From Candidatus Babeliales bacterium (GTDB lineage: Bacteria > Babelota > Babeliae > Babelales > JANWKD01): a stretch of 64,000 bases of DNA. The notes under the pieces were generated by a model. That model had not been told where the DNA came from and ran no database searches. It saw only the letters and a program-made list of their open reading frames with translations. Location: contig CAVRJO010000002.1 of NCBI GenBank assembly GCA_963722255.1, forward strand, positions 1 through 64,000, read 5' to 3'. Both the position numbers and the translations under genes were made by a program. Each line of letters starts with the position of its first letter. The first letter of the stretch is position 1. Below, one piece after another: positions 1 through 64,000 of the stretch.

Positions 1-374
1 GTGGCAAAATTATCCGTCAAACCATGTTCTCGAGCAACTCTAATTAATGTTCCTCTTAAACCACTTTCTAAGGTCTCTGCATTTTTTATACCTAAAGTAG
101 ATAAATCTAAGGCAATAACCCCATGTGGTTGCCAGTGATAATCAGTTTTTTCGATTAATAGACCATCAAAAAGCTCTTTATTGCCCAGTAATATTTCTTT
201 GAGGGTTGAAACAAAAAGCGTCTTACCAAATCTGCGTGGACGAGAAAGAAAAAAACGGCGACCTCCCATAATGAGATCATAAGCGTATTTTGTTTTATCA
301 ATGTATAGATAATTTTGCCGACGTAATTCACTAAATGTACTGAGATCAAGCGGGAGTTTTGAAAGTATTGTCAT
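1..374 (-). CDS. AAA-ATPase-like protein (PF09820 type, usually fused to a PD-(D/E)XK nuclease); 5' part only, runs off the window
   Basis: Own translation from ATG at 374: MTILSKLPLDLSTFSELRRQNYLYIDKTKY...FFLSRPRRFGKTLFVSTL, with the family's YIDKT and SRPRRFGK Walker A motifs; absent from the ORF track because it is incomplete. Confidence 0.9.
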   Translation of the reverse strand, partial: MTILSKLPLDLSTFSELRRQNYLYIDKTKYAYDLIMGGRRFFLSRPRRFGKTLFVSTLKEILLGNKELFDGLLIEKTDYHWQPHGVIALDLSTLGIKNAETLESGLRGTLIRVAREHGLTDNFA

Positions 375-465
375 TATAAAAAACCTCATTATTAATGCAC
401 GAAACTTTATATACTCAAATAATACCAGATATCATATGTATACTATAGCATTTTTAATATACCAC

Positions 466-506
466 AAATAAGAAAGGCTCCTTAAATCAAGGAGCCTTTC
501 TTATTT
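466..506. terminator. Intrinsic terminator after the J-domain gene
   Basis: Perfect inverted repeat AAATAAGAAAGGCTCCTT-aaatc-AAGGAGCCTTTCTTATTT, 14 nt beyond the stop at 521. Confidence 0.85.
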
Positions 507-520
507 AAAATGTTACTGTT

Positions 521-2470
521 TTATGCACCTATAAATGGCGCTGGTGGTAATCCTGGTTTCTTCGCTTCTTCCTTTGGCATAACTTTGCTTTTTACATTTT
601 TATACGCTTCGCGTATCAAATCCGTGTATGGCTCTTTTCCTTCGCCTTCGGGTTTGGTGGTAAAGAATAACTCTTCTTTTTCTTTATTCATATTAAGATC
701 TTTATCTTTAATACGAAGGATTTTGCCTGGGGCAAAGTTAGGAGCAAACAATATTCTTATTAATGCGTACTTATCTAATTTTTCAAATTTCTTAATACGT
801 TCTGCAACTTCATCTTTATATTGTTTTAATTCGTCTTTTCTTTCAGATTTTTCTCCGAACTTTTTAAAACCTGCTCTTATAGTGCTTTCAAGTGTTACAA
901 ATGCATCTGAAAGCTCTTTTAAGAATTTGCCATAAGCCTCTTTTTGTTTTGCAATCTCTTCCGGATTTCCTGTAAATGCGGTTGTCATGAAAGCAGGCAA
1001 TGGGTTTTCTTCATTAATTATGTCTTTATGCCTTTTAATGACTTTTTTAATAGCAGTTAAGCTTGCATTAACTTCTCCTAATGCAGTAGCAACTTCACTT
1101 GTGGTTGGCTTCTTGGCTTCGCCTCGCTTAGCAGGCTCGCCAGGTTTTCCTTTTGAAGCAGGCTTTGCTCCGCCTTTTTTCTTCTTGCCTTCTTCCTTTT
1201 TTTTCTCTTCAGGTTTTTTACCTGTTGGCTTTGCGCCACCGCCACCTTTTCCAGCCGTTGAAACTTTTGATGGTTTTATTGTTTCCTTTTTCTTGGGTAC
1301 TTTAGTTGGTGTATAACCAGCACGGCCTTCACGTTCAGCGCCATATTTTTTTCCTGCTTTCTGTTTTGGCATAGGCATTGCAAATGCACGCGATGTAATT
1401 GGTCTTTTCTTAATGAAAGCATCTTGGGTCTTACGTGCTTCGGCTTCCAACTTTTCCTGTTCTTTTTTAAGTTTTAATGCTTCTGGTTCATGCAGCTGTA
1501 ATATTTTTGTTGCTTGTTCAAGCATTTTTTTAGTGTCGACCGCTTCTGAAACAGCATCCAGTATCTTGTTAAGAATATAAGTAGCTTCTTCTTTTGAGCG
1601 TAAGAGACCATACGCATTATTAACCGATTCAAGACGCGCATTAGCTTTTTCGACTTCTTTTTTTATCTCCTCATCAGTTTTACCATTTTTGATGAGTTGT
1701 AGTTCAAGCGTATCGGGATCAATTATTTTCAATAATTTATCATATGCAGCAACAATTTCATCTTGCGAAGCTGATCGAGAAATATCAAGCACCTCATAAG
1801 GGTTTTCTCCTTCGAGGCTAAATTCTGCTACTGCAAATTGTTCATTCAGTGTTGTCAATGCTTTATAGAGATTTCTTGTAGTATCAATGAGTTCTTTAAA
1901 GTTTGGATCTGCAAGATATTTAAGCATTTTCTCATCGGCTAATCTTGTACAGTAGTATACCAAATCATCAAGACGATATTTAAAGGGAAGAAGATCATTT
2001 GATAAATTAATATCACTTGCAGCTTTTTGCATTATTGCCGGAACAACTTTCGCAATTCCTTTAAAAATATCTTGCGCTGTTTGTGCTTCAGCGGTCGGTT
2101 GTATTACACCCGGTGTTACTTTTCCTTTTTCGGTTGTCTCTTTTGCCGCCTTGTCTTCGTATTCTTGCTGCATCTGAGCTTGTAGCTGAATATAATCAAA
2201 TGGATCAATGCCCAATTCATCAGCTTCTTTAATAATCTCTTCACCTATTGCATTTAAAGCATCAAGAGTTTCTTGGTCAAGACTGTCAATAAACTCTGAA
2301 AGCATTTTCATTTCATCTTCGCTCATTTCAAAGGGAAGTTGGCCCGCTGAAGGCTTATTGGGAGCATTTGTTCCCGAGCTCGGCCCTAAGGCAGGATACA
2401 AAGGACAAAAGAAAAGGGTGCCCGCTATAAATAAGTAGGATGCATAGATAATCATTGATTTATGTAACAT
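521..2470 (-). CDS. Secreted J-domain-like (DnaJ) protein with Lys/Pro-rich linker
   Basis: N-terminal hydrophobic signal; NPYEVLDISRSASQDEIVAAYDKLLKIIDPD...VNNAYGLL matches J-domain helices, with DPD in place of HPD. Confidence 0.7.
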   Translation of the reverse strand: MLHKSMIIYASYLFIAGTLFFCPLYPALGPSSGTNAPNKPSAGQLPFEMSEDEMKMLSEFIDSLDQETLDALNAIGEEIIKEADELGIDPFDYIQLQAQMQQEYEDKAAKETTEKGKVTPGVIQPTAEAQTAQDIFKGIAKVVPAIMQKAASDINLSNDLLPFKYRLDDLVYYCTRLADEKMLKYLADPNFKELIDTTRNLYKALTTLNEQFAVAEFSLEGENPYEVLDISRSASQDEIVAAYDKLLKIIDPDTLELQLIKNGKTDEEIKKEVEKANARLESVNNAYGLLRSKEEATYILNKILDAVSEAVDTKKMLEQATKILQLHEPEALKLKKEQEKLEAEARKTQDAFIKKRPITSRAFAMPMPKQKAGKKYGAEREGRAGYTPTKVPKKKETIKPSKVSTAGKGGGGAKPTGKKPEEKKKEEGKKKKGGAKPASKGKPGEPAKRGEAKKPTTSEVATALGEVNASLTAIKKVIKRHKDIINEENPLPAFMTTAFTGNPEEIAKQKEAYGKFLKELSDAFVTLESTIRAGFKKFGEKSERKDELKQYKDEVAERIKKFEKLDKYALIRILFAPNFAPGKILRIKDKDLNMNKEKEELFFTTKPEGEGKEPYTDLIREAYKNVKSKVMPKEEAKKPGLPPAPFIGA

Positions 2471-2563
2471 AGAGTCCTCATACTTGAGTATGGGTTAAAC
2501 GGCAAAACAAAACATTATTAAATTTCGTAACAATACAATACTAGTAAGTTATATCGTTAGAAT

Positions 2564-2998
2564 ATGAATATTTTACTATTTAGTAAACAAATTAACAACA
2601 ATCATACTATTCATGATGCATTTATTAAGAAGGGATTTTTGCTTATTGAGTTAATGGTTTCTATTACGCTCTTTATATTTTTTATACATCTTTTGAATAA
2701 TTATTTTGCAATGACACGTGATGTATCAGATGATGCTTTAAAACGATATGAAGTTCTTACTGAACTTGAATCTTTTATTACTCAAGCAAAAGATAATCCA
2801 GCTCTTTTGCAAAAAAAAAGCTATGAAAAAAATGGAACTGCTATTGTTTGGACTCAAGAGCCATTTCCGATACAACAAACAGGGTTCTTAAAGACGCTTG
2901 TATCATGTTGTAATTTAGTAACCTTTAAAGCATCGTGGAGAGGAAAGGATAAAAAAAATAATACAATTACGCTTGTAACGGGGATGGTTATGTCATGA
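2564..2998 (+). CDS. Prepilin-type N-terminal cleavage protein (pseudopilin)
   Basis: KKGFLLIELMVSITLF class III signal. Confidence 0.75.
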   Translation: MNILLFSKQINNNHTIHDAFIKKGFLLIELMVSITLFIFFIHLLNNYFAMTRDVSDDALKRYEVLTELESFITQAKDNPALLQKKSYEKNGTAIVWTQEPFPIQQTGFLKTLVSCCNLVTFKASWRGKDKKNNTITLVTGMVMS

Positions 2999-3513
2999 AC
3001 AGCCAGATGGAAAAAAAGTATCGTCATGGTTTTTCTTTGATTGAATTTATGGTCTATTTAATTGCATTTTCCTGCATAATTACCTTAGCATTCCATACAC
3101 TCGTTGTTGTTACTCAAAAAATGCGCTCTTCCAGTAAACAAATTCATACAACTATGCAATTGTTAGTAGCGCTTGATTCTATCTCTTTTGAATTGGCCCA
3201 AGCTCCTCATGAAAAAAATAACTGGCACATGCTTGAAAAAAGTTGTTGTGTTTGGCATTCAAATCTTCATAAAAAAGATATCGGATTTTATCTTACCGAT
3301 AAAAAAGTTGTAAAGACTCGCGGCGTTTATTGCCCACAAACTAAAAAATGGCTTTCTAAAGTTTCAAATATAGTTGCTGAAAATATTGATGACTGTGCAT
3401 TTGAGTATGAATCTACTAAAAATAAATCGATAAGAACGTTGGTTTGTACGCTTTCAACTCAAGGCAGAAATTTTACAAGGACAATTAGTTTAAACAATGG
3501 ATATGCATTATGA
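2995..3513 (+). CDS. Prepilin-type N-terminal cleavage protein (PilW/GspJ-like)
   Basis: RHGFSLIEFMVYLIAF class III signal; ATGA overlap with the upstream gene. Confidence 0.75.
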   Translation: MNSQMEKKYRHGFSLIEFMVYLIAFSCIITLAFHTLVVVTQKMRSSSKQIHTTMQLLVALDSISFELAQAPHEKNNWHMLEKSCCVWHSNLHKKDIGFYLTDKKVVKTRGVYCPQTKKWLSKVSNIVAENIDDCAFEYESTKNKSIRTLVCTLSTQGRNFTRTISLNNGYAL

Positions 3514-3968
3514 ATAAAGAAGGCTCTTGTCTTTTGACGATACTCTTGTTTGTGGCCTTAATTTCATTTTTTTGTTTACATATGTGGAGAACAACTGTTC
3601 TGCTCTTTGATACCACAATGGCCAAACAACAATTTCAACAACACTATTATCTCACACAGGGGTTACTTACATGGGGAATTGATCTTTGTAAAAATAATTT
3701 TGATGCTTTGATCGACTATAACACAGTTCATAAACCGGGTTTTTTTTTAGAGATACCTCGATGGAAGCTTAATGAGACCTACTATACAGGTAATCTCGTA
3801 TGCACAAATATGATTGAAAATAATCTTTATTATATTCAAATCATGGCAAAACTTTTTTATAAAAAAAATATACTTATGCAATTAGCATGCGAAATCCATA
3901 AAGAGTTTGATGCTGAGCAGAATTGTCGTTATAGGATTAGCAAATGGCATTTAGAAAACAAAGCTTAA
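3510..3968 (+). CDS. PilX/GspK-like minor pilin
   Basis: KEGSCLLTILLFVAL start lacking Glu+5, third gene of the pseudopilin trio. Confidence 0.55.
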   Translation: MNKEGSCLLTILLFVALISFFCLHMWRTTVLLFDTTMAKQQFQQHYYLTQGLLTWGIDLCKNNFDALIDYNTVHKPGFFLEIPRWKLNETYYTGNLVCTNMIENNLYYIQIMAKLFYKKNILMQLACEIHKEFDAEQNCRYRISKWHLENKA

Positions 3969-5305
3969 AAAGAACTTTGGTTTGCTTTTCTGCGCTGTTA
4001 GCTGTAGCCGCTTTTTTATTTCCATTCTATTGTGCCGAATGTATATTTATTTTTTTAGTACCGCTTCTGTATCTACTCTTCTCAAACACCTCTTCTATTA
4101 CGTATAAAGATGGATTGTTATGGGGAACTGTTTTCTATCTACTCTTTTTTATTGATATCTATCTTCTTATTCTACATAAGGGCTTTGGACTCATTAAAGT
4201 TGCTGCCATTCTATTTTTATTTACGTACAGTATCTGTATCGTTCTCTGCTGGTTTTTTATTGCACAATTATTATGCTCCTACTGCCCAAAAGAAAATCGA
4301 ATTTCAAAAATCGCTTGTTGGGGATTTGCTACCTATCTTTATGGTGTTTTTATTGAGACTTCATTTTTCTTCATCTTTGGTTCTTGGGAAGGCAATAGCC
4401 TACACCATTTTATTATTCCTTTGGCAATTCGTTACCAATGGATTTATTATATAGGACTTGTTGGCACAAATATCTTTTTTTTCTTTATTATCATGGTAAA
4501 TATTTTTATAACAATAACCCTTGCTCATAAAAAGTATCTATACGCTAGTTTAGTTCTGTTTTTTTGTGCTCTTCTCTTTTATGCTGCAGAATGGCTTCAA
4601 GACAAGAAGCTTACTCAGCAGCCTTGGTTTAATAAGTTTGGGTGCATTGCTCTTCAAACGAGCACAAATAACCCAATTGATGCCGCAGAAAAGATTATGC
4701 ATGCATTTCATGCATTTCAAGAACAGTTCCCGGAGTGTGTCTATATTGTAATGCCTGAATCCTCATTTTCATTTCCTTTAAATATGCAAAAAAAGTATAT
4801 TTCCTTATGGGAAAGTCCTTCTAAAATGGTTTTTATTGGTGCTCATCGTTATGAAAATAATAGTTTATATAATACCTTATATTGTATCTATGATGGGTCG
4901 ATCATTGACTATTATGATAAAATGCATTGCATGTTTTTTACCGAAACTATTCCAACGTTATGGTCATCTATTCCAGGAGCAGACACACTTTTTTTGTCAA
5001 ATAAACAACCGTTTGTAGCTGGCACAACAAAAAAATCATTGGAAATTCCCGCTATAGGGTGTATAAAGCCTCTTATTTGCTCAGATCTTTTTTTTAATTA
5101 TGCAAAACTAGAATCAGACCAGATTTATTTGTGTATTGTGAATGACTCTTGGTTTGCCCATGGGTATATCCCTAATCTTATGTTTTTGCATGCAAAAGTC
5201 GTTGCTTCACTAAAGAATAGTATCATCATATATTGTGCATATAGGCACTGCGTACTTATTACAGCTCAGGGCAATTGCCTTTCTTTACCTACTTTCAGCC
5301 TCTAA
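3944..5305 (+). CDS. lnt: Apolipoprotein N-acyltransferase
   Basis: Multi-TM N-half plus nitrilase domain with triad motifs MPES, YYDK, LICSD and NDSWF. Confidence 0.8.
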   Translation: MAFRKQSLKRTLVCFSALLAVAAFLFPFYCAECIFIFLVPLLYLLFSNTSSITYKDGLLWGTVFYLLFFIDIYLLILHKGFGLIKVAAILFLFTYSICIVLCWFFIAQLLCSYCPKENRISKIACWGFATYLYGVFIETSFFFIFGSWEGNSLHHFIIPLAIRYQWIYYIGLVGTNIFFFFIIMVNIFITITLAHKKYLYASLVLFFCALLFYAAEWLQDKKLTQQPWFNKFGCIALQTSTNNPIDAAEKIMHAFHAFQEQFPECVYIVMPESSFSFPLNMQKKYISLWESPSKMVFIGAHRYENNSLYNTLYCIYDGSIIDYYDKMHCMFFTETIPTLWSSIPGADTLFLSNKQPFVAGTTKKSLEIPAIGCIKPLICSDLFFNYAKLESDQIYLCIVNDSWFAHGYIPNLMFLHAKVVASLKNSIIIYCAYRHCVLITAQGNCLSLPTFSL

Positions 5306-5385
5306 AGTCAGAAAGCTTATTTGCAGGAGGTATTTTTTAGGGTATAATTTGATACATAGCTTTTGTTATTTTAGAAAGGTTTCAT

Positions 5386-5832
5386 ATGAAAGTATATTTA
5401 TTAAAAGATGTTGAAAAAATTGGCTTAGCTGGTGAAATTCTAAAAGTTTCAGATGGCTATGCACAAAATTTTCTGTTCCCCAAAAAACTTGCCGTTCAAA
5501 TTACTCCTAGTAATGAAAAGTTTTATGAAGGCAAAATAAAACTTATTGAAAATCGCAAATCGGTATTGGCATCGGAAACCTCAGTGCTTTCCGAAAAAAT
5601 TAAATCAGAATCCCTTGTAATAAAAAAAAAGACACATGATTCTGGAAAATTGTATGCTTCTATAGGCGCTACTGAAGTTGTTGATCTTTTGGCTCAAAAA
5701 GGTATTTCGGTTGCAAAAAGTCAGGTACATTTTGACAAGACTATTAAGACAACCGGAAATTATGATGTTGTTATTAAGCTTTCATCACGATTACAACCTA
5801 CTGTCAAATTAAAAGTTATGGCAGAAAATTAA
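5386..5832 (+). CDS. rplI: 50S ribosomal protein L9
   Basis: MKVYLLKDVEKIGLAGEILKVSDGYAQNFLFP signature. Confidence 0.97.
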   Translation: MKVYLLKDVEKIGLAGEILKVSDGYAQNFLFPKKLAVQITPSNEKFYEGKIKLIENRKSVLASETSVLSEKIKSESLVIKKKTHDSGKLYASIGATEVVDLLAQKGISVAKSQVHFDKTIKTTGNYDVVIKLSSRLQPTVKLKVMAEN

Positions 5833-5855
5833 TCATAGATCATCAGAGGCGTCAT

Positions 5856-7247
5856 ATGCAAAAAAAGCAAAAAGATTCATATACTGCTTATGTTGAGCGT
5901 CTCAAAGAAGAAAATGTTGAAAAGGTAGTCGGACAACGGCTGCCTTTCAGTGCTCAAGCTGAAAGAGCAGTGTTAAGTGCTTTACTTCTTAATGACGAAG
6001 CTATACATCAAGTTTCTGAAACTTTGATGCCTCATGATTTTTACCAACAAGAACATAAAATTCTTTTTCAATTTCTGCTTGATTTGTCGCATAATTATAA
6101 AAAAATAGATTTAATAACCTTGCAAGATGAGCTTGAAAAGAAAAATCAGCTTGAGACGGTAGGTGGAATAACCTATCTTATGGCTTTGCAAGAAGATATT
6201 CCGTCGGTTGGCTTGTTAATGCAGCATGCGCAGATAATAAAAGAGAAAGCAATTTTGCGCGAACTTATTCATTCTGCCGCTACCATTATCACTAACTGTT
6301 ATGATCAAAATGAGAAAGAAATTGAATCAGTTTTAGATTCAGCTGAAAAAACAATTTTTGAAATTTCAAATAAACGTTCTCAGCAAACATTTGTGCAACT
6401 TAATATCTGGCTAAAAAAAACATTTCAGCATCTATCTGATATAAAAAGCCAAAGCAAGGGCATTACGGGTACTGCAACAGGATTTAAAAAATTGGATCAA
6501 ATGACCTCGGGGTTACAAAAGGGTGATCTTATAGTCCTGGCTGCTCGTCCTTCTATGGGTAAAACGGCTCTTGCACTTAATATTGGACTTACTGCCGCAG
6601 CAAATGGGCAAACAGTTGGTATTTTTTCTTTAGAAATGGCAGCAGAGCAGTTAACCTTGCGATTACTTTCGTCGCAAGCAGGAATAGGGCATCACAATAT
6701 ACGTAACGCTACTATTACTTCAGATGAATGGTTTGAGTTAACGAATGTTGCTGCAAATCTATCTTCTTTAAATCTATTTATTGATGACACGGCTATGGTT
6801 GGCATTATGGATTTGCGTGCAAAAGCCCGTAAATTAAAAGCAGAACAAAAGCTCGATTTTTTGATTGTTGACTATTTGCAGCTTTTGCATTCAACTAAAA
6901 AGCATGAAAATAGACATCAAGAGGTTTCTGAAATTTCGCGTTCATTAAAGGCATTAGCTAAAGAACTTTCAATTCCTATTTTAGCGCTTTCTCAACTATC
7001 ACGTGCCGTTGATAGCCGTGTTGACAAACGGCCTATGCTTTCGGATTTACGAGAATCTGGAGCAATAGAACAAGATGCCGATCTTATTATGTTTTTATAC
7101 CGTGATAGTGTATATAACCAAGATGCCGAGGATCCAGCACTTGCTGAACTAATTGTTGGCAAACAGCGTAATGGTGCTACCGGAACTGTGTATCTTAAGT
7201 TCTTACGAGAAATTACGCGTTTTGAAGATTCTGATTACGATGACTAA
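5856..7247 (+). CDS. dnaB: Replicative DNA helicase
   Basis: AARPSMGKT, IVDYLQL, LSQLSR, SDLRESGAIEQDAD motifs. Confidence 0.98.
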   Translation: MQKKQKDSYTAYVERLKEENVEKVVGQRLPFSAQAERAVLSALLLNDEAIHQVSETLMPHDFYQQEHKILFQFLLDLSHNYKKIDLITLQDELEKKNQLETVGGITYLMALQEDIPSVGLLMQHAQIIKEKAILRELIHSAATIITNCYDQNEKEIESVLDSAEKTIFEISNKRSQQTFVQLNIWLKKTFQHLSDIKSQSKGITGTATGFKKLDQMTSGLQKGDLIVLAARPSMGKTALALNIGLTAAANGQTVGIFSLEMAAEQLTLRLLSSQAGIGHHNIRNATITSDEWFELTNVAANLSSLNLFIDDTAMVGIMDLRAKARKLKAEQKLDFLIVDYLQLLHSTKKHENRHQEVSEISRSLKALAKELSIPILALSQLSRAVDSRVDKRPMLSDLRESGAIEQDADLIMFLYRDSVYNQDAEDPALAELIVGKQRNGATGTVYLKFLREITRFEDSDYDD

Positions 7248-7253
7248 TAAGAA

Positions 7254-9245
7254 TTATGGTTGATTGTAAATCATTTTACCTACCATAAGACCTATGAAAA
7301 GTGCTTGGGTTTTTACGAGATTTATTATGCTAAAGCTTTGTTGGCCAGAAACACAAGAAGCTCCCCAATATCCCAATGCACGTAGCGGGACAAACATTTC
7401 TGAATCTGTTGTAGTTGCAAGTGCATAATAGGCCGCACTGTGTAAACCAAAACGAGTTGCGCCTAAAATGCATTTATGCAATAAAGAAGAACTTTCATTT
7501 ACTTGTGCATAGTTTTGAACTAAACGATCAATACCCTGTAGCGCAAAATTTCCTAGATATCCTAAACATATATTATGTATATCAACTCGGGCTTTTATCC
7601 AATTGCATATTTTTCCTTTAACTGTAATCGAATATAGTAAAAAATTATAATCGGAAGGATAATAGAACGTCGATTTAATTATTTTTTTTGTTTGATTTGG
7701 TAGTTTTTTAAAAGCTTGAGAGCCTAAAATTTCAATAATTCTTTGATTCTTACCGTTTCTTCCGTAATCATTCTCTACTAAAGCCCAATAAAGAAGGGTA
7801 AAGTGTAGTAATTCAGCTCCGTTTGATTTGGTAAAACAAGTAAAATCTTTTGGTATTTTATAAAAATTAATTAAATCATAATTACTGTAGCTTCTAGCAA
7901 AAACTTTTTGATAGAGAGCTTTTGCTATTTTTCCTTTTAATTCAACGGGGAGGCTAGAAACTTCTTTATCAAAAGATTGAATAATTGCATCAATACTTTG
8001 ATTTTTATCTATAAATTTTTGTAATAAATTGGGTATGTGTTGCTCAACAATTTTTTGAGCGCAAAGTGATTTTAGTCGTCCCCGATCACTAGTAACTATT
8101 TTTTTTCTGAAATTAAACTCGGCGCGCAGTTTTGATTGTAATTTATGTGGCAGACGGTTTATTAAATTCTGCTGCCATTTATAGGGAAACGTGTAAAACA
8201 TTGATAATGAAAATAGTTTTTCTAATTCGGTTTCATCTGGAAAAAAATCTAAATTAAATCTATAATATAGTCTATAAAAAAGTAATAATTGTACTTGGCT
8301 AAGCAAATCTAATTGCATATCATTAATGATGGCTTTAGTCACAGATTCTACGTCATCATATACAAATGCTGATCCAAAATGTTTTAAATCATAATAATTT
8401 TCAAATATTCTTAACTGTAATGGTAGTTCCATTTTATTAAGACAATCAAAAAGAGTATTTGCAGTAGTATCTATTGTAGAAATAGTAAGATTGCCATACA
8501 GAGAGGAATTTAATTTATTAATCGTATTATTAAGCAATGACTCATTTCCAAATCTATCTGCTTCTATAATAATTGAAGTAAGATGTTGAATTGAAAATCT
8601 ATCATTAATTTCTATTGGGTTCAGAGATGCATTAAAAGCTTCTTGAGTCATATTAAATTGAATCGCTTCATTTGCTTCATCAGTTTTGAACTCTCCGCAA
8701 TATTCAAATGCTGTATAATTTTTAAGCTGCTCAGGCAAAACCCATGTAACTCCATCGTTTAATTCTATTTTGATGCGACGTTTTCGCTCTTGCAAACAAG
8801 ATAACAATGAATCATAATCCTGTATTTCAAGATTGAGAAATTCTAATGTTTTAATAATTTGCTCAATTGTTGATTCGTGTAAATCATGATCATAAGTGTA
8901 TTGAAGAGTCTTAAGTCTAAGAATCTCAGATAAAAGCCAACTACCTCCTTTATATTGTTGTATAATATCCAATAAGTTTACACAATGTGCAAAACCCTGT
9001 GCCAATATTGTTTCAGGCAAAAAAATAGCCGGAATAGATTCAGATTGTTCGTTCTTTGATATTGAGTCAGAGTAAAGATCCATGAGGGTACGGGAATATT
9101 GTATCCAATCTAATGGCAAAATGTGGGTACCTTGTCGATCATCAGCGCAATAAACAACCACAGATGAATCTTCAGTGGAGAGTTCCATAGCTTGAATATG
9201 CCCAAAGCCTATTAAAAAGCTTAAAAATAGTAATAGTTTTTTCAT
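7254..9245 (-). CDS. Secreted hypothetical protein with Skp1/BTB-like and SOCS-box-like segments
   Basis: Signal peptide + AME; motif resemblance judged by eye only. Confidence 0.55.
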   Translation of the reverse strand: MKKLLLFLSFLIGFGHIQAMELSTEDSSVVVYCADDRQGTHILPLDWIQYSRTLMDLYSDSISKNEQSESIPAIFLPETILAQGFAHCVNLLDIIQQYKGGSWLLSEILRLKTLQYTYDHDLHESTIEQIIKTLEFLNLEIQDYDSLLSCLQERKRRIKIELNDGVTWVLPEQLKNYTAFEYCGEFKTDEANEAIQFNMTQEAFNASLNPIEINDRFSIQHLTSIIIEADRFGNESLLNNTINKLNSSLYGNLTISTIDTTANTLFDCLNKMELPLQLRIFENYYDLKHFGSAFVYDDVESVTKAIINDMQLDLLSQVQLLLFYRLYYRFNLDFFPDETELEKLFSLSMFYTFPYKWQQNLINRLPHKLQSKLRAEFNFRKKIVTSDRGRLKSLCAQKIVEQHIPNLLQKFIDKNQSIDAIIQSFDKEVSSLPVELKGKIAKALYQKVFARSYSNYDLINFYKIPKDFTCFTKSNGAELLHFTLLYWALVENDYGRNGKNQRIIEILGSQAFKKLPNQTKKIIKSTFYYPSDYNFLLYSITVKGKICNWIKARVDIHNICLGYLGNFALQGIDRLVQNYAQVNESSSLLHKCILGATRFGLHSAAYYALATTTDSEMFVPLRALGYWGASCVSGQQSFSIINLVKTQALFIGLMVGKMIYNQP

Positions 9246-9374
9246 TTAATATGCCTTTTATTACAAAATAAACAATATTATATTTACTAATATAAATTAT
9301 TTTTTAAAAAAGTCAATTTTTTTACTCAAAAACATTGTTGGCTTTTTAGGTGTTTTTTACTGTTTTTTTGATTT

Positions 9375-10163
9375 TTAGTTGGTTAAACTCATAACTTTTT
9401 GCTCAAAATTACTCATTTCATTGTTTGGAGGCATTTTTTGCATATATTCAGCGGTGCTCTTTCTAAATTGATCATCTTTTTCGATGATTCTATATAATTG
9501 ATCCTGAGTCACATTGGAGGGTAATGCCACCCATACTGCAGCATCGGCATTTTGTTTAATGGTAAATGTTACCAGCTGTTGCAACTGTTGAATCGAAAGC
9601 TGTTGTCTTCTATTAACAGCTCTTAGGGCAACCCAGTTCTTGAATCCCGGAATCCATTTTTCATTATTTCCTTTTTTATAAGCATTATCAACTTTTTTTA
9701 TGTAAAAAATATGCGTTACCTCATATTCTTGGGTTATTTTATTTAGGGGTGCTCCTTCTCGTGCTGCTAGATTATTACGCGCTTCACTAAGGGAGCTCAT
9801 TTTTGAAGTAGCAAACCATAAAGGTTTATTTTCTTTTGATAATCTATCAATGGTAACCGTTGCTCTACGATGCGGAAAATTGTTCCATTTTTTTTTGTTT
9901 GTATGCAGAAGGTAGGGCGGTAACCCAGCAATAAACGTAAAACTTACCGGTAATTTTATTGGAGATTTTGCAAAAGGTGTCGCATGCAGCAAAGCACCTG
10001 TCTTTTTATTATCTTTTTGCTTAACAAGACTTCCGTATGAAAAGATTAAAATTTTTTGTTGCGATAGATTTTTATCAGGAGGTCTATTAGTTACTTTATA
10101 AGCAGATGTTTCGTAAGTATAAAAAAGAATAATAATGCTAAAAGCATGTATAAATTTTATCAT
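9375..10163 (-). CDS. Secreted gamma-glutamylcyclotransferase (ChaC/GGCT)-like protein
   Basis: IFSYGSLV motif; likely start MIKFIH at 10163 gives a signal peptide and removes the ruvC overlap. Confidence 0.5.
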   Translation of the reverse strand: MIKFIHAFSIIILFYTYETSAYKVTNRPPDKNLSQQKILIFSYGSLVKQKDNKKTGALLHATPFAKSPIKLPVSFTFIAGLPPYLLHTNKKKWNNFPHRRATVTIDRLSKENKPLWFATSKMSSLSEARNNLAAREGAPLNKITQEYEVTHIFYIKKVDNAYKKGNNEKWIPGFKNWVALRAVNRRQQLSIQQLQQLVTFTIKQNADAAVWVALPSNVTQDQLYRIIEKDDQFRKSTAEYMQKMPPNNEMSNFEQKVMSLTN

Positions 10164-10242
10164 CTTAGGTAAACTTTCTCTAGTAACAAAGAAGGTAATA
10201 TAACAATAGCGTAACAAGAAGATAGTATGAAAGAAAATGCTC

Positions 10243-10713
10243 ATGATAATTTTAGGTATAGATCCCGGTTTTAGCGTAACTGGTTATGGTGTTTTAAAAA
10301 AAGAGGGCCATCAAACAACATTAGTTGATTGTGGCTATTTAAAGATGTCTTCTTCAAAATCATTACATGAACGTGTGGGTATTTTTCATGCTACGTTTAC
10401 ACAAAAAATTCTACACCATAAGGTAACAACAATTGCGCTTGAAACACCATTTCTGGGGAAAAATGCACAAAACTTTTTAAAGCTTGGCTATTTGCGCGGC
10501 ATAATCTATTTGCTTGTTGAAACGCATAAAACACAGCTCTTTGAATTTTCACCACGTGAAGTAAAACAAGCTGTTACCGGTTTTGGTGGGGCTGATAAGG
10601 AGCAGGTTGCACGTATTATTATGCGCCTTTTTCCTATGCTCGTTGCACCTGATAAAGCCGATGTCACTGATGCGCTTGCGGTGACATTATGCTGCTTATG
10701 GCACCATAAATAG
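10243..10713 (+). CDS. ruvC: Holliday junction resolvase RuvC
   Basis: ILGIDPG..TGYG, ALE, VKQAVTGFGGADKEQV, DVTDALAV. Confidence 0.96.
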   Translation: MIILGIDPGFSVTGYGVLKKEGHQTTLVDCGYLKMSSSKSLHERVGIFHATFTQKILHHKVTTIALETPFLGKNAQNFLKLGYLRGIIYLLVETHKTQLFEFSPREVKQAVTGFGGADKEQVARIIMRLFPMLVAPDKADVTDALAVTLCCLWHHK

Positions 10714-10855
10714 AGGTTTCTTAAGAAGTTTTTTTACAATTACCGCAAAAAAATGCCAAATTGAATTAACTATTGAAAAAGGGTTGATTTATAGTTTATA
10801 CTGAGATTGACATGCTAAAGCTCATATATTGGTTTTTAAAAAAAGGTTAATAATC

Positions 10856-11863
10856 ATGAAAAGTTATATATTTTTTCGTTTTTTTATGTTTTTTTTAATA
10901 TTTTCAAGCGAATTTTTTATACTTAAAAGTTCAGAAACTCAGACTGATAAATCTTCATTGTCAACCTTGCCTCCGGAGATGATCTTTGCTGTTATTGATA
11001 AATTAATTCCCTCAGGTAAACAGGTAAATTCAAAAGATAATTCGTCCTACGCGAAGGGTCTCTACACTTCTGCGCAAGAAGCATTATCTCTTTTGTCTCA
11101 AAATAAGAGGCTTTCTGAATTTAGACCCGCATTACTATCTATTTTAAAATCTAAAAACACATCCCAGCAATTAACTAATGCATTAGATCTTGCAATAAAT
11201 GAAAAGAAATTAGATCTAGTTCGTTTATTTATTGAATCTGGAGCAGATTTACAAAAAACTTTCATCACTCATGTTGTTTTTAATAAAAATTTTCCAACAA
11301 GTTTATTTAAAGTGATTATGCAAGAATTACAAAGTAAAAGAGAAGACGAGAGAGATGCGCTTTTCATTGATATGGTAAAATCAGTTATTTCTACTACCAA
11401 TAAGCCCAAGATTAAAGCTAAATTATTAGAAGAATTAGCTACCTATGATCCTGAATCTATAGATTCGATTTTTATACATGATTATGGCTTTAAAGGTTCG
11501 ACCATGTTAACACAATTGTTAAACCCAATGGATGCAAATAATGCTTTATTTGCGATCAAAATGCTTAAAAAATATCCGGATTTGGCAAAAAAAGTACTTG
11601 AGAAACATAGTCCTCAAGTAAGTACTCCGTTACTAGCTTTGCTTAGATCAGGCTTATTTTCATCATCAAAAAGTGGTCAATTAGACTTAGCAACAGCTCT
11701 TGTTGAATTGGGTGAAAGTGTTGGTAGTGATCATTTAACCATATCAGATAAAAATAAAAAATTTCCCTTAGATCTTGTAGAAGAAATAATTACTAAAAAT
11801 CCAAAATTAGAATCTAAATGGAATACATTAAAAGGGCGCATCGAAGAACTTACACTTTATTAA
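10856..11863 (+). CDS. Secreted F-box-like / ankyrin-like protein
   Basis: Signal peptide; LSTLPPEMIFAVIDKL is F-box-like; ALDLAINEKKLDLVRLFIESGAD is an ankyrin repeat. Confidence 0.65.
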   Translation: MKSYIFFRFFMFFLIFSSEFFILKSSETQTDKSSLSTLPPEMIFAVIDKLIPSGKQVNSKDNSSYAKGLYTSAQEALSLLSQNKRLSEFRPALLSILKSKNTSQQLTNALDLAINEKKLDLVRLFIESGADLQKTFITHVVFNKNFPTSLFKVIMQELQSKREDERDALFIDMVKSVISTTNKPKIKAKLLEELATYDPESIDSIFIHDYGFKGSTMLTQLLNPMDANNALFAIKMLKKYPDLAKKVLEKHSPQVSTPLLALLRSGLFSSSKSGQLDLATALVELGESVGSDHLTISDKNKKFPLDLVEEIITKNPKLESKWNTLKGRIEELTLY

Positions 11864-11898
11864 TTTTTTCTTAAGGAAAAAGACAAAGTATTTATAAA

Positions 11899-12043
11899 GC
11901 GCTTGAAGCGCCATTGTTAAGTAAGAATGCTCAAAGCCGCGTATTGTTTTTTGCGGCCTTTCCCTATGCTTGTTGCACCTGATAAAGCTGATGTTACTGA
12001 TGCGCTTGCGGTGACATTATGCTGTTTATGGAATCATAAATAG
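11899..12043 (+). pseudogene. ruvC: Degenerate, internally deleted ruvC copy
   Basis: 11963-12043 matches ruvC 10633-10713 with 6 mismatches in 81 nt; 11899-11935 encodes ALEAPLLSKNAQ versus ruvC ALETPFLGKNAQ. Confidence 0.85.
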
Positions 12044-12046
12044 TTA

Positions 12047-12790
12047 TTACTCATGTGGATATTGTTCTTGGATTTTTTGAATTATTTGCCATCGAAACTC
12101 TCTATTTTTTTCATCATCGAGTATTGTATATTTACATCCATTGGAGCAATATGTTTGAATACACGCAATCTGAAGCCAATTACGATTATAACTGATTTTA
12201 TCGTATTCACTTTCTATCATAGATGCTTGAATTAGAATATAAATAGGTTCAATATCTAATATTTTCTTATTGAGTAGTTGTATTGTATCACCCCATCTAG
12301 ATTCAGTACGTATGAATATAATTGGAACTGCCTTACCCACATTGTTTGCATTAATATATTCATTTTCTTGTACACATTTAAATGTGTAATGCAGCGTGAA
12401 GGATGGTTCTTTTTGTATAAAATCTATAAAAAGATGTTTTTTATCTTCATCAATACAATTAGATTCATAAAAAAAATAAGGAACAATCAATTTTTTTTGT
12501 TTACTTGATTTAGGCCTTTCTTCTTTTTCTTTTAATTTTTTTTCTTTATCTTTATACAATTTAAAATGACCATTATAATCACTAAGTGGATGATCTTGCT
12601 TAGAAGATTTATAATACCACAAGCATCCAACAGTTAGTGCTCCTAATGCAAATCCGCTTGCTAAGGCACAAACAACTTTCTGATCTTTAACATAATCAAA
12701 AAAACTTGAGGGTACTGTTGAAAATATGTGCGCGGAACAAGTTTGATTAAAGAAAAGAGTTAAAAAAAGAAAAAATTTTGTATACTTCAT
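12047..12790 (-). CDS. Hypothetical protein (signal peptide + TM)
   Basis: 247-aa ORF with hydrophobic N-terminal segments. Confidence 0.65.
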   Translation of the reverse strand: MKYTKFFLFLTLFFNQTCSAHIFSTVPSSFFDYVKDQKVVCALASGFALGALTVGCLWYYKSSKQDHPLSDYNGHFKLYKDKEKKLKEKEERPKSSKQKKLIVPYFFYESNCIDEDKKHLFIDFIQKEPSFTLHYTFKCVQENEYINANNVGKAVPIIFIRTESRWGDTIQLLNKKILDIEPIYILIQASMIESEYDKISYNRNWLQIACIQTYCSNGCKYTILDDEKNREFRWQIIQKIQEQYPHE

Positions 12791-12896
12791 AATTCTTAAA
12801 TTTCAGTATTATTTGTTGATGAAACTAATTTCAGTATGCCAGAAAATGTAAAAATTAAAATATTGCGGTGTGGTGATGCCAACTAAATTTGCGCCA

Positions 12897-12924
12897 ATGT
12901 CTGATAACGCATATTATGTAAAAA
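12897..12924 (+). other. dif-like XerC/XerD recombination site
   Basis: ATGTCTGATAA-CGCATA-TTATGTAAAAA, 11-6-11 architecture; intergenic, near the switch in core-gene orientation. Confidence 0.65.
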
Positions 12925-14751
12925 CTACCTGGGATATAGTGAAGAAAGAAGTCGCTTTCGTACATTTCTATCACATGCTGAAAATAAATCAACATCATTT
13001 TGAGTAAGTATCGATTGTATCTTATATAGAAGCGCATTATTACTATTTTTTTGACTACTACTTTTTTCAGCATTTTGTATATAGGTTACAAAAAAGTCGA
13101 CTGTTTTTGCAAGATTACAGGCTAGCTTCAAACGCTGCTCAACAGAAAATTCAAGTTCTTGCATAACTATTTGAATGGCCTTCACATAAACATCAAACTT
13201 CTGCCGAAAAATAGTATATTTGACTTTTTCTTTCAAAGATTTAGCTATATGAAGCGTAAATAAAACGGTTCGCATATCAAGAGCTCCTAACAAACATTTA
13301 TCCTGCCAATCAGAATCTGAACTTAACCGTTTTGTACTGCTATAACAAACCTTCAAAAGCTGTTCACGCGTAAAATCTTCTTTAAATTCAGCAAGCATTA
13401 GAGCAAGAAAACCACTCATAAGCGCCGTTGCCATTGAAGTGCCACTTAAAAAAAGAAAGTCGCCCTGGAATGATGGAATTCCCGTACTTAAAAGATTAAA
13501 TCCTGGTGCAACAAATTTAGGCCCTATATCTTTTTCATATTGAGAAAATGGACATATATGATACTGAGTGCCGTCATACAAAAATGCTCCTACATCAAAT
13601 GCGATTGATTCTAAATGGGCTGGGTAAGCTTCGCCAGATTGTTCAAATAATTGATCATTGCCACTTGCCGCAACAACAAACAGAGGCAATCTAAGCTGAT
13701 CTTCTAATAGTTTGCATAGTTCACTATTTTTTGTCCTTTGGATTTTTAAACTTAGGTTAACAATATCAGCATTGAAACTTTGCGCCTTTTTCAAAGCATA
13801 GAGTATGGTCTCCACGTCGCTAGTACCCGCTTCATTACAAACTTTTAGCATAAGAGTTTGCGCACGCGGCGCAATGCCACAAAAGCCTGGAATAGCTGTA
13901 TTTTCTTGCGCATTAATCAAACCATAGAGATGCGTTCCGTGTGCTGCAGTGCACTTATTTTTTAAATCAGAAGAAAAAGTTGGCATTGGTAAAAATTCAT
14001 AAATCGCGTTATGACGAACTGGATGCATAAGTCCTATAAGAGTAAAAAATCTGACCTTGCCATGTGGCAAGATCCCCCTTCTTCCTTGAGTCAATTCTTG
14101 GATTGCAAGAGTGCCAAATTCCGTAAGCACTCCTTTAGCGTTAAAGAGATTTGCTTTGCCATAGTTCCTTAAAAATGTATACAATGCATCCGTTTTTCTC
14201 GTTGCACAATATTCTATAACTATAGGTATTACTTCACGCTCTGATGGAATTTTATTTGGTTTTAAGAAGGTAACAAGATAGTTTATAAATGCTTGTAACC
14301 CTTTGGCGCAGCAATTATAATTTTCATACGGATCAAATCCAACAAACAAAATATTGGGATGTTTTGTTAATGACTTTGTAGGGGCACGTTCAAATGTTGC
14401 AACCCCCGTATCAAGCAAAGCTACTGTAATGCCGTCCCCTTTTTTTGGAGCGAGATCCCACAAACTAAACCAATACGGAATATATGAAGAACTTTTATCT
14501 GCATAGAATCCCGTTGTTGGAACCTTGAGATGCCACATAACATTTGTTTTTATATAATCATAAAGTTCAGGATTATGTTCTTGTATCTTTTGAATGGTTG
14601 GAGAATGGCTATGAATATTCCTTGTTTTGCAAAAAATAGAAATATCATTTCCGTGTAAATGCAACCCCGACAAATTTGTATTTTGTGGAGTAATACCTTC
14701 ATTACTTAATAATGCCCCTATGCATACAATAAAAGTAAAAAGGAACTTCAT
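12925..14751 (-). CDS. Subtilisin-family (S8) serine peptidase
   Basis: Catalytic motifs VALLDTG, HGTH, AASGND, SGTSMA; signal peptide. Confidence 0.9.
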   Translation of the reverse strand: MKFLFTFIVCIGALLSNEGITPQNTNLSGLHLHGNDISIFCKTRNIHSHSPTIQKIQEHNPELYDYIKTNVMWHLKVPTTGFYADKSSSYIPYWFSLWDLAPKKGDGITVALLDTGVATFERAPTKSLTKHPNILFVGFDPYENYNCCAKGLQAFINYLVTFLKPNKIPSEREVIPIVIEYCATRKTDALYTFLRNYGKANLFNAKGVLTEFGTLAIQELTQGRRGILPHGKVRFFTLIGLMHPVRHNAIYEFLPMPTFSSDLKNKCTAAHGTHLYGLINAQENTAIPGFCGIAPRAQTLMLKVCNEAGTSDVETILYALKKAQSFNADIVNLSLKIQRTKNSELCKLLEDQLRLPLFVVAASGNDQLFEQSGEAYPAHLESIAFDVGAFLYDGTQYHICPFSQYEKDIGPKFVAPGFNLLSTGIPSFQGDFLFLSGTSMATALMSGFLALMLAEFKEDFTREQLLKVCYSSTKRLSSDSDWQDKCLLGALDMRTVLFTLHIAKSLKEKVKYTIFRQKFDVYVKAIQIVMQELEFSVEQRLKLACNLAKTVDFFVTYIQNAEKSSSQKNSNNALLYKIQSILTQNDVDLFSACDRNVRKRLLSSLYPR

Positions 14752-14821
14752 ATGTTACCAAGCTCTCTTTTTTATTGAAAATTATGATTGAATTAAGTTT
14801 AACAGATTAATTCAATTCATT

Positions 14822-15364
14822 TCAAAGACTTTTAAAACCTATTAAAATAAAAGGAAAATAAAAACTTTTTTGAATGCTATTATTAAAATAGCTATCTGCA
14901 GCAAAAAGTAATGCAGCGCCACAATAGGCTTTTTTATGCTCATATGGATTGGTATAAAAATAGTAGCTAGCACCTAATCCAACGGCAATTTTTGAGTATT
15001 TTATTGTTTGATTATACCATTCTTTTTTTAAGAAATGAGGAACTAATAAGCTTTTAGTGGTTGTTCTAATTCCATCTAGAAATAACTTTATATCTTGCTC
15101 TCTTGAATATAATTTTTTGCCAACATTATACAGAAATGTTATTTGCCGATGCAAAGGACCAAACATAAAATCTCTATCTCCGCTTGCACTATATTTTCTA
15201 AACACATCAACAGGGTATCCGTAACAACCTTCAACCATTTTTGTAATCCCTGCAAAGATTTTTTTATTTTGATAGCTATTTTCCTGTTCATCATTTAAGT
15301 TCATTGAATGCAATGAGCTTATTGAAGGAACTGTTGCAAAAAATAATAATAGAATTTTTTTCAT
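14822..15364 (-). CDS. Secreted/membrane hypothetical protein
   Basis: MKK signal + SMN; C-terminal hydrophobic segments. Confidence 0.6.
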   Translation of the reverse strand: MKKILLLFFATVPSISSLHSMNLNDEQENSYQNKKIFAGITKMVEGCYGYPVDVFRKYSASGDRDFMFGPLHRQITFLYNVGKKLYSREQDIKLFLDGIRTTTKSLLVPHFLKKEWYNQTIKYSKIAVGLGASYYFYTNPYEHKKAYCGAALLFAADSYFNNSIQKSFYFPFILIGFKSL

Positions 15365-15488
15365 TGTAATTAAAAAATATAAAAAAAATGAATAGTATAA
15401 ACAATGTTTAATTATAAAGATATTCTACTACAAAGCAAATTTTGCTCTTACTGTAGCAAAATTATAGTCAACTAGTAAAAATTTTAAA

Positions 15489-16385
15489 TTACTGCGCCAA
15501 GGGATCAATGGAATAGTCTTTTTCTAGTTTATAAAGACCCGTAACAGTGTTTACTTGAATAAATTCTTCCTGCTCCTTGCCATCGCGAAATACCTGAACT
15601 CTAAATTCAAGGGGTTGAACAGGTCTGCTTAAAATTTCCAATTCTTCTTTTAAATTATCAAGATAAAGTTTATAGGTCTTTTCTAAATAAGGACGTTGAT
15701 CTTTCTGCGCTTGAATTATCTTCTTTTTTGTTGTTGCGTATTCAGCTAATATTTTTTTGAATTCTGGATAGAGATCTTTCAATCGATAAAGAGGTTGCAT
15801 GATTTCTAGAGCCCCAAGATTTGCAGTTTTCACAGCAAGCTGTAAAGCCGGAAGATCAAATAGAAATGCACCATGCTTGTAAAGTTTGCGTATAATCTCT
15901 TTTTGTTTTTCTTTTGAAGCACCTGCAGTATTTTCAATTGCAATCATTAAAGGAGTTTTTCCTTCTCTATTGTGCTCATTAATGTATTTTTCTTCTGCAA
16001 GTCGTTCAATCATATCATCAATGGCTTCACTACTTAAAATTGCTGTTCGTTCTCCTTTTATCTTCTGCCCAAAAGCAGTGAATAAATCTTCCATTTGCTG
16101 AGACTTTGGTTTTAAAATCCAAAAAGAACCCGTATCGGGCGCTACAACTTGTGGCCTATATGCGCCAGGTGATGTCACAAAAGCTCTTGAAGACACTTTT
16201 TTTGAGGAAGGAGTTGGTCTTTGCCAAGAATATGCTTCAGAAAGTGAACGAACACTTCTTGATGGTCTCAAAAAGCTTGCCCCTTGACGTACCCCTGTTC
16301 TTGTCCGTTGCAAACCAAAGGCTGAATAAAAAGAGCACAATGCACAAATGGCTAAAATAAGGTGAACATATATATTTTTTAACAT
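15489..16385 (-). CDS. Ankyrin repeat protein, secreted
   Basis: NREGKTPLMIAI...KLYKHGA; signal peptide followed by an Arg/Ser-rich stretch. Confidence 0.75.
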   Translation of the reverse strand: MLKNIYVHLILAICALCSFYSAFGLQRTRTGVRQGASFLRPSRSVRSLSEAYSWQRPTPSSKKVSSRAFVTSPGAYRPQVVAPDTGSFWILKPKSQQMEDLFTAFGQKIKGERTAILSSEAIDDMIERLAEEKYINEHNREGKTPLMIAIENTAGASKEKQKEIIRKLYKHGAFLFDLPALQLAVKTANLGALEIMQPLYRLKDLYPEFKKILAEYATTKKKIIQAQKDQRPYLEKTYKLYLDNLKEELEILSRPVQPLEFRVQVFRDGKEQEEFIQVNTVTGLYKLEKDYSIDPLAQ

Positions 16386-16512
16386 AGGAATATAACCTCT
16401 CTATTATAACAGATAGTATATATCCTATTATACACAAAAAATTTCTATTTGTCAATAATATTAAGACGACCATATAAATCTGGATTTTTGGTGCAATTTC
16501 CCTGGGTAGCTA

Positions 16513-16610
16513 TAAAAATAAACCACCGCATTGACTTGCGTCAATGCGGTGGAAAAAAGGAGAGTAGTAATGAAGCCTAAGTTAAATCTGTAAATTCTTG
16601 CTGCTTAACA
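16513..16610 (-). ncRNA. Candidate small RNA
   Basis: Upstream TTGACA-16-CATACT promoter; 13-bp terminator stem with GCAA loop and U-rich tail; CU-rich segment TTCATTACTACTCTCCTT. Confidence 0.45.
16523..16552 (-). terminator. Intrinsic terminator
   Basis: CCACCGCATTGAC-GCAA-GTCAATGCGGTGG followed by TTTATTTTT on the minus strand. Confidence 0.85.
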
Positions 16611-16780
16611 GTTTTTAGTATGCTGCTTATTTATCAAATGTCAATAATTTCTTTTAAATTCTATCTTTTAAATACAGCGTTTTTTACCATTTATTACTAA
16701 ATATGATATAGATTATTTTTATATCTGTCAACAGCAATAAAAACAGAGGATATTTGCAAAAGGGCCTATTTTTCAGCATG

Positions 16781-17866
16781 TCACAATAATTGGATATGTT
16801 GTACGGTATGAGCAGATAATAAGTTGTCAAAATAAGTTGAATTTGCAGGAGAAGTAAAAATAAGCTGGCATTCAAGAGCAAGCATCAATGAAACTAATAA
16901 TTCGCCCCTATAGTAATCAAAATCGGTCATAAAATCATCAAGAAGAAAGAGGACCTGGCCATGCTTAGTCGTAATATCTTGAATTTGGGCTATTTTTATA
17001 AGCATAATAATAAGTTTTTGTTGCCCTCGCGAAGCAAATGAGCGTGAATTTTTGTGACAAAATTCGATTGAAAAATCTTCTAAATGAGCCCCAAAAAGAG
17101 AACGCCGCATAATTGATTCCGCATTCTGCAAATCACTATTATGCCGCAGAAAAGTATCAAAAGACTGGGCTTCTTCACTTCTCTTTGCATGATAGGTAAA
17201 GATAAGTGTTAACCCCTCTCCAAAAGTTGTCTTCAGCATATAATTTGTCTTATCTTCTAGGCTTTTAAGTAATTGTTTACGATAATTTTGAATAACTATA
17301 GTTTCTTGCCACAACTGCTCCGTCCATAACTGATATGATTCCTGCGTAAATCCTCCTCTATACAATAAGGCGTTCCTATTTTCAAGAACTTGTTTATAGC
17401 GCCTGCTCTGCATTAAAAATTCAGGAAAATCTAATGCAAGAGCTTGATCAAGAAAAAGCCGTCGCCCATCAGGACTACCCTTGATAAGAGATAGGTCGTC
17501 TTCAGTAAGTGTAACAACTCTATAAAGCTTTGAAATGTCTTTATATGAGGTGATAGACCGCTGATCAATTTTAACAAGCCGCTTTTTTTTAGAAAATCCC
17601 ATCGTAAGCTCATGAGGCAAGGAAACAGCATCGATTGATTCATTTATTTTTACTCGTATAAAAAAATTTTCATCATCAAAGCTAACAAGTTCACGTGGTA
17701 TATGCGTTCGAAATGATCGCAAATAACAGGCATAATGCAAAGCCTCTAAAATCGAAGATTTTCCAGAACCATTTGGGCCAACAATGCAGGCAATATTAGA
17801 TGAAAAATCCAAAGAATAATTTTTGAAGCATCGAAAATTTTTAAGAGTAAGTTGTTCTATCAACAC
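16781..17866 (-). CDS. recF: DNA replication/repair protein RecF
   Basis: LKNFR, GPNGSGKS, SRGQQK, LLDD; directly downstream of dnaN. Confidence 0.95.
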   Translation of the reverse strand: MLIEQLTLKNFRCFKNYSLDFSSNIACIVGPNGSGKSSILEALHYACYLRSFRTHIPRELVSFDDENFFIRVKINESIDAVSLPHELTMGFSKKKRLVKIDQRSITSYKDISKLYRVVTLTEDDLSLIKGSPDGRRLFLDQALALDFPEFLMQSRRYKQVLENRNALLYRGGFTQESYQLWTEQLWQETIVIQNYRKQLLKSLEDKTNYMLKTTFGEGLTLIFTYHAKRSEEAQSFDTFLRHNSDLQNAESIMRRSLFGAHLEDFSIEFCHKNSRSFASRGQQKLIIMLIKIAQIQDITTKHGQVLFLLDDFMTDFDYYRGELLVSLMLALECQLIFTSPANSTYFDNLLSAHTVQHIQLL

Positions 17867-17880
17867 AAGAGTAAATTACC

Positions 17881-19002
17881 TTAATGCGTTGGTGAAACAG
17901 GCATAACTAAATAGGTCATCTGATATTTTTCTTGCTCTGTATGAAATATAATTGGCTTGCTTGAATTTTTTAAATAAAAAGCAATATTCTCTTCGCCAAA
18001 TGATTGCAATCCATTTAATATATAAGGAGCATAAAATCTAATATCAAGATCACTGCCAGAAAATCCCTTAAGGGGCAACGCTTCCTGTAATTTGCCAACT
18101 TCCTTATTTTGCATTGCAACATTCAAAAGATCATTATTAAAGGCAAATGTCGTTGCAAGAAATTGACCGGATAATAAACAAACTGAACGACGCAATGTCT
18201 TCACAAAATGGTTCCGATCAACTGATGCCGGAATAAAGTCTTCTTTATTAAGAATGGTTCGATATGCTGGGAAGCTATCAGATAAAAGCTTTGTAAAAAA
18301 GTTAAAATCTTCTCCTGAAAAAACCACTTGGTTGCCACAGATTCCTAAAAAAACAAAACTGTTTTCAGAATTTTCTAAGATTTTTTTCAATTCAAAAATT
18401 GCACGTCGAGGCAAAAGCCATTTCTTTTCTTGTTCTAAGGATATTGCTGTCGATTCAACTTGCGCAAGACAATGTCCATCGGTTGTAGTCATTGTCAATC
18501 CCTGAGGAGATACCTCTAAAAAAAGACCATTAAGCGCAGAATTTGCATTATTTTGCGGAATTAAAAAAGCAACTTTTTCAAGCAATGTTAATAAAAACTG
18601 CGCATCGATATGCATAAGATTTTCAATGCGTTCAGGAAATGGGGGAAACCCCTCCGGATCTTTTACATTAAGAGAAAGCTGAACATTATTTGCCTCAAGT
18701 GAGACCTGATTATTTTCAAAAGAAAAAGTTATCTCATCATCAAGCTCTTTAACTAAATCAAAAATTCGTTTACCGGAAACTAAAAATGAGTATGCAGCGC
18801 TCATATCATTATGTGGCAAAAGGCATGTTGATTGCAAACTAATTTCTAAGTCAGTGCTTTTAAGTACCAGCTCTTTATTGCCAACTTGAAACAAGATGGA
18901 TGAAGTAGCATCTAATGTTGTACGCTTTGTACAAATTGGTTGCATTGATGAAAGTACCGAAAGTAACTTTTTTTGATCTATAGTAAACGTTGTTATGGCC
19001 AT
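17881..19002 (-). CDS. dnaN: DNA polymerase III beta clamp
   Basis: STDLEISL, TTDGHCLA, YLVMP motifs; 373 aa. Confidence 0.96.
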   Translation of the reverse strand: MAITTFTIDQKKLLSVLSSMQPICTKRTTLDATSSILFQVGNKELVLKSTDLEISLQSTCLLPHNDMSAAYSFLVSGKRIFDLVKELDDEITFSFENNQVSLEANNVQLSLNVKDPEGFPPFPERIENLMHIDAQFLLTLLEKVAFLIPQNNANSALNGLFLEVSPQGLTMTTTDGHCLAQVESTAISLEQEKKWLLPRRAIFELKKILENSENSFVFLGICGNQVVFSGEDFNFFTKLLSDSFPAYRTILNKEDFIPASVDRNHFVKTLRRSVCLLSGQFLATTFAFNNDLLNVAMQNKEVGKLQEALPLKGFSGSDLDIRFYAPYILNGLQSFGEENIAFYLKNSSKPIIFHTEQEKYQMTYLVMPVSPTH

Positions 19003-19158
19003 AATATTCCTTACTAACTTTGCTCATAATGACTAAATATCATTATTCTAATTATAAGTAATCAGTATACTAAACAAAGAGTTGATGCGCAAAAATAATT
19101 CCTTTCTTGAGATTATGCTTAATTGTTTTGTATACTATCATTGTTTAGGGGAAATTCA

Positions 19159-19374
19159 ATGAATAAAAAAATTCTATTTTTTATATCGTTTTTTACTGCA
19201 TCATTAATTTTTTGTATGAATAAATCATGTAAAAAGCCTTTAGATAATCAAAAGAAAGTTAATGACAAAACGAATCCGATAATAAACCAAAAATTTGAAG
19301 ACCCTTCTCATCCTGCCGTTCCTCGTTGCCTAGCAAGCGATGATTTAAGAGATGATAAACATAAAGAATTATGA
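19159..19374 (+). CDS. Small secreted hypothetical protein
   Basis: AGGGG RBS then MNKKILFFISFFTASLIFCMN. Confidence 0.5.
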   Translation: MNKKILFFISFFTASLIFCMNKSCKKPLDNQKKVNDKTNPIINQKFEDPSHPAVPRCLASDDLRDDKHKEL

Positions 19375-20265
19375 TCGTGGGTGTTTTTTATTATATAAAA
19401 CTCTCAGATGGCTCATTTCAACATGCGTATATATTTGAACCGTCGAAAGATTTTCATGTCCTAATAAAAGCTGTAATGATCGTAAATGAGCACCATTCTT
19501 AAGAAGATGCGTCGCCAAAGAATGGCGCAACACATGAGGAGAAACAACTCTTTTAATAGTAGTTTTGCAGCAAAGTTGTTTTAAAATATTCCAATATGCC
19601 TGCCGAGAAATTGGTTTTACAACTCCTGCGTACACAATTGGAAAAAGATAATCAGTATGTCCATGTGATTGCGTAAATTTTTTATGAATTTTTTCTCTAT
19701 ACTCGTTTACCATAACCATGATGTGCGCAGGTAGCGGCACCACCCTTTGTTTACTTCCTTTGCCAACCAGGGTTATAACTCCAGCGTCACCATTGAAATC
19801 TGAAATTTTTAGGGTTGTTAATTCAGTAATACGCAACCCTGCACTATATAAAAGGTAAAGCATTAAAAGATTACGCGTGCCCGTTTCAGAAAGATCTTCA
19901 TGCGCTGCTTGCAAAAGTTCTTGAACTTCTTGTTCTGAAAGATAGTTTGGTAATTTTTTATCCAGTTTAGGGAATACTAACTCATCTGCGGCCGGTTGCC
20001 AGCCATATTGTTGTTGTACCCAACCAAAAAATAGTTTTAACGATGATATTTTGCGAGAAATCGAATGCGCGCTTACCTTATTTTTTTTTAAGTACGCTAA
20101 AAAATTTTTGAGCGTACTTTTATCAATTTCATCTAGCTTTTTACCATTGGTTTCAGCAAATTCTAAACATTGTCTGATATCGTGCATATACGCACTAAAG
20201 GTATTATGTGCCACATGCTTCTCAGTTAATAAATAGGCTTCGAACTTATTGAGTATTGATTCCAT
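19369..20265 (-). CDS. xerD: Tyrosine recombinase XerD/XerC
   Basis: GLRITEL, GKGSKQR, SPHVLRHSLATHLL, LLGH, TVQIYTHV, KHPRS; XerC versus XerD not resolved. Confidence 0.85.
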   Translation of the reverse strand: MESILNKFEAYLLTEKHVAHNTFSAYMHDIRQCLEFAETNGKKLDEIDKSTLKNFLAYLKKNKVSAHSISRKISSLKLFFGWVQQQYGWQPAADELVFPKLDKKLPNYLSEQEVQELLQAAHEDLSETGTRNLLMLYLLYSAGLRITELTTLKISDFNGDAGVITLVGKGSKQRVVPLPAHIMVMVNEYREKIHKKFTQSHGHTDYLFPIVYAGVVKPISRQAYWNILKQLCCKTTIKRVVSPHVLRHSLATHLLKNGAHLRSLQLLLGHENLSTVQIYTHVEMSHLRVLYNKKHPRS

Positions 20266-20302
20266 GGATTTTAGTCTATTTGATTATGTCTTAAAAAAAC
20301 AA

Positions 20303-21415
20303 CTATTTGCTTATAACCACATCACCCATTGCTGTTGTAAATTGTGCTTTAAACTTTCTCTTGCCAAGAAGTGCTGTACAGCATCCTCTTTTTTGTTTTT
20401 GGTTACAATACCATACAGATCCCATATTTGTTGAAGCAGAAATAGTTAGATTGGGATTGTTACCTAATGAATGATAAATATTGCCCATACTTGTTGTTGC
20501 AATAATACCTTTTTTAAGTTTTTCAAGGTTAATATCTCCCATTGCTGAAAACACTTCAGCAAATCCTTGTATGTCTTGTAACGTAATATTACCCATGTTG
20601 GTGCTTGCAATGGTATTTCCAACAACTGTTTTTACAATAACATCGCCTGAATCAGTGTTCGCATTGCATCTACCATCAATGTTTTCTGCGTAAATAGTTC
20701 CTGAATTACTGGTAAAAAAATGTTCAGAGCCATGAATATTATCTACTGTTATTTTTCCCGAAGAGGTATGTGCGATGCAATTGCCCTCAATTGCATGTGC
20801 AGTTATTGTACCCAATAATGTTTTGACCGAATGGCTTTCTCCTTTAATTTCATATAATGTGATATCGCCTAACATTGTTTCAGCTTTTTCAATTGAATTA
20901 TCAATTTCTTTTACAGCAATATCTCCGTGATTTGTTCTAATTAATTGTATTAAAGTAGCATGCGGAACTTTGAGAATGTAACTAACATAGCCTCTCACAC
21001 TTTCATTATCGTATTCTGTAGTTATTGATATCTTATTATTATCTAAAACAATATCCGGTGTGACATTATCAGGCTCAGGACTTGCAATAACAGCTTCTAC
21101 AGTACAAGTATCCTCATCATGGCCTTCAATGCTGACAAATTTTTTGAAGTCAAACGTTCCACCCCGCGTTGAAAAACCTTGTTGTTTGTTAACAAGAAAT
21201 AATGCGCAATCGGAATTTAAATTATCAAAGCGCTTACTCACTGTTCTTGTTTTAATAGCATCAACATCAAAAACATAGCGTGGATCACCAGTATTGGAAA
21301 TAAAAGTAGTTGTTTTAAAGGTGAAATAGTGATCTATATATGATGGGACTGACGAAATGAATCCCAAAAAACCCAAAAAAACTGTTTTAAAAAAACCTAA
21401 CATATCTTCTTCCAA
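20303..21415 (-). CDS. DUF4097 beta-strand repeat (adhesin-like) protein
   Basis: Repeated TxxGxI motifs (TNHGDI, TSSGKI, TDSGDV, TSMGNI). Confidence 0.8.
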   Translation of the reverse strand: MEEDMLGFFKTVFLGFLGFISSVPSYIDHYFTFKTTTFISNTGDPRYVFDVDAIKTRTVSKRFDNLNSDCALFLVNKQQGFSTRGGTFDFKKFVSIEGHDEDTCTVEAVIASPEPDNVTPDIVLDNNKISITTEYDNESVRGYVSYILKVPHATLIQLIRTNHGDIAVKEIDNSIEKAETMLGDITLYEIKGESHSVKTLLGTITAHAIEGNCIAHTSSGKITVDNIHGSEHFFTSNSGTIYAENIDGRCNANTDSGDVIVKTVVGNTIASTNMGNITLQDIQGFAEVFSAMGDINLEKLKKGIIATTSMGNIYHSLGNNPNLTISASTNMGSVWYCNQKQKRGCCTALLGKRKFKAQFTTAMGDVVISK

Positions 21416-21451
21416 CTATCTTTAATTTTTTCTAAAAAAAACGAGCCTTAA

Positions 21452-21727
21452 TCATATTATTTCCTGATCTTTTGAAGGTATTTGAATTATACCACACTCA
21501 TAAGCTTTAACAAAGAGTTGCCATTTCTTTTGATTCAGTTGATTTTGTAATTCTTTTAATCGTCGAAGCTTAATTTTATATCGTACTTTTGGTGGATAGT
21601 GATTTATTTTATTAATCAGAGCTTTGTTTCTATTCATAGTATGAGTACGATTAATAAAAAAAACAGTAAAAACCAAATACAAGCTGATAAAAAAGTGAGA
21701 TTTAATCATCGATGCATATCCAAGCAA
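21452..21727 (-). CDS. Small secreted hypothetical protein
   Basis: Co-oriented between proS and the DUF4097 gene; hydrophobic N-terminus. Confidence 0.5.
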   Translation of the reverse strand: MLGYASMIKSHFFISLYLVFTVFFINRTHTMNRNKALINKINHYPPKVRYKIKLRRLKELQNQLNQKKWQLFVKAYECGIIQIPSKDQEII

Positions 21728-21740
21728 ATACTAATAACTA

Positions 21741-23162
21741 TTAATATGATTTTGCAACTAGTATATCACCAAGAGAAGCTTTATCACAGGCAAAGCATTG
21801 AGCAGCAATAAGTTCATCAAGTAAGCAGCGTATCGTAGCTTTATACTCTTTTAGTTGTAATTCACATTCGCTATTGCGGCACCAACCTGTTTGCCAAAAA
21901 CCAGCAACTTCATCAAGTTTTTTACCAAACTCTTTCAGCTTATTTCCAGAATGCCATTGCTTTTTTAATCTTTCTTGAGCGCGTTCAAACATCTTTTCTT
22001 GGACCAATTCAAGACGTCTTTGCACAGCTTCAATAATCGAATCAACAGGAACTGTCTCTTTAGCAATGCCTATTCGATCAGCTAAAACAACAGTTCCATT
22101 TTTTAAATCACGATAGCCAAGCTCTACACGTAAAGGCACACCCTTTAATTCCCATGTATAAAATTTTTCACCAGGGCGGGTTTGTTCATCACTATCAATA
22201 TGAATACGGGCAATTGGTTTAAGTCGTAAAGCAATTGCATTAACTGCATCCATAAGTTCTTGCTTATCACAATCTGTTTTAAAGATAGGTATAATAACAA
22301 CTTGTATTGGTGCCACTTTTGGAGGTAGTACAAGCCCTTTCTGATCACCATGCACCATTATAAGAGCTCCAATAGAACGTGTTGTAAATCCCCAGCTTGT
22401 TAAATAAGGGTACTCGACTTTTTCATCCCGTGTTTGATAGGTTATACCAAATGCCTTTGAAAAATTACGCGATATTATATGCGATGTACACATTTGCAAT
22501 GCTTTACCATCTTGCATCATACCTTCAATGGTATACGTAGTATCTGCGCCAGCAAACTTTTCACTTTCAGATTTTTTACCGGCAACAACGGGAATTGCTA
22601 AATAATTTTTAATGAGATCTAAATATTCATTCCACATGAGTACTGCTTCATCTTCAGCTTCTTGTGCTGTTTCGTGAGCAGTGTGCCCTTCTTGCCATAA
22701 AAACTCGGTTGTTCGTAAAAAAGGTCGTGTGCGCATTTCCCAACGAACAACATTTGCCCATTGGTTAATTTTCATAGGTAGATCTCGCCATGAACCAATC
22801 CATTGTGCAAACATATGATGAATAATAGTCTCTGATGTTGGACGAACAACTAATGGTTCATCAAGTTCTTTGCCACCAGCATGCGTAACAATTGCAAGTT
22901 CAGGTGAAAAACCTTCAACATGTTTTGCTTCTTTTTCTAGAAATGATTTTGGAATAAAAAGAGGAAAATAGGCATTCTGATGTCCAGTATCTTTAATTTT
23001 TTTATCAAGAACATCTCGAATGTTTTCCCACAGAGCATACCCATAGGGCCTTATAACCATGCATCCTCTAACAGGAGATTGATCGGCAAGTTGTGCCTTA
23101 TACACAACATCTTGATACCATTCTGGGAAATTTGTCGCAATATCAGAAATTTTTTCACTCAT
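21741..23162 (-). CDS. proS: Proline--tRNA ligase, archaeal/eukaryote-like type
   Basis: VRGCMVIRPYG, RPTSET, FLRTTEFLWQEGHTAH, C-terminal Cys-rich domain ending AKSY; no INS editing domain. Confidence 0.97.
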   Translation of the reverse strand: MSEKISDIATNFPEWYQDVVYKAQLADQSPVRGCMVIRPYGYALWENIRDVLDKKIKDTGHQNAYFPLFIPKSFLEKEAKHVEGFSPELAIVTHAGGKELDEPLVVRPTSETIIHHMFAQWIGSWRDLPMKINQWANVVRWEMRTRPFLRTTEFLWQEGHTAHETAQEAEDEAVLMWNEYLDLIKNYLAIPVVAGKKSESEKFAGADTTYTIEGMMQDGKALQMCTSHIISRNFSKAFGITYQTRDEKVEYPYLTSWGFTTRSIGALIMVHGDQKGLVLPPKVAPIQVVIIPIFKTDCDKQELMDAVNAIALRLKPIARIHIDSDEQTRPGEKFYTWELKGVPLRVELGYRDLKNGTVVLADRIGIAKETVPVDSIIEAVQRRLELVQEKMFERAQERLKKQWHSGNKLKEFGKKLDEVAGFWQTGWCRNSECELQLKEYKATIRCLLDELIAAQCFACDKASLGDILVAKSY

Positions 23163-23229
23163 TGTATGAATCCAATTTTAAGTAATAAATCATTTTTTTA
23201 ATAATAACAAATATGTCATGCGAAGTAAA

Positions 23230-23247
23230 AAAATTACTATTTTTTGC
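23230..23247 (+). repeat. IS target-site duplication, left copy
   Basis: AAAATTACTATTTTTTGC, identical to 24698-24715. Confidence 0.93.
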
Positions 23248-24697
23248 TGTTAGCGCAAAGTGATAAGTTCCTATTATAGCGCAAAGTAAAAAGTTCCGGT
23301 TTTTAGGGTAAACTTAATCTTGTAAACAAAAAGAAAAACTCTAAAAATGCAACGGAACTTATATGGAATATATTACCATGAATCGCAAAGAACGAGAACA
23401 GGCAAAAGTGTTTGTTCAGGTTAAAGAAGGAAAAATGACACAGGCAGAGGCTGCAGCCCGTCTGAGATTTACAGAGCGGTGGGTCAGAGAAAAATATGGA
23501 AGATATTGTGAATCTGACGACTTTGGCCTTGTACATGGCAATAGGGGAAAAGAAAGCCCAAATAGATGGGATCAAGGAGAAGAACGATTGTTAATCTCAT
23601 TGTTAGAAAGCGATTGGCAAGGCTTTGGGCCAACCTTTGCGGCTGAAAAACTTAAAGAGTTGCATGGAATAAAGATAAGTCGAGAAGCTGTTAGAAAGGT
23701 CATGATTAAGGCAGGAATATGGCAACCTAAAAAACAGCGCAGCAAGCATCGCAAGCGACGAGAAAGAAGGCGTATGTTTGGCATAATGATTCAGCTTGAT
23801 GGCTCTCCACATGACTGGTTTGAAGGGCGTGCTGGGGTATGTACCTTACTTGTTTTTATTGACGATGCTACTGGCCAAATCCTTTGGCTTGAGTTTGCCC
23901 CTTCTGAATCGATGCATGCTTTAATGACCGCAACTAAAAATTACGTTGAAAAATATGGGATTCCTCAAACTTTTTATACTGACCACGGTTCTGTTTTCCA
24001 TGTTAATTTGAGTAATCAAGAAAATATTAAAAAGACCCAATGGGAGCGCGCTTGTAAAGATTTGGGAATTGATGTTATACATGCCAATAGTCCTCAGGCA
24101 AAGGGCCGCGTTGAACGTTGCAATCAAACCCTTCAAGATCGCCTTATTAAGGAAATGAGACTTGCTGGGATATCATCAATAGATCAAGCAAATAATTATC
24201 TGCGAACAAGCAATTATATTGCAAAGCATAATGCTGCATTTCAAGTTCCTGCTGCCCAAGAAGGCGATGCCCATGCTAGTGCTCAATCATTTGATTTAAA
24301 CGATATATTTAGCACACAAGAGACTCGTATTCTTACGAATGATTTTACTATTACCTACCAAAAACAGATTTTTCAATTAAGCGATCAGCAAAAAACAATC
24401 ATTTTTCCAAAAAATACCATTGTTGTTAAAGTACATTTAAATGGAACCATAAAACTGTGGATTCGAAAAACAGAACTTTCTTTTAGCGAAATCTACCAAC
24501 GACCAACCCCCCAAATTCAGGAGAAAAAAATATCTGACTGTATACCAAGAAAGCCTTCAAAAAATAGCCAACGTTGGGCAGGCGGGTTGCCCCCTAGTGA
24601 GAGTAGGTTGAAGCCGGTCGCGCCGGCCGTGGAGGCGCTTTAATGTTAGGAACTTTTTACTTTGCTAAATACCGGAACTTTTCACGTTGCGTTGACA
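23248..24697 (+). mobile_element. Insertion sequence, IS1202/ISNCY-type, 1450 bp, complete
   Basis: Ends TGTTAGCGCAAAGTGATAAGTTCC and (reverse complement) TGTCAACGCAACGTGAAAAGTTCC, each with an inner copy GCAAAGTAAAAAGTTCC; flanked by an 18-bp direct repeat. Confidence 0.93.
23363..24643 (+). CDS. DDE transposase (ISNCY/IS1202 group)
   Basis: HTH N-terminus; QLDGSPHDWFEGR, IDDATG, YTDHGSVF, SPQAKGRVER. Confidence 0.95.
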   Translation: MEYITMNRKEREQAKVFVQVKEGKMTQAEAAARLRFTERWVREKYGRYCESDDFGLVHGNRGKESPNRWDQGEERLLISLLESDWQGFGPTFAAEKLKELHGIKISREAVRKVMIKAGIWQPKKQRSKHRKRRERRRMFGIMIQLDGSPHDWFEGRAGVCTLLVFIDDATGQILWLEFAPSESMHALMTATKNYVEKYGIPQTFYTDHGSVFHVNLSNQENIKKTQWERACKDLGIDVIHANSPQAKGRVERCNQTLQDRLIKEMRLAGISSIDQANNYLRTSNYIAKHNAAFQVPAAQEGDAHASAQSFDLNDIFSTQETRILTNDFTITYQKQIFQLSDQQKTIIFPKNTIVVKVHLNGTIKLWIRKTELSFSEIYQRPTPQIQEKKISDCIPRKPSKNSQRWAGGLPPSESRLKPVAPAVEAL

Positions 24698-24715
24698 AAA
24701 ATTACTATTTTTTGC
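24698..24715 (+). repeat. IS target-site duplication, right copy
   Basis: AAAATTACTATTTTTTGC immediately after the terminal ACA. Confidence 0.93.
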
Positions 24716-24949
24716 AGCAAAAAAAACGCAGTTAAAATTGTGCCAAATTTAAATGAATACAAATAGATTCGATAAACTTATTTACAATTATCAAAGATGC
24801 AAAATAATGCAACTTCATTACTATTTTGAAAAAAGTCTAAATAAATTAATTAACAGAAATTATTAGTAATAACAAAATTATATATTGTGATTTTTAAAAA
24901 TATACCGTTCATTCTTGCATTGTAATTAAACTAAGGTATAATAAAAACT

Positions 24950-25528
24950 ATGAAGCATATATTTTTATCCCTATTAGTTATTCTTCCCTTTCTTCCCGGC
25001 TGTACTTCTCATGAAGTAGAACAAAATCATAAGCTTCCATCAGCAGAAGAAGTTAAAAAGAATCAGGCAGAAATTGTTGTTGACTTAAATGAATCTGCTC
25101 AGATTATTGTTGAACTCCTAAAAAAAAATAATATTAGTTCAATCCTTACTCCTGAAGCTTTGCAATCAGAAGATACTATTGATACATTACTAAAAAACTT
25201 TAGTCCTGCTCAAATGGCATTTGAGGCTGAAGTCTTAAATTTTATAGATCCAGTTATACTACTTTACTATGATGCTTCACAACCTGAACATAACGGTATT
25301 ATGAATGAATTTTTAGCAACTGCTCTTAATCATCAACAACGAGCAAAATTTGTACTTATTGAAGTAAACAAACTTTTTTCTTTAGCGGATCAAGCTCATA
25401 TAACTACAGCGCCAACTATTCTTCTTATTCATAACCGATCAGAAATAGGGCGCATTGTGGATCAACATTCTTCAATATTTGAAATCGAAATAATCAAATT
25501 GTTGGAAAAAATCACCGCTTCTGCTTAA
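24950..25528 (+). CDS. Lipoprotein with thioredoxin-like domain lacking CxxC
   Basis: Lipobox LPGC; PVILLYY...KFVLIEVN...ITTAPTILL..EIGRIV resembles the thioredoxin fold. Confidence 0.6.
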   Translation: MKHIFLSLLVILPFLPGCTSHEVEQNHKLPSAEEVKKNQAEIVVDLNESAQIIVELLKKNNISSILTPEALQSEDTIDTLLKNFSPAQMAFEAEVLNFIDPVILLYYDASQPEHNGIMNEFLATALNHQQRAKFVLIEVNKLFSLADQAHITTAPTILLIHNRSEIGRIVDQHSSIFEIEIIKLLEKITASA

Positions 25529-26324
25529 TTTTTGATGAAGATTTTTTTACCTTTGGTTTTGTTAACGATGCTTTCAAGGAAGAAATCAAGTCAGTTTCTG
25601 AACCAATTTTTTTTGATTTCTTTTCCTGTGCAATGAGTAATTTAGATTTTTTTCTCTTTTTAAGAGCGGCAACTAATTTTTCAGCAAAAGTATCTTTAAA
25701 AACTGAAATATCAAACTTTTTTTTATTTAATTGATTAATAATTGCTTTTGCCAGATCTATTTCTTGAGTAGAGAGTTTTGGTATACTCTTCAACGTCTCA
25801 AGAGATTCAATATCTTTTATTTCGTAAGCATAATTAAGAGTAGTGAGCAACAAACCATTTTCGTATGGTAAAATTACACAAACATGTTCTTTATCTTTCA
25901 TAACAAAATGGCCAATTGCCACTTTTTGAGTCTCATTTAATGCGCGAGCAAAAAAGAAAAAATGCTTTCTCGTTTCTTTTTTTGGCGCAAGGTAGTAATG
26001 GTTTTCAAGATAAATTGGAGAAATAAGTGCAGGATCGATACATTCAATAATATCAATTTCTTCAGTTTTTATCGGTTTCAATTTGTGTAAATTTTCTTGT
26101 GTCAAAATGAAATAGGTATCTTTTTTTATTTTGATACCTTTGACAATACTATTCCACTCGACTTCTTTATTGCAGTGATTGCACCACTTTTTATAGGTAA
26201 TTGGTGTATGACAAACTCCACATAATAAAGTAAAACCAAGAGAATGGGATTGAATTGCTGAAAATAAGGAGACAGGAATTGTTACCAATCCAAAAGATAG
26301 AGTTCCCTGCCAAATAGGTTTCAT
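25512..26324 (-). CDS. ku: Non-homologous end joining protein Ku
   Basis: MKPIWQGTLSFGLVTIPV, YYLAP, basic C-terminal tail; CxxC...CxxC in the bridge region. Confidence 0.93.
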   Translation of the reverse strand: MKPIWQGTLSFGLVTIPVSLFSAIQSHSLGFTLLCGVCHTPITYKKWCNHCNKEVEWNSIVKGIKIKKDTYFILTQENLHKLKPIKTEEIDIIECIDPALISPIYLENHYYLAPKKETRKHFFFFARALNETQKVAIGHFVMKDKEHVCVILPYENGLLLTTLNYAYEIKDIESLETLKSIPKLSTQEIDLAKAIINQLNKKKFDISVFKDTFAEKLVAALKKRKKSKLLIAQEKKSKKIGSETDLISSLKASLTKPKVKKSSSKIKQKR

Positions 26325-27208
26325 AACTCTTGTCCCTCAAGGTATTCGACTATTTCTTGCTTTCCTAATTGCCGTGCCAAAAGCAGTGGTGTTTTACCAT
26401 CATAATCAACTGATCCTAGAGGTGCATAATATTCTTTAATGAGTGTTTGTATGAGAGGCAAATTGCCATTCCTCACTGCCTCATGAAGCAAGGTTGAATC
26501 CGTTTCATTGGATACTTTTATATCAATTTTGATAGTCCCCTTTTTGCCAAACAGATAATCAAGAATATCTTGTACACATTTTAGTGCAACATCAGCTTTG
26601 GCCAAATATGCTATTGGAAGAAATCCTTGTCGATCATAACGTTGTTCTGCTTCAAATTTTTCCATAAGCATTTTAATAAGGGATATAGATTTTTTTTCAA
26701 AAGCAATGTGTAATGGCGTTTTTAAGCTCTTGGGGTCTATAGGTCTGTCAACATTTATTAAAAAATGCTCAACAAGATATGCCGCAATTCCTGAACGAAC
26801 ACGATTTAAGCTCGCATAAAATTCTCCTTGCAAGCATGTTGAACATTCTGCATTACGTTCAACTAAAAGTTTTACAATGTCAGAATGACCTTTACTAATG
26901 GCAATATGTAGATGCGACTTTTGATAATATGGTTCATTCAAATCAATGTCAAATGTATCAAACATTACGATAGCTTTATCAATATTATTTTCTCTTAATG
27001 ACCGTCGGAATGAGTTGCTGTCTTCATTGGTCATTATCTTGGTTTTTTTTGATGCGAGGAAAGTTCTTTTTGTAGACCCGGAGATTGCATTGAATTTTCT
27101 TTTTCTGAACCAATAATTCTGAGTATTATCTGGGTTACGATCTACTTCCATTCCTAAACAGGCAATAACAATGAAAGGAATAAAGCTTAGCATAGAGATA
27201 ATTTTCAT
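26321..27208 (-). CDS. Ankyrin repeat protein, secreted
   Basis: LHIAISKGH, KTPLHIA, LLHEAVRNGN, GKTPLLLA; signal + GME. Confidence 0.9.
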   Translation of the reverse strand: MKIISMLSFIPFIVIACLGMEVDRNPDNTQNYWFRKRKFNAISGSTKRTFLASKKTKIMTNEDSNSFRRSLRENNIDKAIVMFDTFDIDLNEPYYQKSHLHIAISKGHSDIVKLLVERNAECSTCLQGEFYASLNRVRSGIAAYLVEHFLINVDRPIDPKSLKTPLHIAFEKKSISLIKMLMEKFEAEQRYDRQGFLPIAYLAKADVALKCVQDILDYLFGKKGTIKIDIKVSNETDSTLLHEAVRNGNLPLIQTLIKEYYAPLGSVDYDGKTPLLLARQLGKQEIVEYLEGQEL

Positions 27209-27284
27209 AGTTTGATCCTTTTCTTGATACAGCTTAGTAAAAATAGAAGTGAATTTGCAAGGAACTTTTAAAAAAAAATTTGAC

Positions 27285-28076
27285 TTACGTGCTTTCTAAG
27301 CGAGCTAATCCATTGCTCCTACTTCTTTCAAAAACTAATTTGAAAAAAACTAGAATAACAATCAGATAAAAAAATGTTAATCCTGCTGCAATACCAAGAC
27401 TTTTATAAGGAATAATTCCTTCGAGAATAAATAATCGAAGACCTTCAAAGATGTGTGATTGAGGAATAATCATTGAAAAATACTGAGCCCATAGTGGCAA
27501 AACTTTTACAGAATAAAAAATCCCACTAAAAGGTACAAAAATCCATGCGACAACCCATACCAATTCTTGAACACTTAATCCCCAATAAACAATTCCTGAT
27601 GCAGTTAAAAATCCAACTATCCATCCTGTAAGAACAATTAATGCAACGAATGGGGCAAGCATCCAACCTAACGTAAGAATGTTAATGCCATAAAGAAACC
27701 ATATACAGCTCATGCCAAAAATAAAGGTAAAAACAGATTTTAATAATCCTATACCAATAACTGCAATCATCCATTCATTGAGCTGTAATGGCGTTGAAAA
27801 AAGTGCTGTAAAATTATGAGATCTTAATTCATCAAGTAAACTAAAACAGATTTCCATATTGGTTCTAAAAAGAATTTGCCAAATTATCAATGATGCTACG
27901 AGTGCTAGAGTAAGAGTTGGCGATTGGTTTTGAAACTGTTCGTTCCAAACACTATTAAATCCCCAAATAACAATATTTATAAAAGGCCAAAACATAAGAT
28001 CAATAAGCCTTTGAAATACTCTAAATGTTAATAAAAGATGCCGAAGCATTACAGCTTGAATTCTATATAATTTCAT
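27285..28076 (-). CDS. ABC-2 transporter permease
   Basis: Six TM segments; FSGIFYSVKVLPLW motif. Confidence 0.9.
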   Translation of the reverse strand: MKLYRIQAVMLRHLLLTFRVFQRLIDLMFWPFINIVIWGFNSVWNEQFQNQSPTLTLALVASLIIWQILFRTNMEICFSLLDELRSHNFTALFSTPLQLNEWMIAVIGIGLLKSVFTFIFGMSCIWFLYGINILTLGWMLAPFVALIVLTGWIVGFLTASGIVYWGLSVQELVWVVAWIFVPFSGIFYSVKVLPLWAQYFSMIIPQSHIFEGLRLFILEGIIPYKSLGIAAGLTFFYLIVILVFFKLVFERSRSNGLARLEST

Positions 28077-28082
28077 AGTTTT

Positions 28083-28877
28083 TTATTCATATCGTTCTAA
28101 TCGAGAAAGTCCCCAAATTTTACTTTTTTCAAAAGCAAACTTAAATAACAAGATTGCGCACATAAGATATACTAAAATTAAAAAGAAACAAATAGCTAAT
28201 AAATGTAAAGGAAGAACATTGGTTGTTATAATAGATCGAAGGCTTTCAAAAAGATATGACATTGGAATGCATTGTGCTATCATTTGAGCCCAATGTGGCA
28301 AAACAGAGATCGGATAAAAAACTCCGCTAAAAGGTGCAAAGAACCAGCCCATTACCCAAGCTAAGGTTTGTATTTTTTGTCCCCAATATGCTACTGCTGC
28401 CGTTGTTAAAAAACCAATCGCCCAACCTATCGCTATCATCATTATTAAATAAACAATTAATATATATCCTGGCTTTAAAATATTGAGGCCATAAAAAACC
28501 CAAATAACATATGCCCCGAATAAAAAAGTGAACATACTTTTAAGAAACCCAACGATCATAACAGCAATGATCCATTCAGAAATCTTAATCGGCGTCGAAA
28601 AAAGATTAATAAGATTGTGTGACCATAATTCATCTAAAAAGCTAAAACTAATTTCTAATTGTGATCGTAATATTACTTGCCAAAAGACTAATGCGGATAA
28701 TAATACCAATGACATATTTATTGTATGTATATTATTTCCTTGAATCCAACGCGCTGTAAAACCCCAGATAATAATTTCTAATAAGGGCCAATATATAAGA
28801 TCTATAAATCGATGAAAATCACGAAATGTTAATATCAAATGTCTTAAAACAACTGCTTTGATTCGATATATTTTCAT
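28083..28877 (-). CDS. ABC-2 transporter permease
   Basis: Paralog of its neighbour; FSGVFYPISVLPHW. Confidence 0.9.
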   Translation of the reverse strand: MKIYRIKAVVLRHLILTFRDFHRFIDLIYWPLLEIIIWGFTARWIQGNNIHTINMSLVLLSALVFWQVILRSQLEISFSFLDELWSHNLINLFSTPIKISEWIIAVMIVGFLKSMFTFLFGAYVIWVFYGLNILKPGYILIVYLIMMIAIGWAIGFLTTAAVAYWGQKIQTLAWVMGWFFAPFSGVFYPISVLPHWAQMIAQCIPMSYLFESLRSIITTNVLPLHLLAICFFLILVYLMCAILLFKFAFEKSKIWGLSRLERYE

Positions 28878-28892
28878 GAAAATAGTTGCTCC

Positions 28893-29855
28893 TTATTGTT
28901 TTGCAATATGCAAAAAATAGTCTTGCAAAGTTGGCTTCTCTATGGATATTTGAGAGTACGCAACTTCCTTTTGTGCAAGTTTTGATAAAAACTGAGCAAC
29001 ATCTCGCTCATCAATGTGAATTTCAATAAAGTGATCACTAACCTTATAGTATAATTTTTGCTCTTGTGCTAACTGTTCTGATTTTACCAAGCTTTCTTTG
29101 CCAACCATCAAACTAACACGCGTTTTTGAAATGCTTGAAGCTATTTCTTCCGGTGTATTATTTGCAATTATTGAACCATTTTTTAAAATTAATACTCGAT
29201 CGCATATTTCTTCAACTTCTGCCATATTATGTGAAGTAAAAAGAACAGAAATTTTACGTTCTTTTTGTTGCTGCACTACAAAATTTCGAACATCAAATGC
29301 CACATCAGGATCTAAGGAAGCCGTTGGTTCATCCAGTAATACAATTTTTGGATCAGCCAAAAATGCTTTAGCCAACATTACACGTGTTGTTTGACCGGCA
29401 GAAAGTAGCCCTGCAGGCTTGTCTCTGATTCCCCACATACCAAAGAAACTTAAAAATTCCTTAATTTTTGCTTTCCTTAATTCAGTTGGAAGCCCAAATA
29501 GACGACCATAAATATCAAGGTTCTCAAAAATCGTTAAACGACCGGGCAATTTTGTATAAGCACTTGCAAATGCAACATGTTGCAAAATATCAGAACGATG
29601 TTTAAAAAAATTTTTTCCAAAGTAGGTTATTGTCCCTGATGTTGGTGTCATTAAACTTAAGAGAATTTGGATAGTTGTTGTTTTGCCAGCACCGTTTGGA
29701 CCTAAAAAACCTAAAATTTCTCCTTCTTGCAATGAAAAAGAAATTCCATTAACAGCAATAAATTCTTTTTGAGGACCAAATATTTTTTTTTGTTTAAATA
29801 TTTTTACTAAATTGTCAACAATAAGAACAGAATTGTTTGAACCAATCATATTCAC
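28893..29855 (-). CDS. ABC transporter ATP-binding protein
   Basis: GPNGAGKTT, LSAGQ, LLDEPT, SH. Confidence 0.95.
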   Translation of the reverse strand: MNMIGSNNSVLIVDNLVKIFKQKKIFGPQKEFIAVNGISFSLQEGEILGFLGPNGAGKTTTIQILLSLMTPTSGTITYFGKNFFKHRSDILQHVAFASAYTKLPGRLTIFENLDIYGRLFGLPTELRKAKIKEFLSFFGMWGIRDKPAGLLSAGQTTRVMLAKAFLADPKIVLLDEPTASLDPDVAFDVRNFVVQQQKERKISVLFTSHNMAEVEEICDRVLILKNGSIIANNTPEEIASSISKTRVSLMVGKESLVKSEQLAQEQKLYYKVSDHFIEIHIDERDVAQFLSKLAQKEVAYSQISIEKPTLQDYFLHIAKQ

Positions 29856-30166
29856 ACCTAATTATATGGTATATTTCAATAAGAATAACAATTCATCAAA
29901 ATAAGTTCAAGAGTTATGCAATTTTGTATAACAAACTTTCTAATTCAAAAATTTCTTTTTTTTGAATTAATTTTTCCAAATTACATCCTTAAGAATTTTC
30001 AAACCTTGCCAAAATATATTTAAAAATAGAATTATATCAAGCCAAATGCTTTCTATTTTTTTCTTTTAAAAAATATTATTGAATTTAATAGTTTAAACTT
30101 GCTACTCTATTTCAAAGAATGATTAGTAAAAATTAATAATTGTGATGCTAAAAATTAGGGGACATA

Positions 30167-31225
30167 ATGAAAGCTCGCAATATTTTCGTATATACGGGAA
30201 CTCTACTATTCCCTGCACTTTTGGAATGCGCTGAAGCAAATTTTATGATTCATCATTTTGATACTCCATCGACGACTGAAAAAAAAATAGGATATATATT
30301 TGCTCACGGTTTGGGAGCAACTCAAGAACAGTCCGCTCTTTTTTCATCGAGCTCAACCGATAAATGGCTGATTAATAAGCCTCTTATTGTTTTTGATTTT
30401 CCTGACGCTAAAAATAACGCTATGGAATATCATAGTTCTCATGTTAATTTGGGTCAAGAAATCGATATTGCGCGATTAAAAGAAAGTTTTGAAAAAGCAA
30501 AAAATGCACTAGAAGGTCACCGCTTTGTATTAGCGGGAATTTCTCGAGGATCAGCTACTGTTATTAATTTTGTTGCTTTACATCAACCTGAATCTGTTGC
30601 TGCATTAGTTTTAGAGTCACCCTTTGATACGTTAACAAATGTTATAAAGCATTTATTGCGCAGATTTTATATTAATTGGTTTCCCTTTTCAAAAAAAATT
30701 GCATTAAAATTGGCAAAAAATAGCTTTCCCCGCTTAAATACTCAAGGAATATTTCCTCTTCATGTTGTTCATAAAATTCAATCGCATATTCCTATAATCA
30801 TTATTCATTCACGAAGAGATAGAACTATTCCCATTAATAGTTCTAGAAATTTATATCGATCTTTGGTTTTAGCAGGGCATACTCATGTTTACTTTCTTGA
30901 GCTTGCTTCGGGAGAACATGGAAAACTCGTTTACAGTATAGAGAGCGATCTATATGCAAATGTATTACATGCATTTTATAAAAAATATGATTTACCTCAT
31001 AATCCTCAGTATGCTCTTAATGGAGAAAATATGCTTAAGCATTGTCAGCCAACCGTTGAAGAAATTAATAGAAGAATTAGAAAAACAAAGAATAAAGAAG
31101 ATTTTTTAGAAGATGAGTTTGATGAATTAAATAGCAGCGATGCAGATTATTATAACTTTGGAAAAAATAGCCATTTCGAGCTTGAAGTTTCGCCAATTAG
31201 TACCAAAATGCATATGAGATTTTAA
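30167..31225 (+). CDS. Alpha/beta hydrolase, secreted
   Basis: AHGLG, GISRG nucleophile elbow, LESPF, HSRRD, GEH. Confidence 0.85.
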   Translation: MKARNIFVYTGTLLFPALLECAEANFMIHHFDTPSTTEKKIGYIFAHGLGATQEQSALFSSSSTDKWLINKPLIVFDFPDAKNNAMEYHSSHVNLGQEIDIARLKESFEKAKNALEGHRFVLAGISRGSATVINFVALHQPESVAALVLESPFDTLTNVIKHLLRRFYINWFPFSKKIALKLAKNSFPRLNTQGIFPLHVVHKIQSHIPIIIIHSRRDRTIPINSSRNLYRSLVLAGHTHVYFLELASGEHGKLVYSIESDLYANVLHAFYKKYDLPHNPQYALNGENMLKHCQPTVEEINRRIRKTKNKEDFLEDEFDELNSSDADYYNFGKNSHFELEVSPISTKMHMRF

Positions 31226-31244
31226 AAACATGATTATATGATAC

Positions 31245-32177
31245 TCATACATGCTCAAAGTAGCCAAGACGTTTTTCTTCTAAATAAAATATATATGAAC
31301 CAACCGCTAAAACAATCATAGAGAAATAGAAACTTGGTGTTATTGATTCATTCAGAAATGCCCATCCATATAAAGCAGCAAATAAAGGTGTTGCTAATTC
31401 GCCAAGAGTAACAAAAGTTGCAGTATATTTATGTAGTAAATAACCATAGATTGCATAGCATATAACGCTTCCTATTATTATGAGTAATGAAGTCCAAAGT
31501 ATGAAAGGCATTAATTCCGTAATAGGAATCCATGGATGTATCCATGCTGTAGATTGATGATAAGGAATGTCAAAAATATATATAGTTAACAGAGATGCGA
31601 TTCCTCCACAAAGCATACCAACGCCATTAACAAATACGGTGGGAATAAAATGCCGTTTGATTGCTTTTCTCATAACAACCCAACCATAGGTAAACGAGAT
31701 AACTGCTAAAAAAACCCAAAGCTCAGGCCATGAAATAAATAAGAAAGCATTTGATCCCTTACTTTCAGATGGTTCCATCAATACAGGCAAAAAACTTAAA
31801 AGGCAGATTAAAAGACCGACTATTTTTTTAAATGTCATTAGTTCGTTAAATACTATATAAGAAAAGCAAGCTGCAATGACGGGAGAAAGATTGTAAAGCA
31901 ACGCAGTTTTTGAGGAAGAGAGATATTCTAAGGCCATAAATTCCATATTAAAAGCAAAATAAAAACTTGCAAAAGCAACTTGAGCCAATACCCAATAATC
32001 ATATTTTCGTAAAGATGGCATTTGCTTATAATGAAAATAATAATAGAATAAAAATAATATTCCCGAAACCAATAACCGAATACCAATTAAAAACATTGGG
32101 GTAGTATACTGCATTGCAGTTTTTCCTATGGTAAAGGTGCTTGCCGAAAATGCGCAAAGAAGAAACAAAAAAAGCAT
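31245..32177 (-). CDS. DMT/EamA family transporter
   Basis: Ten-TM pattern, two EamA halves, TPLFAALYGWAFLNE. Confidence 0.9.
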   Translation of the reverse strand: MLFLFLLCAFSASTFTIGKTAMQYTTPMFLIGIRLLVSGILFLFYYYFHYKQMPSLRKYDYWVLAQVAFASFYFAFNMEFMALEYLSSSKTALLYNLSPVIAACFSYIVFNELMTFKKIVGLLICLLSFLPVLMEPSESKGSNAFLFISWPELWVFLAVISFTYGWVVMRKAIKRHFIPTVFVNGVGMLCGGIASLLTIYIFDIPYHQSTAWIHPWIPITELMPFILWTSLLIIIGSVICYAIYGYLLHKYTATFVTLGELATPLFAALYGWAFLNESITPSFYFSMIVLAVGSYIFYLEEKRLGYFEHV

Positions 32178-32249
32178 ATTTTTATTTTAAAGTTTAAAGT
32201 GTTATAATTAAAAGCAGTATACCATTAATTTTAAGTGAGGAATATAAAA

Positions 32250-33764
32250 TTATATCATCCATAGGTGTGCCTCCTTTTTATTCGATTCTGATTCAGCTTT
32301 AAGTAATTCCGCTTCCCTTAATGTAGCAAATAGTTCTTGATTATTATGATGAATAATAATTCTATGATTTTGTTTAATTTGGTTCCAAAGTAATCGGATT
32401 TCATCCGGGATAATGATGGTATGCGGGTTACATTCTATTTTATAATTCCCAATTGAGGTAAGTTTATTCATAACTTTTTTGGCTGCAGTGATATACTTTT
32501 TTTGTGGAGACCAATCAAATATTTGTAAATATAACTTTGCTACGTTGATAAATTTTATTTCTATTTGGGTCAGTTCATTATAAAGTGCAATCTTCCTTTC
32601 ACCTAAATCAAAATCACGAGCTTTTTGCGCCAACCTGCCATATTCCTTCTTTTTTAATAGAGTTGTAAGCTCTTCAATATTTTGTTTATACCCATCTTTT
32701 GATAGGGCTTCATCCATTTTAATAAGCTCTTTTTTTATCATTTTATCAGTCATCTCTTTTATTGCATTGCGATCTTCCTTCTTTTTTGGTGACAAAGGTC
32801 TTTTTCGCTCATATTCCTCTATCTCATTTTTTATACCTAAGGCTTGACTTAATTGATTTTTAGCTTGATTTTTCACTATTTTTACTTCCTCTAAGGTATC
32901 TTTATAAATCCTATACATAGGCAACTTTTTTATTTTTGCATGAATTTTTTTCATTACATTTGGGATATCTTTATGTATAAATTCTTCTGATTCCTGATGT
33001 ATAGTATCTAATCCTTGATTTTCTGTTTCATCAAACATACTCTCTAGATATTGACTAGCGACTTCTTCTTTCATTCTATAATCTTTTAAATCATAAGATT
33101 GTTTATAAAAGAATTCTGCATTTCTATACATGGTACTACTCGTATGAAAAAAAAGTGCCTTTAGAAACTCTTCTTGTTCATTTTTTGCCTGAAGAAAGAG
33201 TGCAAATGCTTTTTCTTGATACCGTTTTCCTACCATATAATAATATTTTTTATAATAGCGTATTTTTTCAGCACGAAATTTTTTAGAATATTGTTGCGCT
33301 TTTGCAATTGCGATTTTGTCATTTTTGGCATGAAATAAAATCAGAGAAAGAAGATATTCTAATAGTTCAAATGATGTTTTAACATGCTCATGTTTTTTTT
33401 CAAAAGTCAGACCATTACCGAGTGGACATCTTAAATAATTAAGAAATAATTTGTATTTTACTACCTGATTTCTATACGATAAAGGATCATTGTCTTTTTT
33501 TGGAGTACCAATGGTAACTAATCCTGCCATTAGCTGTTGTCGCACCGACCTATTGGATGCTGAACCCATAAAAGATAATTCTTGCCCTCTTTTTTTCTTT
33601 GAATCAATCAATGCACTCTCCGTGCTCGCTGCTTTCGAAGGAATTTCATTGAGTGGTAAGGTCAGGTTGAATCTCTTTACCATTTTTTTATGAGTATCCT
33701 CATTTTCCATTGCATCTATAGACACCATGATTAAAAAAAAATAGATTATTTGTAGTGTTTTCAT
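32250..33764 (-). CDS. Secreted helical hypothetical protein, paralog of 33772-35364
   Basis: Likely start MKTLQII at 33764; signal + AME. Confidence 0.7.
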   Translation of the reverse strand: MKTLQIIYFFLIMVSIDAMENEDTHKKMVKRFNLTLPLNEIPSKAASTESALIDSKKKRGQELSFMGSASNRSVRQQLMAGLVTIGTPKKDNDPLSYRNQVVKYKLFLNYLRCPLGNGLTFEKKHEHVKTSFELLEYLLSLILFHAKNDKIAIAKAQQYSKKFRAEKIRYYKKYYYMVGKRYQEKAFALFLQAKNEQEEFLKALFFHTSSTMYRNAEFFYKQSYDLKDYRMKEEVASQYLESMFDETENQGLDTIHQESEEFIHKDIPNVMKKIHAKIKKLPMYRIYKDTLEEVKIVKNQAKNQLSQALGIKNEIEEYERKRPLSPKKKEDRNAIKEMTDKMIKKELIKMDEALSKDGYKQNIEELTTLLKKKEYGRLAQKARDFDLGERKIALYNELTQIEIKFINVAKLYLQIFDWSPQKKYITAAKKVMNKLTSIGNYKIECNPHTIIIPDEIRLLWNQIKQNHRIIIHHNNQELFATLREAELLKAESESNKKEAHLWMI

Positions 33765-33771
33765 ACAATTC

Positions 33772-35364
33772 TCACACACCATTACAATACATTCTATTAA
33801 ACTTATATTGAATTGGCTTTTGAATTCGTGCCACTCTATCAATTGAGTCATTTAATGATTTTTTTAACTCTGCAATGGCTCTTTGGTCTTGTTTTACTGT
33901 TGAATCAAGTGAATCAATTTTTTTGTGAATGCGTTTCATTCTTTTAATATTAAGCTTAATGGTTACAAGAATCTGTAACTGAGGGTTAAGAGCAAATGCT
34001 TCACGAAGTAATTTAGAAGATTCATAATAGTTATTTTCAATTCTTTTAAGATCTTGAATGTAACGAAATATATTTTTTTTAATCTTATAATCAATAATAG
34101 CTTTATAATAAATAGTTTGATTTTTTCCTTTAATAATAGTATTCAATTCATCAATAATTTTTCCGCTAAATTTTTTTTCTTCTTTATTCTTCTTACGAAC
34201 TACGATTTTTTTCTTATGTTCTTTCTCTATAATTCGTTCTAATTTTGCTTTATCACGCTTATTTAGTTTAGTAAGCCGTGCAGTTCGTTTACGAGGAGAG
34301 GTAATTTTTTCATTTTTTTCTTTAAGAAAATCCTTAAATTCGTTAAATGGCTGTAGTAATTTTTCAAGTTTTTGAGCTCTATTAATACATTTGCCTGAAG
34401 ACTGACAACGATTTCTAAAAATTCCATATTCTGGAAAGGTGTGAATTTTTGACTGTATTTGATATAAAAGATTGTTTATAGGGTCTAACATATGAGGAAT
34501 CTGTAGATCTCCTTGTTTCAAAGCATTCTCATAATATTGTTTCGCTTCGGCACAATAGGCTTGTGAGCTGTTATATAAGATTTTTTGCTTATATAAATTT
34601 AATGCTTGTTGTTCTTTATTCTCTTCATTCATGCGTTCTGCATCAGCAAATGCAATTTCAGCCAATCGTTGAAACTTTAACCCATCCAAAAGATTAACTC
34701 GACTATAATAATCTCGCTCCTCCTCTTCTATTTCTTTTTTTTTAAAGAGTGCATGCTTCAAATTTTCAACATCATCATGTTCTTGTGCAGCCTCGGCCAT
34801 TTGAATTGCTAAAAACTTTAATAGCCCATATTTTTTTTCAACAAGATCTTCCATGGTTACACATGGTCGAGGAACTGTAAAACAAGTAATATTAATCCAG
34901 GCTTCGAGCTCATCAACGATGTTTGTCGAAAAAGATTCATCGTCATAAATACTTTTTGAAAGAAGATCAAATAGTGTCATTTTGCCTTGTTGCACTTCAA
35001 ATTCAGAATCAGTACGGAAGAGAGTTTCTATTGATCGGTGTTTCGATGCTTGTTTGCGTGCTATCGGGGTAGTATTACTTTTATTTAATGACAAGGAAAG
35101 AACTCGTCTTCTTTGCGAAGGTGAGTTTAACATTGCCTGTAAAGAAGGGTCAATTTTAGGTTTTACAACTAATTCTTTTTCTCGCTTTTCTGTTTGGTCA
35201 TCTATAGTATTTTGAGAATCTAAGCTTGCGCTTCTCTCTCTTACTTTTTCTTTGCCTTTACCTTCCATCCCAAGGTTGGAATCTAGAGCCCATGCTTCCA
35301 TACACTCTAAAGTGCACGAAAAAATTGTGCTAAGAAAAAATAAAAGTACCCATACAATTTTCAT
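33772..35364 (-). CDS. Secreted helical Lys-rich hypothetical protein
   Basis: Likely start MKIVWV after AAGGGGA RBS; signal + CME. Confidence 0.7.
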   Translation of the reverse strand: MKIVWVLLFFLSTIFSCTLECMEAWALDSNLGMEGKGKEKVRERSASLDSQNTIDDQTEKREKELVVKPKIDPSLQAMLNSPSQRRRVLSLSLNKSNTTPIARKQASKHRSIETLFRTDSEFEVQQGKMTLFDLLSKSIYDDESFSTNIVDELEAWINITCFTVPRPCVTMEDLVEKKYGLLKFLAIQMAEAAQEHDDVENLKHALFKKKEIEEEERDYYSRVNLLDGLKFQRLAEIAFADAERMNEENKEQQALNLYKQKILYNSSQAYCAEAKQYYENALKQGDLQIPHMLDPINNLLYQIQSKIHTFPEYGIFRNRCQSSGKCINRAQKLEKLLQPFNEFKDFLKEKNEKITSPRKRTARLTKLNKRDKAKLERIIEKEHKKKIVVRKKNKEEKKFSGKIIDELNTIIKGKNQTIYYKAIIDYKIKKNIFRYIQDLKRIENNYYESSKLLREAFALNPQLQILVTIKLNIKRMKRIHKKIDSLDSTVKQDQRAIAELKKSLNDSIDRVARIQKPIQYKFNRMYCNGV

Positions 35365-35525
35365 CAAGTCCCCTTTACCCATAAGACTTTTTTTGTAAAA
35401 TTAGAGTACCATGTGTAGAAATCGCAAGTAAATAAATTTATTAATTATTGTATAATAATATCTATAGCAACCTTCATTAAGATATGCATATTTTTGCAAT
35501 TTAAAAATGATACTAATCGAAATAA

Positions 35526-35685
35526 TGTCATCCAGAGAATTTTCACGAAGTGAAATTCGTGGGATCCAGTAATTAAAATTGAAAGTCCTAATAAATCTTT
35601 CAAGATTTTAAAACATCAAAAAAATTAATTTTTTCATAGGTTTTTATTATTTAACTGGATCCCACGCCTCCGGCTCTGGATGACA
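35526..35685. repeat. Palindromic element (RPE/REP/MITE-like)
   Basis: Terminal IR TGTCATCCAGAG/CTCTGGATGACA and inner IR CGTGGGATCCAGT/ACTGGATCCCACG around an AT-rich core. Confidence 0.75.
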
Positions 35686-35739
35686 GTTTTGCCTTTATTG
35701 TTTTTTTTAAATTCAAATTGCGCGGTTTAGCGCGGAGCG

Positions 35740-37827
35740 CTATATTTCTGATTCTTTATTTGCTATGGCTAGTAACAATGGGGTTATTCCATCTTTATCA
35801 CCTTTGTAAATATCAGCACCTGCTTCAATTAATGATTCGGCAACTACAGTTTCATTATTTTCTAAAGCTAACATTAAAGGCGTTACACCTTCATTATTAC
35901 TTGTATTGATATTAACACATTTAGCAATTAAATACTGAGCAAAGTACGTTTCTTTATTTTCTATAGCCCATAACAGGGTAGTTATACCCCTATTTTTTCC
36001 TTTATGAATATCCATCGCTTTATTGATCAACCATTGGACAATGCCAAATTGTTTATCTGCAATGGCAATAGGCAACAACAGTCCAGTTATACCCTCACCA
36101 ATGTCAAATTGTTTATCTGCACGGCCTTCAAACCAATCATGTGGTGATCCAATAGTAATAGGCAACGGCGCTACTTCTTCATTAGCACCAATTTCGATCA
36201 ACCACTCAACAGCGCTATATTTTCCTTTTCTAATAGCTTGCTTTAACAATGGGGTTATTCCATCATTATCACTTTTAGAAATGTCGACACCATTATTTGT
36301 TAATTCATACCAATCAGAAATTCGAAGTACATGTCTACTTGAATTTTGTGCAAAATTAAGTTTAAGTCCTACATCCATTTTATGTAAAAATTTTTTTATT
36401 TCTTCGGATGTTTCTACATTACTATTTAAAGGACTTGTTTCTTCAGATTCTTGAGGCTGTGAGGAAATCTGTTCTTTCATTAATGGTATAAGATGTTGAA
36501 GTTCCAAGTTTCTTTTTGCTTTTTTAAGGGCAGTAATGCCATCCTGTCCACGAGCTTTGCAATTTGCACCATGTTTAATTAAAAATTGTGCAATAGGAGC
36601 ATTACGTTTTCTTAGGGCTTCTAGGAGCGGTGCTGTATTGGAAGCATGTCCATCAATATTTGCTCCTCTGTCAATTAACTTCTCAACAAGTGAAAGATTT
36701 GTATTAGTAACAGCAAAGAAAAGTGGACCAGATCCATTGTTATCAGATATGTTTACATCTGCGCCCAGATCGATTAATAAATCAACAGTTTGGGGAGTTC
36801 CAAAACATATTGCTTTAATTAAGGTTGTTTCGCCATCATGATCTTGAGCATTTATATTGGTTCCTTTTTTTATCAAAAATCGAACAATTCTGTCATGCTT
36901 TTGTGAAATTGAACGCATTATTGGAGTTAATCCTTTATTATCAGGCAATTCTATGAGAGCTTCCCTGGTATTTATGAATTTTTTAACTGCCCTATAATTA
37001 CCGATAAAGCAAGCCTCTGCTAAGGGTGTTAATCCCATAATAGAATCTTGTTGATTTATATCAAATGATTGACCCTCTAAAAGTGCTTCTATTTTTTGCA
37101 TATTATTTGAATAAAGAGCTGAAACTAATTGAGAATGCCCTTCTATATATGATTGTTTATCATAAGAATTCATTTTTTTATTAAAAAAATCATGCAAAGC
37201 ACTTTGTTGTTGTGAAGCATTTTTTTTATGATTAGTCATCAATAATTTTACTGTATCAACGCCTGCGCTGAGTTGTGCTTTAAAATGGGAAAATGTTACT
37301 TTTGCTTTTTTTGATGATACTTTACCCTTTTGTGGTAACTCTTTTTCGCCCGAATTCTTTTTCTCTTCTTTTTTTACTGTTCTACTTTTTTTAGATTCAC
37401 TCTGATTTCCGCCAGAAACCATGCGCTGTGCAACATCTGCAAGATTATAATCAAGTGCAAGAGAAAGAGCCGTATCGCCTTTTTCATCTGGGATATCGCT
37501 TTGAGCCCCATGATCTAATAAGAAATTAACAACATTAAAATTTCGACAACGAACTGCTTCAGAAAGAGGCGTTGAACCATTTAATGCTTGTGTATTAACG
37601 CTTGCACCAAATGCGACAAGCTTGTAAACCAGGTTACAATCATTGTTTTGAGCAGCAAATACCAAAGGAGGATTGCCATTATGATCATAGTTATCAAGAT
37701 TAGCGCCTTCAGTCATATATGTTTCTATCTTTTCTTTTTGACTCTGAACGCTCAGCTCCATGGCAAATAGAGGTAATGAACTGCAGATAGTGAGAACAAT
37801 GGCTAAAGGTATGAGATGCTTTTTCAT
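35740..37827 (-). CDS. Multi-ankyrin repeat protein, secreted
   Basis: Many GxTPL ankyrin repeats; signal + AME. Confidence 0.92.
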   Translation of the reverse strand: MKKHLIPLAIVLTICSSLPLFAMELSVQSQKEKIETYMTEGANLDNYDHNGNPPLVFAAQNNDCNLVYKLVAFGASVNTQALNGSTPLSEAVRCRNFNVVNFLLDHGAQSDIPDEKGDTALSLALDYNLADVAQRMVSGGNQSESKKSRTVKKEEKKNSGEKELPQKGKVSSKKAKVTFSHFKAQLSAGVDTVKLLMTNHKKNASQQQSALHDFFNKKMNSYDKQSYIEGHSQLVSALYSNNMQKIEALLEGQSFDINQQDSIMGLTPLAEACFIGNYRAVKKFINTREALIELPDNKGLTPIMRSISQKHDRIVRFLIKKGTNINAQDHDGETTLIKAICFGTPQTVDLLIDLGADVNISDNNGSGPLFFAVTNTNLSLVEKLIDRGANIDGHASNTAPLLEALRKRNAPIAQFLIKHGANCKARGQDGITALKKAKRNLELQHLIPLMKEQISSQPQESEETSPLNSNVETSEEIKKFLHKMDVGLKLNFAQNSSRHVLRISDWYELTNNGVDISKSDNDGITPLLKQAIRKGKYSAVEWLIEIGANEEVAPLPITIGSPHDWFEGRADKQFDIGEGITGLLLPIAIADKQFGIVQWLINKAMDIHKGKNRGITTLLWAIENKETYFAQYLIAKCVNINTSNNEGVTPLMLALENNETVVAESLIEAGADIYKGDKDGITPLLLAIANKESEI

Positions 37828-38220
37828 GGGTTCCTATATTCTATAATTGAAATATATCGGTATTTTTATTTTTTAATAATTTAATAATAACAAAGCAAGT
37901 GAAAATATCAAGCAAATTTGTTTTATTTAAAATAATTTAAAAAAATAAAAATACCTATTTGAACTTATATAAAAATTCAACAATCAAAGCTTTTTTAAAA
38001 GAACTCACTAAATATGCTAACAAAAAAATAGAAGTGTTTTATTATATAACGCGATTCATAAAAATGTGCATTAAGCAACTATAAATCCGCGCTTTTCATT
38101 CATGAATCAAAATTAATTCATTGAATTGCGTTTATTAATAAAAATGGCTGAATCCTGAATTAATAATTGGACCTGTATTCCAGAGAATTATAGTCAAATT
38201 TTTTTCATATAGCTCCATTT

Positions 38221-39129
38221 TTATTTGCGTGACTTTAACCACCATAAAAGACCAATGCAACCAGCTCCAAGACCAAAAGCTCCTAAAATTTGTTTGGTTG
38301 AATATCCTTGAGGCACATGATGAACGAATTTTTGCGAAGCCTCATAACCATCACTATGACCAACCTTGTAAAATGCTCGTGCAATTTGAGATAAATTAGA
38401 ACGACGATACTGATCTAATTCCATATCAAAAAGAAATACATCAGAACTTGAGTTATCTTTTTTAAATCTGTTTTGTAGTTTATTCATTATCTGTTCTATT
38501 TTTTCAATAGTAAGATTTTTAGATGATGGGGTTATAAAACAGCGTAAAGATGTTTGCCTTGATCCTTGACCTCTCCTAAATGATTGCTCCCATATATCAT
38601 CAAGCAGAAAAGATAAATCATAACCATTTTGACCTAAAGTATCAGTTGGCTTTAAATAAAAGTGGCATGTTTCAGCTCTTGGAAATGAATATGAAATATT
38701 ATTAGATCTTAATAATTCTTTCAAATTTGGATATGTTTGACAACCACCTATAACAAATGGAATTTTTTGCGCATAATTTATACCTTCTGCTCTACCATCA
38801 TTCCGTGCATTAATAACAAGCTGGCTACACTCTTCATTCACTAATTTATGCTCAGCTTGTATTAAATCGGTAATGTCATATAATCCATCAATAGTTGAAC
38901 TTATTGAATGCACTGTAACGCTAGTTTTATATTTATCGCTAAGAACAAAATATCCAAGATTCATGCCATTCAATTTTTCAACATTCAAAGAAACATTTTC
39001 TTCTCTACGAATTACAACGTTTATTGGAGGAAGAGTTTTGGAATTATCAAATTCATCACCTTTATTTTCCATAGAGTGCAGTGAATATAATGCTCCTGCT
39101 AATGTTATAAATACTACTATTTTTTTCAT
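38221..39129 (-). CDS. Secreted, C-terminally anchored hypothetical protein
   Basis: Signal + SME; C-terminal TM GAGCIGLLWWLKSRK. Confidence 0.7.
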   Translation of the reverse strand: MKKIVVFITLAGALYSLHSMENKGDEFDNSKTLPPINVVIRREENVSLNVEKLNGMNLGYFVLSDKYKTSVTVHSISSTIDGLYDITDLIQAEHKLVNEECSQLVINARNDGRAEGINYAQKIPFVIGGCQTYPNLKELLRSNNISYSFPRAETCHFYLKPTDTLGQNGYDLSFLLDDIWEQSFRRGQGSRQTSLRCFITPSSKNLTIEKIEQIMNKLQNRFKKDNSSSDVFLFDMELDQYRRSNLSQIARAFYKVGHSDGYEASQKFVHHVPQGYSTKQILGAFGLGAGCIGLLWWLKSRK

Positions 39130-39155
39130 GTAACACCTTCAAAACATAATGTATA

Positions 39156-39599
39156 TTAGGAACGAGATTTTAACCACAATACAAGACCAATACAACCAGC
39201 ACCCGCAATGGAAATGCCAGTTAATAAACCAAGAACATAACTTGTTTGTAAATGTGAATGAAACTTATTGCAGTATTGATCGTAACCACGAGCGAAACAT
39301 GTATTAAAGCCATCACGATACAATTTAGTTCCAAATTCGTTAATTATTGATTTAACCAATGGCGTTATATCTTCAGCACTTCTAGGATCCTTTCCAGGAC
39401 AATAGCGCCATTCATCACTACCAAGCAACCATTGAACAGAATCTGATGTTCTTATGGTGCCGTCACTCATCTCTAAAATTTCCTTTTCAATCTTTATTTC
39501 TGCTGGATTAAACTTATATTCATGCGTCATGCCATATACAGAACTACCCACTGAAACAACAGTTACAGTAAACAAAACTAATTTTTTCATAACATTCAT
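39156..39599 (-). CDS. Secreted, C-terminally anchored hypothetical protein
   Basis: Signal peptide; C-terminal TM GAGCIGLVLWLKSRS. Confidence 0.7.
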   Translation of the reverse strand: MNVMKKLVLFTVTVVSVGSSVYGMTHEYKFNPAEIKIEKEILEMSDGTIRTSDSVQWLLGSDEWRYCPGKDPRSAEDITPLVKSIINEFGTKLYRDGFNTCFARGYDQYCNKFHSHLQTSYVLGLLTGISIAGAGCIGLVLWLKSRS

Positions 39600-39625
39600 A
39601 AAACTCCAGTAGAATATAGTCTTTT

Positions 39626-40456
39626 TTATTCTGCCTTTTCATCAACATGCAATTCAGTATCAATAATACGAATTCGTTCAATAGCTACTGCTTTGCCAGA
39701 TTTAGGATCAATATCAATAACTACGCCTGATAAAACAAAGGGTCCTTGCGTATCCACAACAAACTTTTCAGGCATTTGAGTAATAATATTTCGAATAATG
39801 GCCTCTTTTTTCATGCCAATCATAGAATTGAGCGAACCCGCCATGCCAAAATCGGTAATATATGCAGTCCCCTGGGGCAAAATTCGTTCATCAGCAGTTT
39901 GCACATGCGTATGAGTGCCAACAAAAGCAGACACTTTACCATCAAGATAATAGGCAAGCCCATTTTTTCAGAAGTAGTTTCAGCATGAAAATCAACAAGA
40001 ATAATATTCGTTCGTGATTTCAAATAGGTAAGAATTGAATCAGCTGCTTTAAAAGGACAATCTAACTGTTCACGCATAAAAACTCGGCCCTGCAAATTAA
40101 TAACACCAATAACATAACCATTGACGTCACAAAAGTAGTGACACCAGTTCCAGGACATTCGCTTGGGAAATTAGCAGGTCGTAAAAGATCATTATGCTGT
40201 TGCTAAGATAAGTATAAATTTCTTTATTGTGCCCAAATATGATTACCTGAAGTAATAACATTAACACCATAATGTTTAAAAAAATTCACGATGCGCGGAG
40301 TAATCCCGCGCCCATTGGCTGCACTATTTTCACCATTAACAATAATGCCATCAATGGTTATATTTTCATGCTGTAAAGCACGACTATGTTTTTGAAACAT
40401 CATGCGTCCAGGAACACCAACAACATCACCAACTAATGCAATGCGTATATTTCCAT
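39626..40456 (-). pseudogene. ymdB: YmdB/TIGR00282 metallophosphoesterase, frameshifted (possibly sequencing error)
   Basis: [47 protein letters not shown] spread over several frames. Confidence 0.85.
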
Positions 40457-40465
40457 TCTATCATA

Positions 40466-42021
40466 TTATCGTGCATATTCAATAGCGCGTTTTTCACGAA
40501 TAACATTAACTTTAATTTGACCAGGGAATTTCATTTCTTGTTCTAGCTTTCGTGCAATATCACGTGCAAGATTGCTGCTTTTTCATCATCAAGAAATCTT
40601 CTTCAACAATAATGCTAATTTCACGGCCCGCTTGTAAAGCATAGCTTTTTTAATACCTTCAAAAGAATGGCAATTTCTTCAAGCTTTTCAAGACGTTTAA
40701 TATAGGCAGAAAAGTTTCGCGGCGAGCACCAGGGCGTGATGCAGAAATAGTATCTGCAATCACGACAATAGGATTGCATAAATAGAAGTAAACGGAACTT
40801 CTTCATGGTGAGCAGCAATAGCATTAACAACAATTGGATCTTCGCCACATCGTTTTGCAATTTCAGCACCAATATGCGCATGAGGACCTTCAACTTCAGC
40901 AGTAACTGCTTTACCAATATCATGCAAAAACCAGCACGCAATGCTATTGCACCATCAAGACCAAGTTCTTCAGCAATCATACGAGCAAACAAGCCAACTT
41001 CTTTACTATGTCTAAACATTTTGAGAAAAACTGGTTCTAAAATGCAATTTACCAAGAAGCGTAACAATTTCAGGATTAACCCCTTGAAAATTAAATTCCA
41101 AGACCACTTCCTTACCATACTCTTCAATCATCTCTTCAATTTCTTTTTCACATTGAGCAACGGTTTCTTCAATACGTGTTGGATTAATACGGCCATCAAC
41201 AATTAATTTTTCAAGGAACGTCGTGCAATTTCACGTCGAATTGGATTAAATCCAGAAATAGTAATAATTTCAGGAGTTTCACCAATGACAAATTCCATGC
41301 CAGTTGCCATTTCAAGCGCTTTAATATTACGGCCTTCTTTACCAATAATACGACCTTTCATTTCATCATTAGGCAAATGAACAACACCTGAAGAATGGGG
41401 AGCAACTTGATCGGCAGTATACCGTTGCATAGCAGTAACAACAATTTGAACAGCACTTTTCTTTTGCTGTATTGACGAGCATCTTCTTCAACTTTTTGAA
41501 CCCATTTTTCAGCTTGATAGACGAACTTCACTTCAAGTATCAAAAATGCTTGCCTTGCTTCATCTCGGGTCATACCACTTATACGTTCTAAGTTTAGCTA
41601 ATAAGTTCATGTATATAATGATTTTAATCTTTGCTTCATTTGCTCGTAAATGATCTTCATACGTGAAACATTACGTTCTTTTTGCTGTAATTCATGACTT
41701 AAATCATCAATTGTTCTTTTTTTTCAATGCTTCATATTTGCATTAATTTGCTTGAAAACGTTCAATTTCAACACGTTCACGTTTTAATTTCAAAATCAAA
41801 TTCTGTTCTTTTTTTATAAAGTTCATCTTTAAGTTTGAATAATGCTTCACGTCTTTCATTTTCAATTTCACGTTTTGCATTTTTAATTTTTCTTGGGATT
41901 CATCAAGTAAGCGTAAAGCTTTGTCCATTTTCTTTTTTGAGTAGAGGAGTACCACTATACCAGAAAGTATTAGTACTAATCCAATAATGGTAACAAATCC
42001 AAAAGTAATTATTTCAATCAT
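40466..42021 (-). pseudogene. rny: Ribonuclease Y, multiply frameshifted (possibly sequencing error)
   Basis: N-terminal TM, LPNDEMKGRIIGKEGRNI KH domain, HD-domain pieces, C-terminal [18 protein letters not shown], in broken frames. Confidence 0.88.
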
Positions 42022-42250
42022 AGTTCTTCCTATAGTTAATTATATCAATCATCATGCTAAATAAGAGTGCTCATTAGTCTTATACTACCACAGCTTGAAA
42101 CCAAAATTTAGCTTTTACTGTAGTAAAAGACTAAAAATACTGCATTTGATAAAAAAGATGTGACAAAATAAGCTTTTATTGAGGAGAAATATGAAAGAAC
42201 AAACAAACGATTCTGAATCAAAATTATCTAAGAAACAGCACAAACACTTT

Positions 42251-42529
42251 TTACGTAAATAACCGTTCGATATCATTGATACATTTTTTAATCATTTGCA
42301 TGTTATTTTTTTGTTCAGTCTCTAAAGCAAGCAATTGTAATGATAATTTAAGAGCAACCAAAACAGCTTTATGATAATTACTGACATGAGGAGCATTGTA
42401 GCCAATTTCTTTCATAAGGCCATCAACTTTTCCTGATGCATCAATTACACTGGTTTCTGATTCATCACCTAGTAAAGTATACGGTTCATTTAAAATAGTA
42501 ACAGTAAACTTTCTGATTTCTTGCTTCAT
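42251..42529 (-). CDS. zapA: Cell division protein ZapA
   Basis: VTILNEPYTL...VDGLM...AVLVAL; synteny with rny. Confidence 0.75.
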   Translation of the reverse strand: MKQEIRKFTVTILNEPYTLLGDESETSVIDASGKVDGLMKEIGYNAPHVSNYHKAVLVALKLSLQLLALETEQKNNMQMIKKCINDIERLFT

Positions 42530-42792
42530 AATTGATCTTGATTGCTTACTAATGAGTCAATGTTTTTTATTATTTCATCAACTGCTAATTTTGCAAGTGC
42601 TTTTTCTTCTGCAAAATTTTCCTGATCTGACAAAATCGAAGTTTTAAGGCTATCGAGCTCAAATACAAGATCAGCATTTTTTTGCACAAGTGTAGTATTT
42701 TCTGTTTTAACTTCTTGTAGCTGTGCTTGTAATTCTTTAACTAATGTTATTAATTGAGCGGTCTTCTGTTCAAGAATATGCAAAGTTTCCAT
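42526..42792 (-). CDS. zapB: ZapB-like coiled-coil protein
   Basis: METLHILEQKTAQLITLVKEL coiled coil upstream of zapA; RBS AAGGAGAGTAG. Confidence 0.6.
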   Translation of the reverse strand: METLHILEQKTAQLITLVKELQAQLQEVKTENTTLVQKNADLVFELDSLKTSILSDQENFAEEKALAKLAVDEIIKNIDSLVSNQDQL

Positions 42793-42865
42793 CTACTCTC
42801 CTTCATTGACTATTTTCAATTCTCTAACATTAATCTTATTGATACACTCTTAATGATGTCAAGAA

Positions 42866-43213
42866 TTATTTTTTTGCATACTCTACAAGAAGATTAAACG
42901 CTTTAGGCTCAAAAATAGCAAGTTGGCTCAGCATTTTTCTATTTAAAATGATATTTGCTTTTTTTAGACCAAAGATAAATTTGTTGTATGAAGTGCCGCG
43001 TTGTTTGCAAGCTGCGCCAATACGAGTAATGAAGAGCGCACGCATATCACGTTTCTTTAATTTACGGCCTTTATAGGCAAATGCCATTGCTCGCAAAATA
43101 GTTTCTTTAGCACGTTTAATAACATTTTTACGTTGGCCCCAATAGCCTTTTGCTAATTTTAATATTCGTTTATGTCTTTTTTTGGTAACAATACCGCGTT
43201 TTACTCTTGTCAT
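42866..43213 (-). CDS. rplT: 50S ribosomal protein L20
   Basis: MTRVKRG...LAKGYWG...LNRKMLSQLA. Confidence 0.98.
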   Translation of the reverse strand: MTRVKRGIVTKKRHKRILKLAKGYWGQRKNVIKRAKETILRAMAFAYKGRKLKKRDMRALFITRIGAACKQRGTSYNKFIFGLKKANIILNRKMLSQLAIFEPKAFNLLVEYAKK

Positions 43214-43242
43214 AAGATTCCCTAATATATCTCACTAGTTTA

Positions 43243-43440
43243 CTAATTATAAGGTAACATTGAATCAATTGCTGCTTTGTTTGTTTTATCAACATAGGTT
43301 GAATGGCGCAAACTACGCTTTCTGCTCGATGATTTTTTTGTCAAAAGATGTCGACGACCTGCACGAGTCATTTTAATTAAACCACTTTTAAGTTTTTTAA
43401 ATCTTTTGCTAGCTCCAGAATGTGTTTTCATTTTAGGCAT
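43243..43440 (-). CDS. rpmI: 50S ribosomal protein L35
   Basis: [15 protein letters not shown]. Confidence 0.98.
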
Positions 43441-43441
43441 G

Positions 43442-44002
43442 TTATTTTCCTGCTTTTAAATAATAAGTTCTTGACCACAATTGACCCATTTTAAGGTCTT
43501 TCTCTTGTACTAAATTAGAACCGGCCTTCATACCATGAGCCTCAAGAAACGCATCAATTTTTTCAAACATCTGCGATCCTCTTTCTTCTTTAGTAATTAT
43601 CTCACGACCTCTAAAAGCGATGGTAATCTTTAAATGTTTGCCATCTTCTAAAAACTGAACAGCTTGATTCATTTTTGTTTGAAAATCATGAACGTCAATT
43701 TTTGGTCTGAGTTTAATTTCTTTAACTTGAATAGTCTTTTGATGCTTTTTGGCTTCAGACTGTTTCTTCTTTTTTGAGTACAACAATTTACCAAAATCCA
43801 TTATCTTAGCAACGGGAAATCCTTCGCTTCCCTGTTCTGCGATTAAAACAAGATCAAGCCCTGCTATTTGTGCAGATCTTAATGCTTCATCTCGCGAAAC
43901 AACGCCAACATTTTGACCGTCTCCGGTAATAAGTTGAAGACGAGGGAACCGAATATTTTCATTAATTGGTTGTACTACTTTTTCTGTTTTAATATTTTTC
44001 AA
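43442..44002 (-). CDS. infC: Translation initiation factor IF-3
   Basis: [32 protein letters not shown]; non-ATG start. Confidence 0.97.
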
Positions 44003-44026
44003 GCTATAACTATCCTCTATAGGGTA

Positions 44027-45112
44027 TTATAAATCTGAACTAACAACTTCTGCATGCTCCGGCTCAATCAAAAGATTTTCTTGATTTTCAATACATACCA
44101 TTACCTCTTGGTGAATGGTATTTAAGAACGGTTCATTGCTTTTTAAAAAACTTAATGCTTGTTCTCTTCCTTGGGCAAACTTTTCTCCTTTGTGAGAAAG
44201 CCATGCGCCTGATTGTACAATGACACTATAAGCCAAAGCTGCATCAAGAAGATCCAATTCTCTGCTTATCCCTTCACTAAACAGAAGATCAAGTTCAACT
44301 TTCTTAAATGGAGGAGCCATTTTGTTTTTTACTACTTTAACTGCGACACGATTACCAAAATGCCTGTCATTCTTTTTAAGACTTGCAATACGACGCACAT
44401 CTAAACGCAATGATGCATAAAATTTAAGCGCATTACCACCGGTTGTAGTTTCTTTGTTTGCAAATGGCATAGTGTTCATCGTATGACGAATTTGGTTAAT
44501 AAAAATTAATACAGTTCTTGATTTATGAACAATAGGAGTTAGTTTTCGTAATGCTTGCGACATTAAACGTGCTTGAAGTCCCATGTGCACATCGCCCATA
44601 TCACCTTCAAGCTCAGCTTTTGGCACAAGTGCGGCAACGGAGTCAATAACAATAATATCAACAGCCCCGGATCTAATAAGCATCTCTGCAATATCAAGTG
44701 CTTGTTCACCATAATCAGGCTGAGAAATAATCAAATCATTAATATTGATTCCTAAGTTTGACGCATATTTGGCATCAAGTGCATGTTCAGCATCAATAAA
44801 AGCGCAGATTCCGCCTCTTTTTTGTGCTTGAGCTATAGCATGAAGAGCAAGAGTCGTTTTACCTGAAGCTTCCGGTCCAAATATTTCAACAACTCTACCA
44901 CGTGGTAAACCACCAATACCAATGGCCTGATCGATTAAAATAGAGCCTGTTGAAATTGCGTCAATTTTTGTAGTGGGGTTTTGCCCCAAAAGCATCACCG
45001 AGCCTTTACCATATTCTTTATCAATCTGAGAAAAGGTAACTTCTAAAGCTTTTTTCTTGGATTCTATCTGATCCTGTGTAGCAGATAATTTTTTGTCTAT
45101 TTTTGTACTCAT
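44027..45112 (-). CDS. recA: Recombinase RecA
   Basis: [30 protein letters not shown]. Confidence 0.99.
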
Positions 45113-47070
45113 AAGCTATTTTCGTCTTTGATAGTTACTAAAGATTCTGTAATTTTTATTGTAGCATTTCTATATAAAGAAGCAATATAACCGCGTTGAA
45201 CAACCTGTTTTTGCTCATCATATAAAAGATTGGCTATAATATTTTTATGCGCATCAAATGCTTCTTTACTATAAGGCTCAACCGCACTAACCTTGATCAG
45301 ATAACCATTTTCACCTTGTACCAATGTTATTTCATTGCCAAGATCGTGAAGTGACTCAAAAGATGAAACAGGAACACCACTTTGGGCCAATTCTTGCATT
45401 TTCTCTTTGTCATCTTTTTTCAGCATTCCTGTATTTTTAATAAGCGCAAAAGGAAAACGTTCTTTCAATTCTGTACTATTTTTGCCTTGAGCAGATTGAA
45501 GATCTTTATCTAAAGCTTCCAAGGCCTTTTTTCTATACAAATCTTGCTCAAGCTGTTTTTTAATCGCACTAATCTCAGGTTTATGGCTTTTTTGGATGGA
45601 TTCTACTGTTGCAAGTATGCCATTATCATTTGAAATAAGATAAAACCAGTCATCAAGACGCGTTTTAAAGAGCTTTTCTGCAAAAGGAGATCCGTCATTT
45701 TCCATAGATTTAATGGTCGATGGTAATGCTTTTTTATTTTGTATAAATGCTTGTAATGCTTTAGATCGCTCCTCTTTATTTTGTATTGCTATAATTTTTG
45801 AAACATCATCAGTAAATTGTGTTTTAAATTTTTGAAGATAAACGATATCTTTAATCGAATTTTCGACTTGAGACAAGCTCTTATAAACAGCCGGTTTGCG
45901 AGAAACTCTTTGTATAATTTCTAAGCCGTCTCTTGTTGGGATTATATCAGAAATATCGCCATCTTTTTGAAGCCTGAAGGCAGCACGTTCAAATTCGCTA
46001 TCTCTTTCACCTTTTTTAAAGAATGGAATCAAGCCACCTTGTGCAGCAGATGAAGGGTCTTCAGACTGTTTTTTGGCCAATTCTTCAAATTTAAAAGGAT
46101 TGCCTATAAGCTCCTTTTTTACAGCTTCAGCTTTTTTTTGGGCTTCTAGAGCGGATTTTTCATTATTTTCTGTAACTTTAAAGAGTATTCTACGAACTTG
46201 GACTTGCAAAGGAGATTCTATAAATTGTGACTTATGTCCATTATAATAGGTCTCGATGTCAGATTGAGCTATAGAAATGCCATATTCCTTGGGAGAAAAC
46301 TTCCATTGATTGCCACTTCTTTTTTCCGGGGTCCAATAGTTTTTATGTTCTTGTTCAAAATAAGTAACAATATCTTGTTCTTGTAGCGACGAACTTTTAG
46401 CTTTTTTTATATAATAATCTAAAGGAAATGAAACAATTGTGTATTCTTTTGCAAGATAATTTTGCATAAAATAATCTTTAATCTGTTTATTTGATACGTA
46501 TGCTGATTCAGAAACTAAAGAAAGCACAAGTGAACGCTTTATTTTATTTTCAATCATTGCCTCAAAGTCTTGCATAGAAAGCCTATTTTGTGCAAGATAA
46601 CGGCTTACTAAGGTAGCATTTAAACCTTGTTGGTCAATTGCGGCCAAGGGGATGACATCAGACAACTCTTCATACAAATAAGAAGGATCTTGCAGCTTTT
46701 CAGCAATGTAGTTGGGAGAAACTTGAATACCCAAAGTCTTTGCAACATTATTCAGGAGCGATTCTTGTATGAGGCCGTTTAGAGCAAGAACTTTAGGATC
46801 GCTCATTCCAAGACTTTTTAAAAAGAAGTCTGCTTGAGCTCCAAATTGCATCCGAAACATATTTAAACGTTCTGTTTCATGGTAAACGCGTCTTTCAAAT
46901 TCAATAAGGTCAATCGAATGTCCATTAACATGAGCAACTGCAGCATAATGTCCTTCGCCACTCCTTTTAAAGAGTCCGGGAAGAAAAACAATTATCATAG
47001 ACAGAAGCATAAACCAAAGAATAAATTTAGCGCCGCCTTCTTTAAAATTATTTCTTAATTTAGTAATCAT
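45109..47070 (-). CDS. ppiD: PpiD-like periplasmic chaperone (SurA_N + parvulin PPIase)
   Basis: N-terminal [21 protein letters not shown] and EFERAAF parvulin motifs. Confidence 0.85.
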
Positions 47071-47096
47071 TAAAATACCTTTCTTAGCACAAAGTC

Positions 47097-47741
47097 TTAT
47101 GCTGGAACTTGCAAAATAGTAACATTATTAATTTTTTCTAATTTTTTTATTGTAGCAACAATCGCTTCTAAATCAAGTTTATTGGCATATGGCTTAGAGA
47201 CCGCTTGATACCATACCAGTTTTTTTCCACTCGTAGTTTTGCTTGTCCTTGTTCTTATTTCAATATCAATACCTTTTTTTGCAAGACGTTGTGCAAATTG
47301 ATTAACGGCCTTTTGCGTCCCCCCAAAAAGTTGCGCTCTATAGAGCGAAGAAGGATTATTTTCCTTAGATAGATTAACAAGAGCATCAGTGTCTATACTT
47401 TCCTTAGTTTGAGAATCTTCATTAGATTGCCGCGATGCTAAAACCGGTGTCATATCTTTTTGATTTTTTTGCGCATTGTTTTCTTGTTCATACAATGAAG
47501 TAAGTGCAAAATTTATTTGATCAGAAAAGTTTGCTTGATTAACAATATGCGAAAAATCTTCAGCTAATTTTTTTTTGCCTAAAAAATAGCCCAAAGCAAA
47601 AATAAAAAACGCAAGTAACAAAAAAAATGCTATTAGTTGACTTACAATTTTTTTTTGTATTATTAGATAATGCGGATTATATAAACAGGCATTGCAAAGA
47701 TTTTGGGATTTATTCTTATTGAGAGAGATATCATCATTCAT
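47097..47741 (-). CDS. Membrane protein with SPOR-like C-terminus
   Basis: Single TM (FFIFALGYFLG), linker, YRAQL...RLAKKGI...WYQ pattern. Confidence 0.5.
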   Translation of the reverse strand: MNDDISLNKNKSQNLCNACLYNPHYLIIQKKIVSQLIAFFLLLAFFIFALGYFLGKKKLAEDFSHIVNQANFSDQINFALTSLYEQENNAQKNQKDMTPVLASRQSNEDSQTKESIDTDALVNLSKENNPSSLYRAQLFGGTQKAVNQFAQRLAKKGIDIEIRTRTSKTTSGKKLVWYQAVSKPYANKLDLEAIVATIKKLEKINNVTILQVPA

Positions 47742-48727
47742 ACAAAACTACTTTCACTTACATTGCGTATTAATTTTGCTTGTTGATTACTATATACAGC
47801 AAGATTACAAGAAGTCAAATTCAACCTATCTATTGCGGACTTCTTCTTATAAGTATACTCAGGAGTTGTAACTAAGCAATTGTATATTTTTTTTTCCAAC
47901 CTTCTCCAAAAGGTCTCTTGTCGTTTTGCATAATTACGTGTTTTTTGTGCAATTCGTTCTATTAACGATTCTTTTTGATCTATTGGACAACCTTGTAGTA
48001 TGTAATCGCACAGATCAGGATAGCCAATAAATTTTTTCATAAGAATAAAATCATGCCATTGGGTAGAAAGAAGGCTAGAAACTTCATCAAGCCACCCTTG
48101 TTCAATCATCGTTGTAACGCGTTGGTCAATACGCGCATATAAATCAGATCGATCACGTGTAAGGTAATAAAAATGAAAAGGCGCTATAGGATTATAAACA
48201 GGTTTTTGCTCGGACGGCTTTATACCTGTTGAATTCCATATTTCCAACGCTCGTTTTAAGCGATAATAATCATTAGGATGAATTTCTGATGCCCGTTGAT
48301 GATCAATTGCTTCTAACTTTTTCCAGAGTGAAGCATCTTCACAATCATAAGCGCTATAACTTGCTTGGCTATCAATTTTTTCATGAGTAGATGGTTCAAA
48401 GAAAATAGATTCTATATAAAATGTTGAACCTCCGACAATAACGGGTATATTGTTTCTACTCCATATCGATTCTATACAATTTTGTAGCATAGTGCGGTAT
48501 TCAATGACTGTGCATGAGCGAGGTTCAGAAAAAATATCAAATAAATGATGTACAATTTTCTCATTTTTCCAAGCAGGCTTTGCCGTCCCAATGGTCAATG
48601 GTTGATAAAACTGACCTAAATCCGCATTTACAATTTCTATCGGCAACTCATTACCAAGTTGTAATGAAAAGTCAGTTTTTCCCACACCTGTTGAACCTGC
48701 TATAATAATACAATATCTATTTTCCAT
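47738..48727 (-). CDS. miaA: tRNA dimethylallyltransferase
   Basis: GSTGVGKT, IGTAKP, VGGSTFY, HPND, TRNYAKRQETF. Confidence 0.96.
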   Translation of the reverse strand: MENRYCIIIAGSTGVGKTDFSLQLGNELPIEIVNADLGQFYQPLTIGTAKPAWKNEKIVHHLFDIFSEPRSCTVIEYRTMLQNCIESIWSRNNIPVIVGGSTFYIESIFFEPSTHEKIDSQASYSAYDCEDASLWKKLEAIDHQRASEIHPNDYYRLKRALEIWNSTGIKPSEQKPVYNPIAPFHFYYLTRDRSDLYARIDQRVTTMIEQGWLDEVSSLLSTQWHDFILMKKFIGYPDLCDYILQGCPIDQKESLIERIAQKTRNYAKRQETFWRRLEKKIYNCLVTTPEYTYKKKSAIDRLNLTSCNLAVYSNQQAKLIRNVSESSFV

Positions 48728-48730
48728 AAT

Positions 48731-48759
48731 AAAAAAGCAGAGAGTAGATCACCCTCTGC
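48731..48759 (-). terminator. Terminator after carD
   Basis: Minus strand GCAGAGGGT...ACTCTCTGC followed by TTTTTT. Confidence 0.65.
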
Positions 48760-48779
48760 ATCACCTCTTTTATAAGTTC

Positions 48780-49313
48780 TTATAACGTTTTCTGGTCTTT
48801 CATCGATATCTTGATCGAAGGACCAAATAATGATCTCAAGGATTCAACTGTTTTATCAGCCTCTAGCTTTCTAACAATAGAAATCTCTTCGGCCAAAAGA
48901 TGTTCTGTTTGATTAAGCAGATTTTTCTCACCAAAGGAGAGCTCTTTCTCACGAGCAATATGCTTTAAATCTCTATAAATTTCTGAAATTTCTTCCAAAT
49001 TACCAGTTCTCAACTTAGATTGATATTCTTTGTTTCTTTTATTCCAATTATTAGCCATTAATTCGTAGTTTTTCAATTTCTTTGCTGGTTCAGCTAACAT
49101 TCTAAAAATATCATCTATTCTGTTTGTTGAACACAGAGGCCTTAATCCAATTCCTTCGGTATTAGAAACAGGCACTAAAACCGTCATTTCTTTATTAATG
49201 AACTTTAATTCATAAAAAGACGAATTTTGTCCACCGACTAATTTTTCAACAATTCTGTTGATTTTGGCAACGCCATGTCCTGGATAAACTACTTTTTCAT
49301 TTAAGCGAAACAT
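48780..49313 (-). CDS. carD: CarD family transcriptional regulator
   Basis: MFRLNEKVVYPGHGVA...WNKR...LSFGEK; start reset to 49313. Confidence 0.93.
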   Translation of the reverse strand: MFRLNEKVVYPGHGVAKINRIVEKLVGGQNSSFYELKFINKEMTVLVPVSNTEGIGLRPLCSTNRIDDIFRMLAEPAKKLKNYELMANNWNKRNKEYQSKLRTGNLEEISEIYRDLKHIAREKELSFGEKNLLNQTEHLLAEEISIVRKLEADKTVESLRSLFGPSIKISMKDQKTL

Positions 49314-49714
49314 AGGGAATCCCTTTTTTTTAAGAAACCCCGACTCATAAAAAAGAGTATTATCAGTACTCAAAGAGTATACCATAGAAAATCAGTTAAT
49401 GAAATATTGAACCGTTATTATTGGAGCATTACAAAAAAGACGACTAAATCATGTAAATGGAAAAAGCAAATGAATTCATTCATAATTTAAATCTTTATTG
49501 GTTTTACCATAAAAGGCGTAGTCCTTTTATGAACTATTTTAAGGAGGCTGTTTTTATGGAGATCTTTGGAGTAATGCATAGCTTTTATTTCTATTAATAA
49601 TTTATATAAATAACTATTTCTCCTTTTATTTATACCATTTGATTTATAAGAAAATATCTATATTTTTAAAGAGAGCACTATAATGATTATTTTTAAAATT
49701 GGGGTATTTCACTT

Positions 49715-50575
49715 ATGTATAAAAAATTTGTACTAACTTTTATGGCTTTTCTGCTCTTATGCAACAGGCCAACAGAGGCTTCATTAGATGTAGCATCGGA
49801 AAACATTAAAGATCAAACTTTAAGCGCGTATCTTTTCAGAATAGGTACCTCGATAGCAGCAGCAGCATTTGCAGCGCTCTGCGGCATATCAGCACATCAA
49901 CACTATGTTGCATACTGTAATGATAATCGTTTTAAAAAACTTACCGATGAAGAGTTTAGTATCCTTTGTTCAGCACTTACTACAAAACTTGAAGCTCAAA
50001 TAAAACCACTCAGCGATCTTCTTAACAAACTTGATGCCTGCTCTATTTCCTGCAACGATATATCTGAATGCATAAGCATAGAAGATGAGATTATTAAACA
50101 AGCAAACGAATTACCACTTATACACATAAAAAATAACTGCCTTGCTCTCAAAAAAGAAATTGGCAGAAGAATGGCGCAGAATAATTTGCAAACAAATGAG
50201 GCCACCTTGCTCTATAAATTAAAAATGGATCTTACTCAAATTCTACATACTATTACACGAGCAGAATCTTTTATTAAGCCTGCTAATCAAGAAAACAGTG
50301 CAACATCACTGGAAATTGAAGATGAAAATAACAATATATATGGTTATGATACAACACATTACTCCTTTCATAATCAATGGCATACTAATCATAATCAATG
50401 GCATACTAAACCATTCTATACTGTGCAATTGTGGCCAACCTTAGAGCATGAAGCTCCTATAGCCAACTCTACAATTGAAACGAAACCGATAGTGATAACC
50501 GCTCCAGCTTCTGCACCTGCACTTGTTGATACTACCGTAAACGTACACGATATATTATTAAGCTGTTATTCTTAA
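49715..50575 (+). CDS. Secreted/membrane hypothetical protein
   Basis: Signal + TM; in-frame 21-nt tandem duplication HNQWHTN/HNQWHTK. Confidence 0.65.
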   Translation: MYKKFVLTFMAFLLLCNRPTEASLDVASENIKDQTLSAYLFRIGTSIAAAAFAALCGISAHQHYVAYCNDNRFKKLTDEEFSILCSALTTKLEAQIKPLSDLLNKLDACSISCNDISECISIEDEIIKQANELPLIHIKNNCLALKKEIGRRMAQNNLQTNEATLLYKLKMDLTQILHTITRAESFIKPANQENSATSLEIEDENNNIYGYDTTHYSFHNQWHTNHNQWHTKPFYTVQLWPTLEHEAPIANSTIETKPIVITAPASAPALVDTTVNVHDILLSCYS

Positions 50576-51272
50576 TTTATAGAATAATAGCATATATATT
50601 TTTAGATACTAATGGAGGTCCATTGAACATATTTAAATTTTTAGCCTATTGTATAGCAATTCCATTGATGTTTCATCCGATTGGGTGGATCGTTTTGTTA
50701 TGTCATGCTATTTGGCGCATATTAGATTGAAAACTGTTATCAAATTTTATTATCTGACTCGAGTAGGTAGTTTTAATGCATAAAAAGCCTTATGCAAAAG
50801 AGGATGGCCCTGCTTTCCCATTTAAGGGTAGCTTTTTGTTTTTGGTTTTTGTCTCAATTTAGTTTTTTCACACATACTAAGAAATAATTTCTTAATCGTC
50901 TTGAATTTTGTAGAGTGAAAGTTGCTTATAAGCATTAGGGACGTTCGAATGGTACGTTTTATGTGTAATTTTTTTGACGTTAATTGGTTAGGTTTTGAAT
51001 TGTGTTATAACATTTCTTTTGCTTGTAGTTTGTTATTATGATCAAGACTTAAGGAGAGTAGTAGTAATAAAATAGAAGTCCTTATACCTAATACCTATAA
51101 TAGAGCCCTCTCAATTAATATAGTCCCTCAATAAGACTTATCGCTGGTCGTTAAGCTGCTCTACTTCTATATAATGTTTCTATTATATGAACAACACATC
51201 AGGGCAACCGCACTATAAAGATTGAATCAATGCGGGGAAAATATGTTTGAAGTGGCAAATTAAATTCTCGAT

Positions 51273-51379
51273 TGTCATTGCGAGCGAATGCGCGGCAACC
51301 CAGTTATAAAGACTTTTCATTTTACTTACTGGGTCACCACGGACCTCTTTGAGGCCCTCGTGATGACCTCGTGATGACA
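51273..51379. repeat. RPE-like palindromic element with duplicated right end
   Basis: TGTCATTGCGAG...ACCCAGT...ACTGGGT...CTCGTGATGAC, the last 11-mer in tandem. Confidence 0.65.
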
Positions 51380-51470
51380 TGGTGCTTGACTTGTTAATTG
51401 TTCAATTTTTATGAAACGACACATAGCACTACATAGTACTTTGTACTTTATTCCTATATATAACGTCATA

Positions 51471-51556
51471 TAATGCCCACTTAGTTTATCAATAGTTATC
51501 AATAATACTCGTGTAATGCCCACTTAGTTTATCAATAGTTATCAATAATACTCGTG
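51471..51556 (+). repeat. Perfect 43-bp tandem duplication
   Basis: TAATGCCCACTTAGTTTATCAATAGTTATCAATAATACTCGTG twice. Confidence 0.95.
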
Positions 51557-51762
51557 CCCCAGGGGATTTCACGTAGTCAAGCCAAAGAGCCTTAAAAAAG
51601 CTTTGTTTAAAAGCTTATTAAGGCTCTTTGGTGAAGACGGAGTGATCCCTACCCTTAACAGCGCTTACATAACTCGGTAATTATGCGACCTATGGGCAAG
51701 AGATGCCGATGGAAAATGCTATAAAGTTGAGCGTATCACACTAAAATAATTTAACAAAAAAA

Positions 51763-51790
51763 TTGACATTTTCTTATTTTTAATTATAAA
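51763..51790 (+). promoter_or_regulatory. Sigma70-like promoter of dnaK
   Basis: TTGACA-16-TATAAA about 70 nt upstream of the ATG. Confidence 0.45.
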
Positions 51791-51861
51791 TTAGATACAA
51801 AAATATGCTTCAATAAAGCAAATAAGCTGCTAGTAAAAATAAAAAACACAGGAAGGAATAT

Positions 51862-53742
51862 ATGGGAAAAATAATAGGAATAGATTTAGGAACAACCAAC
51901 TCTGTTGTCGCATTTATGGAAGGTGGAACGCCCAAAGTGATACCAAGCAGCGAAGGGTCTAACACAATTCCTTCGGTCGTCGCATTCACCAAAGACGGCA
52001 AAAGACTTGTGGGAACACTCGCTAAACGCCAAGCAATAACAAATCCTGAAAACACAATCTATTCAGCAAAAAGATTTATAGGATTAAAATATGATGAAGT
52101 TGTTAATGAGGCAAAAAACGTTCCTTATAAAATCGTTAAAAGATCCAATGGCGACGTTGGAATAGTAGCGCAAGGAAAAGAATATACCCCCCAAGAAATA
52201 GCTGCTGCAGTATTAAGCCTTATTAAACAAACAGCAGAAGATTATCTCGGCCAAAAAGTAACTGAAGCCGTAATAACCGTCCCCGCATATTTTAACGACT
52301 CCCAGAGACAAGCAACAAAAGACGCTGGAAGAATTGCGGGACTGGATGTAAAAAGAATAATAAATGAGCCAACAGCAGCGGCACTTGCATATGGTGAAGA
52401 TAAAAAGAAAAATGGAACCATTGCCGTATTTGACTTTGGCGGTGGAACCTTTGATATCTCTATTCTTGATATTCAAGATGGCGTCATCGAAGTAAAATCA
52501 ACCAATGGAGATACCCATCTAGGCGGTGACGACATTGACCAAAGAATAATGAATTATATTATTGATGAGTTCAAAAAAGAACAAGGAATAGATATCCGTA
52601 ACGATAAAATGGCTCTTCAGCGACTAAAAGAAGCTTCTGAAAAAGCCAAAATTGAACTCTCAACAGTACCGGAAACGGAAGTCAACCTTCCTTACATTAC
52701 TGCCGATGCAACAGGACCAAAACATCTTAATATGAAAATTACGCGCGCTAAGCTCGAATCACTTTGTGCTGACTTATTTACGCGCTTACTTGAGCCTTGC
52801 AAAAAAGCAATCGCTGATGCTAAAATACCACGCGAACAAATTGACGAAGTAATTTTAGTAGGTGGATCAACCCGTATGCCTAAAGTGCAGCAATTGGTTA
52901 AAGAATTTTTTGGCAAAGAACCAAACAGATCTGTAAATCCTGATGAAGTTGTTGCTATTGGTGCAGCAATTCAAGGTGGTGTTTTGGCTGGAGAGGTAAC
53001 CGATATTTTACTTCTAGACGTTACTCCTTTATCTCTTGGAATTGAAACAATGGGCGGTGTTGCAACTAAACTTATTGAACGCAATACAACTATTCCAACT
53101 AAAAAGTCGCAGGTATTTTCAACAGCAGAAGACAATCAAACTGCAGTTGATATTCGTATTGTACAAGGCGAACGAGAATTTGCTAAAGACAATAAATTCC
53201 TGGGCCAATTCCGCTTGGAAGGATTCCCACCAGCTCCTAGAGGCGTTCCGCAAATAGAAGTTACCTTCGATATCGATGCAAATGGCATTGTTAACGTTTC
53301 TGCGCGCGATAAAGCAACAGGTAAAGAACAAAGGATAACCATTACAAGCAGCAGCGGACTCAGCAAAGAAGAGATCGAAAAAATGGTTAGCGATGCAAAA
53401 TCACACGAAACGGAAGACAAAAAAAATCGTGAAGCTATCGACAAAAAGAACCGTCTTGATGGCCTCATTTTTGATATAGAAAAGACGCTCAATGAAAACA
53501 AAGATAAAATAGCAGAAGCTGATGTTACTGCAACTGAAGAAGCTTTAACAAAAGCTCGTACAGCTCTTGCTGAACATGCTCATGATCCGGAAGCTCTTCA
53601 AAAAGCAACTGATGAACTTATTCAAGCATCACACAAAGTAGCTGAACTTTTATATCAAAAAGCTCAACAAGCTGAGCAAGCTTCTGCAGAAGAAAAACCT
53701 TCAGAAGAGCAAGGTCCAATTGATACCGAAATAAACGAGTAA
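51862..53742 (+). CDS. dnaK: Chaperone DnaK (Hsp70)
   Basis: [28 protein letters not shown]. Confidence 0.99.
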
Positions 53743-53752
53743 CACGAATTTA

Positions 53753-53778
53753 TGCAGGGAAGAATAATCTTCCCTGCA
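53753..53778 (+). terminator. dnaK terminator hairpin
   Basis: TGCAGGGAAGA-ataa-TCTTCCCTGCA just after the stop. Confidence 0.75.
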
Positions 53779-53857
53779 ATCCAGCCCTTCTTTTTGACAA
53801 ATTTTCAATAATTGCTACTATAAATCCATATAATTTGCATTAAATAGAGGTTATACA

Positions 53858-53971
53858 ATGAAAATAAGCCACCTTGCAGTAACTATGGGTATATTCGCTG
53901 CCATCTTATTTATTACAAATGTTTATAGCAGCATAAATTTCGCACAAATGCTCCTGAAGGCCTTACAGTAA
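53858..53971 (+). CDS. 37-aa hydrophobic small ORF or truncated secreted gene
   Basis: AGAGG RBS, MKISHLAVTMGIFAAILFITNVYSS...; TTGACA upstream. Confidence 0.4.
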   Translation: MKISHLAVTMGIFAAILFITNVYSSINFAQMLLKALQ

Positions 53972-54132
53972 GGTATAGAGATAATTTATCACGAAATATC
54001 AGATCTAATCGCCCTTTTAGATTAAATTAGGTAAAAATGGTATCAATAGCCTAATTTTATTGACAAATATAAAAAAATAGTTAAAATTATAGTATAAAGT
54101 TAGATTAAAAACTATATAAAAAATACTCTTAA

Positions 54133-54972
54133 ATGGAGACAAAAAGTATGTTCATGAAGCACAAAAAGATAATCATTTCGTTCATAATTACCCTTGGATG
54201 CCTAGCGCTCCTTATCAATGCACTAGATAAGAAAAATGCGATAAACCCGGGGATTATTGAACATTTCAACCTTACAAGTCAAACACTTAACAACTTAGCC
54301 ACCAAGAATGACTTGCTTTTGTGGCTTGATAATGAAGAAGAAGCAATCTGGAATGAATTATATAAAACTTTAAATGTGTCTTTTGAGCAGTTCGAATCAT
54401 TAAAAAAAGAAAATTTGGCAGCGTACAATGACTCAAATGTATCGATGATTAAAGATTATGGGTCTGGACAAAATGTTTCGCAACTTACCATAAATTTCAT
54501 TCATGATATCATACAAGAACTTGGCCTCAATCCTAATGAAATAATGATTGTTGCCTGGAATCTCAACTCTGCCGCTGCTGCAACCGATACCCTACTCTTT
54601 GTTAATGAAGAGATCCTTAATAAACTAAGCCTACATGCAAAAAAATATGCTATTGGTCACGAGCTCATTCATTTAATTAAAAAAGACCATTCAACCAAAT
54701 TTTTCATTGGAAAAATAAATTATAGCATCACGAGTGATACTATAAATATGGATAATCCATGTAACAAATTATCAAGATTTCAAGAATTCAGAGCAGATAT
54801 ACTAAGCTGTTTTAAGGGCCTAGAATATGCTCAGGGATCATGCGAATTCTTCAAAGAATATATTACTCTTTATGGCAATACACAAAATCCCTCACATCCA
54901 TTGAGCTCTTTACGACTTGAATTGGGAACAAAAATTGCCGGAATATTAGCAAATATATCCAAACAAGCATAA
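54133..54972 (+). CDS. M48-like zinc metallopeptidase, secreted
   Basis: GHELIH (HExxH), QEFRAD, SHP..SLR. Confidence 0.75.
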   Translation: METKSMFMKHKKIIISFIITLGCLALLINALDKKNAINPGIIEHFNLTSQTLNNLATKNDLLLWLDNEEEAIWNELYKTLNVSFEQFESLKKENLAAYNDSNVSMIKDYGSGQNVSQLTINFIHDIIQELGLNPNEIMIVAWNLNSAAAATDTLLFVNEEILNKLSLHAKKYAIGHELIHLIKKDHSTKFFIGKINYSITSDTINMDNPCNKLSRFQEFRADILSCFKGLEYAQGSCEFFKEYITLYGNTQNPSHPLSSLRLELGTKIAGILANISKQA

Positions 54973-55009
54973 TACCAAAAAAACATAATAAGATTCGTAC
55001 ATTCAGAGA

Positions 55010-55036
55010 GCCTGCTATTTTCCAAAAATGGCAGGC
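55010..55036. terminator. Terminator between convergent genes
   Basis: GCCTGCTATTTT...AAATGGCAGGC hairpin. Confidence 0.65.
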
Positions 55037-55047
55037 ATTTCTATTTT

Positions 55048-55944
55048 TTAGACACTATAGCCTTGCTTCAACTCTTCTTGATAAAATATATAAAGACCAA
55101 TGAAAACTACAAATAATGAAGCAAAAAATGTCCATTCAACTGCTTCTCCCAAAAAAAACCACCCAAATAATGCAGCAAATAAAGGCGTTGTAAATCCAGC
55201 AAAAGAAAGAAATGTTGCCGTATAACGCGTCAATAAATAGCCGTAAAAATTATAAAAAAGTAGATTTCCTACAATAATAATCAAGGTCGTCAATTGAATA
55301 AACGGCCAAAATGCAAATACAGGGCTTACTGTCCATCCTTCAACAAATAGTGAGGTTATCAAAGCAAGAATCCCGCCGCCAACCATCCCTACCCCATTCA
55401 CCATCATCGGCGAATAATCGCCATCTTTTACCAGCTTTCTGAGGGTAATCCAACCATAGACACCTGATACAACCGCCCCAAGCAAAACAATCTCAGGGAA
55501 TGAAAGCCAATAACTTCCTTCTATAGAAGATCCCTTAAGAAGCATTTCTGGTAAAAATCCCGAAAACCCAATAAGTAACCCCAACCATTTTTTTATGGTC
55601 ATTTTCTCTGAAAAGTAAAAATAAGAGAATAATGCCGCTAAAAATGGTGACACATTATATAAAAACGATGATTTTGATGATGTAATATATTGCAAAGACC
55701 AAAGATCTAAAATATAGGCAAAATAGACATGAAAAACTATTATTTGTGCAAATAACCATCGATCTTTTTTTTGGATGGTAAAAACAGAACGATTCTTCCA
55801 ATAGCTATACGCTAACAAAATTCCACCAGCCACTAACATCCGTATTCCAATAAAAAAGAATGGCTTTACGTACTCTAAAAGAGCCTTACAAATGGTAAAG
55901 GTGCTTGCGCATAAGGCATATAAAAATACAATTAAAATCATCAA
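55048..55944 (-). CDS. DMT/EamA family transporter
   Basis: Ten TM; paralog of 31245-32177 (ASTFTI, SSKS..LYN, TPLFAAL). Confidence 0.92.
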   Translation of the reverse strand: MMILIVFLYALCASTFTICKALLEYVKPFFFIGIRMLVAGGILLAYSYWKNRSVFTIQKKDRWLFAQIIVFHVYFAYILDLWSLQYITSSKSSFLYNVSPFLAALFSYFYFSEKMTIKKWLGLLIGFSGFLPEMLLKGSSIEGSYWLSFPEIVLLGAVVSGVYGWITLRKLVKDGDYSPMMVNGVGMVGGGILALITSLFVEGWTVSPVFAFWPFIQLTTLIIIVGNLLFYNFYGYLLTRYTATFLSFAGFTTPLFAALFGWFFLGEAVEWTFFASLFVVFIGLYIFYQEELKQGYSV

Positions 55945-56103
55945 GTTTCCTACTACTAATGATACTTTACAAAAAATTCTAGCATGAAATTAATGACATT
56001 AAGTTTATTATTACCATATATTTCACGCTACCTATCAGTATACTATAAAAACAACAAAAAAGCAGAACACAACAATCTTTATCATAATGCCCAGTTTCTT
56101 TAT

Positions 56104-56445
56104 TTAATCGCCTTTTGATTTAAGCCGTGCTGGCTCAAACATAAGCACTAATGCTCTTTCTTTCGCCCTGGGCTTATGTTGCATACCCTTTGGTACAACA
56201 GCCCCTTGATTTTCATGCAAATCAATAGACCCTTTTTCAGTATCAATAGTAATAGTGCCGCGAGCTATGAGAAAGAATTCATCATCCTCATCATGAGTAT
56301 GCCAATGAAAATCTCCCTTAAATGCTGCAGCACGAACAACCCAATCATTTACTCGAGAAACCTCAATAGGGCTCCAATAGTTTTCACCAATTTTTTTATC
56401 AAGCTCATTAAGATCATAAAATTGTAATAACTTTTTAATATCCAT
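56104..56445 (-). CDS. Cupin domain protein
   Basis: GDFHWHTHDEDDEFF...VVPKGMQHKP. Confidence 0.9.
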   Translation of the reverse strand: MDIKKLLQFYDLNELDKKIGENYWSPIEVSRVNDWVVRAAAFKGDFHWHTHDEDDEFFLIARGTITIDTEKGSIDLHENQGAVVPKGMQHKPRAKERALVLMFEPARLKSKGD

Positions 56446-56467
56446 AAAAATCCTTCCATACCAATAA

Positions 56468-57232
56468 TTAGCTAATATATATTAATTTTCCAACCGACAC
56501 ATGCAAATAATCCCGAGCAGATCCTTGATTTACAGCAATCTCAAGAGTATCATTGCTCCCTTTATAGCAAAGTAGTTTCCCTAATTTAACTTCATCAAAA
56601 GTCGTTACAAAAGGAATTTCAAACTCTTTTTCATCAATTTTTAGGTTTATGCTAGATTTTTCCAACAACTTTTTATCACAGCTAATATTTGTTTTAATAT
56701 TGCCAAAGCTATCTATATACGTAATAATTTTCTGATTTTCAATCGGATCACAATATTTTACATCGTTTGGATTAAGTAGTAAAAGCGCATGAGTAAACCC
56801 TTTTGATAATTGGATTGCCATTGGAGTAAAAATATCTCGACCGTGAAAGGTATTTGATGCCTGTGGAAAACATGATTCATTTATCTTAAATACTTCTGCA
56901 TTTTCATTTTTCAAAATATAATGAAACAGACCGTTATTAGGGCCAACAAATGTATATGAACCTAATTTCACAACCATTCCCTCACGCTGAGTACCAACGC
57001 CCGGATCAACAATAGCGATAAAATAACTATTTTCTGGAAAATACCTATAGACCTTTTCAAGGACAAACGCTCCTTGTACAATACTAAATTTTTCCAATGA
57101 ATGATCAATATCAATAAGAGAGCAGTTGGGAATCTCCCTCAATAATGCAGCTTTCATTGAAGCAACAGAAAAATCAAAGCCAAAGTCAGTTAATAACCCA
57201 AAAGTTATTGTTTTATTTTTTAATAAATTCAT
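56468..57232 (-). CDS. SAM hydroxide adenosyltransferase (DUF62, fluorinase/chlorinase superfamily)
   Basis: LLTDFG, IVDPGVGT, GPNNG, SNTFHGRDIF, IDSFGN, LEIAVNQGSA; start reset to MNLLK. Confidence 0.92.
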   Translation of the reverse strand: MNLLKNKTITFGLLTDFGFDFSVASMKAALLREIPNCSLIDIDHSLEKFSIVQGAFVLEKVYRYFPENSYFIAIVDPGVGTQREGMVVKLGSYTFVGPNNGLFHYILKNENAEVFKINESCFPQASNTFHGRDIFTPMAIQLSKGFTHALLLLNPNDVKYCDPIENQKIITYIDSFGNIKTNISCDKKLLEKSSINLKIDEKEFEIPFVTTFDEVKLGKLLCYKGSNDTLEIAVNQGSARDYLHVSVGKLIYIS

Positions 57233-57696
57233 AATCAATCTCTCTTGCAAAAAAGCTAAGAAAATTACTAGTAAGATACGCATACCACAAAAATATGCAT
57301 ATAAACGGAAATAAGGATCAAAAAAAATATTGTATGGCCTTAGGCCATCATGGAAAAGCAAGAGATAGGCATGCACATGAACATCACAAAAAAGAAGAAT
57401 TTTGCGAAGGAATAACGGTAAATAACGCTATTATTCATGGTAGCCTCATAAAGTTTGGCTTGTTAATAAATACGAATTCTAATCTAATCCTAAAAAAACA
57501 ATGCTTTTTTGTCAAATTATTGTGCCCTCAAGCATTATTCCAAAATGGAATAGCTAAGATTAAGTAATTTACTAATAGAAAACTTATATAATTTCAGCAT
57601 GTAACAAACAATTGACCTTTCTCTAGAAAATTATGTATACTTAAGGGTAAATAAAGGTAAAATTAAAGATAAAATAGAATAGTATAAGGATTTTCC

Positions 57697-58179
57697 ATGA
57701 AAATTACGTCTCTAAAAATTCTTATAATCTCATTATTACTTACATCTGCTGTAACAATTAAAAGCGTTACTCCACAGGAATTGTCAAAAGAGCAGACCGC
57801 TGGAATTGCATACATTGTTAAACTATATGGCCCCTTAAAACAAAAGCTCGCACTTATCGATAAACAAATTACTAACATCGAAGAAAAAGTTACAAATGCA
57901 GTAAATCTCTTTGCTACACATCCTCAAGAATCAAAAGAGACAATAAAAAAATCATTACAGAAGAAACTTAATAAAATTTCGACCATTCGTGAAAAACTCT
58001 TGTCATTACGCCAAGCTATTCAACATTGCCCTTTGACCTTAAAAACAGAACGTATACAACAAGCAATAGACAAAGCTGGCATGACATATCTTGGAAATCT
58101 TAGACCTTCAGGATTGGAAAAAAGAGTTAATGAACTTCAGGCTACAATAGAAAACCTTTTAGAAATTTTAAGATCTTAA
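57697..58179 (+). CDS. Secreted coiled-coil hypothetical protein
   Basis: AAGGA RBS, signal peptide, helical heptads. Confidence 0.65.
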   Translation: MKITSLKILIISLLLTSAVTIKSVTPQELSKEQTAGIAYIVKLYGPLKQKLALIDKQITNIEEKVTNAVNLFATHPQESKETIKKSLQKKLNKISTIREKLLSLRQAIQHCPLTLKTERIQQAIDKAGMTYLGNLRPSGLEKRVNELQATIENLLEILRS

Positions 58180-58200
58180 TCCAAAAAAATTAAAATAGTG

Positions 58201-58226
58201 AGGGCCATGGTTTTAATCATGGCCCT
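58201..58226. terminator. Terminator between convergent genes
   Basis: AGGGCCATGG-tttta-ATCATGGCCCT hairpin. Confidence 0.7.
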
Positions 58227-58233
58227 TATTTAT

Positions 58234-61200
58234 TTAAAATGACATATAATGAATAGCCAAATGCGTATCATTCGCTATAACCGTGTCATTTCCAGTTGTT
58301 GAAATATGAATTTGAATCCTATCTCCCGCGACAAATGGAAGCAAAACACAAGTTGTTATTGGAAATTGCCCTGTATTTTGTGTTTGAGAAACAGATGCAC
58401 CAGTAATGTCAGTTCCATTTTTATTAATATTAACTCTTTCAACTGAACCGACGCATGTTGCAGTTACTCCTACATTAACCATATAAACTCCTGAAACCGG
58501 CACAGTATATGTTCCTGTTGCGGCATTATAATTTGAGTTTGGATCCAATAAAACCGTATTGAAAAGAATTGTCGCAGTAGTATTGTTAACTCCCTGACCT
58601 GAATTAAGATAAGCATACATTTTATAATTCGATTTATAGGTAACACTTCCTGTCGGATCAATTATCAACCGTGCATTACCCGATGTAATTAAAGAAAGCA
58701 TATTGGTTGCAGAAGAAGTTATACCTAAATCAGTGCTGCCAGAAAATTGTAATGCAGGTGCTGCAATGGTACCCGCAGGTAATATTAATGAACCCGTCAT
58801 CGTATCTCCAGTTTTAAGCACGTCTAATGATGCATGGCCTATTAATGATGCCGTAATGGTACCAGCTGAGAAATTTCCTGATGCATCACGTCTTACAATA
58901 GTGCTAGCGGTGTTAGAACTCGTTGCGGCATTAGCCAAAACGGTTGCTGCAGCAACATTAGCAGCCGTTTGACCACCAACTGAACTTACCACCGTTGCTC
59001 CTTGTGTGCCGGTAACATCTCCGACCAATGATCCGGTGAAATTCGTTGCCGATCCGGCTGTTGTTGCACTTGTTGCATTACCAGTAAGGTTACCGGTAAC
59101 ATTTCCTGTTAAATTTGCCGTAATAGTTCCCGCTGAAAAATTACCAGAGGCATCACGCTTTACAATCGTATTTGCCGTATTGGTATTGGTAGCTGCATTG
59201 GCAGCTGTAGTTGCAGATGCTACATTTGCCGCTGATTGACCACCAACAGTACTTACTACCGTTGCACCTTGTGTGCCGGTAACATCTCCTGCTAACGAGC
59301 CGGTAAAATTTGTCGCAGTCGTTGCACTTGTCGCCGTTGTCGCATTTCCCGATAAGTTTGCTGTAATGGTCGTTGCTGAAAAATTACCCGAAGCGTCTCG
59401 TTTTACAATCGTATTTGCCGTATCCGCACTTGTCGCGGCATTTGCTGCAACAGCTCCGGAAGCAACATTGGCTGCCGATTGACCACCAACGGTACTAACC
59501 ACCGTTGCTCCTTGTGTGCCGGTAACATCTCCTGCTAATGATCCCGTAAAATTAGTTGCAGATCCGGCCGTTGTTGCACTTGTTGCAGTAGTCGCATTTC
59601 CTGATAAGTTTGCTGTAATGGTCGTCGCAGAAAAATTCCCTGAAGCATCGCGCTTCACAATGGTGCTTGCTGTATCTGCAGAGGTCGCTGCATTAGCTGC
59701 AGTTGTAGCTGAAGCAACGCTTGCAGCAGTTTGGCCCCCAACGGTACTTACCACGGTAGCACCTTGCGTGCCGGTAACATCTCCTGCTAATGAGCCCGTA
59801 AAATTGGTTGCCGATCCAGCTGTTGTAGCCGTTGTCGCATTACCACTCAGATTTCCCGTTACATTACCTGTTAAAGATGCGGTAATAGTTCCTGCTGAAA
59901 AATTACCGGAGGCATCACGCTTTACAATCGTATTTGCCGTATTGGTATTGGTAGCTGCATTGGCAGCTGTAGTTGCAGATGCTACATTTGCCGCTGATTG
60001 ACCACCAACGGTACTTACTACCGTTGCACCTTGTGTGCCAGTAACATCTCCTGCTAATGAGCCGGTAAAATTTGTCGCAGTCGTTGCACTTGTTGCCGTT
60101 GTCGCATTTCCCGATAAGTTTGCTGTAATGGTCGTTGCTGAAAAATTACCCGAAGCATCTCGTTTTACTATCGTATTATTAGTATCTGCACTTGTGGCTG
60201 CATTTGCAGCTGTAGTTGCAGCAGCTACGTTTGCAGCTGTTTGACCGCCAACAGTACTAACCACAGTGGCACCTTGTGTGCCGGTAACATCTCCTGCTAA
60301 CGAGCCGGTAAAATTGGTTGCCGATCCGGCCGTCGTTGCCGTCGTTGCCGTGGTAGCATTACCTGATAAATTTGCTGTAATGGTTCCGGCTGAAAAATTA
60401 CCTGATGCATCACGTTTTACAATCGTACTTGGAGTATCACTACTTGTCGCAGCATTCGCGGCTATTGTTGCTGAGGCAACACTTGCTGCAGTTTGTCCAC
60501 CGACCATACTAACGACTGTTGCTCCTTGTGTTCCGGTAACATCACCGGCTAATGAACCCGTAAAATTGGTTGCCGATCCGGCCGTCGTTGCCGTTGTCGC
60601 ATTACCACTCAAATTTCCCGTTACATTACCTGTTAAAGATGCGGTAATTGTTCCTGCTGAAAAATTACCTGAGACATCTCTTTTTACAATCGTACTTGCC
60701 GTATTTGTATTGGTAGCAGCATTTGCTGCAACGGCACCTGAAGCAACATTGGCTGCCGTTTGACCGCCAACGGTACTAACAACCGTAGCGCCTTGTGTTC
60801 CAGTAACATCACCAACTAATGGACCAGTAAAGCTTGTTGCTGTTGCTGCATTCCCTGACAAACTTGCTGTTATGGTGCCTGCTGAAAAATTACCTAACCC
60901 ATCACGTGAAACAATCGTATTTGGTGTATTAGCACTAGTTGCATCGGTTGCAATATTTACATCATTTGCATTATTAGTAACAACTATATGCGAACCATTA
61001 GAAATAGTTTTAAAGTTTAAGGTAACACCCGTTTTATCTCTGAATATTTGACCAGTCCCAGCACCCACATTAGCACCAGTTGTTTGACTTGGTAATGAAA
61101 ATTCAGCAAATTGTAAAGGATTAGTATCAATAATTGCTGCTGATGTGGTACATACCCAACTTGAACCGGCATTTACAGTACCTGAAAGTGTTAGAATGTA

Positions 61201-64000
61201 CGCTTCTCCCGCGGTAGTACCTGATGTAAAGTCAGCTGGGCGTATCCATGCGCCAACTTCATCAAGCCACAATCCATTTTGTATTGGATTTGTTTGTCCT
61301 ACAAGCAGTACTCGTTCCCCTGCAGTAAGTGTTACACCATCAATAGTCTGCAAACCACTTAACGCAACATTAGTAGTACTCACAACTACTGCAGGATTTT
61401 TAACGACAAATCCTGTTGATACTGCAGAGTCAACATATGATTTTGTTGCTACATCTGTAGGATTGGAAGTAGTACCATCAATAGTAATCATATGGGTAGC
61501 AAAATTACCCAAACCATCACGCAATACAATTGTGTTTGGCGTATCCGCACTTGTTGCTGTGGTAGCAGAATTTGCAACTTTACCCGGCGTTGAAATAGTT
61601 GCTAATTTATTATCAGTAATTGCTGCACTTGCACTAATATCAGCATTAACAATGAGTGATGTTGTTAAATTTCCTGAGTTATCATTATGAACAACTCCTG
61701 CCGGTGTTAAGCCGCCAACTTGCAAATTACCATCGGTTGTTAATACACCTGCCGATGAACGGTATAAATCCGTGTCGCCTGCCCATATTAATTTTGCAAC
61801 AGTGTTCGTTGGTAGTGGCGCATTTGTTGCCATTGGAAACAACACTTCATTATTAAAACCATCAAGTTGCATAACACTATTTGAACCGCGCGCTGCTTGG
61901 CCTGATGTATCATTATTGGTATAGGTAAATGCTAAGTTTGCCGAGGTACCAACTTTATCAATGCTCCAGCCACGAACATCAGTACCATTATTAAGACCTG
62001 AAGTATCTGAAATAAGATTAATAGTTGCTTGATTTGTACGATTACCAGTCACCACATAATAATTAGCATCATTATTTGATGCTTGCGTAGCATTAAACGT
62101 TGGATTCGCATTTGGATTTACATACACGGTCCCCTTATTACCATAATAATTGGGTTGGTATTCAAGATTTTGAAATAAAGCTTGTCCATTAAGAACTTGA
62201 TATAATGTTTGACTAACATCAGCAGTATTTCCAATGGTTAATGCTTCATTCGTGGTTCTATCAAAAGCAGAAAAAGTTACATTAGCAGGATTGGATATAC
62301 TTAATTTATTTGTATCAAAAACGCCACCAGCAAAACGAAAGGTCGAGCTACCAAGTTGTAAAACATCTGTCACACAGTTTCTAAAGACTGAAGTTGACCG
62401 AATAAGCGTTGCACTTGTATCTCCGGCAATACCACATTGAATACCAATGCTTGTATTTTGAATTGTAGAAGCATACACAAATATAGATGCCGCTGTTGTT
62501 GCCAACACTGCCGTACCTTGTGGCGTTAATGTTGCATCATTACCATCAACATTACACCCTTCCATAGTTATTATTGTATTTGCTCCCGATGCAGCAACAT
62601 TGGTAGAATTTGCATTATTAATGACAAAATTACAACCAACAACTTCTGTTATACTGCCACCGCTCGCTATAACACCCGTTGTTGTCGTGTCAAAATTGGT
62701 ACTCAAAACTCGTACATTAGATCCACCATTAACTGAGATACCTGTTGCCAGCAAGCGAAGTTCATTACCAATTAAGGTTACTAATGAACTTGTTCCTGTC
62801 ACCATTAAAGCAGTATTTGCTGGCGTTCCACTTACTACTCCAAGGAAAATATTACCTTCTATAAGAACTTGCGCATTACTAATTGAAACTCCTGTTGTAT
62901 TACCCAAAGGTAAAACGTTGATAAGGGCTGCAAGTGGAACTGCACCGAATCCATTCAATGAAAGTCCCGTTTGAAACCCTTCAACAACCATCGATTCAAA
63001 TCCAGCTTGGCCTACTCCAGTAACCACCATATTTACACCACTTGCTGTTGATCCTGGCGCTCCAGCATTTAATGTTAGATTAAGAAAAGAAAAATTCGAC
63101 GTTGTAACATTAAATAAATTATTAGAAAGAGTTGAAGGTACTATAATTGAACCTGTAATAGAACTTCCCACAATACTTATGCCATCAGCAGTAATGGTAA
63201 TTGGACCACCGGAGTTATTTTCAACAAATACTCCAGCACCAATACTAATAACTATTGGATTGCTCAAGCTTGCCACACCATTGGCAACATTTACTGCATG
63301 ACTTACGGTACGAAATGGCGCTGCAAATGAACCATCATTACTATCACTACCGCTCAATGATACATAATAAGTTTCAGTTACGGCAGGTGAGCCTCCAACA
63401 GTCGCCCAGTGAGTAGCCGATGGTGATGTTGCTTGTAACACCTGACCGGCTGTCGGTGCACTTGCTGGTAAATTAACGGTATAACTTGAACCAACGGTTG
63501 CTGGTGCATCCAAACCGACGTAGTTTCCACTGCCGGTTCCATCTTGAAAACGCACTTGCGATTGCAATGCCATATTTAGATTGCCCGTCATAGTATCACC
63601 AGCTTTGAGCACGTTTTGTGATGCAGAACCTGTTAAGGATGCCGTAACAGTTCCAGCTGAAAAATTACCTAATCCATCTCGTAACACAATAGTGTTTGGC
63701 GTATCAGCACTTGTTGCTGTGGTAGCTGAATTTGCAACTTTGCCTGGCGTTGAAATAGTTGCTAATTTATTATCAGTAATTGCTGCACTTGCACTAATAT
63801 CAGCATTAACAATGAGTGATGTTGTTAAATTTCCTGAGTTATCATTATGAACAACTCCTGCCGGTGTTAAGCCGCCAACTTGCAAATTACCATCGGTTGT
63901 TAATACACCTGCCGATGAACGGTATAAATCCGTGTCGCCTGCCCATATTAATTTTGCAACGGTGTTCGTTGGCAATGGTGAATTTGTGGCAACCGGAAAG
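58234..64000 (-). CDS. Giant repetitive fibre/adhesin-like protein with C-terminal C1q domain; 5' end lies beyond the window
   Basis: Frame stays open to the window edge (FPVATNSPLPTN); beta-helix region, tail-fibre-like motifs, eight ~81-86-aa repeats, C1q motif ILFNTVLLDPNSNYNAATGTYTVPVSGVY. Confidence 0.88.
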   Translation of the reverse strand, partial: FPVATNSPLPTNTVAKLIWAGDTDLYRSSAGVLTTDGNLQVGGLTPAGVVHNDNSGNLTTSLIVNADISASAAITDNKLATISTPGKVANSATTATSADTPNTIVLRDGLGNFSAGTVTASLTGSASQNVLKAGDTMTGNLNMALQSQVRFQDGTGSGNYVGLDAPATVGSSYTVNLPASAPTAGQVLQATSPSATHWATVGGSPAVTETYYVSLSGSDSNDGSFAAPFRTVSHAVNVANGVASLSNPIVISIGAGVFVENNSGGPITITADGISIVGSSITGSIIVPSTLSNNLFNVTTSNFSFLNLTLNAGAPGSTASGVNMVVTGVGQAGFESMVVEGFQTGLSLNGFGAVPLAALINVLPLGNTTGVSISNAQVLIEGNIFLGVVSGTPANTALMVTGTSSLVTLIGNELRLLATGISVNGGSNVRVLSTNFDTTTTGVIASGGSITEVVGCNFVINNANSTNVAASGANTIITMEGCNVDGNDATLTPQGTAVLATTAASIFVYASTIQNTSIGIQCGIAGDTSATLIRSTSVFRNCVTDVLQLGSSTFRFAGGVFDTNKLSISNPANVTFSAFDRTTNEALTIGNTADVSQTLYQVLNGQALFQNLEYQPNYYGNKGTVYVNPNANPTFNATQASNNDANYYVVTGNRTNQATINLISDTSGLNNGTDVRGWSIDKVGTSANLAFTYTNNDTSGQAARGSNSVMQLDGFNNEVLFPMATNAPLPTNTVAKLIWAGDTDLYRSSAGVLTTDGNLQVGGLTPAGVVHNDNSGNLTTSLIVNADISASAAITDNKLATISTPGKVANSATTATSADTPNTIVLRDGLGNFATHMITIDGTTSNPTDVATKSYVDSAVSTGFVVKNPAVVVSTTNVALSGLQTIDGVTLTAGERVLLVGQTNPIQNGLWLDEVGAWIRPADFTSGTTAGEAYILTLSGTVNAGSSWVCTTSAAIIDTNPLQFAEFSLPSQTTGANVGAGTGQIFRDKTGVTLNFKTISNGSHIVVTNNANDVNIATDATSANTPNTIVSRDGLGNFSAGTITASLSGNAATATSFTGPLVGDVTGTQGATVVSTVGGQTAANVASGAVAANAATNTNTASTIVKRDVSGNFSAGTITASLTGNVTGNLSGNATTATTAGSATNFTGSLAGDVTGTQGATVVSMVGGQTAASVASATIAANAATSSDTPSTIVKRDASGNFSAGTITANLSGNATTATTATTAGSATNFTGSLAGDVTGTQGATVVSTVGGQTAANVAAATTAANAATSADTNNTIVKRDASGNFSATTITANLSGNATTATSATTATNFTGSLAGDVTGTQGATVVSTVGGQSAANVASATTAANAATNTNTANTIVKRDASGNFSAGTITASLTGNVTGNLSGNATTATTAGSATNFTGSLAGDVTGTQGATVVSTVGGQTAASVASATTAANAATSADTASTIVKRDASGNFSATTITANLSGNATTATSATTAGSATNFTGSLAGDVTGTQGATVVSTVGGQSAANVASGAVAANAATSADTANTIVKRDASGNFSATTITANLSGNATTATSATTATNFTGSLAGDVTGTQGATVVSTVGGQSAANVASATTAANAATNTNTANTIVKRDASGNFSAGTITANLTGNVTGNLTGNATSATTAGSATNFTGSLVGDVTGTQGATVVSSVGGQTAANVAAATVLANAATSSNTASTIVRRDASGNFSAGTITASLIGHASLDVLKTGDTMTGSLILPAGTIAAPALQFSGSTDLGITSSATNMLSLITSGNARLIIDPTGSVTYKSNYKMYAYLNSGQGVNNTTATILFNTVLLDPNSNYNAATGTYTVPVSGVYMVNVGVTATCVGSVERVNINKNGTDITGASVSQTQNTGQFPITTCVLLPFVAGDRIQIHISTTGNDTVIANDTHLAIHYMSF

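Follow-up and report, generated by a model that had tools for sequence, protein, structure and literature searches.

A predicted small RNA gene next to recF is conserved across the Dependentiae and mirrors a translation initiation region

What is encoded in the spacer downstream of recF in this Babeliales genome, and on which molecules could its product act? The candidate phylum Dependentiae (TM6, Babelota) consists of widespread protist parasites that are almost entirely uncultured. The locus in question is a 395-nt spacer between recF (16781-17866) and an ankyrin-repeat ORF (15489-16385), read on the minus strand of a 64,000-nt stretch of DNA, hereafter the window, from a 93%-complete genome of 1.62 Mb in 2 contigs with 34% G+C. 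The original prediction, made from the letters of the window, placed here a trans-acting sRNA with an exposed anti-RBS seed and pointed to a TTGACA-16-CATACT promoter, about 100 nt without an ORF and a terminator hairpin capped by GCAA. All of these elements are present: along the minus strand the promoter is followed by about 60 nt without an ORF, by UUCAUUACUACUCUCCUUUUUU, by a 13-bp hairpin and by UUUAUUUUUA, and the ORF-less stretch between the promoter and the end of the terminator measures about 100 nt. The features are as follows.

17881-19002 and 16781-17866, minus strand: dnaN and recF, conserved upstream neighbours on the same strand as the sRNA.
16644-16639, minus strand: -35 hexamer TTGACA; the promoter matches 10 of 12 consensus positions, with a 16-nt spacer to the -10.
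16622-16617, minus strand: -10 hexamer CATACT; we infer a start site about 5-7 nt downstream, at about 16612.
16587..16612, minus strand: variable 5' part of the predicted sRNA, weakly folded in this genome and a hairpin in most relatives.
16553..16586, minus strand: conserved single-stranded region UUUAACUUAGGCUUCAUUACUACUCUCCUUUUUU, made up of an anti-start-codon CAU, a spacer, the anti-Shine-Dalgarno CUCUCC and a U tract.
16573-16559, minus strand: invariant 15-mer UCAUUACUACUCUCC (anti-AUG plus anti-Shine-Dalgarno), as defined by the alignment of copies.
16552-16523, minus strand: terminator stem-loop of 13 perfect pairs, 8 of them G-C, with a GCAA loop.
16513..16522, minus strand: U-rich terminator tail TTTATTTTTA, the presumed RNA 3' end, where conservation with relatives stops.

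Comparison with relatives, which fixes both strand and architecture, indicates that the minus strand carries a separate small RNA gene. The gene would extend over window positions ~16612-16513, have its Rho-independent terminator in common with the dnaN-recF unit and give rise, from its own sigma-70-type promoter, to a trans-acting RNA with a variable 5' hairpin, an unpaired and near-invariant stretch, and a terminator hairpin. The product is predicted to be a discrete transcript of about 100 nt running from 16612 to the U-tail. Between 16513 and 16644 there is no minus-strand ORF of at least 30 aa, and ARAGORN found no tRNA in the window. The 111-nt stretch carrying the sRNA has a predicted folding energy of -26.8 kcal/mol (z = -3.8 against 200 shuffles); the terminator is the sole paired part of its centroid structure, and the conserved stretch is unpaired in the minimum free energy fold. 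When public sequencing runs were searched for the locus, no RNA run matched, and matches came from three soil DNA runs, with small shares.

The conservation of this element extends across the phylum and is sharply bounded. In blastn comparisons of the recF-downstream spacer with 40 relatives, strong matches were confined to query positions 215-288, which correspond to window positions 16586-16513; identity there was 80-98% in most families, and the matches in relatives ended at query positions 288-290. Allowing up to 3 mismatches, 36 of 41 genomes contained the 21-mer complement and none contained its reversed control. An alignment of 39 copies from 35 loci contained UCAUUACUACUCUCC unchanged in every copy (39/39), flanked by GGCU and the U tract. 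The original prediction had proposed a covariance model across the phylum, and at E <= 0.001 the model built from this alignment matched 148 of the 151 sampled genomes of the phylum (all 150 genomes besides this one carry the label 'same order'), with two or three matches each in 14 genomes. An exact 19-mer scan over 185,579 species genomes yielded at least 80 loci and at least 81 instances. Of the 81 instances listed, 74 are full matches to the covariance model, and the matches listed are titled Candidatus Dependentiae, TM6, Babeliales or are differently labelled MAGs; seven low-scoring instances among them (<32 bits) have other labels or lie in gene start regions. One full match to the model is in AP025250.1, the genome of strain 'Noda2021'. 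As a rule, base-pairing sRNAs do not reach beyond one genus or family. Fifteen unchanged nucleotides at the same genomic position, with matches in 148 of 151 sampled genomes, are unusual for an RNA of this type.

The terminator and promoter have been maintained along with the single strand. Compensatory changes occur at 11 of the 13 pairs of the terminator helix, and 97.6% of the alignment cells in the helix are paired; 101 double changes were counted versus 29.8 in shuffles, none of 500 shuffles reached the observed covariation, and sliding the register lowered pairing to 25-50%. The G-U pairs in the helix fit the sRNA strand only. Of 104 distinct loci, 61 have an upstream promoter-like site with at least 10 of 12 consensus matches on the sRNA strand, and 4 have one on the opposite strand. 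These counts come from a scored scan, used instead of a strict promoter regex that undercounts (30 of 104 loci). The arrangement TTGACA-N16-CATA[C/A]T recurs in many relatives, and 26 of the 30 strict matches have CATACT or CATAAT as the -10. The predicted RNAs of relatives have a median length of 104 nt. Among 61 of them, the 5' part folds at <= -5 kcal/mol in 49, its sequence being unconserved, and the invariant 15-mer is predicted to be fully unpaired in 39 and at least 80% unpaired in 47. Altogether, the phylum-wide conservation, the covarying terminator and the conserved promoter on the same strand place this feature far above chance.

What the exposed stretch might do is suggested by its sequence, which is the exact complement of AAAAAAGGAGAG-UAGUA-AUGAAG. 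Here AAAAAAGGAGAG represents an A-rich leader and Shine-Dalgarno sequence, followed by a 5-nt spacer, a start codon and a lysine codon. The spacer UUACUA is itself invariant across the phylum, which is more than an anti-Shine-Dalgarno seed with many targets needs; a protein or the ribosome might be the partner instead. The 3' tail of the genome's own 16S rRNA is GGATCACCTCCTTTCG, and start regions of this genome have a G peak at -9/-8; among 1492 called start regions, GGAG occurs in 322, GGAGAG in 22 and GAGTAG in 7. Predicted duplexes of <= -18 kcal/mol are formed with 78 of the 1492 start regions. Internal gene windows give 9 such duplexes, nine shuffles with the anti-Shine-Dalgarno block left intact give 24-45, and six full shuffles give 19-23. 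Thus a CAU at the right distance from the anti-Shine-Dalgarno about doubles the number of strong partners (78 versus 24-45).

We envision a scenario in which the stretch pairs with mRNAs whose Shine-Dalgarno sequence is A-rich and of the extended GGAG(AG) type, covering the RBS and, in some targets, also the start codon. Pairing would block binding of the 30S subunit and thereby lower translation. Since the stretch mirrors an RBS together with a start codon, the most likely outcome is shut-off of translation of some messages. Among candidate targets, ftsZ and zapB are the best conserved, and many secreted 'MK...' proteins are also predicted in this genome. Searches of the 93%-complete genome for Hfq, CsrA and ProQ genes (PF17209, PF02599, PF04352) returned no match, so the sRNA would act without any of the three. 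Altogether we favor a model, which we think probably correct, in which the locus encodes a phylum-conserved trans-acting sRNA of about 100 nt that serves as a csRNA-like, chaperone-independent translational repressor with the predicted targets discussed below. On this evidence the sRNA is best described as a new family within a known kind of RNA, the anti-initiation-region sRNAs.

The same exposed stretch could have another partner. The RNA may be real and bind a protein or the 30S subunit, by titrating S1, by engaging a pyrimidine-binding protein or by acting as a decoy for the 16S tail, rather than specific mRNAs. The invariance of 15 nt plus flanks, spacer included, in all 39 copies exceeds what most base-pairing seeds need, the stretch and the 16S 3' end have CUCCUUU in common, and no coherent target set emerges, all of which would fit such a role. 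However, we regard it as unlikely. No candidate protein is at hand, with Hfq, CsrA and ProQ not found in the genome; lineage variants, described below, keep or duplicate just the anti-Shine-Dalgarno box, as expected for pairing with Shine-Dalgarno sequences; and the CAU is ideally spaced, with strong start-region partners about twice as frequent as for the shuffles that keep the anti-Shine-Dalgarno.

The original prediction started from a particular motif. This motif, AAGGAGAGTAG, complements the sRNA and was said to be exactly the RBS of zapB, directly before its ATG, and to recur at 51051. Both sites exist.

42526-42792, minus strand: zapB-like ORF of 88 aa, followed by zapA; AAGGAGAGTAG stands at 42793..42803, directly before the ATG.
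51051..51063, plus strand: AAGGAGAGTAGTA, not followed by a start codon; the site falls within 1.3 kb of noncoding DNA that precedes dnaK.

In the window, AAGGAGAGTAG occurs at 16557 (plus), 42793-42803 (minus) and 51051 (plus, extended by TA); these three matches at up to one mismatch compare with 0.46 expected, and three were reached in 2 of 100 shuffles. The wider claim was that a class of genes shares this extended RBS and that the RNA controls them, and a genome-wide count of the motif had been proposed as the means of finding out. The count speaks against such a class: the whole 1.62-Mb genome contains three exact copies of AAGGAGAGTAG, one of which is the opposite strand of the sRNA gene itself, and AAGGAGAGTAG is therefore no extended RBS used across the genome. 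Sites exactly complementary to 10, 11 or 12 nt of the 34-nt single strand occur 188, 54 and 9 times, without enrichment: 257, 227 and 259 of 300 shuffles, respectively, give as many or more. Neither of the other two copies is conserved. The GTAG extension of the zapB site is lost within the same genus, where one relative (G001) reads AAGGAGAGCGCATG, and the site at 51051, which has no counterpart in five relatives, is most likely a chance match. Of the proposed trans-acting sRNA, then, the free-standing gene with its exposed anti-RBS and its conserved promoter, terminator and single strand has held up, and the extended-RBS regulon has not.

Although the regulon falls away, two division genes deserve separate consideration. 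The annotation of the first as zapB rests on a Pfam match of E = 3e-4, short of the Pfam cut-off, beside a ZapA match of E = 3.9e-11. Its start region in this genome offers an 11-nt perfect complement and a predicted duplex of -23.7 kcal/mol, in the range of the five best of 1492; the ftsZ start region reaches -20.9 kcal/mol. Across 30 genomes, ftsZ pairs at <= -18 kcal/mol in 17 and zapB in 15, each with a median of -18.2 kcal/mol, compared with none of 29 genomes for dnaK (median -8.5 kcal/mol) and 13% of the 322 GGAG-bearing start regions of this genome (median -13.6 kcal/mol). The relatives are not independent of one another, and rank tests on the ftsZ and zapB pairing therefore overstate significance. 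Start regions of ftsZ contain GGAGAG in 8 of 30 genomes and GAGTAG in 5 of 30, versus 22 and 7 of the 1492 start regions here. Leaders with GGAG(AG)TAGT precede ftsZ in five families (AAGGAGAGTAGTATG in G001; GGAGTAGT in G032, G005, G012 and G029), and the motif is absent in many others, such as f19. Shuffled sRNAs that keep CUCCUUUUUU or CUCUCCUUUUUU average -15.5 to -16.7 kcal/mol on ftsZ and zapB. Against 100 shuffles that keep the anti-Shine-Dalgarno and U block, the real sRNA beats 91-99 on mean energy and 90-97 on the number of duplexes at <= -18 kcal/mol. Most of the pairing signal on these two genes thus comes from the anti-Shine-Dalgarno and U block, and the extension adds little.

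Other predicted partners are heterogeneous. A Pfam search of the top 20 predicted targets in this genome found no common function. Elsewhere in relatives, complements of 15 to 21 nt fall in the start regions of unrelated, mostly secreted proteins, and second exact complements of the 15-mer in other genomes likewise precede unrelated secreted proteins, which in two genomes (G134 and G156) are glycine-rich. With up to 2 mismatches, complements of the 15-mer are only slightly commoner than those of a reversed control, as judged by eye from unsummed per-genome columns. Three further pairings were considered and set aside. The best non-self duplex in the genome (C1:53836, -29.7 kcal/mol) was rejected as a target because it is antisense within a coding region; a multi-copy match, GAGAGTAGGTTGAAGCC, coincides with the 3' terminus of an IS transposase ORF; and rRNA pairing through two blocks, one in the 23S 5' domain and one in the 16S 3' region, is no better than chance, with 15 of 25 shuffled sRNAs beating the minimum on the rRNA operon.

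The pairing predictions make ftsZ and zapB candidate targets, to be taken as leads rather than findings. They raise the speculative possibility, to which we assign a low probability, that a phylum-wide riboregulator at dnaN-recF restrains translation of ftsZ and zapB and so couples replication or the stage of infection to division. Read in this way, the exposed stretch would be near-invariant because it is conserved together with the GGAG(AG)UAGU leader of ftsZ seen in five families. If true, this would be an RNA checkpoint for division in obligate intracellular Dependentiae, without a described counterpart.

The gene also keeps a fixed place on the chromosome. A recF-like ORF lies immediately upstream, on the same strand, at 26 of 28 loci, and the genes downstream vary, encoding ankyrin, DOT1, subtilase, WD40, LRR, RuvC/DnaB or thioredoxin proteins. 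In one genome (G002), the apparent absence of the sRNA reflects a contig that ends inside recF; in another (G036), an ORF stands directly after recF. In two families, f8 (G011, G031) and f16 (G019), recF is followed by a shorter variant, which lacks CAUUACUA, and with it the anti-AUG part, and retains CUCCUUUCUCCUUUUUU, or a similar CU-rich run, together with the terminator. In three others (f7, f12 and f20) the CU box is duplicated and tandem copies are frequent, as in G015:C10 with three; tandem copies in some lineages have a terminator each. From these variants it follows that the pyrimidine box before the terminator is the part kept everywhere, and by these comparisons the anti-Shine-Dalgarno box is the deepest-conserved part of the RNA. 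The suggestion that the sRNA belongs to a family finds its match in the tandem copies of those lineages, and not in this genome, where no siblings were found: when the genome was scanned for a hairpin and T-run preceded by a CU box, this locus was the only intergenic match. The same scan also returned one tRNA end.

This setting invites the view that the element serves mainly in cis, as the 3' UTR and terminator of the dnaN-recF transcript or as an RNA derived from that 3' UTR, with a role in stability, termination or regulation. The window contains no second terminator between recF and the sRNA hairpin, and read-through transcripts from dnaN-recF must therefore end there; together with the position directly after recF on the same strand at 26 of 28 loci, this is what a cis element would look like. 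However, a conserved promoter separates recF from the core, an invariant single strand would be superfluous for a terminator alone, and the duplexes predicted at the starts of dnaN and recF are weak (-11.7 and -8.6 kcal/mol, respectively). At two loci (L023 and L028), moreover, the RNA is found away from recF. We consider a predominantly cis function distinctly improbable.

The fixed place beside replication genes across the phylum and the invariant sequence could also reflect a replication-linked DNA element near dnaN-recF, either a protein site or a cruciform, rather than an RNA. Several observations make this very hard to sustain. The helix has changed by compensatory substitutions with G-U intermediates; a sigma-70-like promoter lies at a suitable distance on one strand only; the U-tail is present; and in some lineages the element occurs in tandem copies, each with its own terminator. 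In addition, dnaA is not adjacent in this genome, the neighbour upstream of dnaN being an XerC/D-like recombinase. Scarcely credible, finally, is a functional plus strand on which the hairpin, a strong RBS and the seven-codon mini-ORF MKPKLNL would form a leader peptide gene or, as the original prediction had allowed, the decayed start of a lost gene: AAGGAGAGTAGTAATG does read as a textbook RBS and start codon and the ORF exists, but it is not conserved, its length across 104 loci varying between 3 and at least 46 codons with nothing after MKP retained, antisense recF follows it on the plus strand, the T-run and the conserved promoter sit on the minus strand, and the G-U pairs of the helix would become A-C mismatches.

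We therefore return to a trans-acting sRNA that would repress translation. Some established identities for such an RNA were rejected. It is not a diverged SRP RNA, because the SRP RNA is present elsewhere in the genome (C1:244522-244616). An RNA of about 100 nt with one long perfect hairpin lacks the architecture of 6S RNA, which was not found in a genome-wide search. A type I toxin-antitoxin system was set aside on the variable length of the opposite-strand ORF (3 to at least 46 codons), in which nothing past MKP is conserved, and an Hfq-, ProQ- or CsrA-dependent RNA on the partner genes, which were not found in the 93%-complete genome.

The original prediction also allowed for an undescribed regulatory system. 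Rfam, which contains a csRNA model, gave 0 matches at gathering score in the 64-kb window, and at 16400-16800 chance-level hits only (best E = 1.8). The best of these, to RF02846 Ref84 (Enterococcus sRNA 84), aligns over CUCCUU, UUCCACCG and the terminator; it scores 21.8 bits where the gathering score is 52 (E = 1.8 in a 401-base search), which is chance level, and the RNA is not a member of that family. Our literature searches turned up no account of this RNA or of any other sRNA from Dependentiae, and supplementary ncRNA predictions might exist. The accessible portion of the Chromulinavorax destructans genome paper lists, in this respect, ffs, rnpB and ssrA only, and in that of the TM6 comparative genome paper we found no mention of sRNAs. 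The covariance model, the predicted seed and the candidate targets ftsZ and zapB together provide a handle on post-transcriptional control in the absence of genetics. A link to division genes, if borne out, would reveal how these reduced parasites time their division; should it fail, the RNA would still be a marker for the phylum and a new family for Rfam.

Known systems offer partial precedents for the proposed RNA. DapZ and MicL are sRNAs of the 3'-UTR type that have their own promoter and share the terminator of the upstream mRNA. The sRNA described here is similar in its place at the 3' end of dnaN-recF, its own promoter and its use of the sole terminator there, and it differs in having its promoter past the recF stop codon instead of within coding sequence. 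IhtA of Chlamydia is a conserved sRNA of an obligate intracellular phylum and represses translation of a developmental gene. Both RNAs are conserved in an intracellular lineage and are thought to block initiation at a few key genes; however, their sequences are unrelated, and nothing ties the Dependentiae RNA to a developmental cycle.

A parallel in mode of action comes from LhrC, RsaE/RoxS and RNAIII, Firmicutes sRNAs with C/U-rich seeds, which mask Shine-Dalgarno sequences independently of Hfq. Their seeds are UCCC or C-rich loops, often several per RNA. The likeness lies in an exposed, pyrimidine-rich seed directed at a purine-rich RBS and in action without Hfq, which is plausible here as well. 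Unlike these RNAs, with which it has no homology, the Dependentiae sRNA joins an anti-AUG to one linear CUCUCC box, which some lineages have in duplicate.

The accessible text on the cia-dependent small RNAs (csRNAs) of Streptococcus, encoded by the ccn genes, brings us to a similar design. These RNAs are ~50-200 nt long and have two stem-loops, the second of which is the terminator; the region between them is unpaired, highly conserved and complementary to a Shine-Dalgarno sequence and AUG, and the csRNAs repress comC by pairing around its initiation region (PMC3091779, PMC4507080). Their promoters are activated by CiaR through a direct repeat, NTTAAG-N5-TTTAAG, which takes the place of the -35 (PMC3091779). 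As far as these accounts go, the promoter is a point of difference: the sRNA has a TTGACA -35, and the CiaR repeat (with up to 1 mismatch) is found in the window only at 29449 and 43377. The two also differ in that there is no sequence or model similarity between them, and in that the present RNA belongs to another phylum, exists as a single copy in this genome, is fixed after recF and is near-invariant across the whole phylum. The organization, to the extent that the csRNA reports describe it, is nonetheless alike, with an unpaired CAU-UACUA-CUCUCC ahead of the terminator, a 5' hairpin predicted in 49 of 61 relatives (weak in this genome), and sibling or tandem copies in some genomes of both systems.

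Two further promoter-like sites flank the gene for the sRNA, the predicted small RNA of about 100 nt that lies 3' of dnaN-recF and carries an exposed anti-AUG and anti-Shine-Dalgarno core.

16731-16703, minus strand: second promoter-like site, TTGACA-17-TATCAT (11/12), located after the stop codon of recF and ahead of the sRNA promoter
16455-16427, minus strand: perfect consensus promoter, TTGACA-17-TATAAT (12/12), directly 3' of the sRNA terminator

The upstream site scores better than the sRNA promoter itself and could give rise to a longer form of the sRNA of about 180 nt. The downstream site is the predicted promoter of the gene for a 298-aa ankyrin-repeat protein, whose N-terminus resembles a signal peptide. 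In relatives of family f1, the sRNA is followed downstream by a protein with a DOT1-like histone methyltransferase domain (PF08123, E 1e-20 to 1e-26; L002, L004 and L006 in genomes G003, G004 and G001), a candidate eukaryote-like effector.

The sRNA promoters of families f7, f12, f18 and f20 have in common a divergent -35 region, CTTGATTTTCT, followed by ..GAATA.. (L036 on G015:C10, L039 on G030:C56, L042-L046, L060, L062, L083, L086 and L089). This suggests a regulator or sigma factor specific to these lineages. The same lineages also have tandem copies and a duplicated CU box, the anti-Shine-Dalgarno pyrimidine box that precedes the terminator. Families f8 and f16 encode a shorter RNA-like unit 3' of recF, with CUCCUUUCUCCUUUUUU and a CCCCGG...CCGGGG terminator and lacking the anti-AUG part (L223 on G031:C12, L224 on G011:C37 and L222 on G019:C18); the sRNA covariance model did not match this unit.

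Elsewhere in the window lie three other features.

23363-24643, plus strand: 426-aa ORF with weak matches to rve-integrase and HTH_32
50576-51861: dnaK upstream spacer, about 1.3 kb, no ORF of at least 100 aa
51271-51323, plus strand: 40-50-nt element within this spacer, with repeat matches in relatives

The G+C-rich 3' end of the 426-aa ORF (...CCCCCTAGTGAGAGTAGGTTGAAGCCGGTCGCGCC...) is found at seven or more places in an otherwise 34% G+C genome, with copies of the element at 185036, 364259, 489796, 701836 and 758859 on contig C1 and at 532991 on C2; it looks like a multi-copy IS element. The dnaK spacer is unusually long for a genome in which a crude ORF caller assigns 82% to coding sequence, and its conservation in relatives is limited to short pieces. 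The element within it is a small dispersed repeat: G003 has 41 matches to it, and G001 and G004 have several (88-95% identity).

The start regions of dnaK itself keep a weak AAAGGA-type Shine-Dalgarno phylum-wide (L256-L285, the dnaK loci of 29 genomes). GGAG occurs in only 2 of these 29, whereas the candidate sRNA targets ftsZ and zapB have it in 25/30 and 22/30, respectively. A secreted protein of two f3 genomes contains long stretches rich in glycine and arginine (..RGGGGGGGG..; L202 on G134:C22 and L204 on G156:C1); over 15 nt, its start region is exactly complementary to the core of the sRNA.

Follow-up and report, generated by a model that had tools for sequence, protein, structure and literature searches.

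An in-frame piece of ISNCY-type transposase coding sequence within an ankyrin-repeat gene of a Babeliales bacterium, a probable repair scar

Introduction

Break-repair scars that carry recognizable foreign sequence are well documented in eukaryotes and are rarely recognizable in bacterial genomes. The locus described here, a 30-nt piece of transposase-like coding sequence within an ankyrin-repeat gene of a Babeliales bacterium, can be compared with several known systems. As in domesticated transposase domains and fusions, transposase-derived residues are found within a host protein; unlike those, the ankyrin case comprises only 10-11 residues, which include no catalytic residue and do not amount to a fold-sized unit.

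Experimentally, bacterial NHEJ captures heterologous DNA in chromosomal breaks in Sinorhizobium meliloti (PMC6379672). In that Ku/LigD capture, an unrelated fragment is inserted without homology or the hallmarks of transposition, as at the ankyrin locus, and the pathway genes are present in the genome studied here as well. The experimental fragments, however, are kilobase cassettes supplied by transformation and the break is an engineered I-SceI break, whereas in the ankyrin case the 30-nt piece is natural and comes with a local copy, the donor was not seen, and the pathway is putative. Templated insertions made by serial template switching, of the MMBIR or polymerase-theta end-joining type and described for the most part in eukaryotes, also combine a patch from less than 100 nt away with a patch from a distant locus, joined at 1-4-nt microhomologies and with tens of bases in total; unlike the bacterial locus, they involve eukaryotic enzymes and come from cancer or yeast data.

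For the IS1202 long-duplication group of insertion sequences (IS), PMC10132070 gives 5'-TGT ... ACA-3' as the outer ends and 16-28 bp as the length of the target duplication. Compared with the footprints of ISNCY/IS1202 elements so described, the ankyrin locus has a source sequence from the same IS family, and the resident element resembles the group in its TGT..ACA ends and its 17-18-bp duplication. The insert, in contrast, is internal coding sequence of a non-resident variant, without ends or duplication.

Results

The genome (1.62 Mb, 34% G+C) consists of two contigs, C1 and C2. The window, i.e., the whole stretch of DNA analyzed, is the first 64 kb of C2, and coordinates given without a contig name refer to it (Table 1). 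In the product of the host gene, multiple Ank-family repeats exceed the Pfam gathering score (Ank_2, E 4.6e-62, 207 bits; Ank, 154 bits), which places this protein in the ankyrin-repeat class. Membership in a Legionella Dot/Icm effector family was rejected, all model matches being far under the cut-offs. The N-terminal module is common to four paralogs (83-89% DNA identity over 36439-37973) and is under purifying selection, with dN/dS values of 0.39 (465 codons) and 0.19 (150 codons). The C-terminal modules of the four paralogs are unrelated to each other, and the insert-bearing one (225 aa) is unique in the genome. One ankyrin-family paralog is split by an IS200-type gene. A single-sequence AlphaFold2 model of the ankyrin protein was poor (mean pLDDT 50, minimum 31-35 over the insert segment), too poor for any inference.

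Table 1. Positions of the insert, the interrupted repeat and related features in the window
Feature	Position	Strand	Remarks
ISNCY-family IS, 1450 bp	23248..24697	plus	TGT..ACA ends, 18-nt target duplication
ISNCY transposase ORF, 426 aa	23363..24643	plus	NF033594
Ku homolog	25512..26324	minus	PF02735, 128.8 bits, above cut-off; 10 kb from ankyrin gene
Ankyrin-repeat ORF	35740..37827	minus	695 aa, intact, signal-peptide-like N-terminal start
Repeat copy 2, uninterrupted 38 nt (LPIAIADKQFGI)	36039..36076	minus	inside complete ankyrin repeat
Repeat copy 1, downstream part (ADKQFDI)	36099..36121	minus	repeat pair D3, 96% to 36039-36061
30-nt in-frame piece encoding GSPHDWFEGR	36121..36150	minus	assigned to an ISNCY transposase
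Repeat copy 1, upstream part (LPITI)	36150..36166	minus	repeat pair D6, 88% to 36060-36076

The transposase of the IS in the window matched NCBIfam NF033594 with 401.1 bits against a cut-off of 250 (E 4.7e-120) and is thus of the ISNCY family. The outer ends of the element read TGTTAGCG... and ...GTTGACA. A tblastn search with the transposase detected seven full-length copies in the genome, six with 99.8-100% protein identity and one with 94% and a broken end; it also yielded a contig-end fragment and the ankyrin piece, and contig C1 terminates in a partial ISNCY copy. All seven copies have TGT..ACA ends and are flanked by target duplications of 17-18 bp, and by these ends and the duplication length the resident IS belongs to the ISNCY/IS1202 long-duplication group. 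With seven near-identical copies, the IS is active in this genome.

The minus strand of the ankyrin gene from 36166 to 36100 reads TTGCCTATTACTATT, GGATCACCACATGATTGGTTTGAAGGCCGT and GCAGATAAACAATTTGACATT in succession. The encoded protein contains the stretch LPITIGSPHDWFEGRADKQFDIGEGITGLLLPIAIADKQFGI, which includes GSPHDWFEGRA, and its residues 555-581 are LPITI-GSPHDWFEGR-ADKQFDI-GE, followed by a complete repeat, GITGLLLPIAIADKQFGIVQWLINKAMDIHKGKNR. The transposase reads ...MIQLD-GSPHDWFEGRA-GVCTLLVFIDDA..., and the matching IS segment, GGCTCTCCACATGACTGGTTTGAAGGGCGT(GCT), starts at 23801, so that the 30-mer corresponds to 23801-23830. A preliminary description of the window had reported the two peptides to be identical, and they are so at all 11 residues; the DNA is the same at 26 of 30 positions (28 of 33 with the Ala codon added), and every difference, four in 30 nt or five in 33, is at a synonymous third codon position. 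The junction of the piece is ambiguous by 2 nt (36120-36151), with CA/TG (TG in gene sense) on both sides. The Pfam rve match in the transposase begins at residue 151, and the Asp preceding GSPHDWFEGRA is presumably the first catalytic Asp of the DDE domain, as judged from that start. The ankyrin piece does not contain it.

Ten mobile-element sequences (12 kb) were scanned against the repeat-masked genome, with reversed, non-complemented queries as the control. The ankyrin match scored 36.2 bits (26 nt), less than the top reversed query (38.2 bits). In an AT-rich genome of 1.6 Mb, a 26/30 DNA match such as this one does not stand out from the background. That all four differences are synonymous, which the preliminary description counted as DNA evidence, was given too much weight, because this pattern follows automatically from the identity of the peptide and, given that identity, is uninformative. 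At the peptide level, chance expectations were computed from six-frame residue frequencies. In the six-frame genome, the 11-mer GSPHDWFEGRA is expected 2.6e-10 times; for all peptides of the 14 mobile-element proteins scanned, the expectation is 1.7e-4 for a match of 11 residues and 0.057 for one of nine. Furthermore, the peptide match coincides exactly with 30 extra bases inside a repeat. Given the 11/11 peptide and this coincidence with the interrupted repeat, the derivation of the piece from an ISNCY transposase gene is taken as established.

The repeat is present in one interrupted and one uninterrupted copy, the latter reading TTGCCTATTGCCATTGCAGATAAACAATTTGGCATT at 36076..36041. An independent repeat search found a spacing of 60 for one pair (D3) and 90 for the other (D6), and copy 1 thus contains exactly 30 extra nucleotides, in line with the earlier claim that an insert interrupts one copy of a local duplication. 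The copies are identical at 35 of 38 positions, with three differences (A/G, T/C and A/G) in 36 nt, and just upstream only ~3 of 9 positions agree by eye, which gives the repeat sharp edges. The flanks, ...ACTATT and GCAGAT..., continue the repeat sequence. TG alone is common to both junctions, and at the right junction up to TGC(A) is in common with the IS sequence; these microhomologies of 1-4 nt are so short that chance could explain them.

Alignment of two other ankyrin stretches of the genome (C1:719440-719949 and C1:719248-719775) across the site requires gaps of 22 and 23 residues, respectively. Such gaps would fit an extra block of 66 nt that apparently lies in an inter-repeat loop and is made up of 15 nt of local copy, the 30-nt IS piece and 21 nt of local copy. 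In the alignment with the best database relatives (38% identity), EEVAPLPITI corresponds to the repeat start GVTPLIAAI, and the segment may be a truncated old ankyrin repeat, later given a short conversion tract and the IS piece, a reading that implies a history of more than one event. The split repeat of the reported duplication stands, and some of the apparent copy may be a degenerate ankyrin repeat that was not newly duplicated. The rearranged site may have arisen in a single complex event or in two or three simple steps.

IS ends and a 17-18 bp duplication were looked for at the site, and none was found flanking the 30-nt piece. The piece is internal to the transposase ORF and begins ~550 nt inside the 1450-bp element; neither the terminal inverted repeat nor the duplication of an insertion or excision footprint accompanies it. 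Because the IS ends and the 17-bp target duplication are absent, the piece is not an IS footprint. The preliminary description had likewise considered it abnormal as a footprint, and the seven IS copies, all with ends and duplications, bear this out.

The seven resident copies carry one identical 33-mer, with five substitutions from the ankyrin version and the same four of 30 positions affected. The donor is not among these copies, as the preliminary description had suspected when it pointed to a related IS. No exact 30/30 match was found in the own genome or in the genomes of 60 relatives (61 genomes scanned, allowing up to three mismatches). Among those 61 genomes, the matches were the locus itself and three IS copies of a genome of the same genus (G001). 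The G001 copies represent a third synonymous variant, three mismatches away from both the insert and the resident IS, and the G001 transposase gene has 80.6% DNA identity to the resident one; ISNCY lineages with such spread thus exist in the genus. A pattern degenerate at the four positions was then applied to 185,579 species genomes (3 loci) and to a metagenome collection (21 loci), scans that may omit records of the own or a very near genome. None of these 24 loci is an exact donor, the mismatches to the insert being one (3 loci), two (8), three (6) or four (7). All 24 have the transposase-like context ...Q(I/L)DGSPHDWFEGR..C.L.VF(I/V)D.A, and GSPHDWFEGR belongs to the conserved DGSPHDWFEGR block of ISNCY transposases. 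The three one-mismatch loci come from unrelated lineages, e.g., an Acidobacteriota MAG, and represent what codon degeneracy alone can give.

Thus, the exact donor proposed as a check in the preliminary description was not found in the genome, the relatives or the genome and metagenome collections, and the DNA source is for this reason read from the peptide. We infer that the donor was probably a diverged ISNCY relative, an earlier resident form, or foreign DNA. The synonymous differences would fit divergence under transposase constraint. Five all-synonymous substitutions by drift within the ankyrin gene are very unlikely, with a probability of ~0.001 by a rough estimate that assumes about a quarter of sites to be synonymous.

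A search of 5.8 billion proteins gave 70 matches to the ankyrin ORF. Outside the query's own cluster, all matches had at most 41% identity, and none of 69 contained the peptide. The second member of the cluster, P0072, is the only close relative and bears the insert. It is encoded on a different contig (115 kb) of another assembly and is identical at 682 of 695 residues (98%), with 12 of the 13 differences before residue 230 and the whole insert-bearing stretch unchanged. Since P0072 carries the segment, the event predates the split of the two strains. The strains are only ~2% divergent, so this conservation says nothing on selection. A DNA search for insert-free orthologs in four family genomes returned generic ankyrin matches, with only a 33-nt IS match in G001, and no insert-free ortholog of the C-terminal module was present among the 70 protein matches. 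The pre-insertion allele was thus seen neither in the family genomes nor in those matches, and the comparison with insert-free orthologs that had been proposed led back to the insert-bearing P0072.

Beyond the Ku homolog, which is context for the proposed mechanism and separate from the insert, the genome encodes a LigD-type primase-polymerase (ligD_pol, 268.2 bits against a cut-off of 214.7) and two ATP-dependent ligases (DNA_ligase_A_M matches above the cut-offs). Ku, ligD_pol and the two ligases make up a homology-independent joining system; these genes show capacity, not use. RecA is encoded as well. Reverse transcriptase (RT) genes of the group II intron type are present as three intact, identical copies and one decayed copy. 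These are the only RT matches of the genome and lie elsewhere in it, and no RT of a diversity-generating retroelement was found near the locus. As a target of such a retroelement the locus was rejected, for the differences between the repeat copies do not follow the template-adenine pattern.

Discussion

The 30-nt piece is probably a non-functional repair scar, with a diverged ISNCY element as its donor and no dedicated function. Its anatomy, a patch from a distant locus set in a copy of sequence 60 nt off and joined at 1-4 nt, looks like that of an error-prone end-joining or template-switching product; the microhomology is the TG at both junctions and the nearby copy is the 38-nt repeat. At some time before the divergence of the two sampled strains, a DNA break or a stalled fork would have arisen in a degenerate segment between two ankyrin repeats, and would have been repaired by an error-prone, homology-poor route. 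This route may have been Ku/LigD-type end joining, with filler DNA captured or copied, or serial template switching at 1-4-nt microhomologies. About 30 nt of the coding strand of an ISNCY transposase gene would have been copied and left inside a 36-38-nt copy of the neighboring repeat. The gene would have stayed open, and the patch would have been tolerated, because the length is a multiple of three, no stop codon is introduced, and the site was already an irregular repeat. The repair pathway, the choice between one event and two, and the neutrality of the patch are what we infer, neutrality being assumed. Capture by end joining or template switching, as the preliminary description suggested, is the most economical origin in a genome with Ku, a LigD-type polymerase and ATP-dependent ligases.

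The same break could in principle have been sealed by a mosaic cDNA, if a group II intron RT had switched between ankyrin mRNA and transposase mRNA. The intact RT genes would supply the enzyme, the local copy and the IS piece each run in the sense direction of their genes, as in cDNA of an mRNA, and a role of group II intron-like RTs in the microhomology-mediated repair of breaks is described in bioRxiv 10.1101/2022.03.14.484287. However, the sense orientation is a 1-in-2 coincidence, the RTs of this genome appear to be intron-encoded and not of the free-standing G2L4 type of the preprint, no poly-A, intron or other RNA signature was found at the insert, and a non-resident IS donor would still be needed. 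A cDNA patch is therefore unlikely, and joining or switching at the DNA level is the more likely route. It is also improbable that the piece was exapted, i.e., that a 10-residue loop was kept as a new surface of a secreted ankyrin protein or as a mimic of the transposase segment. The gene is intact with its N-terminal module under purifying selection, the C-terminal modules have been shuffled within the family, and the segment is identical in the second strain; yet identity over 22 residues is expected without selection between strains that differ at 13 of 695 residues. Moreover, the piece is without the catalytic Asp and far too short for a domain fold, it is a single case in the genome, and it lies where the poor AlphaFold2 model has its lowest confidence.

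That the piece is what remained of a full IS insertion, later almost wholly deleted, is very unlikely, even though the IS is active and another ankyrin-family paralog has been split by an IS200-type gene. The piece lies deep inside the element, and neither a TGT/ACA end nor a duplication of 17-18 bp accompanies it; apart from the common TG, the flanks resume the repeat exactly, and two precise deletions would be needed that removed the duplication too, from an element other than the resident IS. Similarity by chance or convergence, without any transfer of DNA, might be argued from the DNA-level score, which equals that of the reversed control, and from the native IPEIVNSDQ match described below, nine residues with all-synonymous differences elsewhere in the genome. 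It is nevertheless effectively refuted by two coincident observations, the minute expectations for 11-mer matches (for this peptide and for all mobile-element proteins) and the exact coincidence of the match with the extra bases in the repeat, and is barely credible. A chimeric assembly is extremely improbable as well. Contig C1 does end in a partial ISNCY copy, but at four of 30 positions the insert has a base found in none of the seven resident copies, which excludes misplaced reads of the resident IS, and the segment is also encoded in the assembly of a second, non-identical strain; the refutation that the preliminary description envisaged, junctions created by the assembly, thus fails. As for the guide or memory role that it had raised as speculation, a spacer-like record of the IS used against the IS, the size of 30 nt is spacer-like and two repeat parts flank the piece. 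The piece lies, however, within one repeat copy and not between repeats, and it is a single unit in sense orientation in a translated ORF, with no array and no more units in the genome-wide scans; such a role has virtually no probability. A CRISPR-like spacer or memory locus was likewise rejected, the locus consisting of one insert in one repeat copy in an intact ORF.

Regarded as a repair scar, the locus represents an event of a known kind, and the instance is new: in frame, in a secreted-type ankyrin gene, in a host-dependent bacterium, and in two strains. It would provide a clean natural bacterial example of a break-repair scar with recognizable foreign coding sequence in frame, and would indicate that patches of this type can become fixed in an expressed-looking gene in the small genome of a host-dependent bacterium with Ku/LigD genes. 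In a literature search that was not meant to establish absence, we met no natural bacterial in-frame patch from a mobile element. A single event with no sign of function, the patch alone opens no new question.

Further captures were sought in scans of the whole genome. Words of at least seven residues from the 14 mobile-element proteins were compared with the six-frame genome outside the full copies, and matches were regarded as isolated after decayed full-length copies and paralog families had been set aside. The isolated matches of at least nine residues were only the ankyrin piece and a native motif of an outer-membrane protein, and the maximum in the reversed control was eight. Among 9-mers common to 1907 ORFs of at least 100 aa (words occurring two or three times), the isolated matches of at least 10 residues were conserved family motifs (e.g., the GTPase G-box, by reading) or repeated elements and their edges. 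The DNA-level scan gave AT-rich coincidences and nothing else; two matches above the control, C2:425300-425332 and C1:334662-334685, were rejected as AT-rich non-coding coincidences. The transposase capture is thus a singleton in this genome, and the view that such captures diversify an effector as a process, expressed in the preliminary description, finds no second case in the peptide and DNA scans. It is very unlikely that host-dependent bacteria such as this one repeatedly patch breaks in secreted repeat proteins with in-frame mobile-element pieces or mRNA copies, a process that would act by end-joining or RT repair on fast-evolving targets. If it does occur, effector-like proteins would gain new surface loops by it, rarely but genuinely, and the ankyrin locus, fixed in at least two strains, would be the first example caught.

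The native motif, IPEIVNSDQ, serves as a control for the peptide comparison. It is common to an IS3-like transposase and an outer-membrane-type ORF (C2:185305-185331), with 23 of 27 nucleotides the same and synonymous differences only. It was rejected as a second capture, for the motif is kept in orthologs across the order: 10 of 12 aligned rows show F.P..VN.D...., and the two remaining rows (L047 and L049) are probably the wrong ORF.

Possible gene conversion in the ankyrin family

Four signal-peptide ankyrin proteins of the source genome form a family: they have a common N-terminal module with 83-89% DNA identity, and their C-terminal modules are unrelated to one another. In the copy at C1:716885, an IS200-type transposase gene (C1:718234-718713) interrupts the reading frame. 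Between the two strains' ankyrin proteins, the differences are concentrated in the shared module and are similar to paralog residues, a pattern that suggests gene conversion. Directly downstream of the ankyrin gene in the window are two Lys/Glu-rich ORFs with an 80-nt overlap, the second of which begins with a signal-peptide-like start.

Mobile elements, repeats and end-joining genes

The ISNCY element has TGT..ACA ends and target duplications of 17-18 bp. Its seven copies in the source genome are near-identical, implying that the element probably expanded recently; contig C1 stops inside a further, partial copy. The nine-residue identity IPEIVNSDQ was rejected as a captured transposase piece, as the motif is native to the outer-membrane-type protein, and it serves as a false-positive control for claims of capture. 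The repeated DNA at the window's end matches 2-13 other places in the genome, and its ORFs run past that end. Every match to the end-joining genes exceeds its family cut-off; the set looks complete, in a host-dependent genome of 1.6 Mb.

Features of the source genome (contigs C1 and C2)
Feature	Location	Remark
Signal-peptide ankyrin family, four members	C1:93534-95663; C1:716885-720261; C1:731856-733808; window 35740-37827	
Lys/Glu-rich ORFs, two neighbouring	window 32250-35382 (-)	each ~535 aa
ISNCY element	window 23248-24697; six further copies	1450 bp
IPEIVNSDQ	C2:185305-185331 (L037, outer-membrane-type ORF)	IS3-like transposase vs conserved outer-membrane-type protein
Group II intron reverse-transcriptase genes	C1:85333-87224; C1:189360-191271; C2:248406-250308	three identical, 448 aa
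Group II intron reverse-transcriptase copy	C1:616550-618417	decayed, contains stop codons
Repeated DNA	window 58838-64000	codes for repetitive Ala/Val/Thr-rich ORFs
Ku, LigD-type polymerase, two ATP-dependent ligases	window 25512-26324 (-); C1:10779-11519; C1:218952-219554; C2:701124-701690	family-profile matches
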